Source: Thermoplasmatota archaeon (lineage in GTDB: Archaea; Thermoplasmatota; Penumbrarchaeia; Penumbrarchaeales; Penumbrarchaeaceae). From it: 19,535 nt of DNA. Where the stretch lies: contig JARVGK010000026.1 of NCBI GenBank assembly GCA_029762535.1, forward strand, positions 1-19,535, given 5' to 3'. The position numbers and the translations under genes were made by a program. Every line of letters starts with the position of its first letter. Within the stretch, counting starts at the first letter, position 1. Below the pieces are notes generated by a model. It ran no database searches and was not told the DNA's origin. It saw only the letters and a program-made list of their open reading frames with translations. This document shows, piece after piece, positions 1 to 19,535 of the stretch.

Positions 1-239
1 ATGGTAACTGGTATGCAAAGTTGGTGAAAGCTTTAAAACTTGAGAACGTGCTTACTGTCTGAAAGGGTGACATATCTCCCTAGGTTCTACAAAACTCGTG
101 AAATAGGAAAAATAATACCATGATAACGGCCGCATGAACGCAAGATCCATCCCGCTCCCACTCTTTGGATCATTTATCATATATAGGAATTTATCAACAA
201 TGATTATGTATATGTTCCGGGAATGTACACGCGATCACA

Positions 240-635
240 ATGAAACGCCCTGATATTAAAGGGGTATCCCCGGTCATCGCCGTCATACTCATGGTAGCAA
301 TAGCGGTGATCCTTGCCGGGGTGGTCGCTCTGTGGGCGTTCAACTTCCTGGATTTCAAGAAGGAGAAAGCGGACCTCTACGTTTTCAACGTTCAATTGGA
401 TGCGACCAACGATCTGATATCGATCGATCTGGTAGCCGGAGACGCGCTCAACTCTTCTTTCATGTACGTTCACGTGGATTCCACTTCTGTCCGAGCGCCA
501 TCGGGCATGTACTACGCCGGGGACAGGATCGTCATCAACTCGCCAGAGGATCTCATACACGGCCAGGAATACATTGTAAAGATCGTCATCGATAACAAGG
601 TCGTCCTGGAAACGAAGAAGACAGCGGTCCAGTAG
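240..635 (+). CDS. Archaeal type IV pilin / archaellin-like protein (Pilin_N/DUF1628-type N-terminus)
   Basis: Class III signal peptide MKRPDIKG^VSPVIAVILMVAIAVILAGVVALW (KG cleavage site, then VSPVI and a hydrophobic helix), followed by a small beta-rich domain. Confidence 0.9.
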   Translation: MKRPDIKGVSPVIAVILMVAIAVILAGVVALWAFNFLDFKKEKADLYVFNVQLDATNDLISIDLVAGDALNSSFMYVHVDSTSVRAPSGMYYAGDRIVINSPEDLIHGQEYIVKIVIDNKVVLETKKTAVQ

Positions 636-638
636 AGC

Positions 639-881
639 CTATCGCTCGACTATTCTCACAGCCGCCATGAGACAGGCCATCCAATCGTCCGAGGCCCTTC
701 TTACGGACCCTATGTTGGGGCCCTTGATCAGCGCCCTGATGACCTCTCCATCCATCGATGTCATCACATGCTGGTCATCGTCCACCCTGATCGCCTCGAA
801 TACCCTCAGCGCCTCCTCAGGGGATCCCATTCTTATCTCTATGGTCAGGAACGGCTCATTCCCGCGATCCAATCTGCTCAC
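639..881 (-). CDS. pcc1: KEOPS complex subunit Pcc1
   Basis: 80 aa with a Pcc1-like pattern (SPEEALRVFEAIRVDD...SVRRASDDWMACL) at its usual position after the DHH gene in the rps15 cluster. The start may be TTG at 872, which has GGGTGA 5 nt upstream. Confidence 0.8.
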   Translation of the reverse strand: MSRLDRGNEPFLTIEIRMGSPEEALRVFEAIRVDDDQHVMTSMDGEVIRALIKGPNIGSVRRASDDWMACLMAAVRIVER

Positions 882-2250
882 CCACCATCGAATCGCATTT
901 CCTCAGGAAATCCTCTATGGCTCCGGCGGGAACGGTCGCTCCGGCAGCGACGTCGTGCCCCCCGCCCGAACCCCCAAGCTCCTTCGAGACCTCCGACATT
1001 ATCCTGCCGAGGTTCAAACCCCTCTTGCACAGTCCCCTGTTCCCCCTGGCCGAGACCTTCACGCTCTCGTCATCCGTGGAGAGGGCGAGCACGGGTCGGC
1101 TGTGGGAGAGTATGTAGTTGTGAGCGATGCCCGCGAGGATCCCGCCCATCTTATCCTCCTCCACATCCAACACGTCAATGTATTCCAGTCTTCGAGGTCC
1201 TTTCTGTGCTATCTTCCTAACCTCGGTCTGAACCCGGGACCTGTATGCCCTGCGCACCTCGGAGGCCCTCTCCCTGGCCTTCCTGGACCCGAATATCAGC
1301 TCTATGCCCGTTCCCGTCTCGGAGATCCTTCCGCAGGAATCGATGTCGAAGGCGAGGGACTGCACATCACCCCATTCCCGGGAATACACCCCCTCCCTGA
1401 ACAGTTCGTGGACCGCTCCAGGGTCCGCACCGGACCCGAGCATGTGAACGTAGAGATAGCTCTGCAGGAGCTTCAGCTTCTCCTTTTCCATGTCCATCAT
1501 GGTCGATTGGGGATCGACCCCTAAGGTGTTGAGGATCGATGTCACCTTCATGGGATTGCCCGAGAGATCGGTTATGAACGGGTCGTTGCTCATTATGAGG
1601 GATTCCTCCATGTTCCTTCCCTGGAGCGGGAGGCCTTTGATGACGCGCACCATCTGCCTGGAAACAAGATGGTCCGCAATGTTCTTGTTCAGCTCCGAGA
1701 AGGACGGGACGTTCTGCCTGTCAGCGATGGCTCCGGCCAGGGCGAAAACGCCAAGGTCGATGTTCTTGGGGGAAAGTGCGAGAGACATGAGGTATGCGAG
1801 CGTTGAGCCGCAGCATCCAGTGGAACCGTTTATTCCGTGGAAGCGCGGATTGATCTCGAGTATGCCCCTGCCGTCGGATATGGAATAAGGATCCCCCCTG
1901 CCATCGGGGAGGTGATGATCGAGTAATATGCATCTGAATCCGGCCTCCATCGCTCTGGAGGAGATCTCCCTGGCCATGGACGAGCCCATGTCACAGACGA
2001 TCAGGAGATTGCCGGCGCCGTCGAGCCCATCGATATCACGGGATGTCATGACGCTCATGGTCGATGAGTGGAACCTCTTGTCGAAGCGGAATAGCGATAC
2101 GGAAACGATCCCCGCGGAGCAGATACCGTCCCCGTCGTAATGGGATATAACCCTGATCATGCCCTCGGTGGATTCGATGAGGGACGTCGCCTCCCTGAAA
2201 CGGGAGATAAGCGTATCGGATACTGCCATCGGCACTAAAGGGTCTTCCAT
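856..2250 (-). CDS. DHH/DHHA1 family phosphoesterase (RecJ/Cdc45-like single-strand exonuclease linked to rps15)
   Basis: Motifs SHYDGDG, CDMGS, LDHH and C-terminal GGGHDVAAG; conserved rps15-DHH-pcc1 order. ATG at 2250 preferred over GTG at 2259. Confidence 0.92.
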   Translation of the reverse strand: MEDPLVPMAVSDTLISRFREATSLIESTEGMIRVISHYDGDGICSAGIVSVSLFRFDKRFHSSTMSVMTSRDIDGLDGAGNLLIVCDMGSSMAREISSRAMEAGFRCILLDHHLPDGRGDPYSISDGRGILEINPRFHGINGSTGCCGSTLAYLMSLALSPKNIDLGVFALAGAIADRQNVPSFSELNKNIADHLVSRQMVRVIKGLPLQGRNMEESLIMSNDPFITDLSGNPMKVTSILNTLGVDPQSTMMDMEKEKLKLLQSYLYVHMLGSGADPGAVHELFREGVYSREWGDVQSLAFDIDSCGRISETGTGIELIFGSRKARERASEVRRAYRSRVQTEVRKIAQKGPRRLEYIDVLDVEEDKMGGILAGIAHNYILSHSRPVLALSTDDESVKVSARGNRGLCKRGLNLGRIMSEVSKELGGSGGGHDVAAGATVPAGAIEDFLRKCDSMVGEQIGSRE

Positions 2251-2272
2251 GGTCCACACTCGGAGTGGACGC

Positions 2273-2298
2273 TATAAATGTCCAACCGATATAAATGT
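2273..2298 (-). promoter_or_regulatory. Tandem TATA-box-like elements upstream of the DHH gene
   Basis: ACATTTATA (minus strand) occurs at 2273-2281 and 2290-2298; the proximal copy is about 23-28 nt upstream of the ATG at 2250. Confidence 0.5.
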
Positions 2299-2310
2299 TA
2301 GACTCCAAGC

Positions 2311-2769
2311 TCAATCAGATACGGTCAGCTTGGCCATCTTGGGGCTGTATGACCATGTCGATGGGAGCACCCCGGTCCTCTTGTAGTAGTTCCCGAGCCT
2401 CCTGATCTTGGCCTCGGTCAGCTGCAGGGCCCTCCTGTTGTGAAGGTCCTTGGCATTGCTGTCCATGTGCCTGTGCAGCCTCACAGCCGTGGTCATGAGT
2501 ATGCGTATGTCCTCGGGGAGTTTCATCTCGACCTTGTTCTCCCGAAGGATCGTGTACATCGATTTGCCAAAAGCGGTCTTGACATCTGGAACTCCATGGA
2601 CGTCCCTTAGCTCTATCCCGATCCTGGAAGTGGTATAGCCCTTGTTGTAAAGGTCGATGATCGTGGTCGTAACCTCTTTCTCATCTACCTTGAGCCAATC
2701 AGGCTTCGCGGTCCTGTAGGGCTTCCTCGATCCGGACTTACCCCTTCGGCGTGCGTGGATCCTTGCCAT
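2311..2769 (-). CDS. rps15: 30S ribosomal protein S15 (uS15, archaeal S15P/S13e)
   Basis: MARIHARRRGKSGSRKP N-terminus, IGIELRDVHGVPDVK, LPED, KDLHNRRALQLTEAKIRRLGNYYK. Confidence 0.99.
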   Translation of the reverse strand: MARIHARRRGKSGSRKPYRTAKPDWLKVDEKEVTTTIIDLYNKGYTTSRIGIELRDVHGVPDVKTAFGKSMYTILRENKVEMKLPEDIRILMTTAVRLHRHMDSNAKDLHNRRALQLTEAKIRRLGNYYKRTGVLPSTWSYSPKMAKLTVSD

Positions 2770-2809
2770 GCTAGATCTACTCCATTGCGGTAGGGGGTGG
2801 GATTATGCT

Positions 2810-2825
2810 TTTGATATATAAGCCT
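2810..2825 (-). promoter_or_regulatory. TATA box of rps15
   Basis: Minus-strand GGCTTATATATCAA about 45 nt upstream of the start codon. Confidence 0.55.
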
Positions 2826-2876
2826 TGGTCAGGATGAAGCCTTTCGGCATTGGTTATCTTTTACCCCCGATGCGTA

Positions 2877-5800
2877 TCATTCCTCATCGGACCTGGACCT
2901 GGTCCCGATCACGATCAAGGCGACCGCGATCAGCAGGATTGCCACCATCAGGACGATCAGCAGCAGTATTATGATCCACCATGGGAACGGGTCCTTCTCG
3001 CCGTCCGGAGGTTCCGGGTCCGGATCGGGTTCCGGTCTTTCAGGAACCGATATGGATATCTCCTGGGACAATGGACCGTCCCCTATGGAATTGACCGCAA
3101 GTACCGCGTAGCGGTACGTTGTCCCGTTCTCCACTTCGGTGTCCAGAAGCTCAAGCGGTCCGGAGACTTCCATGAAACGGACCATATCGCTCGTATTTAC
3201 GGCCCTGTACACGACATATCCCGTAACGGGGCTTCCGCCGTCATCCGCCGGAGGATCCCATGTGAGAAGGACCCCGTCCGCTCCCAGGACGGCCGAGAGG
3301 GATCGCGGGGAGGAGGGCGCTGTCAGCTCGGGTATGGAGGCGCTCACGACCGGTGCGAGCTCTGAGAGCCCCATAACGTTCATGGCCCTCACCGAATAAT
3401 AGTATGTGGCCCCCCTATCAACTCCATCATCGACGAATGAGGTGCCATCTACCGAGGCGATGACCTCCAGCTCATCCTCGGATATGCCCCTCAATACCTC
3501 GAAACCCATGACGGGCCAACCCCCATCATCGGATGGAGGGTCCCAAGACAGACTTATCTGGGCCCCTTCCACGCTCGCGTTCAGGTTCCGGGGGATCCCA
3601 GGTACCGTCTCCCCATCGAGGACCACCACGGTCCCGCTCAGGTTCATCCAGTCCAGTGGACGGATTATGACCGTCTCTCCGGGACCAACGGTGATCCCGG
3701 ACCTGGTCGCCGTTGGCAGATAGGGGGCCTCGGGCGCGTAAGAGCTGTTCCAAACAAGATGGCAAAGGACATTCGATGTGAACTCAACGTCGAATGTGGT
3801 AGGTCCTCCTCCGAGGTTGGTGAATACGATCCCGTCATAACCCTCTGTGACCTTCAACGAATGCTGGCCGTCCCCATGCTCCTCATCGCTGTTGAGCTCC
3901 GCACCGATCACCTTGAAGGTCCTGAAACCCTCTCCGTAATCGTGGACTATGCTGGCATTGTACTCCTTGCTCTCGTCGTCGGAGCCGTAGTTCATCTCGC
4001 CCTGGTACGGATTCCCATCGGGATATACGACGGAAACCTTGTCGTTGGACCCCGGGCCCACCTCTGCGTCCTCTATGTAGAAAGCGGAGCTGTTGTCCTT
4101 GATCTCGGACCAGTTGTAATGTCCGTCCTCGGTACCGGTGATATGAGTGGTGTAGTTCCCGTCGGGGAGGAGATACGATGAGGGTTTGGCCCCGGCCCCT
4201 CCGAACATGGGCAGAGGATATGCTTCGGGCATACCCCATATTATCGATCCGTTATCCGACACCCCTACCTCGTTGCCGCCCTCGTCCTCTATCCTGACGG
4301 AGGCGGATCCGGCAAGGAGGTTGATAATCCCCTCGACGGACAGAGGAAGGGTCCTTTTTCCGTTTATCGTGTCATAATCCACCATGGCCAGCCCCACGTT
4401 GCTGGTCCAGAGCGTCCCGTCGGGCCATTCGAACTCCCAGTCCCAGTAGACGCCCGAGCGCTCGATCTCTATGTAGGGTGGATGTGAGTTCCAATCGTCT
4501 GAGCTCTGGGCCACCTGGACCGCCGTTTCCGGGTCCGAGAACTCAGGCCTGTTGGAGTCATAGACGTAGAACCTGACCCGATCCCCCGTGTCCTCATAGG
4601 CGTAAGGGACCACTGCATGGGCGCCTTCGTCGCATATCATGGTGGCGATGCCGAGCTTCCCTGAGTCTATCAGCAATTTCATGGCGGAGATCCATACCCC
4701 GATCCCGGTCACGTCCGAGGACGGGACAAGGCTGTTGATAAGGGTATAGAGGTATTTATTGAGTATCTCAGCGCTGAGCTGGGCCCCCTGCCTCCATTGT
4801 ATGTAGTTGAGGAACTGCCCCGTACGTTCGAGATCGTTCCAGTCCGGGACCGACTGGCCGAACTGGGAGGTGGTGACGTCGCCATGATAATACTGAAGGG
4901 CTGTGGTGCTCATACCGAAGCACTCCCCACCTCTGGCCATGTAATGGAAGACCGCGCCATAAAGGATTGCGGCCAGGGGACAAGGGGCGAAGGGTTCCTC
5001 TATCTCGTATCCAAGGCAACCCCATCCCGTCCAGGGGGTCCAGTAAGGCAGACCTATGCATATCCAAAGGTTGAGATACACCTGAAGGTCGAAAGCATCC
5101 CTGTACCTGCCCGTACCCCAGGGATTCCAGGGGTAACTGAGGGTGTGCGTGGCGCCGTTGTCGAAGCCGATGCCATGCTCGTATTGCCATAAGGGCTCCA
5201 GGAATATCTCTATCTGTTCGCTCGACGTATCCTCTCCGTACAACGTCCTTAGTATCACATCGTGTATGCCCAACGAAACAGTGGCGGGAAGGACAAATGT
5301 ATACTGGTTGTCAGGGTCGGGATTGCCCTCGAGAGGCATCGTCGGGACGGAACCGATCACCGTCGTACCGAAAAGGATGTCGGCCCCCATCATCTGAGTC
5401 CCCGTGATCGTGAAGGTGGTACCGGACCACCCAACATTGGGGCTGATATCGGTGATCTGGGGCGGAAGTGGTGTGATGTGGACCGATGTCCTGTCTATAT
5501 TGTAGAGCAGCACGCTGCCGTGGTCGATCCCGTCCCTTACTTCCAACTGGAAGACAAGGTTCACAGCGTAATTGGTGAGCTCGACGCTGAAGTAGGGCCT
5601 GGCTGTCGAGGCATCCTGAAGTGTCACTGTGATAGGCGCGGGCATCACCTGCGTCCATACGTATATGAGCGGATCCCCGTCAGGATCGTAGGAGGACCTG
5701 CCGTCAAGATATATCCTTGTGCCCTCGACGGATGTCTGGTCCGGCCCTGCGATGGCCACCGGAGGACGGTTGAACGATATCGTGTCGAATATGTAGAAGG

Positions 5801-7172
5801 GGTTGTTCGACACCACGCTCTTGGGTAATTGGCCGCTTATTGTTATCGTCAGCTTCACCCTGGCGGTGTATGTGTCCACGGCGGGGGCGACCCAGCCGTA
5901 GCTGTTGGGCAGACCGGGTCCGGGATAAAGAGTGTTTATCGTGGTGTAGCTCGCTCCGTTATCGGTCGAGTATTCCATCTTTATGCTCAGTATGGACAGG
6001 ATCCCCGTCATGCTCCATCTAATATTATAGGTCTCGCCGGAGCCTATGACCACCCCTCCTTCAACCGGAGGATTCGGATCTATCAGGGTGATGGAAGGGG
6101 TGGAGGAACTTGATATGATCGTGTTATCCGCAGAGGATGAATCAGAGTCATAGTAGTACCACTCTCCATACAAGGTGCTGACCTGTATCCTCAAATGCGT
6201 CGTGGGTATGTTCGGGACCTTCCAATCGTATGAGAAATCGTTATCGTGATAGCCCATGGAGGTCCAGTCCGTACCGCTGTTCGTAGAATAGCGTATATGG
6301 ACGCCGATGAGGACCTGCTCCGGATCGGCCGATGTCCTCCACGTGATGGTGTAGGTCGTCTCCGCCACCAATGTAACTCCTCCGTCGGGGGTCAAAAGCG
6401 TGACCCCCGGGGATATGATGTCGAACTCCGGAGTTGTCGCCGTGTAAAGGGTGGACGTGTTTCCCGCGGTCCTCGCCTCCACTCTAATCTGGCATTTCCC
6501 CGATTCGAAGTATGGCGGCGTCCACCATATCCAACCCTTGGTGGGATCGTACCAATCGTAGAACGAGTTGATGGAAGCCCATCCCCCCCAGCCTGATCCG
6601 TCGTTGGTCCTGATGCTGAACTTCAATCCGGCGATCTTACCCTCGGGATCATATAGGTCCCATTTTGTAAGGTAATACTTGCCGTATGCGACCGTGTCCG
6701 GGTTCTCTGTGAACTCGAGATAAACATCCAATTTGATCGTGAAGTCGGAGTCCGATTCGTCCTCCGCGATGAGGTTGTACGGAGGCATCAACGAGTCGAC
6801 CCATTTTACCGAGATCCTGCATTTGGTGCTGTTTATGTTCGCAGGTATGATCCAATCGTAGGACCCAACCCCGTGGAAAGGGCTATTGGCCATCGTCTTG
6901 ATCGCTTCCCAGGTCCTGCCCCCGTCCAATGAGAGGGATATACCTATGTGGCCGCCCGTGTTCGATACTGACCATCTTATCTTCTGTGTGGATCCCGCCG
7001 TCCAGGATTCGCCCCCGTTGGGATTGAGCACGGTCAGGGTCTCTTTCGCATCGGTATCTCCCATCAGCGGGATGACGACGATCAACAGCATCATCACGAT
7101 CAACATGCTCAGAAGCGATGAGTTGTGGCCCCTTTTCCTTCCGATAGAGAATTCGGTTTGTAACACACCCAT
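2877..7172 (-). CDS. Large membrane-anchored surface protein: signal peptide, about 4 Ig-like 'PNGGE' modules, PKD, IPT/TIG, putative papain-like cysteine peptidase domain, 2 x FN3, Pro-rich linker, C-terminal TM helix
   Basis: LTVLNPNGGESWTAGSTQKIRW-type repeats; NRPPVAIAGPDQ...LDGRSSYDPDGD (PKD); PQITDISPNVG (IPT); GGECFGMS / GAHAVV / YVYDSN; two WDPPxDDGG...Y FN3 domains; PEPDPDPEPP then a hydrophobic helix. Confidence 0.85.
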   Translation of the reverse strand: MGVLQTEFSIGRKRGHNSSLLSMLIVMMLLIVVIPLMGDTDAKETLTVLNPNGGESWTAGSTQKIRWSVSNTGGHIGISLSLDGGRTWEAIKTMANSPFHGVGSYDWIIPANINSTKCRISVKWVDSLMPPYNLIAEDESDSDFTIKLDVYLEFTENPDTVAYGKYYLTKWDLYDPEGKIAGLKFSIRTNDGSGWGGWASINSFYDWYDPTKGWIWWTPPYFESGKCQIRVEARTAGNTSTLYTATTPEFDIISPGVTLLTPDGGVTLVAETTYTITWRTSADPEQVLIGVHIRYSTNSGTDWTSMGYHDNDFSYDWKVPNIPTTHLRIQVSTLYGEWYYYDSDSSSADNTIISSSSTPSITLIDPNPPVEGGVVIGSGETYNIRWSMTGILSILSIKMEYSTDNGASYTTINTLYPGPGLPNSYGWVAPAVDTYTARVKLTITISGQLPKSVVSNNPFYIFDTISFNRPPVAIAGPDQTSVEGTRIYLDGRSSYDPDGDPLIYVWTQVMPAPITVTLQDASTARPYFSVELTNYAVNLVFQLEVRDGIDHGSVLLYNIDRTSVHITPLPPQITDISPNVGWSGTTFTITGTQMMGADILFGTTVIGSVPTMPLEGNPDPDNQYTFVLPATVSLGIHDVILRTLYGEDTSSEQIEIFLEPLWQYEHGIGFDNGATHTLSYPWNPWGTGRYRDAFDLQVYLNLWICIGLPYWTPWTGWGCLGYEIEEPFAPCPLAAILYGAVFHYMARGGECFGMSTTALQYYHGDVTTSQFGQSVPDWNDLERTGQFLNYIQWRQGAQLSAEILNKYLYTLINSLVPSSDVTGIGVWISAMKLLIDSGKLGIATMICDEGAHAVVPYAYEDTGDRVRFYVYDSNRPEFSDPETAVQVAQSSDDWNSHPPYIEIERSGVYWDWEFEWPDGTLWTSNVGLAMVDYDTINGKRTLPLSVEGIINLLAGSASVRIEDEGGNEVGVSDNGSIIWGMPEAYPLPMFGGAGAKPSSYLLPDGNYTTHITGTEDGHYNWSEIKDNSSAFYIEDAEVGPGSNDKVSVVYPDGNPYQGEMNYGSDDESKEYNASIVHDYGEGFRTFKVIGAELNSDEEHGDGQHSLKVTEGYDGIVFTNLGGGPTTFDVEFTSNVLCHLVWNSSYAPEAPYLPTATRSGITVGPGETVIIRPLDWMNLSGTVVVLDGETVPGIPRNLNASVEGAQISLSWDPPSDDGGWPVMGFEVLRGISEDELEVIASVDGTSFVDDGVDRGATYYYSVRAMNVMGLSELAPVVSASIPELTAPSSPRSLSAVLGADGVLLTWDPPADDGGSPVTGYVVYRAVNTSDMVRFMEVSGPLELLDTEVENGTTYRYAVLAVNSIGDGPLSQEISISVPERPEPDPDPEPPDGEKDPFPWWIIILLLIVLMVAILLIAVALIVIGTRSRSDEE

Positions 7173-7246
7173 GGTTTTTTCCCCCTAATGTAAGCATGGT
7201 ACCGAGATTATAAGTAATTTATCGTGGGTGAAGCGGACATATGGTT

Positions 7247-8440
7247 TCAGGAGATATCCAATATATCGAGCGGCTCGATGATCTCTATCCCCTCAATGGA
7301 GACCATGTCCCTATCCGGAACGATCAGGACCTTCCTCAGATCGGGATACCTATCAAGGTTCTTCTCCACGGTCGATACGTCCTTGCGGTCCAACCTCTTC
7401 TTCCACTTGACCTCGACAACCGCTTTGGGCTTGTTGAAGCGCACGAGAATACCGTCAACCTCCCCTGAGGGGGACATATCCAGATGCGGTACCGCCCCTA
7501 AACGGTCCGCAAGGCAGTCTCTCAGCACATCCTCCATCACCCTGGGTACTATCTGGTCCATTATCGATCGCCCTTCGTCAACGGTCATCTCCCTGTTGGA
7601 TATACCATACCTCTCGTCGATCGAATAATATGCGCTCATCAGAGGCGACACATGCCTGAACACAAACCTTTTCCTACCCCAAACAATATATTTTCTGAGG
7701 ATCCCCAGGTCGCATAGGTTCCTGATATATTGCTGGAGCAGTGAAGGATCGTCCTTACGAATAAGTTTCCTGGAGAAGGCGAACGATGACATCTCCCCCG
7801 ATGTTGACCTTCCCACAGCGACCGAGCGAAGGACGGATTCGTAGATCTCCGAGAGTTTCCTGTCCTCCTCGGTGAAGATCTCCCCGATGAGAGACGATAC
7901 GGTCAAAGCAGAACCGATGATGGTATCGACGGGATCGTTATATCCCAGGGCAATGACCATCGGTTCTTTCATGAAGGCCAACATCTCATATCGGCCCTTA
8001 CCCCTCCATCTCGTTGATGCCAGCAGATCGATGAAATCAACAGGCGGTACCTTCACCTCCTGGACCTTGCCTAGAAGGGGAGAGGACCCGGACAGAAGGG
8101 TTCTGGAAAGATGCAATGTGGAGGAGATCAAGATGAGCTTCCCTTTCATATCCATTGCATGCAGGATATCGAAAAAACCCTCCCCCAGCCTGTGAAACTC
8201 ATCGACCACCACCGTCCTATCGTCCTTTAGGTCCCTCCCCAATCTGTCGATGAACACATCGTAAGGGACCTGTGTCATATCCTCCTCGAGAATTGTCCGG
8301 TCCCTTCCAACGAAATAGAACCTGTCATATCTTTGGAATTGCTTGACCAAAAATGTCTTTCCGGTCTTCCTTCTCCCATATACCATCACCCAACTTCCTG
8401 ATGTGATCCTCCTCGTTAGTTCGGGCCTAACAATAATCAT
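7247..8440 (-). CDS. Archaeal ATPase (ATPase_2-like) with wHTH and C-terminal PD-(D/E)xK nuclease-like domain (DUF234 type)
   Basis: Walker A YGRRKTGKT, Walker B VVVDEFH, wHTH segment LQQYIRNLCDLGIL, C-terminal GEVDGI...VEVKWK. Confidence 0.85.
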   Translation of the reverse strand: MIIVRPELTRRITSGSWVMVYGRRKTGKTFLVKQFQRYDRFYFVGRDRTILEEDMTQVPYDVFIDRLGRDLKDDRTVVVDEFHRLGEGFFDILHAMDMKGKLILISSTLHLSRTLLSGSSPLLGKVQEVKVPPVDFIDLLASTRWRGKGRYEMLAFMKEPMVIALGYNDPVDTIIGSALTVSSLIGEIFTEEDRKLSEIYESVLRSVAVGRSTSGEMSSFAFSRKLIRKDDPSLLQQYIRNLCDLGILRKYIVWGRKRFVFRHVSPLMSAYYSIDERYGISNREMTVDEGRSIMDQIVPRVMEDVLRDCLADRLGAVPHLDMSPSGEVDGILVRFNKPKAVVEVKWKKRLDRKDVSTVEKNLDRYPDLRKVLIVPDRDMVSIEGIEIIEPLDILDIS

Positions 8441-8465
8441 GATAAGTATAATGGTGATTATTGTT
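8429..8465. promoter_or_regulatory. 11-bp inverted repeat spanning the ATPase start codon (candidate operator)
   Basis: AACAATAATCA (8429-8439) / TGATTATTGTT (8455-8465): perfect match, 15-bp spacer. Confidence 0.55.
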
Positions 8466-8580
8466 TATCAATCTATCTGTCCCGTTAGCGGATGCCGTGT
8501 CAATAGATCGACATCAAGGGTAAAATGGATGATGCACTTACCGTATCACGACCTATCCAAGGATCTGGACTGGTGAGAAA

Positions 8581-9108
8581 ATGGCGATATGGGAGTTCGA
8601 AGGCAAGAGGCCCACGATCGGCAAGGGATCGTTCGTGTTCCCTACGGCCGATGTGATAGGAGATGTGATCATTGGAGAGGATTGTTACATAGGTCCGGGG
8701 GCAAGGGTGAGGGGCGATTACGGATCGATCCGGATCGGGAACGGGTCCGCGATCGAGGAGAACGTCGTGGTCCATGCCCGGCCGAACGACAAGACGGTCA
8801 TAGGGGATCACGTGACCGTGGGGCACGGGGCCATAATCCATAACGCCACCGTCCGCGACTGGGCAGTTCTGGGGATGGGATCGATAGTTAGCGACTGGGC
8901 GGTGGTGGGGGAATGGGCCGTCATCGGGGAAGGGGCCCTCGTCAAGAACAAACAGGAGATCCCCCCGGGAAAGATCGCCGTGGGGATCCCGGCGAAGGTG
9001 ATCGCGGATGTGTCCGGGGAATACATGGAACAGTGGACCCACTTCAAGAAGGTCTATGTCGATCTTGCGAACAGGAGATATCCGATCACTTTGAAGAGGA
9101 TCGATTAG
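8581..9108 (+). CDS. Gamma carbonic anhydrase family protein (hexapeptide repeat; CaiE/PaaY-like)
   Basis: Left-handed beta-helix hexapeptides, VIGDVIIG, RGDYG, Zn-ligand histidines in VVHARP and VGHGAIIH; RBS GGTGA 4 nt before ATG. Confidence 0.93.
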   Translation: MAIWEFEGKRPTIGKGSFVFPTADVIGDVIIGEDCYIGPGARVRGDYGSIRIGNGSAIEENVVVHARPNDKTVIGDHVTVGHGAIIHNATVRDWAVLGMGSIVSDWAVVGEWAVIGEGALVKNKQEIPPGKIAVGIPAKVIADVSGEYMEQWTHFKKVYVDLANRRYPITLKRID

Positions 9109-9120
9109 TTCGCTGTCTGC

Positions 9121-9185
9121 GTTTCCAACGTATACGAATCCAATAAAAACAATAGTTGGAGTTTATGCCTATTCTATCGATAGAG
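9121..9185 (+). repeat. Degenerate direct repeat, copy 1 (flanks the AAA_14 ATPase gene)
   Basis: Perfect 17-bp core ATAGTTGGAGTTTATGC at 9152-9168, with partial identity to 10627-10692 on both sides. Confidence 0.75.
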
Positions 9186-9243
9186 TTTCTTCGCCTTCAG
9201 CATCGCAGGGTATTGTTGGAGAATGACTTCTTGAACTACCTCT

Positions 9244-10569
9244 TCAGGATCGCAGAATTCCTGCCTCCTCATGTTCGAGCAGGTATTTCCATAAAGGGAT
9301 GAAATGTAGCTGAGATCCTTTGATGACCTCAACCTTGTCCCGATCCCCGCCTATGATCAAGAGATCATCACAATCCAGTTCCTTCGAGGCCTTGATCAGG
9401 CTCCTGATCTCTCTGGAGACAGTATCAGGTCTATCGAGGTCAGAGCATACTTGGATCAATTGCGAGACCTTTCCATCCGATCTGATGACGAAATCCACCT
9501 CCCATCCACGATCGTCCCTCCAGTAGGATAACTTTTCACGAAGGCCTCTTCTTAATAGCTCGATGGCAACACAGTTCTCATACGACCTTCCGATATCCTT
9601 CCCAAAAGTGGTCGATAACGCTGTAAGGAATCCGTTATCGATGAAATATTGTTTCCGGGGGTATTGTAGTGGGTCCTTTACGTTGAATGAGAATATCTTC
9701 ACGTTATGCATGAAATAACTACTTTCAACATATTCCAAATAAGTGAATAGAGTGCTCTTGCCAACCGAGTGTCCTTGACTTTTCAATGTATTGTGCAATT
9801 TGCTCACGGAATATCTGGTCGAATTTAGCAGAAGAAGCAGCATCGCCTTCAAAGCAGCCTCATTTTGGACGTTGTAACGTTCAACGATATCACGGCCGAC
9901 CACTGTTCGAAAATATTCTTGAAGGATCTCCACTTTCATAGAGGAAGGAGAATCAACGACTTCGGGCATACCGCCATATTTCAGGTATTCGTCAAGATTC
10001 CTTCTCAAGGTGGCATATTCCATTTCACGGAATTCGATATGATCCAGGTTAAGAGATATCCCCTTGTAATTCAGGAATTCTTTGAAGGATAGTGGGAATA
10101 TTTCAACCTCCAAAGCCCTTCCTCTAAGCTCTGTGGGGATCTCTCTACTGGATACTTTCGAGCTGGAACCCGTTAGGAATAACCTCAGATCCTTTTGATC
10201 GTGGATCCTTCTTAACCATCTACTCCAATCGGTCATCTCCTGGAGCTCGTCCAGAAAGAGAAACTGGGTCTTTTTTTCGAAGGTAGACCTTATGACGGGG
10301 ATCAATTCCGTGAGGAATGTTGTATCAGGTGGAATTCTCTCATCATTGAAATCGATGTGAATGACCTCTTCCTTTGAAAGACCCTTGAGGAGGTCTTTTA
10401 TCAATCCATATAATAAGAAGGTCTTTCCAGTTCTTCTAAAACCCGTGACTACTATGATCTTCTTTGGGGTCATCTGAAGATATCTGGTGAGGTCGACGTC
10501 ACGTGTCTTGATCTGGGGGATCTCCTTTTCGATCCAGTAGTACAAAATTGTCCTTATTGTCCTATCCAT
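9244..10569 (-). CDS. AAA_14 family ATPase with C-terminal DUF4143 (nuclease-like) domain
   Basis: GFRRTGKT, LFLDELQE, TGSSS, GGMPEVV, KQYFIDNG, YENCVAIEL, YWRDDRGWEVDFVI...LIQVC. Confidence 0.92.
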   Translation of the reverse strand: MDRTIRTILYYWIEKEIPQIKTRDVDLTRYLQMTPKKIIVVTGFRRTGKTFLLYGLIKDLLKGLSKEEVIHIDFNDERIPPDTTFLTELIPVIRSTFEKKTQFLFLDELQEMTDWSRWLRRIHDQKDLRLFLTGSSSKVSSREIPTELRGRALEVEIFPLSFKEFLNYKGISLNLDHIEFREMEYATLRRNLDEYLKYGGMPEVVDSPSSMKVEILQEYFRTVVGRDIVERYNVQNEAALKAMLLLLLNSTRYSVSKLHNTLKSQGHSVGKSTLFTYLEYVESSYFMHNVKIFSFNVKDPLQYPRKQYFIDNGFLTALSTTFGKDIGRSYENCVAIELLRRGLREKLSYWRDDRGWEVDFVIRSDGKVSQLIQVCSDLDRPDTVSREIRSLIKASKELDCDDLLIIGGDRDKVEVIKGSQLHFIPLWKYLLEHEEAGILRS

Positions 10570-10626
10570 GTGACAATAACTATAGTATATTGTCCTATTT
10601 ATAATTTAGGAGGTCTGATTCCTTAT

Positions 10627-10692
10627 GTTCCTACGTATGGGATTTCCCTAAGGTCGATAGTTGGAGTTTATGCTTTTTCTATACGATAAGAG
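10627..10692 (+). repeat. Degenerate direct repeat, copy 2
   Basis: Core ATAGTTGGAGTTTATGC at 10657-10673. Confidence 0.75.
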
Positions 10693-10749
10693 GAACATTG
10701 GCTTAAATATGATCAGCTCAAGACCCTTCTCTGAGCCTCTTCCTCCTTC

Positions 10750-11310
10750 TTACCACCGCCAGAAAAATTGAAGTTGACCCCTTCGAATATTTTGAAGATG
10801 CCCTCGAAGATCGACACCGTCAGCTCCCGCGCAGGCGATTATCACCACGATACCGATTATGAACAAAAGGACCAGGATCACGAGGATAACCTTCGCCACC
10901 TTGAGCCAATCAACGTTCTTCATTGACTCGGCGACCCCCTCCCCGATCTCCCTCCCTTTTTGAGGGATCCCAAAGTCGGGGATACTCTCCTCGCCAAGGA
11001 CGATCCTCTTGATCCTCTCCATCGGGATCGCCTTCTGGGCTTTGGACAGGTCGATGTCAGGATCGTTCGATCCCCCGAGGATCGAAGGCATGGCCTTCTC
11101 CCAGAGGTCGAAGGACCTGTCGATCATGTCCAGGGCTCTCTCCCCTTTAGGGAGGATCGCCTGGAGATCCTCCAGGAAGACCTGCATCCTCGTGTAGGGA
11201 AGGTGGAAGTTCTTCCCGTCGAATTTAAGGTAGGCGAATTCCCCGGACTTGAAGAAGTGTTTTATGACCGGTGTGTAAGCGATGGGTATGGTGTAAGTTG
11301 ACGGATCCAA
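10750..11310 (-). CDS. Hypothetical membrane protein (TM helix near C-terminus; possible frameshift near 3' end)
   Basis: TTG start preceded by AGGGGGA; hydrophobic stretch VAKVILVILVLLFIIGIVVIIA. Confidence 0.6.
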   Translation of the reverse strand: MDPSTYTIPIAYTPVIKHFFKSGEFAYLKFDGKNFHLPYTRMQVFLEDLQAILPKGERALDMIDRSFDLWEKAMPSILGGSNDPDIDLSKAQKAIPMERIKRIVLGEESIPDFGIPQKGREIGEGVAESMKNVDWLKVAKVILVILVLLFIIGIVVIIACAGADGVDLRGHLQNIRRGQLQFFWRW

Positions 11311-11384
11311 GCCGATCCCCCTTAGATGAAGGGATCGCCGATATTCAATCTTTTTCCGGGGGGCCTATATCTGTGTGATCGAGA

Positions 11385-11735
11385 TCACTTCTTGAACTCT
11401 CTCTTCAGGATCGCCTCGACCTGGTCCTTGGTCTGGATGCTGGATGTTGCGGCCACGACCTTGCCCTTCTTGAAATAGACGGTGAATGGAAGCCCCATGA
11501 AGTCAGCGCACTCCGGCAGGGATCGGATGTAGTCGGCCTCAGGAATGTCGAAATCCATGTCGTAGAAGGTGACATTATCGTATCCCTTCCCTCTCTCCAA
11601 TTCCATCATCGCCTTATAGACCGGTATGCACATTGGGCCCATCCTCCCGGCGCAGATCATGACGTTCTCGTTTTGGTTCAATGCCTTCTTGATGTCGTCC
11701 TTGGTCTGTAGGTGCTTGAGTTTTGTCCGCAGCAT
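11385..11735 (-). CDS. Thioredoxin-fold protein with a non-CxxC active-site region
   Basis: Thioredoxin-like size and pattern (VTFYDMDFD, cis-Pro loop MGLPFTVYFKKGKVV); CAGRMGPMC where WCxxC is expected. Confidence 0.8.
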   Translation of the reverse strand: MLRTKLKHLQTKDDIKKALNQNENVMICAGRMGPMCIPVYKAMMELERGKGYDNVTFYDMDFDIPEADYIRSLPECADFMGLPFTVYFKKGKVVAATSSIQTKDQVEAILKREFKK

Positions 11736-11876
11736 GGCCGATCCCTTACCTATATGTGGGTGTGGTCTATGGTCCTGATGACCCTGATATTATATTGAAC
11801 CCCTAATAATTTCGTACAATTATATCGAAGGGATCGCGGGGATCAAAATAGAATGTTCTTACAGGATCTTACCTCC

Positions 11877-11896
11877 GGTTCGAACCCTCTGGTGGC
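11877..11896 (+). repeat. Inverted copy of the tRNA-Thr 3' end
   Basis: GGTTCGAACCCTCTGGTGGC matches 20 of 21 nt of the tRNA 3' end GGTTCGAATCCCTCTGGTGGC, on the opposite strand. Confidence 0.8.
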
Positions 11897-12003
11897 GGCT
11901 ATAATCTAATTGTGTCGGGAAGCTCAATTGAATGCCGTAACATCAGGCTTCCCGGTCTTGGGAAAATCGAAATACGACATTGATACCATGTCGATTTTCC
12001 CGA

Positions 12004-12048
12004 CTTTTTCATCCCATATAGCTTGATGGATGCTAAGGGATGAAAAAG
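12004..12048. terminator. 12-bp perfect inverted repeat immediately 3' of tRNA-Thr (terminator-like hairpin with T-run)
   Basis: CTTTTTCATCCC (12004-12015) / GGGATGAAAAAG (12037-12048). Confidence 0.55.
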
Positions 12049-12122
12049 AGCCACCAGAGGGATTCGAACCCCCGACCTGCTGATTACAAGTCAGCCGCTC
12101 AACCGGGCTAAGCTATGGTGGC
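12049..12122 (-). tRNA. tRNA-Thr(UGU)
   Basis: Minus strand folds as a cloverleaf: GCCACCA acceptor, D arm, GCTGA-CT TGT AA-TCAGC anticodon arm, GGGGG-TTCGAAT-CCCTC T arm, TGGTGGC and U discriminator. No intron, no encoded CCA. Confidence 0.97.
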
Positions 12123-12152
12123 ATATGTTGGCGTTCCAACACTAATATCACC

Positions 12153-12170
12153 ATATTTATAAACAGTTCG
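12153..12170 (-). promoter_or_regulatory. TATA box of tRNA-Thr
   Basis: TTTATAAA at 12156-12163, about 35-40 nt upstream of the mature 5' end. Confidence 0.65.
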
Positions 12171-12196
12171 TTCACACTCATCGGAAGCAGGTCGGC

Positions 12197-12351
12197 CGCC
12201 GAAGGCGGTTATTATCCGTAATGGGGGGGTGGGGCCTTTACCCGAAAGAGTTCGAAGAACGAGAGAGGGGATCCACTGTTGGGTGTTTTTTTCAGGGAAA
12301 AAAACACGCTGATTACAAGTCAGCCGCTCAACCGGGCTAAGCTATGGTGGC
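12197..12351 (-). repeat. tRNA-Thr-linked repeat unit A (perfect copy of tRNA nt 1-44 at 12308-12351 plus ~110-bp conserved arm)
   Basis: Near-identical to 12398-12551; 12308-12351 is identical to 12079-12122. Confidence 0.95.
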
Positions 12352-12397
12352 GGATCGTTTAGGTCTGGGTGAAAAACCATTGTATAGATAAATGGTT

Positions 12398-12551
12398 CGC
12401 CTCAGGCGGTTAATATCCGTAATGGGGGGTGGGGCCTTTACCCGAGCGAGTTCGAAGAACGAGAGAGGGGATCCACTGTTGGGTGTTTTTTTCGGGGAAA
12501 AAAACACGCTGATCACAAGTCAGCCGCTCAACCGGGCTAAGCTATGGTGGC
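12398..12551 (-). repeat. tRNA-Thr-linked repeat unit B (tRNA nt 1-44 at 12508-12551 with one substitution 3' of the anticodon)
   Basis: Differs from unit A by a few substitutions and one G-run indel. Confidence 0.95.
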
Positions 12552-12586
12552 ATCTACCTATTGAGCATTGGTTACGGACCACGGGT

Positions 12587-15500
12587 TCAATCTGGGGTCA
12601 GGTACCCCCCGTCATCCACCCGGGCCATCGGAGGCGCTTCCTCCGCCTGCTCCTCTGCTTCTTCTACGGGTCCCTCAACGGATGGCCCGGCATCATCTTC
12701 CACTCCCTCTTCAGGGACCGATCCCTCCTCGGGGGCCTTCGACCCCTCGTCGAAGAGCTTGTCCACGTCGAAAACGTCATCCGGCTTCTCCTCGCCGGTG
12801 TAACCCTCCGGGGGCTCGGTACCGTAAAGCTCCCTGTATATCTCCTTCTGCTTCTCGTAGGGATCGTCCGTTCTCTTCTTCTGTGTCCTCTTCACGATCA
12901 TTATCCCGATGACGACCAGGATAATTATTATAAGCAGCGTCAGAAGCAAGAACAGGAACAGGACCAGGCCCTGGGAAAGTCCGGAAAGGAATGGGAAAAT
13001 ATCCGTGATCAGGTTGTATAGCCCCTCCCCCAGCGGGTTCCCCTTGGAATCATCCGGAGCGTCCCTGATCCGGACAGTGATGGCGTCGGAAACGATGACG
13101 GTCATATTGTCCTCGGACACCGCCCTTACGTAAAGGGTGTATTCCCCGGTATCGGCCGTTGCCGACGGGTAGATGACGATGAGCGATCTCCATAGGTCCG
13201 GGGATGTAAGACCCCTTGAGGACGATACCGGACCCCAACGAGTGTCGGTCCTCGTATCTGAGAAATATGCCCACCCTTCATCCGCTAGCTCACCCTCCAG
13301 GTAAAGAGTGACGTTGTCCGTGTAAGTTCCGAGATTTATAACGCCTATCTCCATCGGCTTTGACTTCAGGGAGCCTGATCCGCGGTATGTGAGATGTGTT
13401 TCGGGATATAGGAGATCGACCCTGTAATCGTTTATCTTTATCATACCCTCCGAGACCCTCGAAAAGTTCCCGTTGTTGTGGGCCATCACCTGGAACGAGT
13501 ACACCCCCATGCCAAGACCGAGTCCGTTCAGAGCGTACTCCGTGCTGGACCCGACGTCGGTCCAATCCAATATATCGTTCATAAAGCTCTCGGTTCCCAG
13601 CCGGATGTGATAGTTAACCTCCATGCGGTTATGGGAAGGGGACCTGCCCCATTCGATCGTGCGGTTGGTATCCGGCAGATAGAACGGTCCTACCGGAGGG
13701 GTCTCGGCAGGCGGAGGATCCCCGAAATCCACGACCCTGAAGGTGTGGGTGAGCACGTCCCATCCCCCTATCCTGTCGGTCACGTTTATCCTGAGCTTCC
13801 AGTATCCCGGGGTCAGCTTGTGTGTGTCAGGGATGTCGAAATATGTCCTTCTGCCAATTTGAACATCGTCGGAGAACTGATAGAGATCGACATGGTTCAT
13901 GAGCATGACCTTGTAATAGAGGCGATCCCCTTCCTCATCGTAGGCGTCATCCCACCAGATATGAGGTGTCTCCGAATTGATGATGCCAGGATATGCTCCG
14001 CCCATGAAGACGGGAGCGTAATTGTCGGGGATGTCAACGTTTATTCGCACCTCGGGGGTCTCCCTCAAGTTCCCAAGAAGATCGGACGCCATCCACTGTA
14101 TGTAGTTGTACACTCCTTTATCGCTGAACTTCAGATCGACATAGGCCAGGAATTGCATATCCTCGAGCGGTACTACCCTGTCCGGAACGGACCATTCACC
14201 GTAACCCTGGTTCGTCGTCCTGTACCTGTACATGATCGACGATGGATCGATGCCTATGCTCCTTGCGGACGTGCCTCCGAGTAGGTGGTCCAGCCATATG
14301 ATGCTGCAGTTGACGTCGGCGTAGATCTGAACGTCGGCCGTCGTCGGCCTCATCTGTATGAAATAAGGCACCTGCGAATCGATCCAAAGGGTGATGTATT
14401 CCGAGATGGTAGGTCCGTTACCGACCATGTCCCTGGCCTCGAACCTGACGTAGTTCTGTTTGCCCTGGGAAAGCTGTACGTTGGCGAAGGCGTTGTAGGT
14501 GTCGTTGTCTATCATCTCAGTGCTGCCTACGGGAATGCCCCTCTCGAAGTCATCAGGGGTATTGATTGACCTCTGATACTTGACCGAGGAGGGAGCCACG
14601 TGAGAACCTCCGGTATCGGTGACCCTGCCGCTGCATTGGACGCGGTCCTTGTCCATCCATTTGAACTCCTCGGGTCCAAGCATGACGACGCTTGGAGGGG
14701 TCGTATCTATCCTCGGTCCGGGGAATATGTTCGACCTTAAAAGCGTCGGGTCCCTCTCCTCCATGATCTCGACACCCCAGAAGTACTCGCCCTCGACCGG
14801 GATCACGGCCTGGGCGTGATATCCCACACCTTCGATGTAGTAAATGTCGGAATCGTTCTTCTTGGACATGGGAATATACTCCGAGAACGGGTCAAGCCCC
14901 TCCGCGTCGTTGTATATCCTCATCCTTGGATATCCGGTCCTGGGCATGTCGTTGTCGTAATCGGAATAGATGAACTCGAAATTGAAGACGCTGGATCCAT
15001 TGCCTATGGTCCTGTCGAATTCGAACGGCCCCATGAAATCGAAATCCCTCATACCAGGCAGATAGTTCGGCCCCGTGAGGGACTGTGAATGCCTTCCGAA
15101 GAAGAGGTCGCGGTAGACCTCCATGGGAAGGTAGTTCCTCTGATCGCTCCAGCACATGATGGCCCTGCCTTCCGGGGTATAGGTGATCCGGGGGAACTCC
15201 TGGTCGGTCCTATCATCCTTGAAGCGGTCCGTGTCATCCGCCCTCAGCATGTTTCCCCAGGTCCTGCCCCCATCCGATGAGTTGAGGTAGTATAGGGTCC
15301 TCTCTATCTTGTCACCCTGGAGGTTGAAGTTCTCCCTTTGGAACGACACCGATATGACCCCGTTGCTGGTCGCAGCTATGACCGGCCGATCATCGGTGGC
15401 CCTCTCCGGCACCCTGGTTATCCTGAAGTTCTTGATGAGGGTGGATCCCTTGTCCTCGCTTCGGGTCATCCATATCTCGGGGTATCCGCCCCTGGAGTCG

Positions 15501-16420
15501 CTCCAGACTATGTAGAGGTTCCCCGCGGCGTCCACCGCTGGCTCCGCATCGACGCGGACCCTATCCTCCTCCGTATCATCGGTAATGTTGATCTCGGGGT
15601 TGAAGGTCGCACCTCCGTCATTGGAGACCACCAATACCGGTTTGTAACCCAGGGTCAGGTTCCGATTATCGTGCCAGGTCACATACACATCATCGCCGTG
15701 CATGACTATCCTTGGTCGGAGATGGTTCCTGTAGTAGAGGCCGTCGGTGTTGAGGAGGACCGCAGTGGACCATGTATCCCCTCCATCGTTGGAATGAATT
15801 GAATAGATGTTGCGGTGGGAGCCGGAGTCCATCATGTCCTGCCATACGACCACGAGCCTTCCGTCCGCGTTGATGGCGATGTCAGGCTGAAAACCGTGCC
15901 ATATCTTCTCCGCTTTGACCGGGTCGATCTTGACGCTCGGGGTGAAGGATTCTCCCTTGTCGGAGGACTTGGAGAACCTGATCTCGACAGGCCTGGATAT
16001 CGGATCGTCCCCCACGAATTTCCTGTGGTCCTCCCATACCACGTATATCATACCATCGCTACCCACGGCCATTCGCGGGTGCTGCTTGGCGCTCCTGTTG
16101 TCGTTGCTGACGTTACCGTCCCTGAGTATGTCATCCACCCTTGTCGGGATCGACCATGTGGCTCCCTCGTCCTCCGATCTTGAAAGATACACCCCCCAAC
16201 GGAAGGTATGATCGCTCATGAAAAGGGCATATATCGTACCATCGGGCGCGGTCTCGAGGTCGCATGGCACCTGGGTGTTGAGGGCGTAGGCGCCCGTCGC
16301 TATCTGAACGCTGGCTGCGAATATCGGCCTGCCCCCAGTGGCCTCCATGGGCAGGAATTGCATGAGGCCGACAATGACGAGCATGGCCGCGAGGGCCGGG
16401 ACTGAGTAGCGTCTGTTCAT
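12587..16420 (-). CDS. Large membrane-anchored surface protein: BNR/Asp-box beta-propeller (sialidase-like fold), Ig-like stalk, C-terminal TM helix and acidic tail
   Basis: Signal peptide; six Asp-boxes (SEDEGATW, SSDKGESF, SNDGGDTW, SNDGGATF, SEDKGSTL, SSDGGRTW); IDTTPP-type Ig modules; TM LVLFLFLLLTLLIIIILVVIGIMIV followed by KRTQKKR. Confidence 0.85.
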   Translation of the reverse strand: MNRRYSVPALAAMLVIVGLMQFLPMEATGGRPIFAASVQIATGAYALNTQVPCDLETAPDGTIYALFMSDHTFRWGVYLSRSEDEGATWSIPTRVDDILRDGNVSNDNRSAKQHPRMAVGSDGMIYVVWEDHRKFVGDDPISRPVEIRFSKSSDKGESFTPSVKIDPVKAEKIWHGFQPDIAINADGRLVVVWQDMMDSGSHRNIYSIHSNDGGDTWSTAVLLNTDGLYYRNHLRPRIVMHGDDVYVTWHDNRNLTLGYKPVLVVSNDGGATFNPEINITDDTEEDRVRVDAEPAVDAAGNLYIVWSDSRGGYPEIWMTRSEDKGSTLIKNFRITRVPERATDDRPVIAATSNGVISVSFQRENFNLQGDKIERTLYYLNSSDGGRTWGNMLRADDTDRFKDDRTDQEFPRITYTPEGRAIMCWSDQRNYLPMEVYRDLFFGRHSQSLTGPNYLPGMRDFDFMGPFEFDRTIGNGSSVFNFEFIYSDYDNDMPRTGYPRMRIYNDAEGLDPFSEYIPMSKKNDSDIYYIEGVGYHAQAVIPVEGEYFWGVEIMEERDPTLLRSNIFPGPRIDTTPPSVVMLGPEEFKWMDKDRVQCSGRVTDTGGSHVAPSSVKYQRSINTPDDFERGIPVGSTEMIDNDTYNAFANVQLSQGKQNYVRFEARDMVGNGPTISEYITLWIDSQVPYFIQMRPTTADVQIYADVNCSIIWLDHLLGGTSARSIGIDPSSIMYRYRTTNQGYGEWSVPDRVVPLEDMQFLAYVDLKFSDKGVYNYIQWMASDLLGNLRETPEVRINVDIPDNYAPVFMGGAYPGIINSETPHIWWDDAYDEEGDRLYYKVMLMNHVDLYQFSDDVQIGRRTYFDIPDTHKLTPGYWKLRINVTDRIGGWDVLTHTFRVVDFGDPPPAETPPVGPFYLPDTNRTIEWGRSPSHNRMEVNYHIRLGTESFMNDILDWTDVGSSTEYALNGLGLGMGVYSFQVMAHNNGNFSRVSEGMIKINDYRVDLLYPETHLTYRGSGSLKSKPMEIGVINLGTYTDNVTLYLEGELADEGWAYFSDTRTDTRWGPVSSSRGLTSPDLWRSLIVIYPSATADTGEYTLYVRAVSEDNMTVIVSDAITVRIRDAPDDSKGNPLGEGLYNLITDIFPFLSGLSQGLVLFLFLLLTLLIIIILVVIGIMIVKRTQKKRTDDPYEKQKEIYRELYGTEPPEGYTGEEKPDDVFDVDKLFDEGSKAPEEGSVPEEGVEDDAGPSVEGPVEEAEEQAEEAPPMARVDDGGYLTPD

Positions 16421-16487
16421 CTGGACACCTCCGGTTGGGTCTTCCGGAAAAGGGGCTTAGTAGTATATTAACGGCACGGATTGGGAC

Positions 16488-17732
16488 CTATTGATCACCT
16501 GAAGAGAAATTGGCCTTGGACCTCTTGAGCGCCTCGAGGACGGGCATATCCTGGCCGCTGAGATATCCGATCAGGGCCCCCCCTCCGGTGGAAACGTGGC
16601 TGATCCCGCTTAGCTTCTCTGTCTTGACCACCATGTTGGTCTCGCCTCCGCCCATGACCGAGTATGCGCCGGACTCGCTTATGGCCCTGAACAGCTCCAC
16701 GGTGCCTTCCGAGAACTGCTTCATCTCGAAAACGCCTGCCGGCCCGTTCGCGATTATAGTCTTCGCATCTTTGATTATATTTGAGTATCGGACTATGGTA
16801 TCGAGCGATATGTCGAAGATCGGGCCATTAGCAGGAAGGTCTTCGATGGTGATCCGCACTCTCTCTCCATCGATGTTCAGGGCGATGTCCGAAGGGTAAA
16901 GCACCTTATCGGGATGGTCCTTTAGGACCTTCTTGCATCTCTTGAGAAGTTCATCAGCTCCCTTTATCTCCTGATTGATGAAATTGATGTTGGGGGCTCC
17001 GAGATCGTATCCGGCGGCCCAGGTGAACATCGACCCCACCACTCCGGTGGTCAGGATCTTGTCGGATATGCCGCCTTTGAGAAGGTTCTCGGCGACCGCT
17101 ATCGAGTCATCGACCTTCAAACCCCCCAAGATCGCGATGGATGGCCTCTGGGGGTCCACCGTTATCCTTTGAAGGGCCTTGAGCTCCTTCTCCATCAGAG
17201 GTCCGGCGGCGCTGGGGACGACCCCGCAGAAGCCGACGAGGGAGGGCTGCGAACGGTGGACCGCCGAGAACGCGTCGTTTATGAAATATTCAACAACGCT
17301 AGAGAGTCTTCTGACCAGGAATGTCGATTCCTGGACCTTCATGGGGGCATCGTCCAGGTCCACGTCCTCGGCGTAGAATCTAGTGTTCTCGAGAAGGAGG
17401 ATCTCCCCTACGTTCATGTCCCTTATGCGCTCGAGAACTGTTTCGGAGAACAGCTGGTCCATGTACTGGACCTCTCTGTCAAGGACCCTCGAAAGGGATC
17501 TGGCATGCTCCTTCAAAGGGGTGTAATCCTTCTTGCCCGGCCTGCTCTGATGGGCGAGAAGGACCAGTTTGCATGGGGGCAACAGCTTGATGGACCTGGC
17601 ATGCTCCTCTATCCTCTTCAGCGACAGGATCTCTCCGGTGTCCGGGTTGACCGGAGAATTGATATCGACCCTCATCAGAACGGTCTTGCCCTCCAGGGGC
17701 AGATCGGATATGGTCAAGAAAGGCAGGTCCAT
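16488..17732 (-). CDS. pgk: Phosphoglycerate kinase
   Basis: MRVDINSP, LAHQSRPG, LLENTRF, INDAFSAVHRSQPSLVGF, ILGGLKVDD, NGPAGVFE, HVSTGGGA. Confidence 0.98.
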   Translation of the reverse strand: MDLPFLTISDLPLEGKTVLMRVDINSPVNPDTGEILSLKRIEEHARSIKLLPPCKLVLLAHQSRPGKKDYTPLKEHARSLSRVLDREVQYMDQLFSETVLERIRDMNVGEILLLENTRFYAEDVDLDDAPMKVQESTFLVRRLSSVVEYFINDAFSAVHRSQPSLVGFCGVVPSAAGPLMEKELKALQRITVDPQRPSIAILGGLKVDDSIAVAENLLKGGISDKILTTGVVGSMFTWAAGYDLGAPNINFINQEIKGADELLKRCKKVLKDHPDKVLYPSDIALNIDGERVRITIEDLPANGPIFDISLDTIVRYSNIIKDAKTIIANGPAGVFEMKQFSEGTVELFRAISESGAYSVMGGGETNMVVKTEKLSGISHVSTGGGALIGYLSGQDMPVLEALKRSKANFSSGDQ

Positions 17733-17761
17733 GGACTATCCCCTGGCAGTAAAGGGGGAGA

Positions 17762-17826
17762 TGGATTAAAGGTTTTCTAGACCTGCGAATATCTGCCATT
17801 CGAAGGGCGAAAAAGGTTATTAGACC
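17762..17826. promoter_or_regulatory. Divergent BRE/TATA promoters for pgk (-) and the RDD gene (+)
   Basis: Minus-strand AGAAAACCTTTAATC (about 17765-17779) and plus-strand CGAAAAAGGTTATTAG (about 17808-17823). Confidence 0.55.
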
Positions 17827-17866
17827 GTAGTAGTTAGGGAAGGAGGCAGTCATCGGGGGTGAGATA

Positions 17867-19072
17867 ACGGACCAGGTATCGATCCGCAAGGAATACAGCT
17901 GGGAGCTGAAGGAGAATCTTGCCAGAAGGGCGATCGCCTCCGTCATCGACCACATCCTAATATCCCTCGCGACCATATTCATAGGAGGTTTCGCGATCGT
18001 GGGGATCCTCTCCGCGAACCCGATGGGCGCCATCGCGGGACTCCTTGGGGATGTCCTGATGCCTTTCGATAATGCGGGGCTCGGGTTCACCCCCCTCTAT
18101 CTGGCCATGATAGCCTTCTCCTGCGTCAATGCGGTATTCTCCACATTGTACTTCACGGTCCTGGAATCGGGCCCCCGGAGGACGCCGGGAAAGGCCCTCA
18201 TGCATCTGCAGGTCGTGGGGGTCCTCGATCCCGATCCCTCGATCGGAAATGCTTTCACCAGGAACATCGACAGGATACTCTTCGGAGCGTTGGGAGGCTA
18301 TCTTCTGGGGATCGTCGGCGCGAACCTGTTCCCCGCCCTGGTCATGTTGGTGGAATACTTTGGCTTCAGCGGGAGGAAGGCCGACCTGAGGCAGAAATAC
18401 CTCGACGTCGTGGCAATGACCATAGTCCTCTTCGAAGATGACGAGGTGGAGATCGGGGACATACACATCGACGGTGCCCCTACCGTCGAGGACCTGCTGA
18501 GGGCTAAGAAGGAGAAGAAATCGGCCGTCTCCAGGACACCGACATCACAAGGCATAGGGGGAAAGGGGTTCAAGCAGACGGCGCCCATGCTCGGGTCCTC
18601 GCCTCGTACCATATCCGTCGCCATCCCCAAAGAACCCGTGGAGAAGAGCGACTCCAGGGATAGGCCCGCCTTCGGAGGCTCTTTGACCCGAGGCGCACGG
18701 GAAAAGCCGCAGGAGGAGGCACCAGCATCCACAAAGGAGGGCCATGATAAGGAGAGGAAGGGCAAAGGACTGCTTTCCGGTCTCTTCGGCGGAAAGAGCG
18801 AAAGAGAGCCTGAGCCAGAGAAGGTTGCCGATATGACCTCGATGGAATTATCGGAGGGGATCGATCGGGGCGATGATGCGGACGGTGTGGTACTGGCCTT
18901 CATGATGGACTTCGACATAGACGAGGACCGGGCGAGGAAGCTGTACGATGCGGGGTATCGCCTGAGCAGCGAGTTCGCGGAGGCGATCCCTGAGGACCTC
19001 ATGATGATAGAGGGGATCAATCCCACGGTGGCAAGGAGGATCGTGGCCCAGGCCAACGGAGCAGCGACCTAG
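17867..19072 (+). CDS. RDD-family membrane protein fused through a low-complexity linker to a C-terminal helix-hairpin-helix domain
   Basis: In-frame sequence upstream of the track's start (17999) encodes RRAIASVIDHIL, the RDD N-terminal motif; also TPGKALMHLQVV, RNIDR, QKYLDVVAMTIV; C-terminal RARKLYDAGY...EDLMMIEGINPTVARRI. Start position is inferred (ACG at 17867). Confidence 0.8.
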   Translation, partial: TDQVSIRKEYSWELKENLARRAIASVIDHILISLATIFIGGFAIVGILSANPMGAIAGLLGDVLMPFDNAGLGFTPLYLAMIAFSCVNAVFSTLYFTVLESGPRRTPGKALMHLQVVGVLDPDPSIGNAFTRNIDRILFGALGGYLLGIVGANLFPALVMLVEYFGFSGRKADLRQKYLDVVAMTIVLFEDDEVEIGDIHIDGAPTVEDLLRAKKEKKSAVSRTPTSQGIGGKGFKQTAPMLGSSPRTISVAIPKEPVEKSDSRDRPAFGGSLTRGAREKPQEEAPASTKEGHDKERKGKGLLSGLFGGKSEREPEPEKVADMTSMELSEGIDRGDDADGVVLAFMMDFDIDEDRARKLYDAGYRLSSEFAEAIPEDLMMIEGINPTVARRIVAQANGAAT

Positions 19073-19136
19073 CCCAACGTTCAAATACGACCGCTTCATT
19101 TCGGAGCGATGCGATCCCCTGAAGGATCGAGAACGT

Positions 19137-19210
19137 GGGCTGGTAGATCAGCTCGGTAGATCGCCTGCTTCGCAAGCAGGAGGCCTCGGGTTCAAATCCC
19201 GACCAGTCCA
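19137..19210 (+). tRNA. tRNA-Ala(CGC)
   Basis: Cloverleaf: GGGCTGG/CCAGTCC acceptor with the G3:U70 alanine identity pair, CCTGC-TT CGC AA-GCAGG, TCGGG-TTCAAAT-CCCGA, A discriminator. No encoded CCA. Confidence 0.98.
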
Positions 19211-19232
19211 CTCTAATTTATCTATTATTCAC

Positions 19233-19253
19233 GGACTGGAGGGATTTGAACCC
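19233..19253 (-). repeat. Inverted degenerate copy of the tRNA-Ala 3' end
   Basis: GGACTGG-A-GGGATTTGAACCC versus the reverse complement of 19188-19209, GGACTGG-TC-GGGATTTGAACCC. Confidence 0.8.
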
Positions 19254-19325
19254 TTGGGTTCTTGGGAAGGTAGGCATCGGCCGAGTTCCCAAGATGTGGA
19301 AAATCCCAAAGGGATTTTTCATGCA

Positions 19326-19535
19326 TCAAATCCCGACCAGTCCACCATTCCCTTCTCATTGCTTAATCTTTTTTTCAGGGAATGATGAACTGGTCTCAGT
19401 CGTGAAACTGCGTTTCACTCCTCCCGACCAGTCCACCATTCCCTTCTCATTGCTTAATCTTTTTTTCAGGGAATGATGAACTGGTCTCAGTCGGGTGAGG
19501 CAAAGCCTCTCCCTCCTCCCGACCAGTCCACTATT
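19326..19535 (+). repeat. tRNA-Ala 3'-end repeat array: two identical 72-bp units (19331-19402, 19422-19493) and a third tRNA-end copy at 19517-19530; runs to the window edge
   Basis: TCCCGACCAGTCCA occurs at 19331, 19422 and 19517; the first copy extends to 19 bp of identity with the tRNA (19326-19344). Confidence 0.95.

Follow-up and report, generated by a model that had tools for sequence, protein, structure and literature searches.

Gene-less, hairpin-rich units resembling small mobile elements at tRNA genes of a Thermoplasmatota family

Two tRNA loci with arrays of partial tRNA copies

The window, i.e. the whole stretch of 19,535 nucleotides that we analyzed, contains two intact tRNA genes as targets of such units: tRNA-Thr(TGT) on the minus strand (12048-12122) and tRNA-Ala(CGC) on the plus strand (19137-19211), both recognized by ARAGORN and Rfam. 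The tandem part-copies that a preliminary description reported for each tRNA gene are real, but the two loci differ, with copies of the 5' part lying upstream of tRNA-Thr and copies of the 3' end lying downstream of tRNA-Ala.

Upstream of tRNA-Thr(TGT) we found two 5'-type units on the minus strand. The proximal unit (229 bp, 12123-12351) comprises a hairpin core, a junction-spanning antisense, a promoter-like stretch and a copy of tRNA nt 1-44 (12308-12351). The distal unit (200 bp, 12352-12551) carries the same copy with one change (12508-12551), giving a copy spacing of 229/200, and the two units have 128 nt in common at 97% identity. A perfect 11-bp palindrome with a 3-nt loop abuts the 5' copy (12283-12307, second copy 12483-12507; not assigned to a strand), and the same hairpin is present in a relative (locus L057) after about nt 19-21 of its tRNA-Thr(TGT). 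Only the proximal unit contains a 10-nt antisense to tRNA nt 42-51, which spans the 44/45 junction (12186-12195, plus strand). A TATA-like stretch located 34-41 nt ahead of tRNA-Thr (12154-12170, minus strand), similar in the relatives G009 and G020 and different in G003 and G013, was probably brought in by the unit. Directly 3' of the gene lies a three-hairpin module without a full 3' copy (11916-12047, minus strand), of which two near-identical copies are encoded behind tRNA-Thr(CGT) and one relative behind tRNA-Thr(GGT). It is followed by the stump of a downstream unit (11877-11915, minus strand), consisting of an AT-rich linker and an inverted copy of the tRNA 3' end (11877-11896).

The array behind tRNA-Ala(CGC) runs on the plus strand and starts with a class A unit of 134 bp (19211-19344). 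In this unit a linker is followed by the antisense of tRNA 51-73 (19233-19253), a short direct copy of 51-56, two core hairpins (the second at 19298-19320) and a copy of tRNA 55-73 (19326-19344). The presence of an inverted tRNA 3'-end copy at both loci, as noted previously, was thus confirmed. A short unit of 91 bp (19345-19435) contains a linker hairpin, an interrupted antisense (19386-19402), a small hairpin and a copy of tRNA 60-73 (19422-19435), and a further short unit of 95 bp (19436-19530) belongs to the same family with a different inner hairpin and ends in a copy at 19517-19530. The three 3'-end copies of 14-19 nt each are accordingly spaced at 134/91/95, and units 2 and 3 have 72 nt in common at 100% identity. 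The window ends at an N gap (contig positions 19536-19634), beyond which the Ala array continues with two more copies and a decayed unit.

The segments between the copies had been described as unique and hairpin-containing. The hairpins were well supported (DNA fold z -6.6, -4.3, -4.4, -4.0 and -3.6), but uniqueness did not hold, as shown by the long stretches in common between the two Thr units and between Ala units 2 and 3, and by family members of these segments at other tRNAs. A 14-nt motif proposed to be shared by the two loci does occur at both (12286, 19369, 19460), but is no feature of the system, being found in 3/205 units with one further copy in the genome. As it is oriented oppositely relative to the two tRNAs and has different structural roles, we treat it as chance.

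Distribution and architecture of the units

Units were found at 25 of the 41 tRNA genes of this genome, compared to 1.2% in a random control. A genome-wide search for tRNA self-copies, as suggested previously, showed a downstream copy at 22/41 tRNAs versus 23/2000 random positions. Among the 24 family genomes, on which module counts and enzyme co-occurrence are based, the main module was present in every one. Tandem units ending in a 3'-end copy were located behind tRNA-Ala and behind the tRNA at 109/198 loci. Relatives differ in whether a given tRNA type carries units. Highly expressed tRNAs are unevenly covered overall, with units at 0/5 tRNA-Phe genes. Unit lengths cluster at 80-280 bp and duplications start at discrete positions, with 45 at 55/56 and 119 at 59/60 (total n=178).

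Between Val(GAC) and Val(TAC), whose ends differ, the unit interiors agree at 98% identity, and in a relative those of Gly(CCC) and Gly(GCC) agree at 93%. Gly-like ends precede Gly-type units in the Ser(TGA) and Trp arrays, the upstream copy at tRNA-Thr(GGT) is cleanly split by two cores, and many arrays end in decayed stumps. At a tRNA(CAT) gene, gene cargo is encoded between copies in three genomes, and the arrays also serve as landing sites for such cargo. Arrays often contain N gaps or lie at contig ends, and they break short-read assemblies at tRNA genes.

A protein-based search yielded no close relative among named genomes. Neither a pattern scan of viral contigs nor phage records gave a match, and a pattern scan of metagenomes matched only the antisense strands of ordinary tRNAs and a soil repeat that is unrelated. 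Such archaeal elements were not described in the literature searched, which covered a minority of the subscription papers.

The units follow a fixed order on one strand, namely tRNA end, AT-rich linker, target antisense, hairpin core and duplicated tRNA segment, and upstream units are the mirror image of this order. In class A, the main module, which is carried by two families, the T-arm antisense bridges the insertion point, and its pairing with the duplicated segment closes a four-way junction or fold at this site that shows compensatory changes. Counted over predicted pairs, such changes were found in 11/32 and 12/18. At its end, the closing helix resembles a tRNA. T54 is not part of the class A duplication, which thereby departs from the canonical T-loop overlap, which was reportedly described by Williams in 2002.

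In 69 of 71 class A units (37 A, 34 G) the antisense agrees with the variable base 57 of the host tRNA, although related units are non-independent observations. Relationships among the cores, which are short and align poorly, were scored by nearest-neighbour counts. Base 57 differs between nearest class A cores in 26/71 cases and the tRNA end is the same in only 19/71, and the match is kept even where related cores occupy different tRNAs. The antisense also tracks T-stem bases that are not duplicated, such as A53 of Glu/Asp and a Thr variant in L057. At tRNA-Val(GAC) both flanking copies are of the host type and the antisense is of the Val(TAC) type, a mixture that ectopic gene conversion could also give. 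A function of the antisense as primer-binding site for mature tRNA was rejected; it pairs with genomic linker bases and not with the added CCA.

Loops of 3 nt were found in 69/132 and 30/49 hairpins, most commonly C-GAA-G and its complement, and UUCG or GNRA tetraloops were absent among the common loops. The tRNA strand gives the better fold in class A units (47/52) and the non-tRNA strand in 5' units (22/25; G-T pairs 71 vs 21), while class B showed no strand bias. The dominance of 3-nt loops together with the better folding of upstream units on the non-tRNA strand favours single-stranded DNA. Linkers right after tRNA ends are T-rich, with a mean of 5 T in 10 nt, and probably end transcription. 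With many unrelated cores at most tRNA types, this archaeal family lets the conserved features be recognized: a T-loop that is split, an antisense across the junction, hairpins with triloops and a polarity of strands.

Possible mobility in trans and alternative explanations

The gene-less, hairpin-rich units at over half the tRNA genes look like small mobile elements inserting into tRNA genes. We propose, with about an even chance of being right, that they are non-autonomous elements consisting only of an att site, which were inserted in trans and then amplified locally. Among the three readings offered previously, tiny elements mobilized in trans appear to fit best, as suggested by the discrete insertion points, the cores common to different tRNAs and the nearly identical Val unit. 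A unit would be little beyond a folded attachment site. Its single-stranded DNA would fold and the antisense would rebuild the double-stranded tRNA end, comparable to the CTX phage attP hairpin or integron attC. Strand exchange at a fixed point, i.e. 55/56 or 58-60 in 3' types and D- or anticodon-arm positions in 5' types, would then be carried out by a site-specific recombinase with its gene outside the unit; a tyrosine recombinase, supplied by the host or by a virus or plasmid in transit, is the most likely candidate. The tRNA gene would be restored and the displaced fragment would land at the far side of the unit. Since a T-rich stretch behind the gene, or a promoter ahead of it, would come with the unit, the host might lose little. 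Arrays might also grow and shrink through recombination between direct repeats, and the antisense of a unit that has moved to a different tRNA would be retuned gradually.

We infer mobility in trans rather than observe it, since no enzyme tracks the units. A search for a co-occurring integrase, Cas1-solo or reverse transcriptase had been suggested, but no recombinase family follows the units, themselves in 24/24 genomes. Tyrosine recombinases are encoded in 16/24 genomes and in 8/8 of the most complete ones, but are not all one orthologue. The search yielded neither an element with a recombinase between matching ends nor an autonomous version that shares the ends of the units. The minimal tyrosine recombinase/integrase P0001 adjoins arrays in two relatives, but was rejected as it occurs in 7/24 genomes and is absent from this assembly; only 1/8 of its homologue contexts includes a tRNA, which is the G009 locus again, and the others look viral. 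Recombinase L001 is Xer/IntI-like, falls under both curated cut-offs, has its own attC-like array and was found in 8/24 genomes. Further candidates were rejected as movers: IS110 with non-autonomous bridge-RNA elements (IS110 in 10/24 genomes, and unit duplications of 14-44 nt where a short core without long duplication would be expected), Y1/RAYT transposases (0/24 genomes), GIY-YIG proteins (present only as UvrC-sized frames of ~600 aa), reverse transcriptase (not found in this genome), Cas1 (present only as a Cas4-Cas1 fusion beside a CRISPR array) and a serine recombinase (adjoining tRNA-Cys, which carries no array). Apart from assorted integrases, no gene family recurs tellingly beside different tRNAs.

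Alternatively, the units might be domesticated repeats that act as RNA, being co-transcribed, mimicking the acceptor/T-helix and cut out as small RNA by tRNA-maturation enzymes, their spread being limited to local duplication and, occasionally, gene conversion. We regard this as rather unlikely. It would suit the presence of units in all genomes without a matching enzyme, the better folding of class A on the transcribed strand and the tRNA-like end of the closing helix, and the layout is the same as in E. coli RtT/TLR, where transcription and processing are known for three TLRs of rRNA operons (PMC8144298). A small-RNA function, as suggested previously, may hold for downstream units, with E. 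coli TLR as precedent, but would leave the upstream units with their fold on the non-tRNA strand unexplained. The preference for 3-nt loops over UUCG/GNRA tetraloops, the T-rich linkers that probably stop transcription and the uneven coverage of highly expressed tRNAs, with none at tRNA-Phe, also argue against it.

Large integrase islands use the same tRNAs, and the units might accordingly be deletion scars, i.e. att ends of larger integrative elements that lost their genes. An integrase gene follows tRNA-Trp, with a mini-array on another contig end, and likewise in G020; the decayed stumps terminating many arrays would also be expected. However, the narrow size range, the conservation of folds with compensatory changes, the occurrence of almost the same unit at different tRNAs and the absence of integrase remnants from units make this explanation unlikely, and the integrase islands that were found lack unit ends. 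The tRNA-Trp locus further speaks against decoy att sites, which the host would retain so as to block viruses and plasmids or lead their integration astray, as the large island there adjoins the real gene and not a copy. Decoys would have no need for a junction-spanning antisense or strand-biased folding, and this previously suggested function appears very unlikely despite the cargo between internal copies at tRNA(CAT) and the coverage of over half the tRNA genes.

Mobility at the RNA level, in which the antisense would serve as splint while the unit is ligated or reverse-spliced into the tRNA and then reverse-transcribed, is highly improbable. The antisense does align the two sides of the junction as an internal guide would, but no reverse transcriptase was found in this genome, 5' units fold on the wrong strand, and the cleanly split tRNA-Thr(GGT) copy can be explained by short direct repeats with a deletion between them. 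An origin as mini-casposons or as an artefact of assembly is extremely improbable: the tRNA-end duplications on a 15-nt scale bring to mind the A. boonei casposon (PMC5137440), but only 5 bp of the duplication of that casposon fall within its tRNA, end complementarity of the units is near the shuffled control and the sole Cas1 is the CRISPR-associated fusion, and although N gaps or contig ends are frequent in arrays, dozens of independent assemblies share the design with differing sequences, so that exact copy numbers alone stay uncertain.

Comparison with known systems

The casposon of Aciduliprofundum boonei at tRNA-Pro (PMC5137440) resembles the units in its Thermoplasmatota host, its location in the tRNA 3' region, tandem insertion and a duplication of about 15 nt. 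The casposon analogy drawn previously nevertheless failed, as the units have neither terminal inverted repeats nor a casposase and their duplication lies inside the tRNA. REP/REPIN-BIME sequences with RAYT are likewise short, gene-less hairpin repeats in tandem clusters that are moved in trans. The units differ by long tRNA duplications, by being almost wholly restricted to tRNA genes and by the absence of Y1 in the 24 genomes. In the proposed model the units are also similar to CTX phage attP (PMC6744903) and integron attC, in which a one-strand hairpin rebuilds the site, with strand bias, arrays and cargo cassettes. Class A and 5' units show the strand-biased one-strand fold of attC and class B is neutral. 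In contrast to these systems, the target is tRNA and not dif or attI and no replication gene is present, and the distal junctions of the units lack the GTT of integron AAC...GTT ends with their G/TT crossover.

With tyrosine-integrase islands and proviruses (reviewed in PMC8371274) the units have in common a restored target gene, a displaced fragment, tandem accretion and the use of T-loop, 3'-end, anticodon and D-arm positions. They differ by having no integrase or other gene, by their size of 80-280 bp, the many tRNAs used per family, a host-tracking antisense and duplications starting within the T-loop.

The E. coli tyrT repeats were a closer analogy than the preliminary description stated. 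E. coli TLR/RtT (Rfam RF00391; PMC8144298) form 1-5 tandem units behind a tRNA, each ending in a 3'-end copy (18-19 bp in E. coli). The tyrV RtT (3 x 178 bp) and the lysQ TLR also show a linker, T-arm antisense, short direct T-stem copy and triloop hairpin core, with a distal copy starting at about 58/59; this internal layout is an observation of the present analysis and not a published definition. TLRs were described in 1978 and had no known function according to a 2021 paper (PMC8144298). RF00391 had no match in the window or in 12 loci, with a control search matching in E. coli, R1 did not match RtT, and TLR and archaeal units showed no sequence or model similarity in either direction. The archaeal set differs from E. 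coli TLR by covering most tRNA types, by several unrelated cores, by mirror-image upstream units with 5' fragments and by signs of transfer between tRNAs. We tentatively raise the possibility, which we consider doubtful, that these units, E. coli TLR/RtT and similar modules of Patescibacteria, Clostridia and DPANN form a single class, spanning domains, of single-stranded DNA elements without genes, in which the antisense arm would be a retargetable, DNA-based guide that lets one enzyme insert into any tRNA gene by base pairing. If the antisense does guide insertion, this would represent a small programmable integration system, and since E. coli shares the layout, the question can be tested in a laboratory strain.

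Arrays at the two tRNA genes of the window

Both tRNA genes of the window, tRNA-Thr(TGT) at 12048-12122 (reverse strand) and tRNA-Ala(CGC) at 19137-19211 (forward strand), are intact and accompanied by short, gene-less, hairpin-rich units, all of which fold far better than shuffled sequences. Two units upstream of tRNA-Thr (229 and 200 bp) each begin with the first 44 nt of the gene and an 11-bp palindrome, and the proximal one carries a 10-nt antisense spanning its 44/45 junction. On the 3' side follow a module of three hairpins that lacks a complete end copy, and the stump of a further unit, which carries the inverted copy of the tRNA 3' end already noted in the preliminary description. The tRNA-Ala units measure 134, 91 and 95 bp, the first belonging to class A (3' units with an antisense across the insertion point), and the array extends past an N gap with two further copies and a decayed unit start. 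A motif initially described as common to both loci occurred in just 3 of 205 units and differs in orientation and role between the two, and is therefore not a mark of the family.

The window opens contig C21 of a 2.96 Mb assembly that is 93% complete. Between the two tRNA genes lie unremarkable genes for a large BNR-repeat protein, phosphoglycerate kinase and an RDD protein, and the 19,535 bases hold no recombinase gene. Short repeats at 9123-9253, 10628-10682 and 11384-11414 (55 nt at 76% and 31 nt at 90%) flank an AAA_14/DUF4143 ATPase gene (9244-10569); one reproduces the end of the 11385-11735 ORF, which suggests a past insertion. Additional tRNA-Ala and tRNA-Cys genes lie on the tiny contigs C71, C82 and C100, possibly contamination.

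Extent and anatomy of the units

Downstream units were found at 22 of the 41 tRNA genes of this genome, upstream units at 9 and units on either side at 25, while 23 of 2000 random positions passed the identical test. Including relatives, 109 of 198 tRNA loci had 3' units and 17 had 5' units, nearly always 80-280 bp long. A covariance model detected class A in every one of the 24 family genomes, as well as in the sole sister-family genome tested and in two others among 121 genomes of the phylum. Nearly every fetched match immediately followed a tRNA and shared its orientation, the exceptions lying at contig ends and beyond an island at tRNA-Trp; Rfam matched tRNAs only, and none of the units. 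The tRNA-flanking units are a real system, genome-wide and family-wide, and this extent rules out an assembly artefact, with copy numbers at gaps remaining uncertain.

Duplication starts are fixed, at 55/56 in 45 units (class A) and at 59/60 in 119 units. In the predicted fold, the distal tRNA copy and a short direct copy of the 5' T-stem are both partners of the class A antisense, and this pairing closes a four-way junction precisely at the point of insertion; compensatory changes support 11 of 32 and 12 of 18 predicted pairs. The antisense agrees with the variable tRNA base 57 in 69 of 71 class A units and also tracks T-stem bases outside the duplication; among nearest cores, base 57 differs in 26 of 71 and the tRNA end is the same in only 19 of 71. 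The underlying events are fewer than all these counts imply, because related units are not independent of one another. Several of the 5' units (Leu, Ser) show the mirror-image layout, and their antisense extends beyond the duplicated part. Upstream of tRNA-Thr(GGT) on contig C36 (L080), a full tRNA copy is interrupted by two hairpin cores at about 28/29 and 58/59, neither with a duplication.

Possible movement, folding and proposed explanations

The signs of movement are indirect. One unit interior is 98% identical between Val(GAC) and Val(TAC), and the antisense is of Val(TAC) type at both. Ser and Trp arrays contain Gly-type units preceded by Gly-like ends, which suggests that units carry along the tRNA end in front of them. 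Local amplification also took place, as shown by arrays that alternate A-B-A-B and by stretches of identical units. Three genomes have 0.9-2.5 kb of cargo between the end copies at a tRNA(CAT) gene (L071 on contig C29 here; L171 and L224 in the others). In this genome the cargo comprises a heavy-metal-type P-type ATPase gene and a His-rich ORF, and a HicB-like gene lies immediately beyond it. We consider the chances about even that the units are mobile elements consisting of att sites only.

Separately, an IS-like element encoding a 301-aa ORF has inserted into one unit of the array at tRNA-Ala(GGC) (L072, C58:93300-94300), and related pieces are found at the contig ends of C23 and C9. A GAAAAT-type hairpin forms REP-like tandem arrays away from tRNA genes, often at contig ends (L077, C61:1-420; L075, C31:5450-5900; ends of C4, C6 and C16). 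Many GC-rich soil metagenome contigs (L229-L308) carry a tRNA-derived repeat with antisense T-arm and no adjoining tRNA gene.

More than half of the hairpins have three-base loops, mostly C-G closed and most commonly C-GAA-G and its complement. This kind of loop is characteristic of stable mini-hairpins in DNA rather than RNA. The tRNA strand folds better in 47 of 52 class A units and the opposite strand in 22 of 25 5' units, the folded strand in both being the one that places the unit 3' of the intact gene; class B, another class of units, has no strand preference. A domesticated RNA repeat is a possible but distinctly less probable explanation, since a pre-tRNA transcript cannot account for 5' units folding on the opposite strand. 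We regard scars of a larger element as unlikely, decoys as slightly more so, and mobility at the RNA level as more doubtful still. A casposon or an artefact is very improbable.

Candidate enzymes and known systems

The genome encodes two tyrosine recombinases, of which one is Xer/IntI-like and has an attC-like array of its own and the other is a neighbour of tRNA-Trp, as well as a serine recombinase adjoining tRNA-Cys, a tRNA without array, one IS110 and CRISPR Cas4-Cas1; Y1 and reverse transcriptase were not found in it. No tested enzyme family matches the 24/24 distribution of the units among the family genomes, which are incomplete, and none is assigned to the units. The helper enzyme may be transient, housekeeping or of an unrecognised type.

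Branched attC-like repeats (C25:85900-88200) lie about 13 kb from the Xer/IntI-like recombinase (L001), whose family was found in 8 of 24 genomes and in one case immediately next to a tRNA-Gly array (L126). Of the 24 family genomes, 7 relatives encode a minimal tyrosine recombinase (P0001; 200-245 aa, hardly more than the catalytic domain), mostly close to the end of a contig (L129:1288-2016, L122:1408-2127, L130, L131, L134), and in two cases a conserved non-coding stretch follows the gene; homologues lie on virus-like contigs, one close to a His1-type capsid gene. Ordinary integrase islands occupy tRNA-Thr genes at L117, L118, L119 and L127, where three of the four T-loops read GGTCC in place of GGTTC.

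By membership tests, the units belong to none of casposons, REP/RAYT, IS110 and canonical integrons. In the best model they behave like folded single-stranded att sites, as CTX attP (PMC6744903) and attC. They are TLR-like in build, because the E. coli tyrV and lysQ tRNA-linked repeats (TLRs) match them in the arrangement of parts, form triloop hairpins and carry a distal tRNA copy from about position 59, without sequence similarity. The function of TLRs is described as unknown (PMC8144298). This analysis contributes a covariation count, the polarity of the folded strands, a direct comparison with E. coli and a negative enzyme census. The TLR-like kind is already known, yet unexplained, and the archaeal units are a variant new to it.

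Follow-up and report, generated by a model that had tools for sequence, protein, structure and literature searches.

Where part of a tRNA is duplicated beside a tRNA gene, the usual interpretation is that a virus or plasmid has integrated there. In archaea, such tRNA fragments bound integrated elements of 9–23 kb (PMC9897764), and elements of the pTN3/TKV4 type, which have SSV-family integrases, integrate into the 5′ half of tRNA genes (PMC8371274; PMC6563490). The pTN3/TKV4 elements are kilobase-sized, carry their own integrase gene, which integration splits, and use a single fixed att site. Egan and Landy reportedly described in 1978 the 178-bp repeats (rtT) at tyrT of Escherichia coli, which are tRNA-linked repeats located downstream of the gene. 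The term tRNA-linked repeats also appears in PMC8144298. In the split tRNA genes of Nanoarchaeum and Caldivirga, a promoter and a tRNA 5′ part that ends at a loop/stem boundary are followed by non-tRNA sequence. Palindromic mini-elements, namely, IS200/IS605-derived PATEs, REP/BIME, Rickettsia RPEs, and MITEs, are small, gene-less, hairpin-rich, and multi-copy. These elements are dispersed, and their target duplication is short or absent.

The window analyzed here (19,535 nt) is an entire contig of the metagenome-assembled genome (MAG) of an uncultured sediment archaeon (2.96 Mb, 93% complete; G000 in our genome set). Upstream of a tRNA-Thr(UGU) gene, the segment 12123–12551 is best explained as a two-unit array of a gene-less repeat module that resides at the ends of tRNA genes and is specific to one Thermoplasmatota family. 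On the same explanation, each unit is in effect a dead tRNA-Thr gene, with a promoter segment and nt 1–44 followed by the module in place of the 3′ part. The array resembles pTN3/TKV4 elements in the direct repeat of the 5′ part, the intact gene on the inner side, the promoter from inserted DNA, and the possible tandem occupancy, but has only 156–185 bp between repeats, no gene or integrase remnant, several cut points, and an inverted copy. The E. coli tyrT repeats are likewise gene-less tandem units beside a tRNA gene, each with a piece of it and with an unexplained origin; however, they are downstream and copy the 3′ end, whereas the units here are upstream, copy the 5′ part, include promoters, and form a family across many tRNA genes. 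A sequence relation between the two is not expected. Unlike split tRNA genes, this locus has an intact gene, no 3′-half gene (a 3′-half copy was found nowhere else in the genome beyond pieces of 14–16 nt), and self-pairing sequence after the 5′ part. With the palindromic mini-elements, the units share a structure that is conserved more than the sequence, but they are present at tRNA gene ends only, duplicate the gene end from nt 1, and often have an inverted copy. Assignment to MITEs was rejected, as the two palindromes are internal to the unit, the duplicated target has 12–44 nt and always starts from tRNA nt 1, and the units are not dispersed. Derivation from IS200/IS605 was also rejected, since part of the target is duplicated, no common motif precedes hairpin 1, and Y1 and TnpB were not found in the 93% complete genome. 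The units are akin to tRNA-linked partial duplications already known in kind; we found no literature description of gene-less, promoter-carrying 5′ units of this kind, and this small tRNA-linked repeat element apparently has no previous description.

By repeat search, we found three copies of a 46-nt repeat (12079–12124, 12308–12353, and 12508–12553; 100, 96, and 98% identity; spacing of 229 and 200 nt), a pair of 128-nt repeats (12224–12351 and 12424–12551; 97% identity), and a 42-nt repeat with 83% identity. The tRNA-derived portion of the 46-nt repeat is 44 nt (linear nt 1–44) and closes with the final base of the anticodon stem. One additional base in the D loop makes linear nt 44 equivalent to standard position 43. 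The common arm that follows each extra copy is ~110 nt, is bounded by two perfect palindromes, and has 83–97% identity between the two units. The promoter-side segments (50–70 nt) are unique and mutually unrelated. Together with the gene call by ARAGORN and Rfam, these results confirm what the original prediction described, namely, that tRNA nt 1–44 occur at 12079–12122 and twice more upstream, that the extra copies end at the anticodon stem and run directly into a 25-nt hairpin with a perfect 10-bp stem, and that each unit has a conserved arm of ~110 bp and a unique segment. Three near-identical 44-mers cannot have a chance origin. The assembly path is determined because the units differ at several positions and have the unique segments, and additional identical units could have collapsed in the MAG assembly. 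There is no credible ORF in the 200- and 229-bp units. Read in tRNA orientation, the stop codon of the BNR-repeat gene is followed by the outer copy, hairpin 1, core, and hairpin 2, then by the TATA-like promoter segment, the middle copy, and another set of hairpin 1, core, and hairpin 2, and lastly by the 10-nt inverted copy, the inner promoter, and the intact gene (Table 1).

Table 1. Features of the tRNA-Thr(UGU) locus, with positions in the window.
Feature	Position	Strand	Basis
Intact tRNA-Thr(UGU) gene	12048–12122	−	ARAGORN; Rfam RF00005, 67.3 bits
Inner promoter segment; TATA TTTATAAA at 12156–12163 (−34 to −41 from nt 1)	12123–12185	−	Sequence; relatives
Inverted 10-nt copy of tRNA nt 42–51, right after hairpin 2	12186–12195	−	Local alignment, 3/300 shuffles
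Hairpin 2, inner unit; 5-bp stem, 3-nt loop	12196–12208	−	Sequence; covariation on A2
Inner arm core; C-rich motif, small central hairpin	12209–12282	−	Repeats; alignments A1 and A2
Hairpin 1, inner unit; 10-bp stem, loop CCCTG, T7 run (tRNA orientation)	12283–12307	−	Inverted repeat; covariation
Middle truncated copy, identical to tRNA-Thr nt 1–44	12308–12351	−	Repeat search
Middle promoter segment; TATA-like element 12382–12393	12352–12397	−	Alignment score 26, 0/300 shuffles; blastn
Hairpin 2, outer unit; loop unlike that of the inner unit	12398–12408	−	Sequence; repeats
Outer arm core	12409–12482	−	Repeats; alignment A1
Hairpin 1, outer unit; loop CCCCG, T7 run	12483–12507	−	Repeats; terminator-like scan
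Outer truncated copy, nt 1–44; single change A37G (tRNA position 37) at 12514; no TATA upstream	12508–12551	−	Repeats
BNR-repeat gene, 1277 aa; stop 35 nt upstream of outer copy	12587–16420	−	ORF
Downstream multi-hairpin module ending in inverted tRNA 3′ end (11877–11896)	11877–12047	−	blastn; sequence

Similar units are widespread in this genome. Upstream copies of the own 5′ part were found at nine of the 40 tRNA genes (Arg-GCG, Arg-CCG, Arg-UCG with three units, Pro-GGG, Thr-UGU, Thr-GGU, Leu-CAG, Leu-GAG, and Ser-UGA), and downstream copies of the 3′ end at ~21 of the 40, in a census with a chance expectation of ~0.2 for such 13-mers. The Arg, Pro, and Thr units have one layout, which consists of a tRNA part, a hairpin with a variable 8–10-bp stem and a CCCCG loop, an ACAG stretch, a C-rich motif, and a promoter. 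There are 23 such hairpins in G000; those bearing the signature are all within 500 nt of a tRNA gene, with the exception of two hairpin copies that follow a Pro-type promoter where the surrounding sequence is partly masked. The likeness of the Arg/Pro arms to the Thr arms within G000 is limited to the CCCCG-loop hairpin, the short ACAG motif, and the C-rich motif, and a covariance model of Thr arms (R1, see below) has no match on these Arg/Pro arms. Downstream of tRNA-Gln(CUG) on contig C25 (125620–126001), three oppositely oriented 124-bp CCCCG-loop units are present, and the antisense of the last 9–10 nt of that tRNA stands before each of them. The module downstream of tRNA-Thr(UGU) (~170 nt) has homologs behind tRNA-Thr(CGU) on C22 and tRNA-Thr(GGU) on C36 (blastn; C22:6427–6590, C22:6618–6767, and C36:49155–49276), and the two C22 copies are flanked by inverted pieces of the tRNA 3′ end.

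To compare relatives, model R1 was built from an alignment of seven Thr arms only (A1). It matches arms in 11 of the 24 genomes of the family, at Thr, Arg, and Pro tRNA genes, and has no match in 135 other genomes of the phylum; all compared genomes are MAGs, in which the arrays are often at contig ends. The original prediction had looked to a homologous arm in other genomes, and these matches provide it. The matched arms directly follow truncated 5′ parts of Arg (three isoacceptors), Pro, and Thr tRNAs, with E-values of 1e-7 to 1e-8 for the Arg arms. Two other matches are downstream of a tRNA, in the opposite orientation and preceded by the antisense of its 3′ end, which is the arrangement of the tRNA-Gln units described above.

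The state of the tRNA-Thr locus differs among these relatives. No unit is present in G001, G003, G004, G008, G010, and G015. An arm without a tRNA copy is found in G022 and as the leftmost arm of the metagenome contig L048. A single unit cut at nt 17 is found in G019, in G002, and at the CGU gene of G022, while G011 has an nt-17 unit plus an nt-44 unit and G012 has at least two units at nt 44. Contig L048 contains at least two arms; at its end, an arm adjoins each side of a single nt-44 unit. Arm-only arrays are present in G014 and G020. Four states were found in genus g6 (G005, G022, G019, and G011), including the mixed array with cut points 17 and 44. Variation in unit number, an expectation of the original prediction, is thus seen among related genomes, with 0, 1, and at least two units. 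G001 and G012 belong to one genus and have the upstream gene and the native promoter in common. In G001, this promoter leads into an intact tRNA-Thr gene, whereas in G012 it is followed by nt 1–44, an arm, a different promoter, and again nt 1–44 and an arm. Either G012 gained an insertion or G001 underwent a clean deletion, and empty sites in general could be deletions between the 44-nt repeats rather than ancestral states. The arm-only tandem arrays are L056 (G014:C316), L061 (G020:C9), and L053 (G020:C15), and their junctions are in a 9-nt stretch that hairpin 1 has in common with the first bases of the inverted tRNA piece. Across all units, the cut points are at about nt 12, 17, 19, 24, 28–32, and 44. 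Unpaired blocks of the arm are conserved across genera, which suggests recognition by something; a purely passive repeat would need no such recognition.

The two palindromes are internal to the unit and unrelated to each other. In an alignment of 31 sequences (A2), which was fitted to the model although the stems are plain in the raw sequences too, each of the 16 base pairs in hairpins 1 and 2 shows changes in both partners. Paired cells amount to 94.4%, compared with 75% in shuffled alignments (0 of 500 shuffles reach the observed value) and 44–58% with the partner slid. Wobble pairs were found in five of the 393 cells when read on the tRNA strand and in 10 on the opposite strand. Because wobbles are few and have no strand bias, the stems are evidently maintained as Watson–Crick palindromes, and a DNA-level structure or symmetric recognition fits better than an RNA from one strand. 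Hairpin 2 was also considered as a UUCG tetraloop and rejected, since the written-out pairs give 3-nt loops (TTC, or GAA on the other strand); the RNA argument based on UUCG was dropped for this reason.

The 5′ flanks of the three tRNA-Thr copies have different sources. The core of the inner promoter is also found upstream of tRNA-Thr in G011, G022, G005, G009, G020, and G001, such that the inner TATA is, as judged from sequence, a family-conserved type of tRNA-Thr promoter. The idea that the inner mini-element supplied the TATA of the live tRNA therefore gained no support here, because this promoter type is family-wide and is present also in a genome without any unit. The middle promoter segment is homologous to the tRNA-Thr(CGU) promoter on C22 (alignment, 0/300 shuffles), with its TATA-like element at −31 to −42. 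For the outer copy, there is no TATA in the 35 nt between the BNR-gene stop and the copy. These three unrelated flanks (family Thr type, Thr(CGU)-like, and promoterless) imply recombination between Thr loci. The more general claim that an element brings its own promoter stands in part: units can do so, as in G012 with the native promoter outside and a different one inside, compared with the empty site of the same genus in G001, but this cannot be claimed for the inner TATA here. A scan for terminator-like signals picked the anticodon hairpin plus the T7 run. In G000, this combination probably stops transcripts from the BNR gene and the middle promoter, thereby insulating the live gene. The T-run terminator was rejected as a general feature because it does not extend to other units. 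The promoter segments of Arg/Pro units on C14, C15, C5, and C36 of G000 are palindromes with a TATA-like box in both orientations.

In Thr units, hairpin 2 is directly followed by a reverse-complemented stretch of the tRNA from around the cut point. This inverted piece corresponds to nt 37–53 in nt-44 units and nt 4–20 in nt-17 units, carries the CGU sequence at CGU genes, and is supported by 0/300 shuffles in most genomes. Relatives have it at the same place with 12–35 nt (35 nt in G013); in G000, the inner unit has a 10-nt piece, and the outer unit lacks one. Leu and Ser units, which belong to another arm family, also have an inverted piece (0/300 shuffles), while the signal in Arg units is marginal and Pro units have no such piece. 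It always occurs with arm remnants, never alone. Its offset beyond the cut (3–12 nt) and its length (10–35 nt) are both irregular, and these irregularities, together with those of the cut point, fit repair or template switching rather than an enzyme with a fixed cut. The pattern suggests that the inverted piece is the worn remainder of a longer inverted copy made at unit formation, and gene conversion with the tRNA gene could keep it similar. Readings of the inverted piece as a C/D-box guide and of the junction as a bulge-helix-bulge intron were rejected, the former since there are no consistent boxes and the latter since there is no pairing between the sequences that flank the presumptive splice sites.

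Our preferred reading, held tentatively and at a little short of an even chance, is that the array is a DNA-level repeat module that owes its spread and its changes in size to homology-driven repair or recombination. Beyond the observed array anatomy, module homology, and number polymorphism, we infer the following steps. The module would enter a tRNA gene by homology-primed repair synthesis or by template switching from an occupied tRNA locus. A 3′ end within the tRNA gene would pair with the truncated copy at the occupied locus, copy through the module, the promoter, and the 5′ part, and then rejoin the gene; because the tRNA 5′ part is the homology, an intact gene with a promoter would always be regenerated downstream. 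Unequal recombination between the tRNA-part repeats and between the arms may then let arrays grow, shrink, and swap promoters, possibly with the help of stalled forks or breaks at the palindromic sites. Neither the truncated copies nor the inverted piece would be more than a by-product, and jumps between isotypes would need just similar D-arm sequences of tRNAs. Repair or recombination accounts for the irregular cut points, the concerted similarity within genomes, the three 5′ flanks, the arm-only arrays, the use of both gene ends, and the lack of a linked enzyme. It does not explain the conserved unpaired blocks of the arm, or the origin of the first unit and of the inverted piece.

Serial site-specific integration offers a different account, in which a miniature non-autonomous element uses nt 1–44 of tRNA-Thr as att site and a tyrosine recombinase acts in trans. 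We consider it unlikely, even though direct partial-tRNA repeats bound each unit, the intact gene is regenerated, units can bring a promoter (G012 compared with G001), and 5′-half attB sites and tandem integration are documented in archaea (PMC8371274; PMC6563490). The genome has two Xer/IntI-like recombinases, on C25 and C53, but these are the only PF00589 matches in G000 and both are away from the array; moreover, no recombinase was found beside any array examined. The arm and hairpin patterns have no match in viral contigs, and the array has none in plasmids and phages. A larger parent or free form of the element was not found, all genomic matches being gene-less arms at tRNA genes. The suggestion that the arm may border an integrase or occur in viruses or plasmids thus gained no support. 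Known footprints bound elements of 9–23 kb (PMC9897764), whereas the units here are always 120–260 bp. The cut points differ among homologous arms, and one att site does not fit the arm-only arrays and the inverted use at 3′ ends (tRNA-Gln, C25). In the hairpins, variable arms enclose a conserved loop, the reverse of what a recombinase core site would show. Integration of two mini-elements of 229 and 200 bp in series, as originally proposed, is therefore not borne out, given the missing integrase and parent, the irregular cut point and inverted-copy length, and the arm-only arrays. Searches of the 93% complete G000 for a Y1 transposase (PF01797), TnpB (PF07282), and reverse transcriptase found none. 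Involvement of IS110 (bridge-RNA) was rejected since its distribution does not match that of the arms; IS110 is present in five of the 11 arm-bearing and five of the 13 arm-less genomes of the family, and the single IS110 transposase of G000 is on C22.

The units may instead be functional RNA genes, which encode either 5′ tRNA halves that end at a T-run or a structured small RNA whose inverted piece pairs with tRNA-Thr. This is improbable in our judgment. The TATA-like element at the middle copy, the T7 run after nt 44, the folding of the inner unit (z = −4.2 relative to shuffles), the covariation of the hairpins, and the way in which the inverted piece tracks the tRNA sequence between CGU and UGU loci all favor it, but the T-run is missing in most family members (e.g., in the G+C-rich hairpin 1 of Arg units), the copies vary between about 12 and 44 nt, there are arms with no copy at all, and the outer copy is promoterless; for these reasons, the proposal of T-run-terminated 5′ tRNA halves now appears weak. 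In addition, the inverted piece is located upstream of the promoter of the matching gene, is missing in the outer unit, and decays in length. There is no wobble bias for either strand, the fold of the outer unit is not exceptional (z = −1.8), and Rfam 15 gave no match at or near gathering score for the arms, with the tRNA itself as the sole match. Programmable targeting, in which the module, in RNA or single-stranded DNA form, would find the matching tRNA site by using the inverted piece as its address, is very unlikely. The piece does span the cut point and match the resident tRNA in Thr (types 17 and 44), Leu, and Ser units. However, within the Thr-arm family it is weak or missing at Arg and Pro genes, and in this array it is short in one unit and lacking in the other, so it does not look like a required address; its variable length, which reaches 35 nt in G013, is what a longer inverted copy in decay would show. 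The match is explicable by concerted evolution of the inverted repeats, and no guide-using nuclease or recombinase was found. A one-off local tandem duplication or an assembly artifact has hardly any probability left. Within G000, the arm is found only at the tRNA-Thr(UGU) locus and the genome is a MAG, but homologous arms with the same junction extend to other genera, to further tRNA isotypes, and to a metagenome contig, the promoter segments differ, and the distinguishable units define a unique assembly path. As the module is found at many tRNA genes of the family in changing numbers, it is not a one-off duplication. It is possible, albeit doubtful, that these units form a class of DNA element not yet described, which is protein-less, colonizes tRNA gene ends, surrounds a double-palindrome module with direct and inverted copies of the gene end, brings its own promoter or terminator, and spreads between tRNA genes without a dedicated recombinase, with a possible role as a source of introns or split genes.

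A footprint similar to that of integrated viruses or plasmids is thus produced here by gene-less units of 150–230 bp, which recur on the 5′ side of a quarter of this genome's tRNA genes and on the 3′ side of half of them. These units vary in number and composition between close relatives and put promoters before essential genes. If self-spreading, they would represent a new way for DNA to colonize tRNA genes harmlessly and a model for how tRNA genes gain inserts, new promoters, and truncated copies. In practice, the units break assemblies at tRNA loci and may mislead the annotation of tRNAs and prophages in archaeal MAGs.

Several other observations were made at these and related loci. A second, nearly full copy of tRNA-Thr(GGU) is located ~256 nt upstream of the gene at C36 49390–49464; it is split by two hairpin inserts at ~nt 28/29 and 57/58, receives no call from ARAGORN, and could be an intron-bearing duplicate or a dead copy. 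Of the Xer/IntI-like tyrosine recombinase on C53 (7817–8098), which the end of the contig truncates, the C-terminal part is present; it comes right after tRNA-Arg(UCU) and an intron-bearing tRNA-Trp. Behind tRNA-Ala(CGC) in the window (19212–19535), the 3′ end of that tRNA recurs in inverted form, and three direct copies of its last 15–20 nt come next, ~95–115 nt apart. A 14-nt T-run motif that the Thr hairpin shares with this tRNA-Ala array was rejected as a sign of one element, because the hairpin that contains it at tRNA-Ala is another, longer one. Several relatives have the phosphoglycerate kinase gene directly upstream of a tRNA-Thr gene. In G000, the 1277-aa surface-type BNR-repeat gene is located between the two (window 12587–17732), which suggests an insertion or rearrangement at this locus. 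The region 9000–10700 of the window has a GC content of 43–46%, compared with about 55%, and carries an AAA_14/DUF4143 ATPase gene (9244–10569), which adjoins a second AAA_14 gene (7247–8440).

Follow-up and report, generated by a model that had tools for sequence, protein, structure and literature searches.

The tRNA-Ala(CGC) gene of the Thermoplasmatota archaeon studied here is followed by a tandem array of short, gene-less units combining direct and inverted copies of the tRNA 3′ end, and this array is apparently one locus of a tRNA-linked fold-back cassette system that has not previously been described. The window, i.e., the whole stretch of 19,535 nucleotides that was analyzed, comprises the initial 19535 bases of a 43-kb contig (C21) in a draft genome of 2.96 Mb (G000), which is assembled in 102 contigs and 93% complete. 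In the tRNA gene itself, the G3.U70 pair is kept and the 5:68 pair is U:A. The array starts one base past the gene, at position 19212, and a repeat search placed the starts of tRNA-end copies at 19326, 19417/19422 and 19512/19517 (spacings of 134, 91, and 95). These copies are 20, 15, and 15 nt long, respectively, and two more occur past the window. The initial annotation had described two identical 72-bp units that begin with the tRNA end and recur with periods of 91 and 95 bp, which agrees with the 100% identical 72-nt copies found at 19331-19402 and 19422-19493. It had also remarked that the third copy diverges right behind the tRNA end as the gene does; copy 3 (19517-19531) is indeed followed by TATT, and the gene by TCT. 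A 14-mer of the tRNA-Ala(CGC) end occurs four times in the 2.96-Mb genome, always at this locus, compared with a chance expectation of about 0.02. Upstream of the gene, a promoter-like box was noticed at 19079-19089, about 50 nt before tRNA-Ala, with similar boxes preceding the same tRNA in relatives; it resembles T-arm sequence, which the modules hold in inverted form. The parts of the locus are as follows, in contig positions:

19137-19211, plus strand: tRNA-Ala(CGC) gene (ARAGORN; Rfam tRNA model, 67.2 bits at 19137-19210).
19212-19232, plus strand: AT-rich spacer, the loop of the first fold-back (read directly; no run of five or more T in the T-run table).
19233-19253, plus strand: acceptor 3′ strand and T-arm as inverted complement, opening the A-type module (inverted repeat and fold; similar copies on contigs C58 and C102).
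19261-19293, plus strand: A-type inner hairpin that varies between loci (RNA fold; comparison with C58 and C102).
19298-19320, plus strand: conserved A-type inner hairpin with a stem of 9-10 pairs and a triloop (fold; paralog comparison).
19326-19345, plus strand: direct copy 1, 20 nt, which begins at T-loop position 55, extends one base beyond the discriminator and closes the A-type module.
19346-19386, plus strand: left part of unit 1, with an 8-bp stem extension, a loop of 23 nt that includes seven consecutive T, and the returning arm (fold).
19387-19402, plus strand: inverted complement of the acceptor 3′ strand in unit 1, then conserved TCAGTCG (repeats, fold, alignment with relative G002).
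19402-19418, plus strand: variable inner hairpin of unit 1, 7 pairs with a triloop, unique in the genome.
19422-19436, plus strand: direct copy 2, 15 nt, from T-loop position 60.
19437-19493, plus strand: left part and inverted acceptor copy of unit 2, identical to unit 1 (100% over 72 nt).
19494-19513, plus strand: inner hairpin of unit 2, different from that of unit 1 and equal to the hairpin of the units past the gap bar one base.
19517-19531, plus strand: direct copy 3, 15 nt.
19532-19535, plus strand: first bases of the next unit type, followed by a gap of 99 N.
19635-19792, past the window: two identical 80-bp units of similar design (TRF score 316).
19793 to about 19950, past the window: degenerate second A-type module.

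The units share one plan: behind an AT-rich spacer comes the acceptor 3′ strand as an inverted complement, after which one to three inner hairpins follow, and the tRNA end, repeated directly over 15 or 20 nt, concludes the unit. With both an inverted and a direct copy, a unit can close on itself or pair with the preceding copy. The first module (19212-19345) ends in the 20-nt copy, and its conserved hairpin recurs with compensatory changes on contig C102. The inverted copy of unit 1 features two G-to-A differences, just upstream of it and in its first bases, and the stem extension of this unit is also found behind tRNA-Ala(CGC) in the relatives G006 and G002. The 91- and 95-bp units differ solely in the inner hairpin, which has been swapped outright in the interval from TCAGTCG to a short linker that precedes the copy. 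A mosaic structure is evident in unit 2, whose left half corresponds to that of unit 1 and whose right half to that of the units past the gap. The window does not stop at a contig end, which the initial annotation had considered as a source of artefact, but at a scaffold gap of 99 N inside a longer array (contig positions 19536-19634), so that the number of units in the window is a lower bound. Extension of the sequence, which had been proposed as a check, carries the array to about contig position 19950 and to at least five units, adding the two 80-bp units and the degenerate A-type module. The right halves of the 80-bp units correspond to unit 2 bar one base, and their tRNA-end copy holds one substitution.

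Searches within the array for further tRNA genes or pseudogenes, by ARAGORN with introns allowed and by the Rfam tRNA model, detected the tRNA-Ala gene alone, and the units contain no ORFs. No Rfam family was found for the array, as a scan with E up to 1 returned only the tRNA and sub-threshold, miRNA-like hairpin hits. A CRISPR array was rejected, because the supposed spacers are themselves duplicated (identical copies of 72 and 80 nt) and the repeats contain the tRNA end. Likewise, a C/D-box reading of the motif ATGATGA, which is made by the two G-to-A changes, was dismissed on direct reading, as no D box lies in register.

Throughout the genome, 23 of 47 predicted tRNA genes (all isotypes) are followed within 900 bp by one or more copies of their own 3′ end. 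Two classes of left boundary exist among these copies, lying 19 nt or 14-15 nt before the discriminator end, which corresponds to T-loop position 55 or 59/60; on the right, the copies stop at the mature 3′ end, with CCA included where it is gene-encoded. Within 75 nt, 9 of 41 tRNA genes are accompanied by an inverted sequence that matches their own end at 9 or more of 11 bases without gaps, and reversed-sequence controls yielded no such match. Hairpins that do not derive from the tRNA recur at different tRNA loci. The paralogous tRNA-Ala loci show steps of array build-up: tRNA-Ala(TGC) carries a fold-back alone, and tRNA-Ala(GGC) a fold-back plus one A-type module, which is 96% identical to the CGC module over the 53 nt of the conserved hairpin and the tRNA-end copy. 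The 88-95-bp unit is confined within this genome to the tRNA-Ala(CGC) locus and is not a dispersed element; a genome-wide search had been suggested initially. Elsewhere in the window, a tRNA-Thr(UGU) gene (11990-12122, minus strand) has an 11-pair fold-back directly 3′ of the gene and no downstream tRNA-end copies, and looks like a minimal version of the flank design.

The acceptor pair 5:68 of tRNA-Ala(CGC) is U:A in G000 only and C:G in all 11 relatives, and the U:A state is carried by 6 of 6 direct copies (the gene included) as well as by 6 of 6 inverted copies. The presence of a lineage-specific substitution in all direct and inverted copies means that they evolve in concert with the tRNA. 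As the unit predates the split of the genera (see below), the copies must have been homogenized with the tRNA end or re-templated from it. Furthermore, the inverted copies have an A opposite U70, where the 5′ strand of the tRNA has G3; accordingly, they were copied from the 3′ strand and not from the 5′ end of the tRNA.

Modules of the same design follow tRNA-Ala(CGC) in all 11 relatives that were fetched, with varying module type and number, and clusters of tRNA-Ala ends spaced by 88-380 bp recur in the majority of the family's genomes and, outside the family, in a single genome from another family of the class. Metagenome scans with an array-specific 35-mer and with the lineage-specific tRNA gave no match; a contig scan with a 20-mer from the first module proved unspecific, matching ordinary tRNA T-arms in unrelated bacteria. 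In G002, which belongs to another genus, two contigs overlap by 141 nt and, when joined, yield tRNA-Ala(CGC) with two long modules behind it and, after these, a unit of 88 bp. The latter shares identical flanks and the same two C.A mismatches with those of the window and encloses an unrelated inner hairpin. Occurrence of an orthologous unit in the array of the same tRNA implies that the unit is old and vertically inherited, and its restriction to a single locus in G000 lets it behave as a resident structure rather than as a mobile element. Local tandem duplication consequently accounts for the two identical copies better than serial insertion does. Of the initial proposal of serial insertions with a target duplication of 14-19 bp, the repeats of 15 and 20 nt at fixed T-loop starts have held up, while the insertional origin of the tandem copies loses ground to tandem duplication owing to this orthology. 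Retention of the degenerate second A-type module behind the G002 unit was not significant (score of 41 vs. 27.5 ± 5.8 in shuffles, maximum 52).

The order of homologous modules differs even between two species of one genus, running from the tRNA through A to P in G011 and through P to A and A in G005. The stem extension, too, changes its place: it lies directly behind the tRNA in G006, past one module in G000 and past two in G002. Together with the mosaics, these orders are consistent with a gain, duplication and reshuffling of cassettes at the repeated tRNA-end segment, although loss may account for them as well as insertion. Stem extensions differ between loci yet stay complementary, with 192 Watson-Crick pairs vs. 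126 ± 11 for shuffled partners in a count that takes in some sites read on both strands, and the length of the fold-back loop is constant at 21-24 nt across loci.

Self-complementarity of the 72-mer, as reported initially, was reproduced: the stem spans 19 positions, two of them C.A mismatches on the plus strand, and none of 200 shuffles folds as well. The accompanying statement that both mismatches turn into G:U pairs on the minus strand was found to be correct as well. When the 72-mer is folded as single-stranded DNA, these two positions interrupt the stem of the plus strand (-11.2 kcal/mol, z -3.8), whereas all 19 pairs form without interruption on the minus strand (-15.0 kcal/mol, z -5.0). 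Units of the 88-95-bp type fold more stably as the minus strand in 6 of 6 cases, and in four of these the difference amounts to 7-15 kcal/mol (e.g., -42.6 vs. -30.0 and -52.9 vs. -38.3 kcal/mol), and every extra mismatch is a C.A on the plus strand. The first module prefers the plus strand; its closing stem of 7 + 9 pairs encloses a hairpin junction, and an RNA fold of 19232-19346 reaches -60.6 kcal/mol (z -7.2). No common preferred strand exists over the 34 modules of G000 (18 vs. 16; Wilcoxon p 0.52). Judging from predicted folds, one-strand (minus) folding of the 88-95-bp unit appears to be conserved in itself, which would fit a recombination site acting as folded single-stranded DNA and would fit an RNA equally well.

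These patterns might be explained at the DNA level by cassettes that are templated on the tRNA end and homogenized with it, that recombine at the repeated segment and whose single-strand folding is under selection, a reading to which we give about an even chance of being correct. The segment from the T-loop to the 3′ end would then be the site at which units are gained, lost, duplicated and reshuffled. Unequal recombination or slippage between direct copies, aided by the hairpins, could have generated the identical 72-nt pair and the 80-bp pair, while gene conversion would make the direct as well as the inverted copies match the living tRNA gene. The first module (19212-19345) gives the impression of having been inserted later, between an older flank and the tRNA. 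Several points speak against the DNA cassettes: the 88-95-bp unit is vertically inherited at a single locus, the 34 modules have no preferred strand in common, and presence and absence of modules between species is readable as loss as well as gain. A recombination mechanism, and an enzyme that carries it out, are what we infer from the anatomy, the fixed boundaries, the unit orthology, the concerted change and the strand asymmetry seen in these genomes. The initial idea of a cassette array with folded sites is accordingly sustained by the strand-asymmetric palindromes and by the differing module order within one genus, and lacks its counterpart in a linked integrase or transposase, as none is encoded among the neighboring genes.

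Several known systems resemble such cassettes in part. The integron attC site and the attP site of phage CTX act as folded single strands on which IntI or XerCD operate, with the folded site mimicking a duplex target. Imperfect palindromes with strand-specific folding may be a feature that the units share with them, and the cassette order is changeable in both. Unlike in integrons, the stems of the units stem from the sequence of the neighboring tRNA, and an integron cassette array was rejected, there being no IntI-type integrase or attI beside the array and no cassette ORFs. Derivatives of IS200/IS605 are similarly hairpin-based, have gene-less forms and hold a part complementary to their target; IS200/IS605 elements, however, make no direct repeat of 15-20 nt. 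A palindromic element of this descent was discarded, as neither a Y1 (HUH) transposase nor TnpB was matched in the 93% complete genome. Casposons produce target duplications of 14-15 bp at tRNA 3′ ends and are known to form tandem arrays, which parallels the duplication length and the target seen here, whereas the units are devoid of casposon-type terminal inverted repeats. A casposon or mini-casposon was excluded as a candidate since, by direct reading, the unit ends are not inverted repeats of each other and the sole Cas1 of G000 is CRISPR-linked; it is part of a 555-aa ORF (L048:7004-8671) and adjoins a CRISPR array whose 37-nt repeat recurs with a period of about 72-74 (contig C5:63770-66810; L048:9772-12807). 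Retro-copying primed by the tRNA 3′ end was also rejected, though two array copies read ...ACCA, because reverse transcriptase is absent from G000; it is missing in 18 of 24 family genomes. More tentatively than the DNA cassettes as such, we consider it possible that the arrays are undescribed protein-less elements, copied from and kept identical to the adjoining tRNA end. Their direct/inverted fold would serve as a site of recombination or processing, and a host factor that reads the T-arm or the folded strand would mobilize the arrays or maintain them.

The main alternative, though a somewhat unlikely one, is that the modules represent small structured RNAs with tRNA-like ends, cut by RNase P and tRNase Z from read-through or antisense transcripts, so that the DNA repeats would merely be their genes. 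The closing stem would thereby mimic the acceptor stem followed by the discriminator. The wobble pattern, which is strand-specific and conserved across genera, speaks for such RNAs, as does the closed multi-arm fold of the first module with the energy given above. Moreover, no run of five or more T separates tRNA-Ala(CGC) from the first module, and a run of seven T follows behind the tRNA-end copy of the module, an arrangement that is similar at tRNA-Ala(GGC). Precedent is offered by rrA, rrB, and rrF of E. coli, whose transcripts undergo processing beside the repeated 3′ end (PMC8144298). However, many other tRNA genes of G000 have a T-run directly behind the tRNA and behind each copy; co-transcription deduced from T-run positions was given up as inconsistent between loci. 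The preferred strand further varies by module type inside one array, and the Rfam hairpin hits stayed below threshold. Processing also needs no identity with the neighboring tRNA, yet this identity is maintained.

We judge it decidedly unlikely that the arrays are passive by-products of fragile tRNA ends, arising by hairpin-stimulated slippage, template switching and gene conversion, with neither machinery nor function. Such a process would produce identical tandem copies and mosaic units, its gene conversion would result in concerted evolution, and it agrees with the lack of any enzyme linked to the arrays. It hardly accounts for the same two T-loop boundaries in more than 20 unrelated tRNA genes, nor for the sharing between tRNA loci of hairpins that do not originate from the tRNA. 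Equally difficult to reconcile with it are the constant loop of 21-24 nt, the stem extensions that remain complementary and the two mismatches that are identical in two genera.

Integrated elements deserve a separate view. Tyrosine integrases that target tRNA genes typically generate direct repeats which run from the T-loop to the 3′ end, and the identity block of the arrays, from T-loop position 55 or 59/60 to the mature 3′ end, has this feature of att arrays. The copies could accordingly be attL/attR remnants of plasmids or proviruses which once integrated at this tRNA gene and later lost their cargo, a view that we regard as very improbable. Besides the repeats (Williams 2002, as cited in PMC9897764), it can draw on the partial integrase gene beside tRNA-Trp in G000. 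Opposed to it are the size of the units (80-134 bp, without coding remnant), the recurrence of the same architecture at about half of the tRNA genes and across the family, and the inverted copies and conserved hairpins, which deletion scars are not expected to hold; tRNA fragments left by integrated elements have kilobases of cargo between them (PMC9897764). The flanks, too, consist of housekeeping genes. Phosphoglycerate kinase, ribosomal protein S15 and surface proteins are encoded upstream of the array, and a 336-aa ORF, a KaiC-like ATPase, a DUF5591+PUA protein (archaeosine-synthase or ArcS-like), wHTH regulators and the GTPase NOG1 past it. The locus is thus chromosomal and neither a provirus nor an attR, which also disposes of the provirus attR that had been named initially as a possible refutation. 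Tandem att arrays, including those of non-autonomous elements mobilized in cis, have a T-loop-to-3′-end repeat, an intact tRNA and tandem stacking in common with the array. They differ from its short, gene-less units, and more than 20 tRNA targets of shared architecture would need a recombinase that reads a common T-arm or fold instead of a single specific site. As no integrase or cargo lies between or beside the repeats, an att array of a tyrosine integrase was rejected; the PF00589 hits, one complete gene far off and the partial one, are on other contigs. The only tyrosine recombinase conserved in the family is located on contig C25 (101143-101622).

Two further observations concern the sites named. 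The partial tyrosine-integrase ORF of G000 is located just behind tRNA-Trp at a contig end (C53:7817-8068, minus strand), and at the start of contig C102 two A-type modules with the 3′ end of tRNA-Trp stand in tandem (C102:409-633); the tRNA-Trp site may hold an ordinary integrated element beside the cassette system. The 336-aa ORF (contig C21:19955-20962, minus strand; L003:952-1962) converges on the array, its final codons overlapping the degenerate distal module, and has a wHTH-like N-terminus and a Cys/His-rich middle part. It was rejected as a partner protein of the array, as it is without a Pfam family and its single weak paralog is not near any tRNA gene.

That the tandem units are an artefact of assembly or scaffolding, as the gap inside the array and the draft state of 102 contigs could suggest, is scarcely conceivable, since three different assembled junctions (first module to unit, unit to unit, unit to next type) cannot be obtained with fewer than two copies of the 72-mer, relatives with independent assemblies show comparable arrays and gaps cluster at tRNA genes genome-wide, as real repeats would cause. 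Eight of the 13 scaffold gaps of G000 lie within 1 kb of a tRNA gene, compared with an expectation of about 0.4; they are found on contigs C5, C7, C21, C23, C33, C47 (two) and C69. Hence, tRNA-flanking arrays are the main cause of the unresolved assembly of this genome, and the contigs of many relatives stop at a tRNA as well.

Repeats linked to tRNA genes are said to have been known since Egan and Landy described the 178-bp repeats of E. coli tyrT in 1978. Among the literature searched, the tRNA-linked repeats of E. coli (tyrT, RtT, rrA/rrB/rrF) are the only described analogue that was found. The 3′ end of their unit equals the last 18-19 bp of the upstream tRNA or rRNA gene, and most of them are without known function (PMC8144298). 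Like the arrays described here, they are gene-less, lie directly downstream of a tRNA, contain a copy of its end, are often tandem and occur at many loci. No homology to the Rfam family RtT was detected in the array at E up to 1. In contrast to the E. coli repeats, the units of G000 are archaeal and hold an inverted complement of the tRNA end which enables self-closure. They further differ by two fixed copy lengths (15 and 20 nt), several module types and swappable hairpins, and by affecting about half of the tRNA genes.

Thus, a much richer version of tRNA-linked repeats flanks about half of the tRNA genes across an archaeal family. Its fixed T-loop boundaries, the inverted copy matched to the tRNA, the concerted evolution and the strand-specific folding are features that can be tested. 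In practical terms, the arrays break metagenome assemblies at tRNA genes and are mistakable for attachment sites of proviruses. Should the units prove to recombine in the form of folded single strands, or to be excised as tRNA-like RNAs, a new class of tRNA-associated elements would be added. If they are protein-less elements, they would correspond to the tRNA-linked repeats in an archaeal and more elaborate form, and their mechanism would be tractable. Knowledge of this system could bear on the evolution of tRNA gene ends and of integration sites, and perhaps on that of non-canonical tRNA introns.
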